Positions 1-64,000 of a stretch of 64,000 nucleotides of DNA are shown here, piece by piece (position 1 is the stretch's first letter; each line of letters opens with the position of its first letter). The translations under genes were made by a program, and so were the position numbers. Source of the DNA: Dimorphilus gyrociliatus (lineage: Eukaryota; Animalia; Annelida); assembly GCA_904063045.1 (NCBI GenBank), contig CAJFCJ010000006.1:2346946-2410945 (forward strand). The letters run 5' to 3'. The notes under the pieces were generated by a model. The model did not search any database and had not been told where the DNA came from. It saw only the letters and a list, made by a program, of their open reading frames with translations.

Positions 1-128
1 TCCCAGCTATTCTATTACAAAACTGGTTCGTATAGTGATGATTTATTTGTACGATAATAAATAGAATAGACTAGTAAACCATACTTCTTGTGGGGTCTCG
101 TAAATCGAACATCTCTCTATTTAAAACA

Positions 129-998
129 ATGGATAGCGGAATATCTCAACACGACGAGGATGTTTTAAACCGAATATTTAATCCTAATCTGCCGTATAAT
201 AATGATGAAGAGGCCAAAGAAGTAATTCAATCAGGTTTTTTAGGAAAAAATTCAAGGTTAATTAAAATTTACTATGGCACATTTTTAACAGAAATTGAAA
301 CTGAAGATGACCTTCGAGCAAAACCATATGAAGTGGAAGCGATAAAATTAGCTGAGAAAGGAGAAATGGATCAAGCTTTTGCGAAACTTAATGAAGCTAT
401 TAAACTTGCTCCAAATAGAGCATCTTGCTTCAACAATCGGGCTCAAGTGTATAGATTAATAGGAGACTTGAATAGTAGGTTCTGTTACATATACTGAATA
501 TAGTATAGTGAAAACGCTAGATAGCATCATTCTTTTTATTGATTCATTAGAACTATCTAGATCATAAATCTTAGCCAGCTATCGCAAATTAGATTTAAAA
601 ATCTATTAAAGTCGGAATAAATGCTAAATTCATCTGATAAAATAACTAAGCTTAAATATTATTATTACTCATAGATGCCCTAAAGGATCTGGACACCGCC
701 ATAGATCTAAGCAAAAGTAAAGGAAAGGCTGCTTGCCAAGCTTTCACTCAAAGAGCTTTAATTCGAAAATTGCAGGGTAATTATTAGAAAATCAAACGTT
801 GCATAGTTGCTGGCAGGGGTAACATCAGGCTATTTTACAGGTAATGATGACGGAGCGATTTGCGACTTTAAAAGCGCTGCTGGTTTAGGAAGTGACTTTG
901 CAAAAAGTCAGGTAATTGCTATGAATCCTTATGCTGCTCTCTGTAATCAAATGCTTGGAGAAATGATCAGTAAACTGAAAAAGGGTGAAACAGATTAG
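129..998 (+). CDS. TTC36: Tetratricopeptide repeat protein 36 (spliced; introns ~235-291, 475-674, ~777-841)
   Basis: Spliced translation includes DEDVLNRIFNP, NRASCFNNRAQ, ALKDLDTAIDLS, AFTQRALIRKLQG and NPYAALCNQML, matching TTC36 motifs. GT-AG introns seen; ATG at 129. Confidence 0.88.
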
Positions 999-1361
999 AC
1001 ATTTTTCGAAAAGTATATACGGTGGTGCTAGGGGAATAATTTACTGCTAAGGAAAAACACTTCGTTATCATTCTCTTCATTAGCATAAAATATATCATAT
1101 TTAAACTTGAATGTTTAAAAAAAAACAGTTTATTTTACTTCAAAATAAAATCTATTCAAAAGATATTGAAAATTTGATGAATGAATAAAGTAAACAGTTA
1201 GAAAAACTTTAAAATTTGATTAAAAAATTTAATTATCCAACTTCAAAGTTTTAACTGTAATTCTCGAACACTCAATGTGCTTTTAATCATAAAGTGAGAT
1301 ATTAACAACTGAAAGAACAGTTTAATTCACTTTTATTAGATGATGTCTGTTGCAAATTGCT

Positions 1362-2042
1362 TCAACCAGATTTTAGATATTGCAAAAAAGCTAAGGCAGC
1401 TGAGACTAATAATCCGAAAAACGATATTATTACTAAGCCGTAGGAGAAGTGTAATCCAGTTTTAATCTTTGCACCGTAAACTACGAATCCAATGAAGATG
1501 AATAGACCTATGAGGAATTAAATCATTAAAATTTATTTAAAATAATCGACTTTTTGTTTCAACTTACAAGATACACCAAGTAGAATAATTAAAGCTAAAA
1601 GAACCAGCCTCTTATCAAACGTATGAATAAAGGCATAAACGCACAGGCATGCCGAGCTGGCAAATAAGGTAATTAATCCTATCGTAGTCATTGCTTGAAC
1701 GGTCCTATGGAAGCCTGATTAATTTTAAAAGGAAAAGTGGTATAGAATAAAGGATATCCCTGTTTCTTTGATATAAGGAAAAAAAGATAAATCATACTTA
1801 CCCATATCTTTCTGTATTCGACCTGGAACATTATCAAAATCTCTAGAACAAACGCACCATTGCCATAAACCCTCTTGATAAGTGCCTTTCAACAGTTCAT
1901 AGTCATATGAACCTATTCTCCATCCATTTGAAGCATAGCTGGCCACATAAACTACCATTGATATTGAAAAGACTAAACAAATGAGACCAAATAATCCTCC
2001 AAAATTGACATTATGTACTGTTGTTGTTCTATGAGAATCCAT
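1362..2042 (-). CDS. PMP22/EMP/claudin-superfamily four-TM protein (3 coding exons)
   Basis: N-terminal TM followed by W...EGLWQWC (claudin W-GLW-C signature). Later exons give GFHRTVQAMTTIGL and GLFIFIGFVVYG...FLQYLKSG*. Minus-strand AATAAA follows the stop. Confidence 0.75.
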
Positions 2043-3034
2043 AGATAATTCTTAATTAATAACTAACTGCCAATAGACTTTCTTACTGAATGTAAAGGAT
2101 ACACCTAACCATACTCTTTTCGATAAATCAATACTTGATAAGATAAAAAGGATTACGAATTTGCATAGGCCCCCTGAATTTTTTTCCTTTTTTTTATCGA
2201 TAAAGTAAAATCGATTGCCATCATGTATAACATTCTAACTAGAATGTCTGAGCTTACATTAGAATCACGAACTAAGTAATTTCCTTATCTGTGTGATGGG
2301 AAAGGGATTAAAATAAATCCTAATAAGTAGAACCATAGAGAGATCTGACTTGTCGTTGAGAACCTCTTATTCATCTTGAGAAATATAATTATTTAGTCTA
2401 TAAATTTTAGAATGTTTTTTTTTTTTTTATTGATTAAAAATGTTTTGAAATTGAAACTAATTAATGATAAAAAGGGCTGACTTGTGCAACTTTTTTATTT
2501 AAATACTGTAATGAGAAAAATTATTTTTCATGAGTACGTTTTCTTCTATCTAAACCTATATTTTCTGTTCGAAAACGAGTACTTTTTTATTATTATGTTA
2601 CCAAAATAATATATTTATTAGTAATAAAAAGATATTCATCCTTTAATAAAAAAATGTAAAATCTGTTAAATTCTACAATAGAACTCAGTAAGGTAGTTCT
2701 TTTTAATCTTGAGAAAAAAACTATTAACTTATTCTTAATGAATTATTAATTATTTTTATCGGGGGCGTGTTTTTTCTTTAAAACTTAACTATTTCAGATT
2801 TGTAAGTATAGTTAATGATTTTTTCCACTTAAATTCCAATTTTCTATAAAATATTGATGAATTTCTTTACGATAATTAGCTTTTTTCATAAGGGTTTTCA
2901 GCAATTTTCCACCAATTTCACAGAAATAGATTGAATATTTGTAATTTCACTTTAATGATGAAATCTCAAAAAGAGGATAGGTAGCCTAACTAAATAAATT
3001 CGATAAAAACACGTCATTAAGGCAAAGTGACAAA

Positions 3035-4712
3035 ATGGATGATTCAGAAGGCAGTGAGGCAGGTCCAGAACCAACTAATAATGAAGGATCACACAGCGAA
3101 CAGTTCCCAAAAAATTCTGATCCACAACTTTTTTTAAGTATATTCAGTTACGGTAATTTATAAAAGTTGAACCGATTTTCGTTTGTTACTTTAAAATCGC
3201 TTCAACCACAGCTCGACAGTTTTTGGTTGAGTATGGATGGCAATTGCTATTTTTCTTCGCTGCATTTATGATAATATATGAATTCTTCTTAAAAAACATC
3301 ATTAAAAAATGGATGGAAAAGCGAACAATTAGTTCTCAGTGGGATTTTCGTAAGTAGTTTCCATTTCTTCGAATTATAATCAACGCCAGTAAAATAAAAG
3401 TAAAACTAACGTTATTCAAAGAAATCAGGTTCTCTTATTTGGTCGGGTCTTTCTTCTTTCTTTAAAAATATTAATTAGTTTCGTTATTGACAACTATTTT
3501 CAATTAAATCCAAAATTGGAAATCAATCTAAATTCAACTTTAAATAACGTGTATAATACATATCGTCATATACATATAGCTATATTTGTAATAAATTCAT
3601 AAATATGATATAGTCTTTCCAATATAATAATATTAGGTAAATTATAAAAAAATACGTTAATTCATAATTAATCCTATTTGTTAAATCAAAAAAAAAAGGG
3701 AATCAGAGAAGGAATAGATAAATTTCCCTTAAGAATTCCATAAAAGTTTCATAGTGATTAGCAGATAAAATTTAGCCAGCCAAATGTTAAGTCTAGGAAA
3801 GTCAGTGTTATTCTGTTGCCCTTTATGACTTTATAATTTTTTTCAGATGCAAAATCGGCTGAGAAACATCAAGCAGCTTTGGAAGAAGCTAGACTAAAGA
3901 TGCAAGAGAGACAAAATAAGATGGCAGAGGAACATGCTCAAAAGATGAAGGAGGTTAGCAATTGGGAAAAATTGGATTCTTAAATTTCCTAATTTAATAG
4001 ATAAATATTTTTATATTAAAACAATAATATCTACAAGATATTATGTAAAAAACATAGACAATTTTATATGTAAATTAAGCGTTGTCTAAAGCTTATTTCA
4101 ATTTTATTTATATATTGTATTTATAAAAATTATGTATACATTTGTTATATAGATCATCCGTTTTATAAATATTATCCTATGTTTGTTCTTAGAAAGAGGA
4201 ACAAAAGCGTCTAGAGAAAATTGAAGAATTTGAAAAACACGAAAAAGGTCAAGGATATTATTCTAAACTAGTTGGTTAATTTTTCTTACGGTGTATTTTA
4301 CAAGTTCTTCTGTTTAATTCATTGAAATTTCTCTAGAGACACACTGCAGGCTCAAGTGTTTCTAATGAAACTAAATCTGAAAAATCTGACTCTGCCACCA
4401 CAAGGCGGAAAAATGTCTATAGACAAACAGATTATAACCCTCTTACCGGTGGATCAAGTAAGTAAATTTATCATCTTTTTTATAAAACGTAAGGAAGACA
4501 AACTGCTACTTTAATGTGAACTTTACAAGTAGCACTAATGATTAATGAAGACCTCAATATAAAAAGATGTAAAATTACATACTTAGATAGACAAGGAGGG
4601 AAAAGCTTGTTTATATAAAAGGGAGCTTTTTGAAAATCAATAAATGTTTTCAGCAGATTCTTGCGCTTACCGACCAAATAGAAGAGGACCTTCATCTGGT
4701 GGATGACGATAA
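3035..4712 (+). CDS. SELENOS: Selenoprotein S (VIMP); 6 coding exons; in-frame TGA at 4704-4706 read as Sec; true stop TAA at 4710-4712
   Basis: Manual splicing gives YGWQLLFFFAAF (TM), QAALEEARLKMQE, DYNPLTGGS and C-terminal CAYRPNRRGPSSGG-U-R*, matching the SelS tail RRGPSSGGUG. A SECIS follows. Missed by the ORF track because the exons are short. Confidence 0.93.
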
Positions 4713-4745
4713 ATGAATACCTTATTTTCAAATTGGTTTTTCTAA

Positions 4746-4810
4746 ACTGAAGTTATGACGTGTGTAGTGCAAACGACGAAAGTCGACACTTCGCATCGAT
4801 GGTGCTCAGT
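4746..4810 (+). promoter_or_regulatory. SECIS element (type II) in the SELENOS 3' UTR
   Basis: Helix I ACTGA(4746-50)/TCAGT(4806-10). Core ATGAC(4755-59)/CGAT(4797-4800). Helix II GTGTGTAGTG/CACTTCGCAT (9 of 10 paired, including G-U). Apical AAA at 4771-73, then mini-stem GAC-GAAA-GTC. Confidence 0.9.
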
Positions 4811-6223
4811 ATCTTATATAGTAGAAAAGCCAATGTTTATATAAACAATAATTTTGTAAAAGATCCCTTATACTATTTAAACGTTGATTACAACTTATAG
4901 ATTCATTTCTATAGGATATAAATAATTTATATAATTATGTTTTCTTGTGTGCAGTATATGTATGTGGGTGTGTTCTTTGTATTTACTTGCATACAGCACC
5001 TATCAGAAGGGACTATTTATATTTTCTGCTATATTTATTATATTTAATAAAATGATTCTATCAAAGTTTGTTTTTTTTTTGGAAATGGAAACAATTTTAT
5101 TGCTGCTAGAAAAAATGTGGCTGTATACAGCGTATTTACAATAGAGAACAGAAACACAAAACGAGTTTTCTGTTTATAATAACAACGCACATAGAAAAAT
5201 GTGAAGAAACTTTCTTACGAACTCAGCAGTAAAAATTTTGTATAGTTTATATGCTAAAATTATTGCGGCTGATCTTTCATCCTTCTTATTATCTTTTATC
5301 TTCTTCACTTTCGATCTTGATGATATTTTCCTCTTCCTGAATTATTTTTTGTCGATAATAATGCCATGTTATTCTATACTTCAATTTTTTTTGTGGTTGA
5401 ATTGTTCACAATTATAGATGATATAAAAAAATCTGACAAGATATACAGAATATGGACTTAACAATAACATTACAATTCATATTACGTGATAACGTGTTAT
5501 ATTCCTTTTCTTCATTTAATTATTTCATCAATGACGTACTATTTGTTATATTTTTTATTTTCCTTGGTTCCTCTCTTCCCTTTTGGAAAAAACCTTTTTA
5601 AAAATTGGAAGGAAAATTCATTGATTAACGTTAATTAGCTAAAAGAAAAGTGATTAGAACAATTACAATGTTTTCAAAATGACATGAAGGATTTGTAGTA
5701 CGTCACAATATGTTTACAGTTTATATAATACGTATGATAAAAATTAACCTCACAGAAAAGTACCATTCCAAGTACTATTAACTTCAGACAAACTCAAAAA
5801 ACGGCAGCCTTAAGCAAACACTCGACCCGCCAGATGACGCTACTATGAATAATGCATGATGAGAAAAATGTCTTTTTTTTATCACACTCTATAGTGGTCT
5901 ATACAACAAAATACGCGATAAAAAATAATTGAGCGTTTCAAAACAATCGACATGTGCAGGGTCGTTTGAAAGATTAACAAATTATGTACACTCTTCAGGT
6001 CGATAATTTCGACCGATGCAGTACTAGTAAGCTCGGTTTCGATTTGGATTATATTGAGCAAAAATTGTTGTAGTTTCTATCCAAATATTCGCGCTTCTCG
6101 TCATCCCTCCTTGTTTCCTTCGTACTGTAAAAAAGAAGAAAAAAAACTAACCTTTATATATTGATATTTATATTTATGTGACCTTTTTCGGCCTACAATT
6201 TTCCCCTTTAAGATGTCTCTTTC

Positions 6224-6229
<6 letters not shown>

Positions 6230-6256
<27 letters not shown>

Positions 6257-6260
6257 GCTT

Positions 6261-6300
<40 letters not shown>
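6230..6300. repeat. (TC)n followed by (CA)n microsatellite
   Basis: Directly visible dinucleotide runs. Confidence 0.95.
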
Positions 6301-8075
6301 TTCCTACCACTTTATGTCTCTTTCCCATTCTATTTATACTTTTTCTTTACCTTATGAAACTCTAAATGATTTATTAAATGATAGCCGTTAAGGCATGGAA
6401 CAAGGAAGTTACTACTCAGCAACCGATTCTCTTCTCATATGCTAGGAAATATGAAAAAGTATATCGACTCTAATGAAAATTGATCGTTTGAATAAAGCTT
6501 GTTCGACTTAATTAAACGTCTCATTCCACACCTGCGCAAGAGCCGATTAATTAACAATGTAGATTTTTATGATTTTTTTACGCCTTTTACGCCTTTTTCC
6601 GTAAGTCTTTGGATAAAAAACTACGAATGGGAAAGTTGCTTATTCGATTTGAAATGTCAGCGCGACTAGTTGACCGTATGTATAGTTTATAATAGTGAAG
6701 TATATCGTAAAATAGCATAGTGGATGCGCGTAAGGCTTTATTACTTAAAAGAAAATTTCCAAATGGCGAAATCGCTTATTAATTACTCGAGCTTTTAATT
6801 TTACTCATCTAATTGGTTTTAGCCGCGGTTAATATCAAATGATCTTTACTCGTTCTGTAAGTTATTTAAATTGACAGGTCTGACAGCTTGATCGTGAAAG
6901 CGGAAAATATAAGCGTTTCAGTTCAAATAACACTAATTTATAGATGTGTCAATATAAGCAAATAAATAAGGATATATATATATTTATATACAGTATATAT
7001 AAATATCGTTTTCTTAACAGGAAAAGGTCCAATTGGGTGCTAATGTACTTCCTGCCGAGTAAAAAGTGCTCTTTTCCCGTCTTACGAGATAAGAGTAGAA
7101 AATATATAGGCTCAAAAAAGCTAACGATTGCCAACCTTTTCTCTCTGCAGTAGCGTATTGACGAGTTTATTGAAGGTCAAAAAAGAAAATACAAAAAAAA
7201 TAGACTAAGTGTCTTTACATTGCGGTCGATGATAATAAACGAGAAACTTAGCTTAAGGTATCTTTATTAAGCCTAACGGAACAAGCCCACCAATAGTGAG
7301 AGAAAGAATAGAAGAAATTTTTTTTTTTGTATTATAATCTATTGTTTTTTTTAATTAATCTCTATTTTACCTCACTTGTAAAAAAAAAGAGAGAGAAAAC
7401 ACATACTATTAGCCGATATAGACATTATTCGTTTGCTATTTTCTCTCCCTCCCCCTCTCTCTCTCTCTTTCTCTTTCTTTCTATCTCTCTCTTCTTTACG
7501 GCTTACTAGTATACTAGTAATTTTCGAGTTGTTTTTAGAAAAAGAGCTGAAGTGTTTGTCAAGATAAGAGAATCGAATAAATTTAGGTTGATTTATAAAA
7601 TTCCCTTCTAAATAGAAAAAAATGGGGAACAGGCGAAGAGATAGATAAATAGATTGAGAAGAAACAGATATATGCATAATAAAATCACAAGTGAATTATT
7701 TTTATATCTAGGGAGATTGTAGGATGATTATTTGTTTTCACTATTAGATGACCACGCCCTTTCGCTAAAAAAGTAAAGTTGCAATACGTTTCAAATATCA
7801 TCGAGGAATATTTTCTTCTTTTACAAGGCTACGACCAAAGAAATGAAAAATGGTGGGAAAATTCACTTAATTAGCTACCTCGAGGCAAAGTACTTCGTTT
7901 CAGACGAGGTAGGATAGGATTATCAGGGCTGCCAACTCTGTTTGGGTGTGTTATTATTATTGTGAATTGCAAACCTCTGATCGATTGGTTGCTAACTCGT
8001 TCTATAATTTAAAAAAAACCTTTCTTTCTTTCTCTCTCTCTCTCTCTTTCTCTTTCATGCTATGCTAACGACGTT

Positions 8076-8564
8076 TTATTTATCTTTTACTATTTTTTCA
8101 AAGCATGGCTGAAAAGTTCGATTGGAAACTATTTTGCGCCATCTAACGGTGAGCCCTAGTCCTGTAAGGAGGGCTAATTTTTTGTTCGATAGGAGAAGGT
8201 AGTATCAATAAATAAACTTACCCATTTCATCGATTCGATGCGACATCGCGAGAGTTATGCCCACCAAAAGAATACTAATGATAATAAGACCTCCCGCTAC
8301 TATCATAACAGCTCTGGCAATCTTTTTTTGTTTCATAGTTTGAACTTCATCCTCATCTCCGGCAACGGTTCCTGCCAATGCTCGAACTTCGTCCCCGGGA
8401 GATGTTTTAAAATAGGTATTCGAGTCAGCTGTGTATGATATTACTTCTATACCGTCATCGTTTGTAACCGAAGTATCTTGTATTGTATGAGGTGGATAGA
8501 TGCAGGAAGAAGAGGAATCGGTCAGTTCCATTCCAGCGTTGTATTCTTCGTCCACCGTCGACAT
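8076..8564 (-). CDS. Uncharacterised single-pass membrane protein (acidic N-terminus, C-terminal TM helix)
   Basis: ORF 8564-8222 has TM AVMIVAGGLIIISILLVGITLAMS and donor G|GTAAGT. A 60-bp intron to the acceptor at 8162 gives a last exon ending VKDK*. The last exon is uncertain. Confidence 0.55.
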
Positions 8565-10339
8565 GTGATTGCATTCTATCTATCCAAATCCATAATTTCT
8601 TTTAGTTTTTACACATAGAAATTGGATGGGATTTAGTTGCGAGTGTATTTTCTCTTAAATCGATCCTTGTCTATAATTTGCTTGTAATCCAATGTATTCT
8701 TTTGTCTACACCGTTCGTAATTTTGTTTACGACTGTCTATTATACTCACTCATTCACTCTTTCAATCTCTCTTTGTATCTCTCTCTCTCTCGCTCTCTCG
8801 TGGCGAATGTTGACGCCGCGTCGATACGCAGTTATCTTTATTCAGTAGTAGACGTCATCCATGCATATTCATTTGCGTTTGTTAGTAATGTTAGGTTTAT
8901 AAAGCGCCATCTTTCGTCGTCTTTAAATATTTTTTGATTGGGTATTTTAACGTCATAAAATATGACAAACACGTAAAAAAGACCTAACAAGCTATGGAAA
9001 GTAGCGTATTTCTATTCCAGATATAATTTAAGTAAAGTATGTAGAAGTTTTTACTTAACAATTATTCCTGATTGACCGTATTTTAGTTAATTAATAAGAG
9101 TTTAATAGATTGTTTAAAAATTTATATATACTTCGTATATTTTACTAAAATATAATGAAGGGAAATTTTTTAATTAATGCTTGACAGGAGAAATGGAATT
9201 ACTGAGTCACGTACTTTTGCAGCTTTATCAATAAGAATAAGCATTAGATTTTTCGTCAAATAGGCTACTTTTACTTATTATTTATATATTCAATTCTATT
9301 TTAACAACTAGAAAAACTAGACTAAGCTTCTTACAACCTAAGAAATTTTAACTCAATTAGAATAGGTATAAGCTGTCTATCTAGTCGCCTTTTTTCTCTG
9401 ACATTCATAAACATGACTTCAAGATCAATTAAAGAATAGAAGACGATTTGGGTTATATAGAGAGTAAAATGTTTCACTTCCTTCTATTCAAGTAATTCTA
9501 GACAATACCTTTTTCAATGATAATTCCCAATTAATTACTACGAAATTGGATAGTTTATCTTCAAGGACAAATTCATTATGGATCAATAATAATGGTAATT
9601 TCGTAATGATTTGGTATATACAGTATATACAAAATTTAAAGAATCTTGAAAAGGATAATGCTTATATACGTAATGCACAGAGAATAATCTCTCTCTCTCC
9701 TTTAGTATGATTATTTCAAATATATTAAAACTGCTCCTTTTTCCACAATCAATTAGATATTAATTTGAAATTCTGTCTCTTCTGTTTATCCAGTAAATAT
9801 GCCTATACAGCTATTTAATTCACTTTTATGAGATGTAAATAGTTAATATGTAAATTAAGATCGAAATAATTTCACTGTTTTTCCAAATGTACAGAAAATA
9901 CATTGATTCGGCTTAGCTTTCTAATATAATTTATCAAGGATTAAAAAAGTATCACTTTTGTTAATGCTTCGCTATTTAATGAATAATCTCTTCTTTAATG
10001 GAATACCATTGTAATTTTAAAAGACTTTTTTTTTATAAAGTGTAAAAAATCAATGATTACAATTAGATTTTATGAAATTTATAGAAACTTTACTTATTCA
10101 TTAAATATCTATTGAAAAATTATATGTATTTCTTTATATAGATGGATGTAAATATTATAAACAATTATAATTATGCAAATAGCAACACTTTCCCTTTCGT
10201 CAGCGAAACTTTTTCATTGTCAATATAGAGTGTTATATATTCGTCTCAAATATCAATATATGATAAAGGAATGTATTTTATCATGTTAAATGATGTAAAT
10301 ATTTTTGATTTATGTGTTTGTCTATCAATAAAACAAATA

Positions 10340-13300
10340 TTAATTTAATCCCAATTCGTCCAAATATCCTTCAGGTGCTTCAATCTGTAGAGTAACAAAT
10401 TACAAGTAAACAATTTAACACTTAGATAAATTAAATAGGCTACAAGAGATTTTGACTATTTTCCTATAAATTAAAATATATTCAAGTGTTCAAAAATTGC
10501 ATTTGCGATTATGAGAGTAGAAAGACAGAAAGGGATGAGAAAATTAAAAAGCGTATAAAAATTAAAAAGAGAAAATAAATAGCAGTGTTCCAGTAGTAAT
10601 GAATCCCCAACCTCACGTCCAAAACTAGCAAAAATTGAAAAAGCCCCGAGAAAATTGAAATAAACTCCCAAAAGAAGAAAAAAGAGAATAGATTTTTATT
10701 TCATCTTAGTAAGCTTGTGACACAAAAATAATATCTAAAATTATTTTGGTTAGATACTTGTGGATAGTGACAAGTAAAGAAAGAACAATACTAATAAGGG
10801 ATTTTCCAAGAAATTCTTGCAATAGTGTATTAACTCAATATAAGGTTAAATATATAAATATAGTCAGAGAGTTGAAGCATTATATTCATTATAAAAGCAG
10901 GCAATATTAGTTTAGAATAATTGACTGAAGATAGCTATAATTTTATTTTCTATATAAACTTCTGGAATTTGTCTGGTTGGTTTGGTATCTTATTAAATTA
11001 CAGCATCACAAACTCTTAGAGAGGTTTTCGATTAAAAATGACTAGCCTAGTCCAAGTTCTTCAAAAAATCCTTGAGGCATTTCATCCTGTATGAATTATA
11101 TATACAAATAATATTTTTATTATTTTTTTTCTTTTAAATAAAACTAAAAAGAAATCAAAATAAAAATAATTTTTTCTTTCTTTTTCTTTTTCAATTTACT
11201 TAAAAAAAAATAGAAAAAAAATAAAAAAAAGTACTTTATTCGGATTTATAAGAAAGAAAAGTGTGTCTATGACAGTTTTTTCTATTGTTACTACAGTTTT
11301 TCAGTAAAACTGAAAGAAATCTGTTCAGTTTAGAAAAGACAATTTGTATAGTTTTCTGATAAAGGAGAAGAGAAAATGAATTTTAAAATAATATTAGTTG
11401 CAAGTAATGTATTATTTAAAACATCTTTTCCTCTCCTCTTTGTTATGCTTATATTGTAAGGGAAAAAGAGGAAATATTTTTTACTTCTCTAACATAGAGA
11501 CCATGTGAGAGGGAAATAGTTTTTCTATATTTGTACTATGTATTTATATTTATAAAAAAATAATTATTTATAACTAAGTAAGAAAAACTCTATATTTAAT
11601 TAAGTAATTAAATATAAGGAAACTTATGTAGATTCTTTCTTGTAAGCATTGATGTTTTTTTTTAAAACGTGAAGACTGATTGAAAGATCAATAAGACACC
11701 TTGCAAAGAAATTAACCTAATCCATGATCTTCGAAAAATCCCTGGGGCGTTTCTTCCTGTACCAAAGCAGAAATTTGGCCTTAGTTTTTTTTTAAAGTTT
11801 TAGTCCTTTCATATTATGTTTGGGGATGTAATGTAGACAACAATAAGCCAAAAACTTCGTAAAAAATCTGTTCATGCTTCTAGCGAAACGTTAAAACATG
11901 ATGAAGGAATTAGTACTTCAACTGAAATTTTCGGATTGTTTACTTTTGTCATCAAAGAGAATAAACTCCAGTTAATAAAAAAAAGACAACAGAGGGACAG
12001 AACGATCACTTCAAATAAAGTGAGACTGACTTCTTTATAAGTCTCAAAATAGATTCAGGTGTGGTTGTTGAAATAAGTGTAAACTCTCTCTAACTCATCT
12101 TGTCAAACCGTTCGTTTTCAGTGCTTGATCGAGAACTTCATCCTTTTGAAAAATATTTCTAAGAAAGATTTCAAGGTCCACGCTCTTCATAAACTTTTCA
12201 GTATATATGCACGATCTACTTGCTTGTTACAGGCCAAGTGTAATTAGTAAAATTTTAATACCCTGTAACACTGTTGTTCGTGTCTCACTCTTTTAAATAT
12301 ATATATATATATACAATAACATATATATATGTCGTTTCAACATTACCAATGTGGTTTGAAATATTCTGTTCTTGAAGAAGTGAATACGATATTTTAGGAA
12401 AGATTTTCAAGAAAATGCAATGGTAAAGAAGCGTTTATAACTAGATTTTTATCAAGCATTACTTAATGTCATGCAGGGATTCGACCTACAAGATCTATTT
12501 AATACAAAAATCATAGAACACAACAGAATGAAATAGATGGATCATTCTAAAAATAGATTTAAAAAAAAAAAGCAAATAATAAATAAATTTCGTTACCTCT
12601 TGCAATAGATCTTGAGCGGCTATTGCCTTCAAAACGTTCTTCTTAGAAGTCTCTTGGATTTCTCCACCAAGAATAAGTTCGTCGAGCATAAAATAGGCTT
12701 TTTCAAAATTGAAAATTATATCCAATTCGCATACCTAATAATAAAATGTAAGTTATATACATTATTATTCATAACAAGGCTTTTGTAAAAATTTAATTAG
12801 AGAAGGAAAAAAAAGATATTATACAGTATATATATATATACATATATTAGTATATACTGTTTATATAATACGTCCAGTATAAAACTTAAAATGAAGCGCA
12901 GGTATATACAGTATACACATATATATATATAACTATTTATGCAATAACCAACAATACAGATAAAGCCATGCAATAAAAAAAAAAGAAGAAAAATAAGGTA
13001 TTTTATAGATAATTCAATAAAAAACATATTATTGTTTCCTTAATAATATTTTTAAAGCATAGAACTTGTTTGGTATTTTTCGTTCTATTGTTTTATTTTC
13101 TTTTCTTTGTTTATACATTTCTTTTTACTCAGTAAGATTAAGATTACAATAGGTATATCCTTTATAGATCTTGTTTCCTTTCCACTATATAAAAAAAAAT
13201 AAAGCAGCTTCAAAATAAAAAAAATTTAAACAGTATGAAAGATGAGAAATATTTCTCTTCTTTCATTTTTTTCTAAGCTACGTTTACAATTTAGTAACTA

Positions 13301-15083
13301 AATATATCTTTTTTTTTAAGCTTCCTCTCCTTTTCTCACATGTGTAGTTACAGTGCTAAAAGATTCACAATACTTTTATATTTACATATGTCATTCTCTC
13401 TTTCTTTCTTTCTTGCTTTCTTTCTTTTTTTTTTCTTTCTCTCCTCCTCTCCTAAGCCATTACAGATTCAATTCATTAACTTTTTCTCACACAAACTTCT
13501 GTTTGATTAAATCTATAAAGACTTACGGAAGAAAGCGAACTTTTAATTAATTGACAAGATATATGCTACAAAAGAGAAAAATAAAGCTGTAGTAATTACA
13601 GTAGCACGATATAGTTACATTCGGGATGTAAACATACTAAATAAAAATTTTTTAAAACGTTACATAATAAGGGAGATGCTGCATAATGATTATATAACAC
13701 TGGCTAAGATGCAAAATACAAAAAGAGTTTTTTACAAAGAAACTTTCAATTCGAAGGAGACCATTCGAATTAAACTACTCTGTATAGAAAAATGTACCGA
13801 ATATATATATATATATATATATGCATATATACCGATATATAATGCTATATTATATATTTGCATCTACACTATATATATATATATATATATAAAACATTAG
13901 GCTTTAGCCTACATCCACTCACACTTCCAAAATATTTATCAAGCAATTCCACATAACGATGTATGATCTCCAATGTTAGTAGTTCGTTATCATTGTTTTC
14001 CACACAGCAACAGAAGTATAAGCTAGCGTACCTGTTCGTATTTTTATATTAAAAACTTTTTAATTCTATAATTAATATATTTAACCTAGTTGTTTCATCC
14101 TTAATTTCTATAACTTAATTATCATCTTTTTTTATTGTGTAATTAAAAAAGGGAAAATACATAAATAAATGAAAAAGATTCATTGATAATCACAAAACAA
14201 TACAAGAAGATACGTGAACGCTGTTGTTGAAATAAATAAAGTGAAAATAGGAAAAGAAGTGAAGTAATAAATCACCCAATAGATGTAGCAAATTTTTGTG
14301 AAAAGTGTGTGTACAGTATACAATATACATTATATTATATACACATACATATTCATGTATATGTATATATAATATAATATATAGCTTTCTTAGAAAAATC
14401 TAGAAACTTACGTTTCCAAAATATTTATCTAACAGCTCAACGTAGCGGTGAATTAATTCAAGAGTCATTAATTCATTATCAGTGTGTTCAATACAACAAC
14501 AGAAGTATAAACTTGCATACCTGTTTTATTTTGTTTTGATTTGATTTAATTATTTTTGAATAAAAACAAAAAGAAAAAGTTTGTTCAAGTAAATAAAAAA
14601 TAAAAAACAAAATAAATTTTCTGCAATAATTCAATGAAAAAATTGATAAAATAGAAAAAGTTCTTTTTTTTAAAAACTACAAAAATCGTGCATTAATTCT
14701 TTTTTTTTTAAGTATAAATTAGTAAATGGAAAAAGTGTTTATTTATTTACTTTATTAATAATTACTGTACTATAAATATAAAAATTTTTACAGTATAAAA
14801 GGAGAAGGAGGGAGGGGGGGCTTAAGTAAACTTACCGTTTGTAAACGATTTTCATATCCTTCCATTCTATGAAACTGCACATTTTTGGTTTTCTAGATAG
14901 AACGGTTGTAATTAATTCTCTGGTTATTTTTTTCTTTGTTTTCTCTGGATGTGCTCCATACCATTTTTGTAACCGTAATTTGCCTTGCCGGCTAAATAAT
15001 AGCATAAACTGCATCTAAGAAAATAATGATAATTAATACGTTAAATGGCGGTCTCCTTTCTCATGTATCGTTAAACTTACCAT
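10340..15083 (-). CDS. AP1S: AP-1 complex sigma subunit; exons ATG(15083-15081), 15014-14835, 14520-14412 OR 14031-13923, 12734-12597, then one of several terminal exons (e.g. 11756-11712, 11086-11042, 10384-10340)
   Basis: [61 protein letters not shown] and [20 protein letters not shown] are AP-1 sigma motifs. Canonical splice sites on every listed exon. Confidence 0.95.
13800..13890. repeat. Two (TA)n microsatellites in the AP1S intron
   Basis: Visible TA runs at ~13800-13821 and ~13871-13890. Confidence 0.9.
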
Positions 15084-15989
15084 ATTTTAAGAGGATTCTG
15101 TAGCCTGAGATTTTGGTATTATGGTTGAAAAATTTTTTGAATACTTAAGTTGAATGTATATATACGAATTTATTTAATTTTATGTGTGTCAACTGACAGA
15201 TGGTTACATGCCGCAAGGGCTACAGGTTCCGCGCTACTTGAATTATTTATTATATTGTAAAGGAATGTATTCCATGCTGAATCACATGACAAAATAAGCC
15301 AATTTTTGTACATTTTTCAATCAATACACGGAAAATCAATTATGCTAACTACAAGCATATTTATTCCTAAACTGAGTATATTAATATATGCATCCAATAT
15401 AATATAGGCACGAAACTCATCAGCAATAAATGTTTTATGAAATGAGTTTGTGGCGCGAAAGTATCGCAGTGAAATATACTAAAAGTTGAAAGGTCAAATA
15501 AAAAAAAAGTTGAAGATTAATTTCCGGCGACTTCACGACTACGAAAATGCTGGGCTTTATTTTGCGAAAAAACGTGGTATTTTCAAGCATTAAATCAATA
15601 TGCGGTTGGAAAAATATCGCAAGACAATGCTCTACTAGGTAATAATGGACTATCGATAGTTATTGCCTCTTTTATCCTTTAAATATCATATATCTAACTA
15701 AACAGAGTACTGAACTTATTGTAGACCATTACGTGCTACATAATAGCTGAATTATTAATAATTTGAAATAGCATGTAAAAAAAAATACAAGCTTTTTAAT
15801 GATATGAACAAGTCTTCCTCAATATTATAAATTCTTAAAAAGTCAATTGTTTATATTAACAGAGACTTGTCTGCTCTCAAATTTTTTTTATACTTCTCTA
15901 CAACAAAATCAATTGTTGATTATATGTTTAAAATATGTAATATGCTTGCTTTCTGACAGCAATACTATAATTTTTTCCTTCTGTTTCGA

Positions 15990-17026
15990 ATGATTAGAAT
16001 TTTTAACGTTTATATCTTTGAAAATCCCTTATTAATGATAGTTAAACTAGCTGTTTGACTGTTCGTATAGTCATTTGTTTTAAAACCTGCTCTTTCTCTC
16101 CATGTCAGTTCCATCACATCCAATTATATCGAGGTACACAACATGCGATTGCATTATGAAAGAAAAGGTAATGGTAATGAGTTTATTATGTTGTTTCCCG
16201 GTGCTCTCGGATCAACTAGAACAGACTTCTTACCCCAGTTGGAAAAATTTAATGATAAAGACTTCACCCTGTTTGCTTGGGATCCTCCGGGTTACGGCAA
16301 ATCCCGACCACCACATAGACCTTGGCCAACGAAATTTTTTCAGAAAGATGCTGATACGGCAGTTGCTTTAATGAAAGCTTTAAATCCTGATAAAAAGTGG
16401 AATTTACTTGGTTGGTCGGATGGTGGTATAACAGGTTTAATTGTAGCAGGTAATCATCCGGAAATTGTTAGGAAGCTGGTAGTATGGGGATCTAATGCCT
16501 ACGTGACCGCTCAAGATATTATGGCCTATGAAAAAGTTAGAGATGTAAATGCATGGAGTGAAAAGATGCGAAAACCATATGAAGATGTATACGGAGAGGA
16601 TTACTTTCGAACAGAGTGGAGCAATTGGCAAGTGTTTTACATAGATAATTTTTAGGATTAAAAGTATTGCTATTACATAATTTTTGTTGTGTAAGAATAG
16701 GAATAGCTTATTTGAAATTTAATATTCATCAGTTAGATCTACCAGACATAAAACTTTCTGAAATCATATTCAGGTGTGACGCTATTAGCAGATATTTTAC
16801 GGAATTTAATGGTGATATTTGTAAAGATGCTATACATAAAATTGAATGTCCTACACTTGTTCTGCACGGAATGAAGGATCCTATGGTGCCTAATGAACAT
16901 CCGGAATATCTTAAAAAAGAGATTTCTGACTGCGAGACGCATTATTTTCCAGAGGGGAAGCACAACATTCACATGCGATATGCGGACGAATTTAATAAAG
17001 TTGTCAATAATTTTCTATTAAAATAG
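15990..17026 (+). CDS. BPHL: Valacyclovir hydrolase / biphenyl hydrolase-like serine hydrolase (introns 16008-16070 inferred; 16628-16773 GC-AG)
   Basis: FPGALGSTRTDF, AWDPPGYGKSRPP, nucleophile elbow GWSDGG, HGMKDPMVP and EGKHNIHMRYADEFN match BPHL. The first exon (MIRIFN) is inferred. Confidence 0.9.
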
Positions 17027-17261
17027 TAAATGACTTTGTTTTTAATTAAGCAAGAAAACTATTTCAATTTATGCAATAAAAAGTAAATTTAAAAAAAAAA
17101 ATTGTCAAAAATTTTAGAGTGCCTTGAATTTGTCCCGTAGATGGCGATAAAGTTAATTATAGAGACGCGCGAAGGGTACTGATCAAGGAACAAATCATGG
17201 CTGATGGCGGGCGGCCATTTTTAATTTTCGTATTCTGAAATGTAAGTTGAGTCTCTTTGGC

Positions 17262-17273
17262 TGCGCATGCGCA
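17262..17273. promoter_or_regulatory. NRF1/Ewg palindrome TGCGCATGCGCA upstream of Brahma, near a YY1-like GGCGGCCATTTT (~17210-17221)
   Basis: Exact match to the NRF1 consensus ~250 bp upstream of the ATG. A second partial copy TGCGCATGCG lies at 44309-44318, upstream of the IkB-like gene. Confidence 0.6.
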
Positions 17274-17525
17274 CATATACTTTGCATACTAAGATTTGTT
17301 GTTTTCTTTCACGAAATCGTTATTGCTGTCGATAAGCCGGCTTCCTGGAATTTTTTCAATATACCTAGTCCTAAGGTGGATCGGTACGTTATCATATCAA
17401 TTTTAAACCATTTGATTGCTTAAAATGGAATATATTACTTGAAATTCGCTTGATCTGCGCATAAAGAAAGCACGCCAAGGAATTTTCCACGTTCTGGTTT
17501 GATTTAACTCTATTTTTTCGTTTAG

Positions 17526-20500
17526 ATGGCTACTATGCCGAGTCCTTATCCACCATCAGGTGGACAACCCACGGATAATGCACCACCCCAAGCCCCAGAT
17601 AACCTAGAAAAAATGCAGAAAGCCATTCAGTCAATGGAGGAGAAAAACATGACCGACGATCCAAGGTATCATCAATTGGTAGCCTTAGCGAACAAGACAA
17701 AGTTGCAGCAGCAAAGTAAGAATGTTTAATCGAATACTAAACAAAGCAAAGTATTTACTTATATACCATTTAGCAGGAAAAAATAATCCGATCACTTGCA
17801 ACCAACTAGCCCAATTGAGGGCTCAGATAATGACCTATAAACTTATATCTCGCAATCAGTCAATCCCCGATAATATTCGCTTGGCTGCGGAAGGTCGATC
17901 TACATCATCAGTCGCATCACAGCCGACACCAACTCCTCCATCCATGCAATCTTTAACGTCCGGACAAAAACAGGTTAAATTAGCACCGGTTAAGAAGCCG
18001 GCTAGCCTAGATCCTCAAGAGATGCTGGTAGAGAGAGAAAATCGAATTCAAGCAAGAATAACTCATAGGATTAAAGAATTAGAAAATATGCCAACTGTAA
18101 TGGCAGACGATTTAAAAGTCAAAGCTATGATAGAGTTAAGGGCTCTTAGGCTCATCAACACTCAAAGACAATTACGTCAGGATGTTGTTTCATCAATGCG
18201 TAAAGATACAACATTAGAAACTGCTCTCGCTCCAAGAGCCTACAAAAGAGCTAAAAGACAAGGCTTGAGAGAGGCAAGAGTTACAGAGAGAATTGAAAGG
18301 CAGCAAAGACTCGAAGCTGAAAGAAGACGGCGACAGAAGCATCAAGAATATTTGAACGAGGTTATGTCGCACGCTAAAAATTTCAAAGATCATCATAGGA
18401 CTATGAGCGCTAAGATGGCCAAGATCAACAAAGCTATCTTAACTTACCATGCTAACACCGAGAGGGAAGCTAAACGAGAGCAAGAGCGTATAGAAAAAGA
18501 ACGTATCAGAAGACTTATGTTAGAAGATGAAGAAGGCTACAGAAAGTTGATTGATCAGAAAAAAGACAAACGCTTAGCATTCCTTTTGCAACAAACAGAT
18601 GAATATGTTGCCAACTTGACAAAATTGGTAGCTGCTCATAAAGTAGACGCCCAAAATAAGAAAAAAGAGATGAAGCGACAACGAAAAGAGGAACGAATGG
18701 CCAAAAATGTACTTAGAGCTGTGGGTGCCGACGGCGAAGAACGAGTGACCGTATTTGAACCTCAGTCGAATATAACTCTTAGCGGCGATGACGCACCAAG
18801 AGCACACGAACTTGATAAATGGTTGGATGAACATCCAGGTTGGCAAGTGAAGAAACAAGAAGATATTCCTGAAGACGAAGAACAAGAAAGTAGTGATGAA
18901 AGCGATGATGAAACAATTAATGATGCACGAGTTGACGTTATCGCTGAAAAGGCAGCAAAGGCTGATGATGATGACTATAGGAAAGGTGATTTGGAATCAT
19001 ATTACGGCTTAGCCCACTCTTGTACCGAAAAGATAACTGAGCAGGCTGATATGATGGTATATGGAAAATTGAAGCAATACCAATTGAAAGGCTTAGAATG
19101 GTTGGTATCGCTATATAATAACAATTTGAACGGTATTCTTGCCGACGAAATGGGTTTAGGAAAAACAATTCAGACTATCGGATTAATTACTTACTTGATG
19201 GAAAAGAAAAAGGTCAACGGACCGTACCTAATTATTGTACCTCTTTCAACTCTATCAAATTGGTTATTAGAGTTCGATAGATGGGCACCTACAGTTAAGA
19301 AGATGGCCTATAAAGGCTCCCCGAATGCAAGACGATCCTTGCAAACACAATTAAGACATACAAAATTTAATGTTTTATTGACAACTTACGAATATGTAAT
19401 GAAAGACAAAGCGGTTTTAGCCAAAATTAACTGGAAATACATGATCATTGACGAAGGACATCGTATGAAGAATCATCACAATAAGTTAACAGCAGTTTTA
19501 AATACCCACTATAACGCAGGGTATAGATTATTATTGACTGGAACCCCTCTCCAAAATAAATTACCTGAGTTGTGGTCTTTAATGAACTTTCTTTTACCAG
19601 CAATCTTTAAAAGCTGTACGACATTCGAACAATGGTTTAACGCTCCATTTGCAATGACAGGAGAAAAAGTAGAATTAAATCAGGAAGAATCTCTGTTGAT
19701 TATCAGAAGATTGCATAAGGTACTTAGACCATTCTTACTTCGTCGTCTTAAGAAAGAAGTAGAAAGTCAGCTGCCTGATAAGGTGGAATATGTTATCAAA
19801 GTTGATATGAGTGCCTTACAAAGAACAGTTTACAAGCATATGCAAAGAGGTGTAATGCTTACAGATGGTTCTGAAAAGGACAAAAAGGGCAAAGGTGGTA
19901 CCAGAGCTCTCATGAATACTCTTATGCAACTAAGGAAAATTTGCAATCATCCGTTCATGTTTAGAGACATCGAGAAGGCATTAGCTGAACACCAGGGAAT
20001 GGGCCATGATGGTAGTATTCATGGCAAAGATTTATTCAGGTCAGCTGGTAAATTTGAATTGTTGGACCGAATTTTGCCAAAAATGTATAAAACGAATCAT
20101 CGCGTTCTCCTGTTTTGTCAAATGACCACTTGTATCGATATTTTAGAGGATTTTTGTAGACTTAAAAGTTTGAAGTATCTTCGTTTGGATGGTACTACAA
20201 AATCTGAAGAAAGAGGAGAACTATTGGAACTTTTTAACAAGCCTAATTCAGATTATTTTATTTTCTTATTGTCGACAAGAGCCGGAGGTTTAGGTTTAAA
20301 TTTACAGGCAGCTGACACTGTTATTATTTTTGATTCCGATTGGAATCCTCACCAAGATTTACAAGCTCAAGATAGAGCTCATCGTATTGGTCAGAAGAAC
20401 GAAGTCCGTGTTTTACGTTTCTGCACTGTCAATTCCGTTGAAGAAAGGATTTTGGCTGCTGCAAGGTAATTTTTTTGTTTTATTAATAGCATAACAATGA

Positions 20501-21795
20501 TAATTTGAGGGATTTTTTTTCAATAAAATATAATTTTCAATTATAGATACAAGCTTAACGTCGACGAAAAGGTTATTCAGGCTGGAATGTTTAATCAAAA
20601 TTCTACATCAACTGAGAGGCGACAATTTCTCCAAGCTCTTTTGGAGCAAGCTGATCCTAATGAGGAAAATGACGCAGATGAAGTCCCCGACGATGAAACT
20701 ATTAATCAAATGTTAGCAAGAACGGAAGAAGAATTCGATCTTTTCCAAAATATGGATTTAGAACGGAGAAGGAGTGAAGCCAATGCTGGCAGTCGAAAAC
20801 CCAGATTAGTTGAAGAGTCAGAACTACCGAAATGGTTATTGAAGGAAGAAACCGAAGTAGAACGGCTGACAAGTGAACAGGAACAGGATAAACTCTATGG
20901 TAGAGGCTCTCGGGTTCGCAGGGAAATTGACTATTCCGATCAGCTAACTGAACGACAATGGTTACAAGCAATTGAAGAGGGTAATTTAGATGAAATCATC
21001 GATGAACAAAGATCAACAAAGGTAGCATCTGGAAGGTCAACTCCACAACAACCTACACCGTCACGAGGACGAAAAGCTCGTGGAGGAACATCTAACCGAA
21101 GTAGTAGGGGACGCTCAAGAACTAGTGGGAGAGTTACGCCAGCTACTGCCAACAATCCTAATCCTATGAAATTAACAAATTTAATGAGAAAGTTACTTAG
21201 CGTTGTCATCTCTTATCAAGACTCTGATGAACGCTATCTGTCGGAGCCTTTTATGAAATTACCCTCTCGTCGCGAGTTACCCGATTATTACAGACAGATA
21301 GAATTACCAATTGATTTTGAAGCTATAAAGGAACGTGTTCGAACACATATTTATCGATCTTTAGATGATTTGGAAAAAGATGTTACATTGTTATGTAAAA
21401 ATACGCAGGATTATAACATGGAAAATTCGTTAATTTATGAGGATTCTATTGTATTACATTCGGTGTTCACTAATGCCCGTCAAAGGCTGGAGGCGGATCC
21501 AAATAGTATTAAAACTCCTCCACCAAGCGAAGATGAGGAGGAAGAGGAAGCTCCTACCCCAGCTCGAGATGACATTGAAGAAGAAGACGAGGAGGAGGAG
21601 GAGGAGGAAGAAGACGATGACTGGAAAACTCCGAAGAAGAGAGGACGACGGCCTAAGGGCCATAGATCGGCAGGAAGGGGTAGGAAGAGGAAGGATGATG
21701 ATGATGACAGTGATGAAGGTATACCGAAGAAAAAAAGATCAAGGAAAAAACGAATTGTCGAGGAAGACATTAATCCAGAGGATGAAGATGAATAG
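17526..21795 (+). CDS. SMARCA4: SWI/SNF ATPase Brahma (SMARCA2/4 orthologue); introns 17716-17773 and ~20466-20548
   Basis: QLQ ([10 protein letters not shown]), HSA, BRK, SNF2 ATPase ([26 protein letters not shown]), SnAC and bromodomain ([14 protein letters not shown]) are all present. Confidence 0.97.
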
Positions 21796-22232
21796 GATGC
21801 TACATAAGTGTTGTTTCTTTTACTTTTTATGTATCAATTTAGAATTGAGATCATGATTTTGATAACATGAAAGGAAATACGTCGATTCTTCGCCCATTAC
21901 AATTATTTACTTAAGCCACTTCTTTTAAAATACAAGGATTTTCAATTTCAAGGAAAAGCTTAACTTTATCTTTACACAACAAACTCAACACGTTGTATCT
22001 TTATGACTATGGACTCAATTTATAGCGCCATCTAGCATGTGCATGCCTTTATTTTGGTTTAATGAGTAAATTACATTTTACTCAGATGTTCTTGTTTTAC
22101 ATTGTTAATACATTTATGATTGATTTTTATTATATTAAAAAAGAATAATAACTTGAATATAAAATTGTATATCGTAGAAAGAGAAAAAATGACATCCAGT
22201 AAAAAATTAATAGATCATTTATAAAGTTTGAT

Positions 22233-22625
22233 TTAAAGTTGAAGAAACTTTTGTATATCTTCATTTATTTCCTCTTCCTTTGGAACACGTCGTTTGTATA
22301 CACTAGGAACCAAATTTAAGTCGGAAAGTTCAAACTTATACTCTGGAACTTTTTCTGTTCTATATGGTGCTAAAAGATCAGCACCCCTTTCTAATTGAAT
22401 TTCATTCAACCAATTGCAAAGTCTATCTACTGTTATATTCATTCTCACGAGTGTTGAGATCAACTCTTCACCTGGATTTTTACTCTCTTCCATTTTCTCT
22501 ATTTCAAAGTTCGTCAATTTTATAAATTGTGCAATTTCCCTCCATTTGTGATCGAAATTTAACATATTAGATAATTCATCTCTGATCCGTTGTTTTAAAC
22601 ATAATAAACTTGCGTTGCGCTCGCT
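22233..22625 (-). CDS. Small intronless death-domain protein
   Basis: LSNMLNFDHKWREIAQFIKLTNFEIEKMEESKNPGEELISTL...TVDRLCNWLNEIQLERGADLL fits the death-fold helix pattern. Likely ATG 22625 (MSERN). Confidence 0.7.
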   Translation of the reverse strand, partial: SERNASLLCLKQRIRDELSNMLNFDHKWREIAQFIKLTNFEIEKMEESKNPGEELISTLVRMNITVDRLCNWLNEIQLERGADLLAPYRTEKVPEYKFELSDLNLVPSVYKRRVPKEEEINEDIQKFLQL

Positions 22626-22970
22626 CATAATTTTTAATGAAAGCGAAAGGAACAAGGTAGCTGATCGGTTAGTCACCGGTTTCAATGACCATAGAACAAA
22701 CATTTCCTAACAAGTTAGGAATTTAAGCGGCTCTCCAGTGGAAATTTTCTGGTAAGTCCCGGCTCTCTATTATCTCTCTATTTCTTAAAAATTTGTAAAA
22801 ATTTCCTATAAAAGCCACAAAACATTAGTGTACGAAAGCAACTATGTCATTTTATATATATCTACTTCCGGATCGGTAGTTACTGGTTATTGTAATCTTA
22901 CAAAATTGGAGCTGATCGGTTCAATTACGAAAGAATTTTAATGAATTTATGAAGATATTTATTATGAACA

Positions 22971-23954
22971 ATGTCAGAAAAGATTTTGGAAGAGCTGAAA
23001 GAAGTAAAAGAAAAAATCCTCTCTATTCCCAACACCGAACTTATATCATGTGTCCCTGCTATTGTCCAAATCAAGATTACTTTAACAAAGTATAAACAGC
23101 TGGTTGTATGTATGCAATTTTCTGATAATTATCCCTACGATTGCTTGCTAGTGGAGCTTAAAAGTAAACTTTTATCAGATAATTTACTTCAGAAAATGAC
23201 AAAAATATGTGAAGAGGAATTACGTAAATTTGAGGGTGAAAAACAAATAATTCATCTTGTTAAATTTGTTAAAAACTTTATTATTGATAATCCGTTATGT
23301 GTTTGTAGTGATGAGATATTATCACTTAAAAATTTATTGACAGACGGAGATGAAATTAAGCTTAAACAAAAAGTTTCAAAAATTATTTTAAAGCTTCGTG
23401 AAGGATCTTATATGATAAATAGCAGTTTTACAATACCAAATGACTATCCGGTCAGTAGAATAAATGTTACAATAAGTGATTGTAATTTACCAGAAGTGCT
23501 AAGAGTTAATTGTGAAAGTCAATGTCAGGAATTGGCAAGAAGAGCTGTAGAGCCTCCTTTGAAAAGAAAATCTTCTGATCCTCCATTTGAACCGACTCCC
23601 TCTCTTCTTAAAATATCAGAATTTATTATAAACAATGTTATAAGAAAATATCCCACTATGCTGTGTCCTTGTTGTCATAAGTCAGCTCTTCCAGCAGACG
23701 CTATGGATGTAGTCAAAGATCATCAGGCAGACCAGTTTGTAGAAAGAGTATATTGTGGACACCTATTCCATCATAAATGTATAGACGATTATATGAAAAC
23801 TCCTCCATTTACTGGCGGTAAAAAATGTCCGAGTTGCGGAAGTAGGATATTTCACGACAAATGGAGAGCCACGCCTGAGTTGGCTGAAGCTAGATGGGCT
23901 CATAAACAAGCCAGGCAACGAGAATTAGACGAGGTTGTTGATTTTCTTGGATAA
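22971..23954 (+). CDS. Intronless RWD(-like) plus RING-H2 protein, putative E3 ligase
   Basis: Two RWD-like segments (FSDNYPYD, IPNDYP) and CPCC...CGHLFHHKC...CPSC RING-H2. Confidence 0.75.
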   Translation: MSEKILEELKEVKEKILSIPNTELISCVPAIVQIKITLTKYKQLVVCMQFSDNYPYDCLLVELKSKLLSDNLLQKMTKICEEELRKFEGEKQIIHLVKFVKNFIIDNPLCVCSDEILSLKNLLTDGDEIKLKQKVSKIILKLREGSYMINSSFTIPNDYPVSRINVTISDCNLPEVLRVNCESQCQELARRAVEPPLKRKSSDPPFEPTPSLLKISEFIINNVIRKYPTMLCPCCHKSALPADAMDVVKDHQADQFVERVYCGHLFHHKCIDDYMKTPPFTGGKKCPSCGSRIFHDKWRATPELAEARWAHKQARQRELDEVVDFLG

Positions 23955-24187
23955 TACTCAACCTTCTAGGAAATAAAAGAAAACAAAGTTTCTTTTCAAT
24001 ATGAGAATTCTATTTATTTTTAAAATCTATTGAGAAAATAAAAAGACACAAATTTACACAAAATTCTTTAGAAAATCATCTTTCCTTGTGCCTATTTTCG
24101 TTATTTTCCGTTAATTGGAGACGTTTCGAAAGGAAGACGTCAAGTCTAGAGTTTAAATATTAAATTTAGTCTTATAGTTTACAGCTC

Positions 24188-24260
24188 GGTCGCGTAGTGT
24201 AGTGGTTATCACGTTCGCTTTACACGCGAAAGGTCCCCAGTTCGAGCCTGGGCGTGACCA
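24188..24260 (+). tRNA. tRNA-Val (anticodon TAC)
   Basis: 73-nt cloverleaf: acceptor GGTCGCG/CGTGACC, D arm TAGTGTAGTGGTTATCAC, anticodon arm TTCGC-TTTACAC-GCGAA, T loop GTTCGAG. A T-run Pol III terminator follows at ~24262. Confidence 0.97.
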
Positions 24261-24423
24261 GTTTTTTTTCTTTTTTTTATTTTATTAAAATGGATTGGTT
24301 AGGGGAATTGTCGATTTGATAAAAGTAATTATAGAATGATTGACTAAATATTAGAATTAGCTATCGCAAACGCTTTTAATATTGTATTGATTTGTGGAAT
24401 AATATTTTAAAAAGTAGGTTAAC

Positions 24424-27017
24424 TCAAAAATGAGATAAAGTGCTTAGGGTAACTTTTGGAGGTCTTCCTCTCTTCGATTTATTGCGAGGTTCTGCGTGAT
24501 GTTTCGATCGTAAATGTCTATTAAGAATATATCGTTGAGTGAATTCTTTTCCGCAGAGTTCACATTCCAATTTATCGGGTTGTGCTCCGTGATGATGAAG
24601 AATAGAATGCATATTTAAATCATCAGTATCTTTACATTTATGACCACAATTTTCAAATTTGCATTTTAATTCTTTCTCTTGATGCGCTCTTTGATAATGT
24701 ATGGAAAAACTCAATCGATTATTGCAAACTTTGCCGCATTTATCGCAAAAGAATTCCGTAGGTGTTGACATTTTCTGATGTAGACAATTCTTGGCATTTT
24801 TTCTTAAATATACATCGCAAACGTTACAATAATGATCTTTTAATTCAGCTTTAAGGTCTTCCGGCATGGGTATCCGGTGCCTGTTGTACTGATGAGTTTT
24901 ATAATTAATATATTTTTGAAAGATTTGTTGGCATTCATTGCAAAAGTAAGGTTCAATGGCCATATCTCCGGACGGTAGGTGAAAACGATTTTCGTGAACG
25001 TATAATGAAATCTGAGAAAGATAGTGAAAGTATTTATAAAAAAAAAATTTATTTTGTAAATTAAAAATATAAACCTGATATTTAAAGATTTGCCCGCAGT
25101 CTTCACACATTAATTGATCGTCGAAAATTTCATCTTTGTGAATTTCTTTAACGTGAGCGTGCATATCTTTCTTCGATGTAAACAATTCATCACAAAATTT
25201 GCATAAAACATTGTTGTCGTGTTCGTCATGTTCCTCGGTAAGATGTTGTTCAACGTGACATTTCATTCCTATAAAATAACAACCATCTCTTGGACAAAAT
25301 CTTAGTGCTCGATGTGTCGGGTAGATTGGTCTAAATTGGTGCTTATTTATCATGTGAATAGTATAAAGAACTTCGCTATAAGAAGTAAATTCAGAGCAGT
25401 AGTTGCATTTAAGTAGGTATTCTTTTGAACACATGGTATTTTCGGTTTGGTCATGACCATGAACTTCACGAAAATGCTTGATTGCTTCGTTTTTATACAG
25501 CATCTATTTTAAATATATTAAAAATAGTACAAAAACCATAAATGAAAACATGCTCTATATTGTTTAAAAGAGGAAAAAACAGACCTTAACAGTTGAACAA
25601 CCGTAATAATCACAGGTAATCTTAGTTGGATGCTTTAAAGCGTAACGAGATATAACTTTACTGTGGCTCTCAAAGTGTTTTTGTGTTTGATTCAAGATGT
25701 ATTGATCACATTCTCCACAATACTTATCTTCCAAAAGCTCTCCAAGTTCATCGGGTAATTTTACTTTATGATCATTGTACATGTGAATATGTAGATTTTG
25801 TTCGGGTTCGTGAACGTTAAACTTTTTATAGCACATAGCACACGATATAGATTCGGGTATATCCTCTTTTTTAGCATTTATTAGGAAAGGATCCCCTTCT
25901 TCGTCATTCTCTTCTTCGACATTTCCCACTATGTCGACATCTTGGTCGTCATTAGCAATATTTCCATTATCATTTCTTATAGCATCAATGATACTCCTGT
26001 TTCTTGGATTTTTTTTGCAATATTTTAAATGCATATATATTAAATTAACTGTCTTTTGAGTAGCATTGCAAAATTTACATGTATATTTTGTTATTTTGCG
26101 TTTCATACCATCTTTTTCTACAATATATTCAACAGCTTTAAAACCTTTCTGTTGAATAATCCCTTCTTTTTGTTGCTTTAGTTGAGCTTTTTCACTGAGT
26201 TTAGGGGTCCATTTAAGCGAAACTTTACTTTTTTTCGTTGGTATAATAATAGACGAATCGCTTTCATCATCTTCGTTATCCTTTCTAAGAATTCTTTCCA
26301 ATTCAGTTTGAAATTCCATTTCACACTTCTCCGTTTCTTTGGCCTTTATAGTTTTACTATTTAAAGCCGATGAAGAAGCTTTTTTTGCAACTGCAATTTC
26401 TTTGTATATTGATTGATATTTTTTCTGTGTTTCCGTAACTTTTCTTGCAGTTAAATTTAAAAGACCTAAATGAATTTTAAATATTCTTTAATATTCTATA
26501 AATAGTATTTGATATTTTATTCTATCTAACCCGGTGCGTAATCATTCATAGATACGTAGATTATTTCAGATTCCGATTCGAATAATTCAGGACGTAATTT
26601 TTCTACTATGTTGTCTTCTTCTGGCTCATCGAAAAAACCGATTTCTTCTGGATCTTCATCAATCCAATTTCCTTTCGACATTTCGTCTGACAGTAAACTC
26701 AGGAAATTTTCTTTTACATCTATCTCCTGTAAAATTCTGTGTAACATTTTTGCATCTTTTTCCGTTCTTTTAAACTTTCCAGTGTAAAGAAAAGATAACA
26801 GATTTTCTAAATCACTTTGTGTGAGTAACAATTTATTAAGCGAAGTTTTCCATGTGTTCCCTTTGCAACAAACTCGAAAGACAATCGAATGACATAAGAC
26901 AGGCTTTTGGTCATCTGTCATTAAAACTAAATCGCAAAAATGGCCAATCTTTCGGAGTTTGGCAAATTCACCAAAGAACTGGTTGGCAAATTTCAAGCTG
27001 GGCTTGTCGAATGGCAT
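24424..27017 (-). CDS. BTB/POZ plus multiple C2H2 zinc-finger transcription factor (ZBTB-like), ~4 coding exons
   Basis: N-terminal BTB (GHFCDLVLM, HSIVF, LLSFLYTG) and many C2H2 fingers (e.g. CELCGKEFTQRYILNRHLRSKH). Confidence 0.85.
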
Positions 27018-27958
27018 CGCGAGCTGTATTATCGCTCAGCTCTCTAAGCTTACACTCATCCTTAGAGTTTATGCAAAAATTAAAATGCTATTATTATAAT
27101 TCCTTAAAGAAATTTGTAATCGACTACTGTGAGAATATTATTTAAAAGAAATCAAAAACGGATTCAATAATTCAATAGTTGTGGATAATATTGACTATTG
27201 TTGGAATCCATAAACTGTACGAGATCTATTCTTATACACTAGCGTAGTCCATAGAAAGCGCACTATTTTCATAGCAGATATTATAAGATTTATCTCCAAA
27301 TATCTGACATAGGCTTACATACTTTCTTTATATATAAATTCTAGTTAATAAAATAATACCCCTACGTTATTTAAACTTAAACGCCAGTATGTAAGCAATA
27401 TACAATATATACAAAATAGATAAATTCTTTAAAGATAAGTTGATAATATAGAAGAATAGTAGTATATGAATGTAAAAATACTATTAAAACTTTTAATGTA
27501 ATGTATTCATACAGAATTAAAAAGATAGATATATAACATCACCAAAAAATATTTGATATAAAACATAGAGCGATCTAAGCTTTTGATAGAAATTAAGTAA
27601 TAAATATATAATATAAGCTTTATATAACTTATATCTATTCAATGTGTCTATACTATATATATAGCATATGTATATATATATGTATACTGTGCATTATACT
27701 ATAGATATTTATATATTGACATGATTTATGCAAGAAAAAGGAAAAGATATAGCAAAAATAGAACAAATAAAGCAAGTGGAAATGCGTGGAAGGCCCTTTC
27801 TTTCTTTCCTTCTTTCTTTGCAATGAAGACTATCTTGAGGTATAATTTCTTATGGAAGAAATGTAAAGAGTAGTCGATAAATTGCTGTTCTATAGTTTTA
27901 AGAGTAAATAATGAAGAGATATAATTCATGTAAAGCGTTTAAACAAAGTTTTGTCTAT

Positions 27959-29288
27959 TTAGTTTTCAGCAGCTGAGTACAATGGGTTTTGTCGCGTTTC
28001 ACCAGGTACCATTGGTCTTCTGAACTCTTTACCCTTATCATCTTCTTCTTCAAGGTTGGCGTTGACATCACTTACGTCGTGAACAAATGATGTACTCACT
28101 CTATTGGATTTTTTATCCTCTGGTATCCTCGTCAGATCTAAGGGATCCACAGTTGAATGAGTTTTTCCATTTGGAATATACTCTTGAGCATTTGGTACAC
28201 CGGATGCACTAAGGATTTCGGGAGACGGAGGCGTATGACCAGTTCCAATTACTATAGGAACTTTCATTATTATTCCTTTACTTGACGCAATATCGACAAT
28301 AAACTGTAAGTCGTAACTTATGTCAATGATATCACAACCATCCAATCTGGATTCTGGAATATACGGCGGAATGGTTAGTCTAACGTTTGTCCACTTTCGG
28401 GCTTCTCCAGCTTCCAAAGACCATTCGTCACGTCTCTTATTAACAACTTGAACATTGGTTTGGTGCTAAATGGATATTTGTTTAATAAAGATAACATTTA
28501 TCAAATAGTTGGGTGACAAACCTGATGCTTCGCATTAAACCGACTATTCATCACTAGAGCAGCTTGAACGCCTCGAACATCTCTCGGTGAATTGTTAGCA
28601 ATATGAGCATTGATATAAATATCCTCCCCAGGAAAATGGCCCGTTTTATTAATACCAATTGTAGCTGACACTTTACCATTAATGCAAAAAGCAAAAGTAC
28701 CAAAGAATCTCTTTTCTTGCTTTATAGTCTTCTGCTTTGACAAAGATTCCTCGCTATTTATGTCCAAATGTCTGTAAAAAATAAATTTGTATACGTTAAT
28801 AATTAATGGATTTATATGAATAATTACCTCAACACAAGAAAAGGTTCCGATGTTATTGTTGTGCTCATGCCCATCTGTTTATCTTCTTTTAGAGTGGCTT
28901 TCACAACGTAAGTTATAGAACCATATTTTCCTATAAATGAAGATGGCAAATTCAACGGCAAAACGTACTCCAACGGAAATTTATGTTTTCCTTTTTGTAG
29001 GGCCAACGGAATACCTGGGGTGGTTTTTGTGACGTCGTATGTTAAATCAATATAGACCTCATCGGCCCTTACAGTTTCTCGAGACGAATCTTCCCAAGAG
29101 ACGCTGGCTTCACCTTTGATTTGAACTGTAATCGACTTAACCTTAATTGTGTCAGTTAGGACGAGTAAAATATGTCCACGTAAAGCTTCACCAGGAACAT
29201 ATTGATATTGTTCATCAATGTCATGGTCTAGATTAATGTCAAAACGATCTATAACTTTCTTTTTGGTAGAATCTTTTGTGAAGGCCAT
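27959..29288 (-). CDS. Arrestin-domain-containing protein (alpha-arrestin), 3 coding exons
   Basis: YVPGEALRGHI, IKGEASVSW, GKHKFPLEYVLPLNLPSSFIGKYGSITYVVKATL, IDISYDLQF and VPIVIGT match Arrestin_N/C. Confidence 0.88.
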
Positions 29289-30360
29289 GATTTACTTTTC
29301 TTTAATCCTTTAAAATAAAAAATAAAAAAGAACTAGGTCAGTATGCCTAAAAACTAAACTTTTCATATTCCCTCATAGATAATGACCCATAACCAACGAA
29401 CTTAATAATCCTTAGCAATCTTATATTACACAAAGAACTCTTTTTTCTTATTCCATTTTATTAAATATACATTTAAAAATATATTATCTCTAAATCTAAA
29501 TATTCAATTATTTTGACAATGAAAATGAAAAAATAACATAATCATATCAAAATTATATATAAATATTAATTTTCTAACAATTTTAAAACCCTGTTCACGT
29601 ATTTTATCTTGTACATAGAATATTGATAAATTTATTAAATGGCCTATCCCTTTAAGTCAGCAGAAATGAATTTTTAGACGCTGACGATATAAACGTAATA
29701 TTTAATGAATAATGAATAAGTTTATATAAATATTACATATAAAATGAAGAGAACTAGAAGAGAAAATAAAAAACTGGGTTGGGTTAGCTAAATTAGAAAA
29801 GAAATGATTATCTTTATCAAAACGAGACGGAATAAGTTAATTCGTCTCTTAAATATTTTGATGTTGATAATAGAGGCAGAGAGGAGAGAGAGAGAGAGTT
29901 TAAAATCGGATTTAAATCATATTTTTTTTATTTATATATTTATAAAGTTATTGTAAAAATGTATTAATTTATAATTACCTTCGTTTAGAAATATAGCCTT
30001 ATTTAGTAAGAATTTAACTCAATTACTTGAGTGTAAATGAAGAATTTGTTTTTTTTTAGAGTTTTATTTTCGACTTTGTTTCAACTCCTTGAAAATCTAC
30101 TACACACACATCATGACTATAGCATGCCGAATAAACATGGCGAAAGGTCCACACCCGCTATCAATATATATCAAAATGTTATAGAGAAAATAGAATGGGT
30201 TAAGTCATTTTTGCACAAAAATCGGCCAATTTTATTGAACGGGGGCCACTGTCTCAGATCATTCATATTAAAAAAGGTTGAAGGGTGGGGGGAATAAAGG
30301 TTTATAGGCAGAGTAGAGATTTCAATGCAAATTTTTTTTACTTTTCTTCCCTGGCGCTCT

Positions 30361-33300
30361 CTAGCGTGTTTTCGGAACAAATCTCTCTTGCAATTGAGCT
30401 TTTAGATCATTATTAACGGTTCTTAAAGATCTCGACAATGAATATAAGTATTGAATGATCATTCTGAAAATATAATATTCATTAGCGAAATGTTAATAAA
30501 TTGAATGGTAAAACTAACATCAGTAAGACAATTAAAGGGCAGATTATCCCTGGTGATGCTATATAATCTAGAATTTTCGTTATAAACTCGGGGAATTCTT
30601 TAACTATTGTTGAAGTCAGAACGTAGTAAGATCTCTCATAATCACTACAAAAGGGAGCCATTAAAGATATGTTATTATGTCGTTGGGGAGAATTTACAAC
30701 CTTAGTGGGCCACAATCTGGAGATGGTCTTAATTGAACGAGTAAGAAGGCTACTGGTAAACAAACCAGAAACAACATAATCAGTAGTAAGACAAAGTAAA
30801 AGTTATTGGATTTGGAAACTTTGAAAACCCTTTCCAAGGGTATATTACAAACTAGAACAGCCCATGAACGAACGTAGAAGAGAATAACTATCTTAATTAA
30901 GTTTCCAACAGCCAGGAGAGGGGCAAAGAACATTCCCATCCTGTATATGATCAGTCATGAACGTTACACGGAAATTCTCTATTCATATGATAATCTTACC
31001 AAATCATTGCCTGATTATAGATTAAATGCAGTATATTTTCAGCTAACTTAAATTCGCCATACTCCGGCTGGAAGATTAAATAATTTGCCTTTATTACTAG
31101 ACAATACAAACTAACGAAGATATGAAAATTACTAACAAACTTCTTTTCCAAATCCCAACAACATGAACCATTTGCATATCTAACGATAAGATCTCGGAGA
31201 AAATCAATAACGAAGATCATACCAAGTGTAATAAAAAGATCAAAAACCGTTAATTTAAAAAACTCTTGACCAACCATAGTTTCCCAACAAATGAGTTTTG
31301 ATTTATCTTCTCTTAAAGTTGTTGTTTCATTAAAAGAACTCGTTGGTGAGACTCTATTTGCGAAATCATCTCTCTATTCAAGGATACGAGAGTGTGTTAA
31401 TTCATATATATTATATATGTATATGTTATATAAATATTTATGGTAATGTGTTGACACAAACCTTATTAACTATTTTACCATAGAGAGCGACCGTCAGTGT
31501 ATATAAATTTAGTAGATATAACACTAATATCCTCGCTAAAGACCATCTCAAATTGATTCTTGGATGGTACTTTTCAATCATTCCCAAAATTTCAAAAATT
31601 GATGGAAAAAGCGCGGTAATTAGAGACATAACAATCGATACCTAAGAATCAAAGATTCTTAATTAGTATACTAAATATAATAGCTAGATTTTTACCTCAT
31701 TTTGTTGCCACCAATTAACTTCTACGCCATTTTCTTTATCCTTTTCAAATTGTCTTGATCTTTCAACAACAAGATAGATTGCGTAAGCGCTTGATGCCAA
31801 AACTAAAACTACAATAAAGTTTGCCCAGATCCTTAACAATATTAGAATACCCCTGTATTTTGTTTAAATAGTTAATTTTAACACTTTAAAATCTATTAAT
31901 CAAAATTGAAATTATTACTTTCTTTCACTTCTCTGCCTCTCCTTTTCTTCTATTATTGTCTCCTTTTTTTTATATTTATTTCAAATATTGATCAGTTAAT
32001 TAATTATATTGAATAAATTTGCTTATTACCCTAAGAACAGTTACTATTTCAGCCGTTTTATTCTTGGCAGTCTCGGCATTTCCAATTGTGTAGTCCCAAG
32101 ATGCGAATGCCTTCCAGGTGAAGTTTAATTGGCCAATGCTGGTATAATTTCTGCTTAGACTGGCATTTGAAGACATCCTGAACATTGCAGAGTATTCTTA
32201 ATGATAGTTTTAATTATGTTTTTAATTTACAAACTTTAATAGAACAACAACGAAACTTAGAACAAAAATTGATATTCCAGTGAGAAAATAGGCCAAAGGG
32301 CCTCGGTAGAACCCGCCTACCATTTCAGTATTTCCGTAATAGCCGTAAAATAATGGCGAATACTTTAAATATCCTTCAAAATCCCAGATACTTGCCAAAT
32401 CCAAAGCCTGATCTTTCTCTTCTGGTGGAACAGTCTTTAGTGCTGTACCTTGATCTTCACCAACGATTATCTTATAACGTAAAAGGAATAGACGAAGGAT
32501 ATAAAGTTATTATGAGAAAGGCATACTTCAGGAACAACTATAAAGCTTATTGTAACAACTGCAAACATGAAATTAACCCAGAATAGCCACCTCGCAAAAG
32601 TAAAATAGGATGCGACAACAGAACCAAAGTGACCTAAAGGGATATTATAAACAATACTAGTTTTCAGAATATCCACACATTAAAAAATATGAATAACAAA
32701 CTTTCTATTGTTTTGATCCTCATTTCCCAAGGTATGAAGATGACTATGATATTGCTCATAATTCTCTTGATTCGATGCCATATCTGATTGAAATAAATAA
32801 ACAATGTCGACCTACATGAATCATAACCAATAAAATATGAATGATAAACTGTCCGTATACTCTTTCATCGACTATGCACATATCAAATATCCGATAGTGT
32901 AAACGGAGCTAGAGCTTCAACAAACAAGACGATGATTTTGTTTGTCAGCACTCTGGTGTGTTGCTTAAGCTTACAATTTTTTGCATTAAATCAATTTACC
33001 ATGAAAAACAATACATGAAAAAGCGATTTAGATTCATGAATAAATACATTCTAATACTATAAAATCAACCTTTGCTCCAGCTTCCTGATATCCGTGACTT
33101 TTGGAAAGTTTGCCCTCATATCTTTCAACATAGGACTTGGCTAATCTGAATTTTTAAATTAGATTGTCTAATCAATATATTAATATATTTTAAGTATAAC
33201 AATCATAAGATTCTTACTTGACCGTTTGATATTTTTTAACTAGTTGCCATGGTTCAGATCTTACACTACTAATAATTTCCTTCTGCAATTGAATATTCTC

Positions 33301-33851
33301 GAATATCTGTGATTCATCCAGTTGTTGTCTTTCTTCGTTATACATTTCTAGGCAGGAATCCTTATCTTCCACAGCAACTTTCTTCGATCTTCTCCTTTTC
33401 ATCTTTTTAATTATATTTAAAATCAATTAATTTATATATTTTTGAAAGAAAAGAAAATCTTATGTTTTACTTTGAAAGATCTCCTTTTTCCGTTTATCAT
33501 TTTTGCGATTGAATTTAATAAATCGACATTTTCATGTAAATTTAAAGAAGATGGCTGTTTATCCTTCCCATCTTCGTTTGTATTTGTTTGAACAATAATT
33601 TCAGGTAGTTCTTCATCAGGTTGATCCGCTTCGTCTTTTTCTTCTCCTTTTCCGTCGATATCTTTTATTTCTATAAATTCTCTTTCATTTTTAGTTTGTT
33701 TATCGTCATTACTTTCTCTATTTTCCACAATAGGACATAGATTTGATACAACTTTTATTTTGGAGTCTTTTACTTGCTGATCTTCATCGGTCCAATCATC
33801 ACTTTCATCATCGTAATCAATTTCCGGCTCTGGAAGTTTGTCCATATTCAT
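30361..33851 (-). CDS. TMC: Transmembrane channel-like protein (TMC1-3 type), multi-exon; 5' end uncertain
   Basis: [70 protein letters not shown] and PSPDCGP are TMC motifs. Last exon ends VPKTR*. Confidence 0.9.
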
Positions 33852-34739
33852 TTGTTTAATAATTTCTAAATATATGAACCAAGCATAGTATCTATAAGCA
33901 CTGCTTTTAGAAGTTGTTCATATGTTCAAATGGAAGAGAAGATAGATAACGGGTGTGGCGGTCTATTTCCTCAATGATTGTATAGCTTCCATGAACTGGG
34001 ACTCAAACTAATTGATGGACAATCCACTTTGAGCTAATGCGTATAGTTTTAACAAACAATCCCGAATGATCACGTGATTTATCCGCCATTCAGAAAACTC
34101 ATCGTAAATCCCATTTCTTAATGATTATGTATTTCTACACAACAAAATAAAAAATTCAGCACAATAAAAAGGGGAAAAGAAAGATTTTCCTTGCGATTTT
34201 TGTATTTCAGAGAAGAGAACGAATGCAAAGTATATATTTGAATACATAGAAAACAAAAACAAAAACGACAAAACAACTTAATCTTAAAGAGAAAGAGAGA
34301 TAGATAGATAGAGAAAAAAACGGACGAATAAAAGGTAGAATAAAATTTAAAATAAAAAGTATAACTGAGAGAATGAGACAGATTTCTTCAAATTAATTGT
34401 CATGGAAGGGTTCGGATTCGATAAAACTTAGTTTTGTTTTTTCGTTTCTTGGGAGACATCATATGAACCTTTTAAGTCTTCAGTAATAAAAGTCATTTTA
34501 AATAGACAAACTATTTAGGGAGAAAGACAACACAAGAAAAAAGATAGGAAAAACCTACAGTTATAACTTAAACAGGTTCGGCGTCTTTCTCCTAGTCGAG
34601 TAAAAATTCATATTTAAAAGGAGTTTATATCCTCGCGTTGAGTAATCTCATTAATAAGAAAGATAAGATATATATATATAAGAGATAAATAGATTAAATA
34701 TATAGTTAGAGAGGAGCGAAGAGAATTTAGTAAAGAATC

Positions 34740-37700
34740 TTAATTCTTCTTGTTAATTAAGGGACTTTGGTAGGCTTTAGTATAGAGGGGAACGCGTTGA
34801 TATCCGGCTTGTGATGGAGAAGGCCTGAGCGTTATATCGATGTTGTTAAGTTTTTCCGCAGACATAGGAGTTAATTTAGTGTCCATTGTATCAACTGAAG
34901 GAAGTGCCAATTGTTGTTCAGCTAAAGTCTTCCTTAAGGTTCTTCGACGCTTTTTTTATTATTTAAGCAGTATTATATAATCAAGAATAATATCATAAAA
35001 CAAATACTACCTCGATATTACTACGCCATCTATTGGCTGCGGTCTTCGCTAATTCTAGTTCCTTTTCCTTTAATCCTCGATGTCGTTTATACGCCATCTC
35101 AATAATAATAAGGAAAACTCCGGCAACTATACCACCAGCTACCATCATAAAAACACCAGCCATATTGGTCAATCCTAGAGTAGCTGGCGATTGATCTTTC
35201 TCAACACAATTTGTGTCCTTTACGAGAATCCATTTGCCATCCAATTGTTCCATTTCCCCTTCTGGTTATGTCCATGTAGAAGAAAATAAAAGAAATTGAT
35301 AGAAATGTTTGTTGAATGAAATTCTTAATACAAACTTTCGTGAAAGCTTAAAATAGCCAATGATATAGTTTCTGTCCAGGGGCTGTCCTTAGGAAGCCCA
35401 ATTCCGTATCCTGATCTTCCGAAAAGCTCTCCAGCCGTGACTAAATCACAATGTTTAGCTTCTTCAAATTCGAGTCTGGATGAGTCCCAAATAAATGCTT
35501 GCAACTTGCTATAAATAAATGGAAAAAATCAGGGATATTCAATGTAAAACAATATAAATAAGGCTATGTATAATAACGAACTCGTTAATCACGTCTCTTA
35601 TAGCGTCTTCTGGTTCGTAGTAATTAAGTTGCTCCATTGTTCTATACATTGTTGACAGTTCTACCTGACGCTTAAAATACATGGCAACAGCACTGTTTTT
35701 TACTGTAGCATAACGAAATTTTTCTTGTGGATTCCTCAAGCGGGCGTCGTCTATACCAGATATTGCTGCTTCCGGCCTGTCCAACACGAGAAAGGCAGCT
35801 AAGTTGGCAGTATATGAAGCAACTATAATCATAGCAAAACCAGCCCAGACCATACCCAGGACCCTAGCACTAAAGCTTCTTGGAGTCCCTTCTCCAATTC
35901 CAGAATTCAACAATACACCCCAGGCAAACCACATAGCGCTGGAAAGATTAAGAGCATCTTCTTCTGTATCGTCATTTTTGGCCAACTTAAAGCGGCCAAA
36001 CGGAGAAAACCGATCTAGTAGATATAAAACAAGTGCAACCACGTGAACAGAAAGTCCTACCAAAACCCATAAAGTATCCCGAAAAGGTTGAAGAAATGAG
36101 CCCAAACTTGAGTCTTTCTCATTCTAAGTAAAAGTAAAATATTAGATTATTTATGGATTAGATTAACAAAATCTTATAATTAATCAATATTACTTTTTTG
36201 ACTAAAATAGTTAATCCTTGATATTTGAAAGGTTTTGAAAAGTCAATGTGTTCCGCTCTTTCAGGATTTATTGTTAAAGGAGCGACAATCATATCAGCCA
36301 CATTATCTATGAGTTCTCCAATCATACCATTCCATTTTTTCGATGACCCATTTCTCTGATAGAATAAATAAATATTTGCGAAAGTGATTGGATTCAATGG
36401 TAAATCTTTACCTTTTCGTAGTTTCCGAATTGTCCATCACCCACCAAGTGTAGGTCATACGTGAAATTTGTTTCAGCTGCCAAAGCTATAAGCATGTCAA
36501 TAGCATAGCCATAGCAACAATGTTCTATAATCTCTCCCGAGTAATTTCGAGGGCACGGAACCCTTTGAACACTCTTTTTACAATCAGCGGTCGACACGTT
36601 CTCTACATACACGAATGGTATTTCCTTAATTGTAACGACATGAAGATGAGTTGCTATTCTTATCCCTTTTGGTTTCTCTTTTGCCGCTCCTAGCCATTGT
36701 ATCTTACTCAATGATATATTAACTTTTGCATCCACCGGTTTGGAACCATCGTGTAATCCAACTTTAACCAATTTTCCTGAAGATTGAACATTCATTATTT
36801 CATAGGTTGCATCAATTCTATCCCCCATAAAATTGAAGCGAACGTTTCCCGTTTCACCATCGTCTAATACTGTATCTCTGAGTCGACTAAAAAAACAATG
36901 AAAGTAGACAACATTTAGTTAACGTCTTAAGGAAAAGGCTTTTTAAAACTACTTGAATAAAATCTCTGATTGTTTCTCCCATTCATGCGACGATTCAACG
37001 TCACAGTTACCGGAAGTTAAAGGCTTTGAACATGAGTATTTGTTTTCAGTCGAATTTTTACACAGTCCTCGAAGAGCTTTCTTAACAACAAATACAGCAT
37101 CTTGAATATGCTCCTCAACATGGGAACCTTTTGACAATTGAAGTCCTAGAACACCTATACAATAAAGATTAAACATTTAAATACTCTTTACGATTATTTA
37201 ATAAAAATAAAGCTTATACCATCAGGAACTTTTGATGAACGTAAAGATTGTTCCGTAACAATCCATCCATAGCCCTCTTCTAGTAATTTTAATCTTTTAG
37301 CATCTTCAAAGATGACATCAGCATCATCTTTTCTAATAATATAGAAAGGAAATATCAGCCAAAGGAAATGAGGAAATAAAGACAACTTACGTTGCATAAA
37401 GAATAAATATTCTTGACTTTTTCAAATGCAGTTCTTGTAATTTGTCCGTATAGTTTGATAATCCAGCATTATATTCCATTATTTGTTCCAGCTATTATAA
37501 AGATTATACTTAATTTCTTAACAAATAAAGATTGAATATTACAAACTTCTATATCATGTTTTTCTGCTTTTGCCACAAATTTTCCAAATACTGCTCTTCC
37601 ATCTGGATCTGAACTATGTATGAATATAACATGTGTCCATTTAAAATATAATAAAAGATCTGTCCAAGCTTGAGCTTGGTCTGACCAAGGAGACATAGTT

Positions 37701-38297
37701 CTCATAAACCAACCATGAGTATTCTAGAAAAAATGATATTACTTATTTTAAGTATCAGAAAGAAGTGTTCAATTTCCCTAAATTAATACCAACTTTATCG
37801 GAGAATACGTTATCTCTTACTGAAACTCCAATTACTGGGATAAATTTGGATCCACATGTGTATGATACTGCCATTGCTGCAATATCATTATTGGGAAAAC
37901 TACTCGTAATAACCACAGAAACCTAAGTGGAGAATCAAATTATTGTATATACTAATTAACAAGTATGGAAAGCATAGGGATAGAATATCAATATAGTAAT
38001 TGTATTTCATTTCATACGTACATTTTTAGATATTAAATTTTCGCAAACCAACTTGGCGGCTGCCATCGGATTTGGAACCAAACGATGGGCTGTATATGCT
38101 AATTTTGGGCATGAAATATGCTTCCCACAATCTTTAGGGCTGAGAATTTTTTTGTCCTCTAAGGCTTCTGTAAAGGATGTCAGTTCTTCTTCCTTTGCAT
38201 ACATGAAACCTACATTAAAGGTATTTTTTTCTTCAGCTCTAGATCCTATAGACAATAATAGTAGAAGTGTTGAGAGCGTCAGAGCGAAAAGCATCAT
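34740..38297 (-). CDS. GRIN1: NMDA receptor subunit NR1
   Basis: Signal peptide, [16 protein letters not shown], pore [12 protein letters not shown] (N site retained), SYTANLAAF and [11 protein letters not shown]. Last exon RRRTLRK...INKKN*. Confidence 0.96.
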
Positions 38298-38653
38298 TTT
38301 TATAGATCTTTATCAAGTGATGGTTGAAAATAACTGTTACAGTCTCATTTAGGCAATCAGAAGATGTAAGGGTGTAAAGATGCTTATTATAAATTAGAGA
38401 TGTTTTTTTATATTTCAATGCCTCCTATCAAATATCTCGTCAATCAAAATAATGAGAAATATAACAATTTTGCTTTAGCAATTCTCTTCGAATATTAATT
38501 CATAACTTCCGATTAAGGATATTTTCGAATGGCGATAGGTTTTTACTATTTTATGATTTATTTATCTAATAAGAAGATTTAGTGTGTAACTAGTAGCTCA
38601 TTTTAAATATTTCTATAAAAAGTATACGAAGACAGCTTATAACGTAAACAAAC

Positions 38654-39886
38654 ATGGCGGATCCAGCACAAAATGAATTTATACAACAAGCTATCAAACT
38701 CACACAAAGCTTACGATATTCTCTGTCAAAAACATTGGAAAGGGTTGCTCACCCAGCGGATGAGAGCAAGGAGGAAAATGAAGGCGACTATATAAATTCT
38801 GTAAAGGAAGGATTGATCTCTATTTCTCAGGAGATTGAGTGAGTCTCTTAATATCGCCCTTCTAAATGCATTCACATTTCTGTTAAAATAGAGACTTGGA
38901 AAAACTTGCAACTAAACTAAAACCTATAAATGGAGTTTATGCATTAGGAAGTACCCTAGCATTCGGTTTGGACAGTTCACAAGAAAAAAATAAACACTAT
39001 CAAGAGCTTAACAAAAGTTATAGATACTTACAGAAGGTAATATTCTTTTACACTTATTTGATAGCATTTAGCATTAACAATTCTGGTTTTCAAAATTTAA
39101 AAGAAAGATAATACAGTGACTTTTTAATTTTTTATTTAGGTAAATATACACTCAAACACATCTTGGCAACATCTTCAACAAAATATGGGACAACACCGAA
39201 GAAATTATGTCCCAAAAAAGAAAAAAGTTCATCAGCTGGCTACAAATCGACAGTAAGTTCATATATCATGCAATTTACATATATTTCTCGACACTTTACA
39301 AATTCTACCATTTGATCCCAATCTTTCAATATTTATTGAAATTTTCTGAATTTCTCCCTGGAAGAGGGAAATCTTTTCTATACGTATTAATCACTAAATC
39401 AACCTTATGCTTTATTAAATTCATTTCAGTGAAAATTTATCCGTCATTGTTGCCACTGTCCAAAGAAATCTGCCGCATACTGCTTTAAGTGCAACAAAGA
39501 CAGCAGATAATTTTAACGTTATCCAAATGACTCAAGGAAAAGTATTCAAAGCTGCGATTGCCCTTCGTGGAACAAATATTGAATGGATTGTTGTTAAAGC
39601 TTCCAATGAAAAATTACATAACGAAAATGGCGAATTAGATATGTGGGGGCAGTCCAAATACGAGGTGTTTAGAAAGATAACCGAGCAAGCGGAAATTGCT
39701 GCAAATATGATGTCCGCTAATGCAAATGAAATTGCACTACAGCACTTATTAAAGTGGCTCCATGGTTACCATAATATTTTTACGGCCAAATGCTCTAAAT
39801 GTTCTAAGCATTTAAAACAGATGCTACCACCAGTTATTCGAGAATTTCGTTCTAATGATATATTCCATGAACAATGTAGAGCTTAA
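38654..39886 (+). CDS. MED27: Mediator complex subunit 27 (4 exons)
   Basis: YEVFRKITEQA and KWLHGYHNIFTAKCSKCSKHLKQMLPPVIREFR...FHEQC match the MED27 C-terminus. Confidence 0.88.
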
Positions 39887-40194
39887 TACATAAAATATTA
39901 CTACTTTTTAATTTGTAAATACAAAACCCTATAATGCATTTATAAACTGATTCTAATTTTAAGTGCAAATGTTAAAAAATGCAAAAAAATATTTAGGGGT
40001 TTGGGGGGAATTGGAAGTCAACAACGGCTAAATGTAGAAAATAACAATACAGAATTTTATTAAAGCTGCAGTCATTGAACTAAACAAGACATATACAAAG
40101 AAGAATCTTTTAAAAAACAAAAAAACAGCTTGACAGTATAAAGGTCGATAAAAAAACATATTTAAAAAAAAAAGAGGGGAACAGAAAAACTTGT

Positions 40195-41579
40195 TCACGG
40201 CTTGAACTTGACGAGCGGTACCGTTTTAGTTCGTATGCAATCTTCACATGCCCATTCGGCGTATACTTCAGTTGTCAGTAACTGGTATGCTCGCTCTGTC
40301 AAACCTGTACAAATTCTATGAAACCAAAAATTACATCCACTTTCACACAATATAGCATGCTCGTTCTCTGTAACTTCTTTATGACACACTCCACAGGGAT
40401 ATATCGGCGGAGCACTAGGATTAGCCGGATTTGCTACAACTGGCTGTCCAGGGGGATATATTTTGCTCATAATGCCCATCATTCCACCCATAGAGGGAGG
40501 CCCAGGAGATATCCCTTGAGGGGGGGGACCAGGCGAGATTCCCTGAGGAGGACCAGGGCCCATGGACATAGGCGCTCCAGGACCTAAAATATCCATACTG
40601 TGACTATGATTTGGCATTGGAGGTCCTTGCATTGGCATCCCCTGCATTGGGGGACCACCATAAGATGGACGCCAGTTTTGGTTAGGTCCCATCATCATTC
40701 CTTCATCCATGGGGGGCATCATACCATGTTGAGGACCTGGTCCTGGGCCAGGTCCCATGGGGCCACCCATATGTGGCGGAGGTGGACCACCCATTCCAGG
40801 TCTAGGTGGCCCGAATTCCATCTGAGGTCCCTGCAAAAAAATAATTTGGAATAATATAACAATAATAATATATTTTTTTACTATTTAAAGACAAAGAACT
40901 ATTTATATTTGCAATCATTACAAATGAGTGGTTTCATTGCTGAGTTTCGAAATTTTTGTTCTCTCTAAACTCAGATGAAAACCACTTCAAGCTTTCCAAT
41001 TTCAACAAAATTTAAGTCATTATAAAAATATTCCATCAAAAATTAAAACAGCTGGTGCAGCTCTTTCAATATTTGTGAAGGAATCTTTATCCATTTATTA
41101 ACTCACAGGCATAAATCCGCCAGAAGGCATCCCAGGGTCCCAACCGGGAGGACCGCCCGGTCCCGGACCAGGTCCTGGATGCATATTTATCATATTCGGG
41201 CCCATCACTCTCTTCATCCCAAAGTCCACATCGTGGGGCGGCATTGAAGGGGCGGCTGTTTAAGTTTAAATTTCAAGCATTATACGGAAAAGGTAATAGG
41301 TTTATTAACCGAAGGCGAACTGTTTTCATTTACATAAGAAAAATACATTTTTCAAGATCTCAGCTCGGTAATCGATTATTTAACTAAAAGCAAATGAAAA
41401 ATAATTTTCTGGTATAAACCCCGACCTTTTCTTTACAGAAACTTCGGATTTTACGCAAAAAGAGTACTTTACAAATAAAATCAATACACAACAATAATAT
41501 GAGCGATAATTTATGCATTTAGTACCGCTTTATTATACCCACTTTTATTGGCCGCCTTTTTCTTTCTCTCTCTCGGCAT
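40195..41579 (-). CDS. PYGO: Pygopus homologue (exons 41579-41543, 41255-~41107, ~40833-40195)
   Basis: C-terminal PHD PIYPCGVCHKEV...AILCESGCNFWFHRICTGLTE.AY.LLT.EVYAEWAC. Basic N-terminus MPRERKKK and a Pro/Gly/Met-rich linker. First exon is inferred. Confidence 0.88.
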
Positions 41580-42273
41580 CTGTTACCTTGCATCTAGTCT
41601 TGCCACTTTAATCATTATTTTGTTTTACATACCGGTTTAAAAACGAATATAAATAAGAAAAATGAAATCAGTAAACTGAAATCTTCAACGTTTGAAGGAA
41701 GGAAACGACAAGCAGAGCTAATAAAAATAAGACGAAACTAAGTCCATCATTGGTGACGGTGTCCATATTTTTAAAGGAAACAATTGACAGAAAAGAATAG
41801 TATGATGAATCATTATTAGCACTGTTAAATAAATTATTGAGTAAATTAAAGAACGTTAGCTTCCATAATTATGTCCCTTTCATAATTTACGCAATTCTAT
41901 AAGGGTTTAAAAATCTGCAACTCAACCTTCATATAGAAACTAATAATACTTGCTTTTCGAACAATTTCATATATTTTGCAATAATTTTTGTCATCCATTT
42001 GAAATAAAAATCAAATATATACTGTATATATTAACAATTAATTGTATTTATTCATAAATTTAACATTTCAAGTAATTAGTTGTAATAATGTGTTTGTTTG
42101 TTTATTAGCTTGAAGAAAAGTTGTCCAAATCGGTATTTTCAAATAATTAATATTTTAATGAGATAATTTGCTCTGTTTTTTCCTCTCTCAGCTGATTTAA
42201 ACATTAATAATTCAGATCTTAATGAAAATATAAACGACAACGTGAGCTTTTACTGTAGATTGGTTTTAAGGTT

Positions 42274-44030
42274 TCAAGGATTGAAATGAGCGTCTTGTTT
42301 ATTTAACCCAGTAGCTTTTTTAATACTGCCATCAATTGGTTGACTAGCTAAGGTGCTTGCCAATTCTCTGTATCCGTTGTTGTTTGCAATTTGAATTGGT
42401 GTCATTCCATAAAAACACTGTTGATGAATGTCTGCACCATTAGAGACTAGAGCTGAACAAATTCCCTTTTGGTCTCTGTCCACTGCGTAGGATAGAGCCG
42501 ATAGTCCACTCTTACCGTCCTTTTGGTATAATGACGTTGATGAATATAAACATAAACATAAATACTAATAGAAATAGAAAATCTTACCGGGGCATCGATT
42601 CTAACTTTAGACTTGATCAATAAATCAACTATTTTACTATCACCGCCTAATACAGCATAGTGTAAAGGGGTTAAACCTTCGTAGTCAGTAACATTCCATA
42701 TATCTTCATTATGTTTCTTGTCACAGATTAACTCTAAGCATTTTATTGCCTTATATTTGACGGCAATGTGTACTACATTTCTTCCTTTTGTGTCCCTTAA
42801 ACTACAGTCTGCACCCTCTTTAAGTAATAACCGAACAGTTTCATATTCATTTAATGTGGTTGCCAAAATGATAGGGGTTTGCTTGTCCTTATTAAGTGCA
42901 TTTAACAAATCAGAGCCTTTAGGTACTTTTCTCAATACGTCGCAGATTGTCGAGACAACTTGAACATTTCCTTGGGAGCAAGCGATATGTAGAGGACTGT
43001 AAGTTGTGAATGAACAAAAAACGTAATGTTTACTATATATGAGAAGATTTGTGTTTTTTTATTTAAATAAAAAATTAAGTAATTTCTTACTAATCTCCAT
43101 CTTCATCCGAAGTTTTTATGGTATCAAACTTTTCTTTAATCTCTAAACTGGACCTATCTTCATCTGAAATAATTATCATAAATTATAGATTACTGTTACA
43201 AAGAAAATATAATTGTATGGCCTATAAATAAAACAAATCGATATAAGAGAGGGCGCCACGCTTGTTAATTGTCTCCTTTTCAGTGCAATTTTTCTACTAC
43301 AGGTTAGAAGAGGAGAATATAACATATAAAAAAAAATAGACAATTCAAATTTACGTAGAAAATATTGATAATCTTAATAAAAAACTGACTAATCAAAAAA
43401 ATCAAATATTAAAGATACTAGCCTAATTATTTTATTCACAGCTGATAATGAGTTATCTTGTTTCCTCAAAAAGAGGAGTGAAAATGAAATAATACACTAT
43501 AGAGAACAGTTTTTAACGTCCGTTAATATTTTTTTGCTCATCCCTCTCTCTGTCTCTCTGTCTCTCTCTCCCTTCCTCCCTCCTTCCCTGTCTCTCTCTC
43601 TTTCTCTGTTTCCCTTCCTCCTCCCTGTCTCTTTCTCTGTAGTTTCTATCTCATAAAGCATGAGACAAGGAACTAAAAGGATCTTATAAAGTTATTTTAA
43701 TGTAGTTTTTGCTTAAATAAAATAGATATATGAATATAGAAGAAAACAGCCTACTAAAAGGATTATAATAGGGCAGTTTGAGTGTAAATAATAGAGGAAA
43801 CAGGGCACACCCTAGTGAACTTGATGTACTTTTGTTATATTACCTTGTAGCTTTCTTTTCTTTGGTGGTAGTTTTGCAGAAATATTCTGACTTGGACCAT
43901 TTGTGGCAGAAGGTTGATTTGAAAGCTCTGACATGACATAAGCAGCTTCCAATTCCCTATTAGATCGAGGGTTGTTGTGTTTAGCCATCGTCGGTATAAT
44001 AAACTGTTTTTTATATCCTCTATAATTCAT
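42274..44030 (-). CDS. IkB-family ankyrin-repeat protein, BCL3/nuclear IkB-like; start uncertain
   Basis: Spliced DEDGDYPLHIA, KQTPIILA, GRNVVHIAV, DYEGLTPLHYAV and IDAPDGKSGLSAL form an IkB-type ankyrin series. N-terminal LPPKKRK. Confidence 0.72.
43545..43640. repeat. Polypyrimidine/(TC)-rich low-complexity tract in an intron of the IkB-like gene
   Basis: Visible near-pure C/T tract with repeated TCCCTGTCTCT units. Confidence 0.85.
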
Positions 44031-44859
44031 GTTATGATTCGACAATGTTGAGAATTTCAAGTGTCAAACCTTAAAGTTGTGAGGAAACGTCTATTTTTGT
44101 CGTGAAAGGGGATTTCCAAGACAATTATTCATTTCACTTCTGTAGTTAAGTCAGTCAGTATTCACTCTGATGTTCACGACGATCGGTTATTCTGAATCTT
44201 CATATACAGGTGGTAAAGATGGTAAGTCGTGCTAAAGTTTGATTACCTAAATCAAACTATTGATAGATGTCAAATTCGGAAATTCCCTGTTTAGCGGTTT
44301 TCCCCGTATGCGCATGCGTCGCTGATGGCGTCGGTATAGAATCAGCGCCTTACCTTACTTGTAGGTTAAAGAAGTTTAATATAAAAAAAACTAAATTGTT
44401 TGGAAGAAGGATGAAATTCTTGAAGCTATGGAAAATCTATTCACGAAATGTACCCATACACATCACATCTAATATTTTAGGCCTTTTTTTTTCAACAATA
44501 ATAAAGGTCGTATTGAAAATAAATATATTTCAATAATTGAATAAGAATGAATAGTTATAAATTTATTATTTATAAATAATTGAAAGTAAATATTTTAAAC
44601 TCTTACAAACATTTAAAAAATTATTTTTTATCTATTTATAGAACAGTTAATCCGTTTTTCAAAGCATATACGTACACATAATCTTTTATATACTGTATAC
44701 AAATAAAACACTGAGAAATAAGTAAAAACAATTTTTTATAGTATTTTTTTTTTAGCGAATGGACGGTTTTTGTCATTAAGAAAAACTAACAAAATAAACA
44801 AACAAACAAACAAACAGAAAAACATTGATATTTTTTTTAAATAGTAAATTATGTTGTTC

Positions 44860-47800
44860 TTATTCCATATCGTAGTTTTTTACTTCATTAGGTATTGTAT
44901 GATTTATTTGATCGGTTGGAAGGCAATAGCCGTTATTCCTAAATTCTTTTAACCATTGTCGATGCTGATGCAATTTCATCTCTGTTGTTTGGCTATCGGT
45001 AGCGAAAGCAGTTGCATAAGGTCTATATTCTCGAAATCTATAGTAAGAAAAAACAGTAATTCTTAAATATATCTGTTGTAAATACATATAGATAAATAGA
45101 AGTAAAGTCTTTTATTACCTTGGATTAGCACCTGGTACGTAGGTTCCTCCTAATTGATATTTTAAGGATGTTGGCATAGTTTGACTGAGTGGTAGTTGAG
45201 TTTTATGATCTATTTTTAATAAAATAAACTATTCAGAATGTTTAAATTTCTATAAAGTTTAAGTGCAAACCTCCCAAATATTTCCGTTTTTTACTTTCTA
45301 AACATTTTTCAACATTATCTATAATTGGTACGGATAAATTCAGTCCATCTGTTGTTTTGCTTAAATAGCTATTTGTAGATTGTCCAATAGCCGTTCGTGA
45401 TTGTCCAATTAAGCTCAATACTTGGTTTATGTTTGTATTAATTTTCTTTAAAGTATCCTCTATTTTTAATGCACCATTATCATTTTCTAAATTTCCCGAT
45501 TTATGTTGGTCTACATTGTATAGGTGTCGTAGTTTAGCTTTAAATATTTAAACAATTTTATTACATTAATTAACTATTTAATATAGAATTAAAATATAAT
45601 TACTCGAGTTTGTATCCAACTCTATTCTATCCAAAACATCACTAACACTAATTCCACTACTTTCATCAGACTCGGAAGAGTCTAACTCAAACATATTTTT
45701 TTTATTTCTCACTTTATGAAATTCTTTTACAATCTCTTCTTCGTCAAACTATAAAATGAACAAACGAATAATAGTTATTAGTGATTTTAAAGGGCTTATT
45801 TGCAATAAATATACATACTTCAGTATCGAGTTGATTCTTAACTGCCCAACTTTGCTTTTTTAGTAAGTGTTCCTTTTGCCTATTAAGGAATTGTTTTGCA
45901 GCAGTAATAGAATTCTGTTCGAACTTTAAATGTTCTTTAATATTTTTGTGTTCAGTTCTAGCTTTAAGTTCGTACAATGAAGAATCCATAATGCTAGAAT
46001 CATCAGACCAGGCCTCATTATAGTCAATTCCCATATCTGACTCCAACATAGAATCGGATTTTCGTCTTCTTCTTTCAGGTTTTTTATGAGACATAAATAC
46101 TCTGCTATCTATAACAAGTTATTTACGAGATATTTAACAGTCTATAAAGAAACGTTAATTTATCAACAAACCTATGTTACTTAAGCTGGGAGAACGATTT
46201 CGGCGGAAATGCTCTCTTTCTTCGCTTTCGTCGATGCGTTTCCTAGATTTTATGACGGTTTCGTTAGACCCTTCGGTGACCTTTTCTGATTGTCTTGCTA
46301 ATTCGTCATTTAGAGACTCTATTTGTCTCTCAAGATCACTATGAAAAGAGAAAATATAAATATTAAACAAACCAATCAACTATATGTATATAACTAACTT
46401 AATAGATTTTTCTCGCTTTTCCTTAATGCTCTTTAAAGTACGAATTTCAGCCTCTAACCGATACTTCTCTTCTTGAAGTCTTTCAACCTCTTCCCTTTCT
46501 TTCTGTAGAGAATCATACATTTTTCTTTCAACTTTCTCAGGATCTTCTTCAATCTCCTTTCTTTGTTTTCTATAATTTTCTTTACGTTCTTGTAATTCTC
46601 TTTCTCTATCTTTCAATATATTTAGCTGACATTCGATATCCTCTGTTCTAATTTTCAAATCAGTTTCCTTTTCCATAAGATTATCCTCCTTAAAACGATA
46701 AAAAATTTAATAAAATAAAAGATATATTAGTAACACAAAGAATAATATAAACCAGAGAATCATTTAGGTCAATATTCATATCTGAATGAAAATTACTAGG
46801 TCTTTCATCCGCTTTGCTAAGTTTATTGTAGTAATCATAATCGCTCGTATGAAAATCGTGAGAAAAAGAAGCATATCGCTTAGGAGGGATCCTAACAGAT
46901 ATTTTACGATTTCTTAATGGAATAGAAGGATACATTTTTGACAAGTAGATTTCAAAACTAAAAGTGAAATATGCTAAAGAAGAGCAAAAGGGTCAATACA
47001 GGCCATCTGTTACATTTACAGCTTATTAGTCTTGTATTGATTTATGGAAATCGTAAAAATAGAATATATTTTATGAAAAGTTTACGTTTTTTTTCATTTT
47101 ACGTTAAAAGCAATAAATCTCTGAATTGAATTCTAAATTGGGAGTATTTTTTTACAAAATGACATAGATTCTGACCGACTAAAGAACATGTATCGAATAT
47201 TCTTCTAAAATACGACTAAGGACGAACAATAGAATATGACATTTTGTGTTTTAATACTGGTGTTACAATCCATTAACTTAATTACCTTTTTGGATAAATC
47301 TTGTTTCAAGTTCCGTACTCTGGTGTCATATTCTTTACGGATAGAGTTCAAATTTAATTCATACTCCTCCTTAATTAATCTCTTTTTTTTCTCCAACTCG
47401 TCTTCTACTTTTTCACGCTCTCGTCTCTCTTTCGCCTCTCCTTCCCTTTGCAATTTTTTTACTGATCTTTCTAATTCTCTTTCTATTCTTTCAATCTCAG
47501 CATCATTCTGTTCTTTAAGCTGTCGCGTTCGTTCATCCAAAACTGATTGATACTAATGGATAATACATCAATAATATTACTCTGATAATCCGTAATACTG
47601 TATATACAGAAATATACAAAGATTTTAATGACATACATCTTTTTCCAAACTCATTATTGTATCTTCTCGGCGCTTTAATGCGTCTTTCTCTTCACGAAGT
47701 CTTGTTTCTAATTCTTCTGTTGTTTCTTTAATTTCATTCCTTATTTTTTGGGTCTCCTGTGTAAGTTATGAAAAGATAAATTGCGCATATATACAGTATA

Positions 47801-50800
47801 TATCTACATATATAAATTTATATATATAGAGAGAGAATTCTTTGTTTTTGATTGCAAAAAGGTACTATGCTTGTTTTTTTTTTGGTCGCATTCAACTAAC
47901 AATTGTTTTATACATAAAATGAAAAGATATTGCTATTTTGAACAGTAGAATAGACATTCAAGAAAGATTATACATAATTCTCAGTAATCAGCTTATTTCC
48001 TTTTCTTATAGAAGATAATAATTGATTTATCTCTGAATTCTGAACAGTATTATTTGTCTCACTATATCCTATTGTAAGATGTCTATTACTCTTATTGATA
48101 TTTTGCTCATTTGTTTTCATCATTCTGAGACAAGCGTTACGTATTTGAGGTTTGACATCTTTCGCATTCTTCAAGTTATTACCGTTAGTTTTGGTGGAAT
48201 TTCTTTTCGTACTTTTCCTTCTGTCAACGCTTTTTTTTCGATTTCCTTTTTTATACTTTTGAGGCATCTTTCTATCTTTGACAACAACTAAGCATAAAGT
48301 AACCATACCTCCTGTTGACAGTATAACAAATGCTATAGTAAAACCGGGGAAAACTATTTGCAAAGAAGATGCTTCGGCTTCAGCTTTTTGGGATTGAGCA
48401 ATTGTGCTCAAGCGATCGCAACGAAGTCCGACAAAACCTTTGGTACATAATCCTCTATTACAAGTTCCATCAGAATAGTCACAGCCACTCAGACAATTCT
48501 TAGGACATGGAAAGAGACAAAATGGTCCCCATCGTTGATTTCCTCTACAAATGGCTTTCCATTCATTTACAACACCTCGTCTCATGTCAGACCAAAAATT
48601 CTAGATAAAAGACGTTTCCTAAAATATTAATAACTATAAAGTGTGAAGTAAATTCTCGTATACCCGAAATTCTAACATATTGGGCATGTCTATCACTGTT
48701 GGTGTTAGAGCGCCACCATCATTTGTGCACCTCGATTCATAAACATAGCCCTCTCTCGCGCATCCTCGTTCACAAGTTCCATCATAAGGATTGCAATCAT
48801 CGTTTAAACAATCCCCACACCTTTGCATACAAAATACTCCCCATCTTTTCATACTTTTGCATTTTTTCTTCATTTCAGAAGATGCCTTTTCAATTTTTGG
48901 AACGAACATTTCGTAAACACTTAAATCATATACTCTGTTGCCTAAAAAATCCAGTTGTTCATACTCAAGTTACTGAAACATCACTTAGAAGGTTAAAGAG
49001 CCTAAATATACCTGTGTTTAATTGCCAAAAATCATTTCGGACCGGTAAAAAAAGATGAAAGGCAAATAAAAATTTAAATAGATTATATCGGTCCATCACA
49101 AATATAAGATGGTTTCAACTAGCTTTGTTATACGATTTAAACTTGAATTCTATCAAGTCATTAACACGTCATACGATTGAATCAATTCAAATGAGCAGGA
49201 AAAAAAACAAGCATATGAACATTTGATTAAAACCTCTGAGAGATAAGTTCTTAAAAAAGAATAATAAAAGAAGCGTGAAAGAGTTGCTTAAATTGCGCTG
49301 TAAAAAGCTTTTATCTTTTTCCTATTTGCTAATACATTTTACCTTTTCAATACGTTCTGCACTTTTCAACTTCTCTGTTTCCAATTTTTCAGACTCTTGG
49401 CACTGTATTTTAGTTATGTCATCGTTTATTTTTTCTTTAATTCGATCAATTTTATCTTTCTTTTCTTCGTCCAATTCTTCTCTCATTTTTTCGATTTCGA
49501 TATTTACCTACAATTCATTAATTAAACCACTAATTAAGCTCTAATAAAGCAAATGTAAGCCATAAAATTTCCAAGCTAGCCAACAACGTAAGATATGAAC
49601 AAATCGATGGAGAAATTAAGTTACATATAATAATTCACCTTTTGTCTGATCTCTGAAAGTCTCTCCTCTTTTTGATCATCCAAAATTTTTCGGTCATCCT
49701 TTTGCAAATTGTCTAATTCCTGGTTAAGCTTTTCCAAATATTGTTTCTTTTCCGACCTATAAAGACTAAACTTTATTATCATAAATAAAAAGATAAACTT
49801 TCAAACCTTAATTTAGCTTCTTCATCTTTTTGTTCCTGTTGCAAATTCTCTTTCATAGCTTCTAATTCTTTTTCATACTTATCTCTTATCAGCTGTTTTT
49901 TTATTTCGAAACTTTCCTTGCTTTCATTTTCATATTGCCTAGAAAGTATATTTCATTTACTGATCATTAACATGTTTCAATTAGTTGTTAAAGTAATTAC
50001 TGTAATCGGTTTTCATGATCTTTAGTTATTTTCTGTTGCTGTTCTTCAAAATTTATTCTCTTTTTCTCTTCCGCTTTGAATTTGGTATAAGCACCTTTTT
50101 TATCACTTGATTTACCTATATATGTAGCCACTTGATGTTTTTCACCATTAGCATTCGAAGCTCTCCCAGCCTCTGATGAACTTTTTCCAGTCAAATCAGG
50201 ACGATCATGCATTGAAGCTGTAGATTTTAACGACTGGCTATTAGCAAGATCCTGAATGAATGAGAGTTAAAAAATAGTAAAATAGTATAGTTTGTAATAA
50301 TAAAATAACATACACCAGACCCAGCTGGTTGTAGATCTTCCAATTCCATTAATCTTTCAGATATATTGTCATTAATGTGGAAATCCTGCAAAAAATCGTT
50401 ATGTAATTATCATTATTTAAAAACAAAACATAAATAAAGAATGTAAAATTAACTTGACTAATTAATTACATAAATGAAACATTCATTGAAAGTTGAAAGT
50501 CTACTCTTTCTCTTGCTACACAATATTTTATTCTTGCAATTTTCATAATCTCTTAGGAAATTATCTACATTTATTTGATTTGTTAGCCTTGATGGTCTTT
50601 TAATCATATTTTCCGCAAGAAAAGGGTACTTTTTTTTGAAAAATTTTATCTTAATTAATATTTAAAGAGAGGAAGAACGTAAAAAAGATATCTAACCACA
50701 TCCTTCCTGTAATCATCACTATCCTCGCTTTCAGATGATCTTTTTCTAGATTCTCTTTCATCCGATTCTGTTTCCTCGTAATTTGGGATTTCACGAGCAA

Positions 50801-52221
50801 TGTCTTCGGGTGATTTTATTTGAAATTTTTCATGTAAATCTGCATCATCGTCGTCCTCATCACTAATACTTCCTCTCAGTTGAGCTTGAATTCTTTCTTG
50901 AACTTGGCTTGTTGAAGAACCTATATCTAAGTTCAATGTTCCAGACTTTAACGAGCTATGCGGTGAAAAATGCGACTGTATAAATGAATTAAAAAAAAGA
51001 ATCCATTAATATTTAAAACAAATTCAAATATTTATTTCATTACGTCTGTACTGCCTCTTAAATAGGCCTCTGCCTCGTTAACTAATCTTGCGTGACCTTT
51101 TATTGGTCCTAGATGTGTTCCTTTCATACCTGCATAAAGATAAATAAGTTATAATAAAGTTATTACGCTGTGTTAAATACATTATAATTTAAAAATGATA
51201 TCGATATTCTATCTCGTAATTGTCTTATGCAAATTTAAAAGTTGAAGGGAATTGCTGTTTTTGACGGAGGCTTTTTGTTATTTAGACGCTGATTTTACAA
51301 AAAACCAGTCTTATAGTTTAAACTCTGTCATCTTTATAAAATTTCAGATTTTAGAAAGTTAGGTTAGGTGATAATCAATTTACGCATATGAAATTAAATA
51401 GCAAAATCATTATTTCCAATTTATTCATTTAATTCTTTCTCTTCTCCTCCTCCTCCTCCTTTTTATCCGCCCTTGTTCCTTCCAGCTTTTCTTTGCATTT
51501 ATCATTCTCCTTTATACACTCACCTAAAGAAGATCCCAAGCTATTCAATGATCCTGATAATAAATTTCCACTGCCTCTCAATGAATTTATAGGAGATAAA
51601 GATCTGCCAACAATACTTGCAGATGTCTACAAATGCATTAAAAATGAACAAAATACTCTTATCAAGAAGCAAATATTTGCAAACTTTGGCCTTTGTTTGT
51701 TTCGTAGTTGATTTAGATGTCTTTTTTTTTTCCTTTCTTCCAGCTCCTTAAATTGTGGACAAGTATTAACTATTAAAGTTCGTAATACTAATGATTAACT
51801 ATTTACCAGAATGCAGCTTTTGTCTCTCTTTTTGCACTCGTTCTTTGTACAATTCATCACACGGATGATCCCAAATAGACGCTCCAGTTTGAAAATTAAA
51901 ATAATATATTTCGCCTCTTTCATCTTGACTATAATCATGAAAACATAACTCATTGTCTTCAAATAGTATATAAACATATTAATTAACAAACCAAGGTTTC
52001 CAATGATCGGGCAGAGCGGCAGTTATTCCGTCCCTTGCTAACCACATCAGTTCAGGTTCAGTATCTGGATTGATGCCAATTACTGAAGCATATTCTCGTA
52101 TATCTGCAATTCATTACTGTAAGATCAGAAAAGCAAATATTGTTTAAAAACCGTCTTCCGTTGGCTGATAATCTTCATCATATTCCTCCTCCAGTATAGT
52201 TTGTCCATTTATCATAGTCAT
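44860..52221 (-). CDS. CEP164: Centrosomal protein CEP164 (about 20 exons)
   Basis: N-terminus [45 protein letters not shown] and WW domain [18 protein letters not shown]; long coiled coils; C-terminal [11 protein letters not shown]. Internal exon boundaries not all verified. Confidence 0.88.
47968..49096 (-). CDS. Type I membrane protein with two EGF-like repeats, nested in a CEP164 intron (exons 49096-49012, 48941-48664, 48600-47968)
   Basis: Signal-peptide-like [19 protein letters not shown], two RWG.FC...C...G.C...C..G Cys repeats, [23 protein letters not shown] and a basic tail. Introns of 70 and 63 bp have matching phases. Confidence 0.72.
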
Positions 52222-52792
52222 GATGATCGAAGGATTTTATTCTGATAAATTTTGCATTTAAAATCTAAAAAATTGGAACAGTTAAAAACTATAAGACTTT
52301 CATTTGCGTGCTCGTTCTTGTTCTGCTGTTGTTGTTAACCAGTATATAAACGTACTGTGGAATTTCGGTTCTTACTAAATTCCGACTTCAACAATACCTT
52401 GCAATACAAAAAAGTATGCTATAGAATCTATTAGTTACAAAATCTCATTTAGGACAACACTTTCATTAATGATGTTTAAAACTCTTTAGATTTACTTATA
52501 TCGAGAACGATTAAAGTGCTCAGCATAAATTAAATAGATAAATAATTAACCTAATAACTTGAAAATTTAAATATATAAATTAGTAATAACATGTTTACTA
52601 GCATTTTTTAAAGAGATTATCTTTAAAATATACAATAATCTCTGAGTAAAATATCAATGGATGAGAATTCTAATCTTACACTACTCAAAAGTTATATTAC
52701 TCGAAATAATACAGTTACTCTCGGTATAGAGTAAACTAAGGGAATTCTAAGGAAAACCCCCTCACTACTAGCGCTTGTAAACAAATGAGAAT

Positions 52793-53988
52793 ATGAGAAA
52801 ATCGACCGCAAATCGTCGAAGTACACCGAAACAACCTGGATCAGCTAGATCAAAGGATGAAATTTCTTTAAGGGAAGAAGAATACAAAAGATTAAATGCT
52901 GAATTGGAGGCAAAAACAGCTAAATTAGTCGAAGAAGCCGAAGCTGTAATTGCCCAAGACTATTCAGTTGTCTCAGATACAAAGCAATCATTACTATCAA
53001 AAATCGATTCAGATGATCTTCTAGAATGGGATGAGGATGCTTTAAGTACTCGAAGGCCTAGATCAAATTTAAAAAAGTCTAACAAAAGTTATCAATCAGA
53101 TGCCGTAAGATAATTTTTCTTGAAGCATTTCTATTTTATCATAATATTAAAATACCAGAGCAAAAAACGTAAAAATGATTATCTAAATCCTTTGAATTAT
53201 CTTTTTTAACAGATGAATGCAATTATTTCAAAAAATTCTTTATTTAACAGGAAGGGGATATCTTTGTAACAGAAACAAGAGATGAAGTGTATAGAAACGC
53301 CATTGAAAAATTACAGAATCAGAGTTATGATGAGAATGAAACCATTGAAGATGTTATGCCAGAAGCAGCTGGACAAATGGGCTCAGAAGCTCAAATTCGA
53401 TTCTTAAAAGCTAAAGCTAAGGCCATGCAGGAAGAACTTGATATACTAACTGAAGAGTGTTCAAATAAAAAAGAAGAAAACACCGAACTAGCTTCAAAGT
53501 TAAAAACTTGTGAGGAAGAGCTTAGCAGATCTAAAAAATCTTTATCCAGTCATGAAGCAACTGTAAGAAAGCTAAACAGGATCATAGAAGAATCATCGGC
53601 AACATCCGAAAGACTAAATCAGGAATTGTCATCTCTAAAATCGGAATACGACCAGCTAACTAGATCACAGAAGAAAATGAATAGTGAACAAGGTGCCGTT
53701 GAAATTCGTCTACGTAGAGCTTTGGAAGAGGTCGAAAAATATAAATCAGAAATTAATAGAGCAAAATCAGCTAGAAAGGAATCAACGGAAGCAGATAAGA
53801 GGAGAATGAATGAATTAACTGCCGAAAATAGAAAATTAGAAAAACAAAAAAACGAACTTATGATAGGATTTAAAAAACAAATGAAACTGATAGATATACT
53901 AAAAAGACAAAAAATGCATCTAGAAGCGGCAAGAATGCTTGCCTTTACTGAAGAAGAGTTTGTCAAAGCTCTAGACTGGGAAGGTTAA
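52793..53988 (+). CDS. TEX9: Testis-expressed protein 9 (coiled-coil), intron ~53107-53250
   Basis: EEEYKRLNAELEAKTA, EAQIRFLKAK and LEAARMLAFTEEEFVKALDW match TEX9. Confidence 0.9.
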
Positions 53989-54008
53989 TGTTATTTTAAA
54001 TTGTGTAT

Positions 54009-54980
54009 TTAATATTCAATTTCCTGTTTCAATAATAATATAAATGAAATAAGTTGCGGATAATTACGATGGTTATGAGTTATCTTTAGGCAATAGGAGT
54101 CAAAGTAATTTTTATCATAATGAGAAGATTGTTTTACAGCTTTTGATGAAAATTCTTCCAACATTTTTAATGCTGCTTCTTTCGCGTTATCTTTCGAGAT
54201 TGTTGAACAGCTTAGAGATCTTTTAACAAATCTTTTGGATATACCTAATTTTACGAAAAATGTCGAACTAGAATCCTTTTCAGAGGAAGAATCTGCTTTA
54301 CTCGAAAAGAAATTTTTCAATCCAGTAAAGAAGCTTTTTGCCTCCTTTTTTTCATCTTCATTATTCAATTTTTGCTGTATTTCATATCGATCGCTATTTG
54401 AATTTCCAACGAGTGTGTGATACTTTTTATTCTTTTTATAATTATCGATAAAATCTTGTAAATCCTTACTAGATGATTTTTTTATAACGCAATCTTCTAC
54501 AGTTGACGAAGGCCATGTGTTCCTCCTAACAGATGTCGCACACTGCTCCTTCAACTTTTGAGAAGCTTTTATACTTTGTTTAGCCAATCTTGATTTTAAG
54601 TCAGCAATGAAAAAATTACATATTTTCGTATCTTTTACATCAATAAGATAGTTTTTTAGGAGTAATTGAAAAACATCAAAACCTATTTCGTAATAGGCAA
54701 CAATAACATCATAAACGGTAACTTTCAACTGAATTCCATTCTCTAATAATATTTTAAATAAATCGTATCCACAGTATCGATTATCAATAGCAATTTTAAA
54801 ATTAATATCAATAATTGTATTATATATAAATCGAAATCTATTCGATTTAATATCAGTATTTAATAAATATTCATTAATTTCTATCAGTGCATTATCTGAA
54901 TAAGTCTTTTCGAAAACTTCTTTAGACAATATTTCTGAAAATCGAATTAATTTTCTGCTATTTGTATATAAAAAGTCCAT
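54009..54980 (-). CDS. Uncharacterised intronless 323-aa protein
   Basis: Uninterrupted 972-bp ATG ORF in AT-rich DNA. No family confidently recognised. Confidence 0.6.
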   Translation of the reverse strand: MDFLYTNSRKLIRFSEILSKEVFEKTYSDNALIEINEYLLNTDIKSNRFRFIYNTIIDINFKIAIDNRYCGYDLFKILLENGIQLKVTVYDVIVAYYEIGFDVFQLLLKNYLIDVKDTKICNFFIADLKSRLAKQSIKASQKLKEQCATSVRRNTWPSSTVEDCVIKKSSSKDLQDFIDNYKKNKKYHTLVGNSNSDRYEIQQKLNNEDEKKEAKSFFTGLKNFFSSKADSSSEKDSSSTFFVKLGISKRFVKRSLSCSTISKDNAKEAALKMLEEFSSKAVKQSSHYDKNYFDSYCLKITHNHRNYPQLISFILLLKQEIEY

Positions 54981-55574
54981 ACTACGTAATCAAAGTAGCC
55001 TTGATTGTCTTTTGTTTCATCATAAGCATATATATAAATATGTACATGTATAGGCTGTGTTTCACTAAAAACAACTAATTAGGTAATATAATTAATTTGA
55101 TAAAACTACTATTTACATGTATTTTATTAGGCTTTTTACATCTCATAGTTCCTATATACATACTTTTATATACATGTATATGCATCATTAATTCGACCTA
55201 TTCAATAAAAATGATCAATTAACAAAGTCAAAGTATCCTCCAATAATTATTAAAAGTTGAATAAACTATTCGTTTTAGGCTAATCATCTTTTCCTTCTCG
55301 TACAAACTAGATAATGTACAAAGCAAGAGAAGATAAAATCATTGTATTGTGATTGTTGCAATGATGTTCTGTGATCAGTTAATTTATCAAAGAAGATTCT
55401 TTTTGAATATTTAACGGTAAAGATTGTATTGTTGTTTTTATATGTAAAAAAATGAATATTTCACACTTTTCAAGGCAAAAAGTTCTGTTTTAAGGTGAAT
55501 TTCTTCTTCAATAGGTTTCTGTAGCAATAAAAAGGTATCGAGAGGTTCGCTAATTGTCATGTTAAAAGCAAATT

Positions 55575-56996
55575 TTATGAATCAAAACTACATTTGTAAG
55601 CTTTAACGACTTCCTTGATTTTTGCCCTGCAAACAGGACATTTTTCGAGTTGCTGGCCGCAAAAATAACATGTACATATATGACCGCAACGATATAGCAT
55701 GCAATCAGCCTCCTTTTCGGTACAAATTACGCAATGAGTGTCAGTAAGTGGGCGAGTTGCTAGCCTAGGTGCATCATTTGAACTTTGTTGAATCAAAGCT
55801 AGTGCAGCAGCAACTTCTTGTCGAATACTTCTTTGTGTTTCAAACTGCAGTTCTATTTGTTGTTTTACGAGATTTGTCAGTTCTTTTATCTGCAATTTCA
55901 TAGTAGCCATTTCTTTGTTAACCTATTCGATGAAGGTTCGGAATTAGAGACATATAAGACCTTAAGAAAGAAAAAATAGCAATTCGTACCTTTGAGTTAT
56001 TAACGTGAACAGCAGCAGTAGCATTAATAACAGATACAGAATCAATGGAATCATTATCATTTGTATCCATGATTCCATATCTTGAAAAGTCATTTCGAGA
56101 AATATTCGATGGAGGTAAAGATCTTATAGCTTGTTGGACGCGAAGACCATCGGTTGCACTTCTATCGCGTCTGTCCTCTATATGTTGTTCAAGAGAATCT
56201 CTAAATCCACTAGCAAGTGTTGAGGATACTAGCTGCTGATGAACAAGACTACTTATATCCATAATTAGCTCTTCTCTTCTGCTTTCTGAATAGGATACAC
56301 TGAAAAATATAGAAAACTTAAAATTAATAATAAATAGAATAAATAAAACCCAATGATTCTTACGTAGGTTCTTCGTGTTCTACTACAGGAGCATTATTCG
56401 TTTCGTTGGCGTTATTATTATTATTATTACTTCTTGCAGATGCATTTACATTTTGTCTCGCTGCTGGAGGTTGGAAATGGTTTCTAACAACATTTTCAAG
56501 TTGACGCCTAAATCCAACACTTCTTAAAACGCCTGAAACAGGTCTTGATTGAATAAGGCCTTGAATTTCCACCCTAACTTCTTCAGGTCTTTCTTGCTCT
56601 TCAGTTCTACTATTTGTCTCAAACCTAGCTGATAGCAAATTCTCAACAGCTGTTCGGTACTCTCGTCCAGTGACCGGTCTATCACCGTATTGAAGTCTTC
56701 GAAGTTCAAACATTATATCTCTGTTATATAAAGTAAAAAATTATGATTCATTTAGTATATCATCGCCAACAGATTAAAAATTAGCATTTAAAATTAAACT
56801 TAACGATATTTTAATAAAGAATTTAAAACCTTCTATTTCTTTGGAAAATGACATCAACATTTTTATTTTCCGAGTTAGAGGTTGAGGGATTAGAGCTAGC
56901 TGATGGAAGTTCATCAGACTCATCCATCGTTTTCACATTTTCCTCCCCCGAAATCATATTTTCGGGAGATGATTCTAGTGCCGAGTCTTGTTCCAT
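55575..56996 (-). CDS. C-terminal RING-HC E3 ligase-like protein (about 4 exons)
   Basis: CVICTEKEADCMLYRCGHICTCYFCGQQLEKCPVCRAKIKEVVKAY (Neuralized/IAP-type RING), preceded by coiled coil QRSIRQEVAAAL and repeated VSSTLASGFR / VSGVLRSVGFR segments. Confidence 0.8.
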
Positions 56997-57988
56997 TCTA
57001 GTTCGCTTTTTTAGTATAATTTTTTTTATCTTCACAAAATTCTAGCAACACCAAATATGTCTATCCTGCTTGTGTGATTATTTTTACCTTTTATAGCAAT
57101 GTAGACTCTGTTCATTGCAAAATCTTTGTAAATGAGTAATCGCTTGTGAGTCATTGCTCTAAACATTCTCATATAGCTGTATTTAAGCCTTTAAATTCCT
57201 ATTAAATGATTCAATGACAAATATACTGTAATATATTATGTTTTATTATTTTTAAGATGCTTAAATAGTTTCTTCTTTCGGTTACAAGTACTTATTTAAT
57301 GTTTATAAATTATTAGGATTATTATGGTTTAAGAGGATAAATTATCAAGTGCTTTTTTAAAATGATAATATTGTTCGGTTGGATAGTGTTTAATGGACAT
57401 AACTACATGAATATATATGCAGCGAAAATTGAAGTAATAGAAAGACAATTTGAAATCGTTACTCATTAAATAAAAAACCTACAACTTTGACAATAAATAT
57501 TTGCTTATGAGTCAAATGTGTATATTGTCCGAAATTATGTCACTTAAATAGAATAATCTACAACTACATCTTTTAAATATTAATTTAGAAAGAACGGCAG
57601 CATGATTCGATAAAGTAAGTTGTAACGCAAAACGTTATTGGTTACACAATATAGCAGACGACGCATAATTTAAACAAGTCTATTGGTTAGTAAATGACAA
57701 CTTCTCTTCTCGCATGGTCTGACCTTGACATATTGCGCAGAAATGCAAAATGTTAACCTCAGCAAATTAATACCTCCATTATATAGACCAAGCTACTATC
57801 CTGAAATTAATTTTAATAAAGAGCTATCTGTGATAAACTTCAATAATCCCTGGTGGTTAAATTTTTTAAAAATTTTCTTCAGAAAACAAACGTTTGAAGC
57901 TTTTAGTAATTTGGCAAAGTGGGTGACTCTCAATTTTTTCTTACTATCAGTTGCTGGTTTACATATTAGAAGATTTTAAAAAGAAAAC

Positions 57989-59615
57989 ATGAATAGATAT
58001 TTTAATCATTCATATAGAATAAGTAAGATCAGTAGATCATTTCATGCTTTTAGAAAGCCAAAGCATTTGAAACTTAATTATAGGGAACCAGACAACTGGA
58101 ATAATTGCAATAAGCGAGAAATTCATCCTTTTTGGTTCATAGGAAAAACTATAGCACAATTATCTGCCATAATTGGTGGAAGGTATGAAAAATAAAATGA
58201 ATGAAATCATTCAATAAATAAGTTATTATCATTTAGATTTACAAGGAAATGGTATGCAAAATTATCCCCTGAAAAGAAGAAGGAATTGTGGAAACGTTTC
58301 ACATGGAATAGAGTTGGGGCTGCTGTAGCTATTTTGTCTGGTGGAGCTTTTGCAAACTACGTCTATCATACAGAAGAAGATCCAATAACAAAAAGAAAAC
58401 GTTTTATTGCTGTTACAGATGATCAATTACAACGATTAGTTCAAGTCGAAACGGATCAGGTTAATATTTAAACCGCGTCTTTTTTAAGAAATATTTCACT
58501 ATGCTTAATCTCTTATTTCTATACAGATATTAGAAGCTAAAAAAGGTGAGATCCTGGGATCTGAGCATCCAGCATATGATAAAGTTATTAGTATTGCAAA
58601 TACAATAATCAATAGAAATCAAGATATTCCCTTGCTAAGAAACCAAAAGTGGAAAATCTATATAACAAAATCTCCTGATGTTAATGCAATGGTTCTACCA
58701 AACGGAAATATTTTTGTTGAAGGTGGTCTGATAGATTTAGTAGGCTATGGAGACGAATTAGCTTTCGTTCTCTCTCATGAAATTGCTCATGCTGTCTTAA
58801 AGCATTCTGTAATATTTTTTTATTCATTTTTCGACAATATCTTACCTATTTTTTTCAGGCTGAAAAAATTAGCTACGCTATGCTACTTGATATAATGATA
58901 ATTACTGTTATGGCGTTTCTTTGGCTATTTATTCCGTCCGATGGTATTGCCTTAATATCTCAATGGTTTTATCGTAGAGTTGTTGATGTAAGTTAAAGAT
59001 CAAGTCTCTTCTTCATCTTCAAATGTTTAAACTTTAAACTTTATTTATTTTTATAGATTTTTATGCATTTGCCCTATGATAGAAAATTAGAGGAGGAGGC
59101 CGACGAAGTAGGACTTTGGCTTGCTGCTAAGGTATGAATTTATTTTTTCCTTTGAAAAAGTCTTTTGAATTTTGACCGAAAAAAAAATAAATTAAAAGGT
59201 AAGTTTATCTGATAATGAGATTTATTATCTATCAATCAAGAAAGATCACTCAATTCTTTGTGAAAATATTCGAATTTTCAAAATAACAATCAAATAACGT
59301 TTTTTTTTCTGAGAGTATAAGCTCTGAAATTTTGTTATGCAGGCATGCTTCGATGTTAGGAAAGGTAGTAATTTTTGGACTATTATGAGTATGTTACAAA
59401 AAGAAGAAAACACTGAAATACCCGAATGGCTATCAACACATCCTGCTAATCTGAAACGTCAGGAAAATTTAGATGTATTAATGCCCGCCGCAATCGAAAC
59501 AAGGAAAGCATGTAATTGTTTTCCTCTATCGAAAAATGATCCTCGCATTCAATTAAGAATGGCAAAATCACTAGACGAAATATCGAAGGAAATTTCTAAC
59601 CCTTTAGCAAAATAG
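57989..59615 (+). CDS. OMA1: Mitochondrial metalloendopeptidase OMA1 (peptidase M48), multi-exon
   Basis: EEDPITKRKRF, VNAMVLPNGNIFV, zinc motif LSHEIAH, LPYDRKLEEEADEVG and WLSTHP. Confidence 0.9.
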
Positions 59616-59814
59616 GAATATGACACATCACCATTTAACTGTGGTTCGCTCACACAATAGGTTCCTTTTTTCTCTTTCTATAATTTTATTGACTATGATT
59701 TGCTGAGGTGTATTAGGTGATAAACCGAAAAAATGTCAAAAAAAAGAAAAGTGTCATTATCCAAAACAAAAATATTTATTAATGTTAGTTTTTGTCTAAT
59801 AAATGTTATTCCTA

Positions 59815-61907
59815 TTATCCCGGCTTGCTTAAATCGTGCACTGACATAGCTACTATCGACTCGGCGAGCGTTTTGCTTGTTTGGCTCTCGTATTTAGGCA
59901 TCAAGAATAGGAGAAGTGCACCCAAAAGTGGTGGTATACCGGCCGACCAAAAGGCTACATCATATGATTTTAAATAATCATACAAAAAGCCTCCCAACGG
60001 AGCTCCTGCTGTCAAAGGTAAAGACATTAAGCCAAGAACAAAGCCAACACCTTGTGCTGCTCCAGACGGTCCTAATAAATCAAAAGCGATTGGTCCTATA
60101 AGACATACAAAACAACCATCACACAATCCCATGATTAGACTGATAATTATCAATTGCCAAAAGACTCTGGCAAATGGTATAGCTATGGTTACTATGCCAA
60201 AGACAAAGAAAGAAATTTGCTGCATACGAACTCTGTTTACGCCGTTCATGTCAGCCAATTTACCGAAAAGTAAACGTCCAACACCAGATGTTATACCCAA
60301 GCAAGTAACCAGTAGGGAACCATTATTATCTGGAAAAACGTCTGATGTGTGCTTCACCAAATGGACTAATGGTATAAAATAGCCAACGAAAGCTACTGGA
60401 ATACTCAAAGCCCAAACCAAATAACCTTTACATTTCCAAATATCTATATTTAGAAATTTTCTAACAAACTTCAAACAACCTCCAACTCTTTCTCTGACAC
60501 TTGTCGATGAACTGTGCAGATAAGTGTCAAGTTCTGTATGCTTTTGCTGAAATCGCGGTTTCCAAATAACTGAACAAAACACTAATATACCAAATTGAAC
60601 AGTTAAAACCCTTAGTGTTCCTTTCAGACCGATATTTTTCAACAATGGACTAACGATAAATGGAAGGATGATGGTAAAAATTGCTGAACCACACGCAACT
60701 ATGCCGTTGACCACTCCCAAATATTTCTTAAAATAATGTCCAAGGATAACTAGGGATGATGTATATACAAGTGATGATCCTATACCCGTCATGAGCCCAT
60801 ACGTTAGATACAATAATCCCAGTTTTGTCATAAACGATGATAGTAGCATTCCAGATGTTGCTAGAATAGCTCCAATAAACGAAATTGGACGAATACCGAA
60901 TCTATCCACCAATATTGACGCTATTGGAGCCATAAAGAAAGTCATTGATATTTGAAGCGACCCAACCCAAGCTGTATTTTGAACGAAAAATTAGCCATTA
61001 GCCAAAAGTTATTATCTTGGATTTCAGCTATCTTTTCTTAAGTGCGAACAAGTTAACAAAAGAATAATACATTGCAAAATAATCAACGTTTAAATTTATA
61101 TCACCGCCCGAAATGTTACAAATAGCTAGATTTTGTCTATATTAGTTCAGAATAATCCTTGAATTAAATAATCAAATCAAGGCTAAAGCTGATATTGAAG
61201 AATTTCACAACGTATTTGTTGACAGATTTACTATATACGTCTTTGTTTAATAGAAAGGTAAAACTCGTATAAATCTAGTTTATTTTTAACATAAGAAAGA
61301 AATTCAATGGAGAATGTATGATTACGTAATAACACTTTGAGCTTTTGAGTCGAAAGCGAAAGAAAAAAATTTAAAAGATAGTTCAAGTCTAAAGTCGATA
61401 CAAAATTTGATTAATCTAAGGCCAAAATCTCCAACTCTAGTATAAGATAACTCTGAAAAACTATTCAACAGGTAATAGTAATGCTCGATTGTAAGAATAA
61501 AGTGCTAAATCTATGGAAAATAAGAAATAAGCGCATAATAAGATATTAGGAACACTATTAGCATTTGCCTTTAAAAAAGGTAATGAATCGGCCTTATACT
61601 TACTTGCTCTAAAAGCTAAATCACTGTCATTGTCTTCTTTAAAGTCTTTCATTATTTGAACATATAAAACAGAGAACGTGTTCAAAACGGAGAAAATAGC
61701 TCCATTCGTCCAAAAAGAGGCAAGACATACCAACCAAGCTCTGGCTCCACCATCCGGAGCTTGTTCAAAATCATCTGTTTTATTATTTGCCCTTAGATCT
61801 TCTCTAGAAACAAAATCAACTTCGGCTTTTTCATGTTCTATGAATGTATCCTTTTCATTATTTCGATCTATAGAACCAGGATGGGGACAGCTTTCGTCTC
61901 CGTTCAT
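59815..61907 (-). CDS. SLC16A10: MFS monocarboxylate/aromatic amino acid transporter, MCT10/MCT8 type; extendable by alternative first exons (ATG 62627 or 62829)
   Basis: APDGGARAW, WVGSLQ, ILVDRFG, YGLMTGIGSSLVY, GRLLFG and DGCFVCLIGPIAFDLLG match SLC16A2/A10. The paralogue assignment is uncertain. Confidence 0.8.
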
Positions 61908-63271
61908 GTTATCACTCGAAAAAAAATAAAGAATTAGAAAATCGATTTGCAGATAAGATTGCTTTAGTTCAAAATTTCTATATCTTTCTATTATATCAAT
62001 TCCTTTTGTGAACAGTTATAATTTTCAAAGCAGAAAACACTTGACGGAGTATTTCACAAACTTTCTACTATTTCTTATAAAAGTTATATCTTGCAAATGT
62101 CCTTCAGCGCCTTCAATACTTTAAAAAGAAACGTGCTAGTGATCGAATTAAAGCATGAACTTTCAACGACAGATAACTTTATAAATTGATTAGAACAAAG
62201 TCTGCTTTTGCATAAATGTAAAGGTAAAGGTAGAGGAAAAAATGAATCAAAACATTGCAAAAGAAGAATATCCAAGTCTAATAATACAATACTTATATGT
62301 CATATTACAATTATATATGCAATTGGGAATATATTAAAGTTATATCGTTATCATATAATTATAAAAAGTTAACAATGAAACTGATAAACTTTTACTGAAC
62401 TTACCTCTATGAAACTGTCATAAGGAAAGATATAAAGATTTTTCAAAAATACCGATTCAGCTGTTTTTGACTCCCTTTAACAGAGCAAATTTCCGAAAGA
62501 AATTTCCAAGGGGATTAGTTTAATCTCTTAGAATATATAAACTACCCTATATGTTGGATAATAGAAAAGGGCCAATCTTAGCTCGTTAAATTCTAATGGA
62601 AAATCGTTAATACGCATCTTACCTCATTGGTTTTCTCAAGGCAGAAATATAAATATAGAAAATATGTATAGACTATATAAAGTACAGTATGTAGTATCTA
62701 ACGATACATAATATCAGTATAAATCTGATATTACGCGAACTTTTTATACACCTATATCACACAAAATATATAACGACATATTAATAATTTCCAACATATT
62801 AGGGAGAATCGAATGAGCACTTACCTCATTTAACCATATATCCCTGGTTGTATTGTCTAATATAGCTTCAATATAGAGATATTATGATAAATATAGGCAT
62901 ACAGTATCATCTTTTAATAAACGAAAGTTATAAATGTTTAAATACACATAACCATTCAGCTATTTGATAAAATCTCAATAAAAACGTTTTTTTTATTATT
63001 GCTAAAACTGGTAATTCTTTTTTTTGTAGCGATAGAAAAACTGATTTCTTGATTATTGTTTTATACTATCATTGATAAATTGATATGTATTATAATTATA
63101 TTGAATAAATGTATTAAATAAAAAAGTTAATAATGTAAAAAATATGCTTTCTTCTTGAACTATTAATATGTCATACTATTAATATTTAAATTTAAAATTT
63201 TCCTTCACATGGTAAATAAAAGTAAATAGTACTCTTCACTAATCTACTATTGGTTTAAACGTTTTTGCATT

Positions 63272-64000
63272 ATGCAATCATATTCAATCGGAGAGAATAT
63301 TTTCTCTTTTCTAACTCTAATATCTTTAGGTATAAGTTTTGAATTGTGTACTCATTTCTTTTAAATGAAGACTATCTCATTGATCTGTCTAAATAGTTTA
63401 TTCTAAAACAATTTTCATTAACGATACAACAACTACGGTTGAATTGAGATGTAATCAGGGTAAAAATTGGACTCATTTTGGAAACTATTCTATTGATTAT
63501 AAAGAACATAAGCAAGAAATTTTACAGGGCGGTAAAATCCTTAAGTTATATTTTAAAGGTGATGTTTCTACATGTTTTAGCTTTACTTTAAATAATAATA
63601 TTCTATTATCAGACAATAATTACGATAATTTGGGATTATTCCAATGCAGATCAAGTCAAGGGCTTTTATTACAGGAATACGAAATATTGACTCTATATCC
63701 ATCCATAACTATTCTAGAGAAGAACAGTTTAAACAGTTTTAGAAATTTTACAGATTTGGTATATCAAGGTGAAAATATCTCTATAAATTGTAGGGTATTC
63801 AGTAATCCTGAACCAAAGATTAAATGGTCAATGATTTCTGATATCGATGGTCGCAAAAAAGTATGTCTCCCAAATATCAATTGTAAATTATATAAAATAG
63901 GAAAATATGAGTATATTCTTGAATGGAAAATTCCGAATGTCACCCAAGATTATAGAGGAAATTATACATGTTCAAGTTGGATTGAACAAGATCCTGAAAA
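63272..64000 (+). CDS. Immunoglobulin-domain secreted/membrane protein, 5' part (runs off the window)
   Basis: Signal-peptide exon 63272-63329, intron 63330-63396, then an open frame to the window end with I-set motifs YQGENISINCRVFSNPEPKIKW and NVTQDYRGNYTC. Absent from the ORF track because it is truncated. Confidence 0.78.

What the first reader, a model, noticed from the sequence alone, without database searches (positions are those of the whole stretch)
10340..11756. Tandem array of three homologous 45-nt alternative last exons in AP-1 sigma
Seen: three phase-0 exons with identical coding length (45 nt including stop), each behind a CAG acceptor. They are [14 protein letters not shown] (11756-11712), [14 protein letters not shown] (11086-11042) and [14 protein letters not shown] (10384-10340), separated by AT-rich UTR-like sequence. 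Inference: with the internal exon pair this gives at least 2x3 protein isoforms, each last exon with its own 3' UTR. That would be a combinatorial exon-duplication system in a normally invariant ~157-aa adaptor subunit, and would explain why this gene has kb-scale introns in a genome of ~60-bp introns. I do not know of this being described, but cannot check.
Basis: partly seen in the sequence, partly recalled or inferred. Interest (0 to 1): 0.78.

Follow-up and report, generated by a model that had tools for sequence, protein, structure and literature searches.

The report
Alternative tail exons of AP-1 sigma
A vesicle-sorting adaptor gene (AP-1 sigma) of the tiny marine worm Dimorphilus gyrociliatus carries a row of related alternative last exons, but the same set of tails is already annotated in snails, oysters, insects and tardigrades, so it is an old layout rather than a new invention.

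Summary
Three 45-nt, phase-0, stop-bearing exons sit behind CAG acceptors at the stated coordinates, downstream of exon 4 of a minus-strand AP-1 sigma gene.

All three are homologous to AP-1 sigma tails of other animals:
- T1 is letter-for-letter the conserved "type I" tail of molluscs.
- T2 is a type-I-like copy. Against a paralogue's tail it differs mostly by synonymous changes.
- T3 is a divergent homologue.

One is a probable fourth homologous exon (12142-12095, "type III"). The other is the unrelated proximal tail (12546-12511) that the public gene model DgyrCDS4750 uses.

The novelty claim fails. Three homologous tail types are annotated as isoforms of single genes in molluscs and a tardigrade. 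They also occur in insects, ticks and an annelid, and vertebrate AP1S2 has alternative last exons.

The genome has three AP-1 sigma paralogues. A second one also carries the internal exon pair and two tails.

I could reach no RNA of this worm, so use of T2, T3 and T0 is inferred from conservation only.

The scan has already reported many duplicated last exons in this genome, though not this gene's tails.

Verdict: real, a new member of a known kind, moderate interest.

The parts
15081..15083 (-). Exon 1 end: the start codon ATG, followed by gtaagt and a 66-nt intron
   Evidence: The public model P0341 begins MMQF, so it has one M before exon 2.
14836..15014 (-). Exon 2 (179 nt; residues 2-61)
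   Evidence: Pfam PF01217 positions 2-60, E 1.8e-18. It is 100% identical to P0341.
14412..14520 (-). Exon 3A (109 nt; ends ...KYFGN)
   Evidence: PF01217 positions 62-97. The public model P0341 uses it. The C1 paralogue has an A-type counterpart.
13923..14031 (-). Exon 3B (109 nt; ends ...KYFGS), the alternative to 3A
   Evidence: PF01217 positions 62-96. It is 83% identical to 3A and has a B-type counterpart in the C1 paralogue. It matches the form seen in most other animals.
12597..12734 (-). Exon 4 (138 nt; ends ...DLLQE with donor GAG|gtaacg)
   Evidence: PF01217 positions 98-140. It aligns to residues 98-143 of sigma-1A chain 1w63_Q, E 1.6e-18.
12511..12546 (-). Tp: proximal terminal exon, [11 protein letters not shown], behind a 50-nt intron with a long T-run and a TAG acceptor. 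It is not homologous to the other tails.
   Evidence: It is the tail of the public model DgyrCDS4750 = P0341. It scores negative against all tail profiles. Neither paralogue has a counterpart.
12095..12142 (-). T0: candidate type III terminal exon, [15 protein letters not shown], behind a weak AAG acceptor
   Evidence: tblastn with mollusc type III tails gives 8/14 identity. It scores 11.3 bits against the type III profile. As a six-frame fragment it scores 7.6 bits, a level reached 0.37 times per shuffled window, or about 0.002 for this intron. A stronger TAG acceptor 22 nt upstream would give KYFSKG* instead.
11712..11756 (-). T1: type I terminal exon, [14 protein letters not shown]
   Evidence: It is 14/14 identical to the tail of Octopus, Aplysia, Mizuhopecten, Ostrea, Sinanodonta and Gigantopelta isoforms. 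It scores 39.3-41.3 bits against the type I profile.
11042..11086 (-). T2: type-I-like terminal exon, [14 protein letters not shown]
   Evidence: It scores 20.9-21.8 bits against type I and 13.3-14.0 against type II. Against the C1 paralogue's first tail, 8 codons are identical, 5 differ synonymously and 2 non-synonymously, while the flanks are unrelated.
10340..10384 (-). T3: divergent terminal exon, [14 protein letters not shown], in the position of the type II tail
   Evidence: It scores 11.5-12.7 bits against the all-tail profile but fits no single type. A score of 11.5 or more occurred in 1 of 60 shuffled windows. It has a CAG acceptor with a T-rich tract.

Best explanation
This is one of three AP-1 sigma (sigma-1 adaptin) genes of Dimorphilus gyrociliatus. 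The body of the protein (exons 1-4, residues 1-143) forms the conserved small-chain fold. The last 14 or so residues are encoded by whichever terminal exon the exon-4 donor at 12597 is spliced to. The array T0 (type III), T1 (type I), T2 (a lineage-specific copy of type I) and T3 (a divergent tail in the type II position) is the local version of a set of homologous alternative terminal exons. That set is shared by molluscs, annelids, arthropods and tardigrades. Each choice gives a sigma-1 isoform with the same core and a different short acidic C-terminal peptide ending in G-L-x. By analogy with mammalian sigma-1A/B/C, which differ in their C-terminal parts and bind different partners, the tails most likely tune which accessory proteins an AP-1 complex recruits. 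They would not change cargo-signal binding. Shown: the homology, the reading phase, the intact acceptors and stops, and selection on T1 and T2. Inferred: actual alternative use in this worm, a separate poly(A) site for each tail, and the function of the tails.
For: - Gene identity.
- Tails of other animals fall into three alignable types. Single genes are annotated with two or three of them: Gigantopelta X2/X4/X5, Ramazzottius RvY_13066-1/-2, and Sinanodonta, Ostrea, Saccostrea, Haliotis and Mizuhopecten.
- T1 is identical to the mollusc type I tail.
- T2 differs from the paralogue's tail mostly by synonymous changes.
- T1, T2 and T3 are the best three profile hits in the window and lie beyond the shuffled null.
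- The C1 paralogue has the same layout, with a 3A/3B pair and a type I-like tail followed by a type II tail. The layout therefore predates the gene duplication.
- The tail lies outside the Pfam model, which ends at position 140-142, and a sigma-3 chain of 142 residues has been crystallised.
Against: - No RNA evidence from this species could be reached.
- The only public model found, DgyrCDS4750, uses none of T0-T3. It uses a proximal non-homologous tail behind a very good 50-nt intron, so that tail could be the main product.
- T3 fits no tail type well.
- T0 has a weak AAG acceptor with a competing TAG upstream.
- The poly(A) hexamers after each tail are uninformative in DNA of 25% G+C.
Confidence: 0.72

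Rival explanations
1. Only one or two tails are used (T1 and/or the annotated proximal Tp). T2, T3 and T0 are leftover copies of duplicated exons that are no longer spliced.
For: The public model uses Tp only. T3 is divergent and unassignable. T0 has a poor acceptor. Open frames of 14 codons are not rare in this AT-rich DNA (my estimate is about 0.28 per frame).
Against: T2 and the paralogue's tail differ by 5 synonymous against 2 non-synonymous codon changes, with unalignable flanks. All three keep the exact length, the CAG acceptor and a stop at the homologous position. In a genome under strong compaction, about 2.2 kb of dead intron or UTR would be unexpected (inference; genome paper).
Confidence: 0.17
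2. The tails are alternative 3' splice sites within one long terminal transcription unit that ends after T3. They are not independent last exons with their own poly(A) sites and UTRs. Splicing to T1 would leave T2 and T3 in the 3' UTR.
For: No distinctive poly(A) signal separates the tails. AATAAA/ATTAAA occur at about the chance rate for this composition. The next gene starts only at about 8564.
Against: Nothing in the sequence excludes it. The protein outcome would be the same. The inter-tail spacers of 625-660 nt have the size of ordinary 3' UTRs, but that is weak evidence.
Confidence: 0.1
3. The resemblance of the three stretches is chance similarity in AT-rich non-coding DNA.
For: None beyond the short length of the exons.
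Against: Profile scores of 25.4, 22.4 and 11.5 bits compare with null maxima of 7.5 (reversed sequence) and 11.7 (60 shuffles). All lie on the right strand, downstream of exon 4, in phase, and behind AG.
Confidence: 0.01

Closest known systems
RefSeq-annotated AP-1 sigma ('AP-1 complex subunit sigma-2') isoforms of molluscs, e.g. Gigantopelta aegis X2-X6, Ostrea edulis X2/X3 and Mizuhopecten yessoensis X2/X4. Also Ramazzottius varieornatus RvY_13066-1/-2.
   Same: The body ends at ...LLQE in all of them, and the tail is then swapped among homologous peptides of 14-18 residues. The type I tail is identical to T1. Types II and III correspond to the paralogue tails and to T0.
   Different: Dimorphilus has an extra type-I-like copy (T2), a strongly diverged tail in the type II position (T3) and a non-homologous proximal tail. 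It also has three paralogous genes, two of them with an internal 3A/3B exon pair. I could not read the genomic order of the tail exons in the other species.
Vertebrate sigma-1 adaptins: the paralogues AP1S1, AP1S2 and AP1S3, and the alternative last exons of AP1S2
   Same: Diversity is concentrated in the C-terminal stretch after ...LLQE. The canonical vertebrate tail (EAETPRSVLEEIGLT) aligns with the invertebrate type II tail. AP1S2 has several alternative tails conserved across tetrapods. Its 3'-end isoform switching is noted in brain studies.
   Different: By eye, most vertebrate alternative tails (SQNEEWGGLSEDIL, PRHEYFNVPVY and others) do not look like copies of the canonical tail; I did not test this. 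Vertebrates rely more on gene duplicates.
Other duplicated alternative last exons reported by this scan in the same genome (CD63, DNAH2, RhoA, Rad6, cathepsin D, Gs-alpha)
   Same: Tandem homologous stop-bearing last exons behind a shared donor, often old and shared with molluscs (AI notes that I did not check).
   Different: They are in different genes. Here the array has three to four homologous members and occurs in two paralogues.

Membership tests
AP-1 sigma subunit (Clat_adaptor_s, PF01217; sigma-1 subfamily) | All body exons match the clathrin adaptor small-chain profile in collinear order | tested here: met
   Exons 2, 3A/3B and 4 match PF01217 positions 2-60, 62-97 and 98-140, with E 1e-13 to 2e-18.
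AP-1 sigma subunit (Clat_adaptor_s, PF01217; sigma-1 subfamily) | Closer to sigma-1 than to sigma-2, sigma-3 (AP-3) or sigma-4 | tested here: met
   Exon 4 gives AP-1 sigma-1A/sigma-3 chains at E 1.6e-18 to 2.6e-17. AP-2 sigma gives 7e-10, AP-3 sigma 3e-6 and AP-4 sigma 5e-6. The body exons are about 90% identical to mollusc AP-1 sigma.
AP-1 sigma subunit (Clat_adaptor_s, PF01217; sigma-1 subfamily) | A C-terminal extension of about 14 residues beyond the small-chain fold | tested here: met
   T1 is identical to the mollusc tail.
Protostome AP-1 sigma array of homologous alternative terminal exons (types I, II, III) | Tail switch point directly after ...LLQE, in phase 0 | tested here: met
   Exon 4 ends at LLQE on a whole codon. 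Isoforms of other species diverge at the same residue.
Protostome AP-1 sigma array of homologous alternative terminal exons (types I, II, III) | Type I tail present | tested here: met
   T1 is 14/14 identical and scores 41.3 bits. T2 is a second type-I-like copy at 21.8 bits.
Protostome AP-1 sigma array of homologous alternative terminal exons (types I, II, III) | Type II tail present | tested here: inconclusive
   T3 occupies the last position, as the type II tail does in the C1 paralogue, but scores only 4.6 bits against type II. The C1 and C11 paralogues have clear type II tails at 30.7 and 29.5 bits.
Protostome AP-1 sigma array of homologous alternative terminal exons (types I, II, III) | Type III tail present | tested here: inconclusive
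   T0 at 12142-12095 scores 11.3 bits against type III and lies between exon 4 and T1. It has only an AAG acceptor, with a competing TAG upstream.
Protostome AP-1 sigma array of homologous alternative terminal exons (types I, II, III) | The tails are actually spliced alternatively in mRNA | not testable with these tools
Alternative last exons in the strict sense (splice choice coupled to separate poly(A) sites) | A cleavage/polyadenylation site downstream of each terminal exon | tested here: inconclusive
   AATAAA/ATTAAA hexamers follow each tail, but they are expected by chance in DNA of 25% G+C.

The most novel reading that the evidence does not exclude
The three homologous sigma-1 tail types (I, II, III) would form a splicing module that predates the split of spiralians and ecdysozoans and does in invertebrates what sigma-1A/B/C paralogues do in vertebrates. 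I found no published description of it. Dimorphilus would have expanded it: four homologous tails plus one novel tail, times a 3A/3B internal switch, in two of three paralogues. There may also be coupling between the internal exon choice and the tail choice.
Probability: 0.3. Interest if true: 0.55.

Novelty: new member of a known kind. Interest (0 to 1): 0.33.

Why it matters
AP-1 decides which membrane proteins leave the trans-Golgi and endosomes. In mammals the three sigma-1 genes are not interchangeable, and loss of AP1S1 or AP1S2 causes disease. Many invertebrates make comparable variants from one gene by swapping a 14-residue tail, and those tails have stayed nearly unchanged across phyla. 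That singles out this short peptide as a functional handle on the complex that is worth testing. For this genome, the practical gain is a corrected gene model. The public model uses a proximal tail and misses the conserved ones.

Tried and rejected
- **Own-species RNA or protein evidence.**
  - A search with exon 4 alone (fragments of 25-80 aa) gave no 100% match. It returned only genomic read-through fragments of other organisms.
  - A search with a 168-codon open frame of the C1 paralogue, scored on exon 4 only, gave no own protein.
  - A search with the Paralvinella protein found one own model, DgyrCDS4750.
I therefore could not read orthologous loci, and the genomic order of tail exons in other species stays unknown.
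- **Joined spliced models.** I did not search with a joined spliced protein. All searches were exon by exon by reference.
- **RNA stems that might steer exon choice.** The inverted repeats in 10200-12750 are only A-run/T-run pairings, so I rejected this.
- **Direct-repeat search.** It does not recover the tails, because they are too short and diverged at the DNA level.
- **Literature.** I found no paper describing invertebrate sigma-1 tail exons. I found only mentions of AP1S2 isoform switching in vertebrates.
- **Large protein search.** I did not use the representative-protein search, because the family was not in doubt.
- **Human DNA.** The contig is not human.

Full report
**1. What is in the sequence**

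On the minus strand there is a complete AP-1 sigma gene:
- Exon 1 ends with the start codon at 15083-15081.
- Exon 2 is 15014-14836.
- Two copies of exon 3 follow: 3A at 14520-14412 and 3B at 14031-13923.
- Exon 4 is 12734-12597, with the donor GAG|gtaacg.

Every body exon matches the clathrin-adaptor small-chain profile PF01217 in collinear order. Exon 4 aligns to residues 98-143 of AP-1 sigma-1A at E 1.6e-18, far better than to AP-2, AP-3 or AP-4 sigma.

Each is 45 nt including the stop, each is in phase with exon 4, and each follows a CAG.

**2. Organism and context**

- The window is contig 6 of a 77.9-Mb assembly in 349 pieces.
- The public protein DgyrCDS4750 of that species (P0341) is 100% identical to exons 2, 3A and 4.
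- The genome paper reports about 350 scaffolds and a median intron of 66 bp.
- The contig is not human.
- Neighbours:
  - an alpha/beta-hydrolase gene and a Brahma-type SNF2 gene upstream on the plus strand;
  - a small open frame without a Pfam match starting at 8564 downstream.

**3. Is it more than chance?**

I built profiles only from the tails of other species. The combined profile scores T1 at 25.4 bits, T2 at 22.4 and T3 at 11.5. These are the three best hits in the whole window in six frames. The three other strong hits are the tails of the two paralogues.

| Null | Best score |
|---|---|
| Reversed sequence | 7.5 bits |
| 60 block-shuffled windows | 11.7 bits |

In the shuffles, a score of 11.5 or more occurred once and 22.4 or more never. 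For the 2.3 kb of one strand in question, that is about 3e-4 for T3, before counting the acceptor and the stop.

**4. What the tails are**

AP-1 sigma proteins of other animals share the body up to ...LLQE and then carry one of three alignable tail types.

| Type | Consensus | Seen in |
|---|---|---|
| I | [14 protein letters not shown] | molluscs, a tardigrade, copepods, Lepidoptera |
| II | ES[DE]EP[KR][SG][IL]LEE[ML]GF... | molluscs and flatworms; it aligns with the vertebrate and crinoid tail EAETPRSVLEEIGLT |
| III | DEA[IV]E.AL[KR]E.GL. | molluscs, the annelid Paralvinella, insects, ticks, tardigrades |

Single genes are annotated with several types:
- Gigantopelta aegis: X2 (II), X3/X4 (I), X5 (III).
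- Ramazzottius RvY_13066: -1 (III) and -2 (I).
- Sinanodonta, one locus tag: I and III.
- Ostrea and Saccostrea: I and III.
- Haliotis: II and III.
- Mizuhopecten: I and II.

Against these profiles the tails of the window and of the paralogues behave as follows:

| Tail | Result |
|---|---|
| T1 | type I, 14/14 identical, 41.3 bits |
| T2 | type I-like, 21.8 bits, with some type II character (14.0 bits) |
| T3 | homologous in general (12.7 bits) but assignable to no single type |
| C1 paralogue | one type I-like tail, then one type II tail |
| C11 paralogue | a type II tail only |

By position, T3 sits where type II sits in the C1 paralogue.

**5.

(a) *A candidate type III tail, T0.* At 12142-12095 the sequence encodes [15 protein letters not shown].
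- It shares 8 of 14 residues with mollusc type III tails.
- It scores 11.3 bits against the type III profile.
- It lies between exon 4 and T1.
- As a six-frame fragment it scores 7.6 bits. That level is reached 0.37 times per shuffled window, or about 0.002 for this intron.
- Its acceptor is a weak AAG. A stronger TAG 22 nt upstream would give a six-residue tail instead. T0 may therefore be a live weak exon or a relic.
- Some arthropod models (Tribolium, Gryllus, Limulus) appear, by my own reading, to continue into a peptide that is a type I exon read one base out of frame. In the Tribolium model that stretch directly follows a type III tail. This hints that type III lies upstream of type I there too.

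(b) *A proximal annotated tail, Tp.* The public model DgyrCDS4750 ends in [11 protein letters not shown]. This is encoded at 12546-12511, behind a 50-nt intron with a long T-run and a TAG acceptor.
- This tail is unrelated to the others.
- It has no counterpart in the paralogues.
- The annotation pipeline weighted transcript assemblies heavily, so Tp may be real.
- I cannot tell whether it is the major product.

**6. Selection and age**

The genome has three AP-1 sigma genes.
- The C1 gene also has an A-type and a B-type exon 3, each closest to its counterpart here, and two tails. The internal pair and the multi-tail layout therefore predate the C6/C1 duplication.
- T2 against the first C1 tail: 8 identical codons, 5 synonymous and 2 non-synonymous differences.
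- T1 against T2: 5 identical, 6 synonymous and 4 non-synonymous differences.
- In both comparisons the flanking DNA is unrelated. That is the pattern of coding sequence under purifying selection.
- The perfect identity of T1 with molluscs shows that it is translated.
- For T3 I have only homology and intactness.

**7. Introns**

| Gene | Intron lengths |
|---|---|
| This gene (C6) | 66, 315, 380 and 1188 nt; 50 to 2212 nt from exon 4 to the tails |
| C1 | about 75, 352, 397, 415 and 849 nt |
| C11 (single exon 3, single tail) | about 56, 171 and 474 nt |

**8. How it probably works**

The donor at 12597 is joined to one of several downstream acceptors, and each acceptor opens a short stop-bearing exon.
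- The tail lies outside the conserved fold. The Pfam model ends at position 140-142, and a 142-residue sigma-3 chain has been crystallised.
- All homologous tails are acidic and end in G-L-x.
- I infer that the tails select accessory partners of AP-1.
- Whether each tail has its own poly(A) site cannot be judged. The hexamers present are expected by chance at 25% G+C.

**9. Novelty**

The arrangement is annotated as RefSeq isoforms in many invertebrates. In vertebrates AP1S2 has alternative last exons that are mentioned in splicing studies. I found no paper devoted to the invertebrate tail types.

New for this species:
- the unannotated conserved tails;
- the extra type-I-like copy;
- the diverged T3;
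- the candidate T0;
- the same layout in a second paralogue.

This scan has already reported many duplicated last exons in the same genome, and it has noted the internal exon pair of this gene. It had not noted these tails.

**10. Limits**

- No RNA of this worm could be reached.
- The genomic order of tail exons in other species could not be read.

Noticed in passing
L004 (G000:C1:628000-637999), minus strand: exon 2 9519-9343, exon 3 copies 9264-9157 and 8803-8696, exon 4 8298-8161, tails 7745-7701 and 6851-6804: A second AP-1 sigma paralogue has its own A-type/B-type exon 3 pair and two terminal exons ([14 protein letters not shown] and ESDEPQSILEEIGLY*). No public protein with 100% identity to its exon 4 appeared in the search.
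   Followed up: partly
L005 (G000:C11:488000-497999), minus strand: exon 2 7779-7603, exon 3 7543-7436, exon 4 7264-7127, tail 6652-6605: A third, compact AP-1 sigma paralogue has a single exon 3, a single type II tail (EGEEPQSLLEELGFT*) and short introns.
   Followed up: partly
window 12511-12546 (-): The public model DgyrCDS4750 ends in a non-conserved proximal tail behind a 50-nt intron and omits the conserved tails. It could be a real extra isoform or an annotation artefact.
   Followed up: partly
proteins P0307, P0380, P0326 (Tribolium, Gryllus, Limulus models): By my own reading, these models contain a stretch like KHRKGFLKTMGLV, which looks like a type I tail exon read one base out of frame. 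They are probably mis-joined terminal exons in public annotations.
   Followed up: no
proteins P0225, P0227, P0331, P0362 and others: Many insect-like fragments end ...LLQE + VSYGD.P.EL. This looks like a conserved read-through into the intron after exon 4, and so possibly a further tail made without splicing.
   Followed up: no
window 15083-16143: The AP-1 sigma gene and a plus-strand alpha/beta-hydrolase gene (16143-17026) lie head to head, about 1 kb apart. A Brahma-type SNF2 gene (QLQ-HSA-BRK-SNF2) follows, with its largest open frame at 17722-20469 and a possible start near 17540.
   Followed up: partly
G000:C1, C19, C4 and other sites: The own-genome scan with PF01217 shows overlapping matches to the same profile positions in other small-chain genes.
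   Followed up: no
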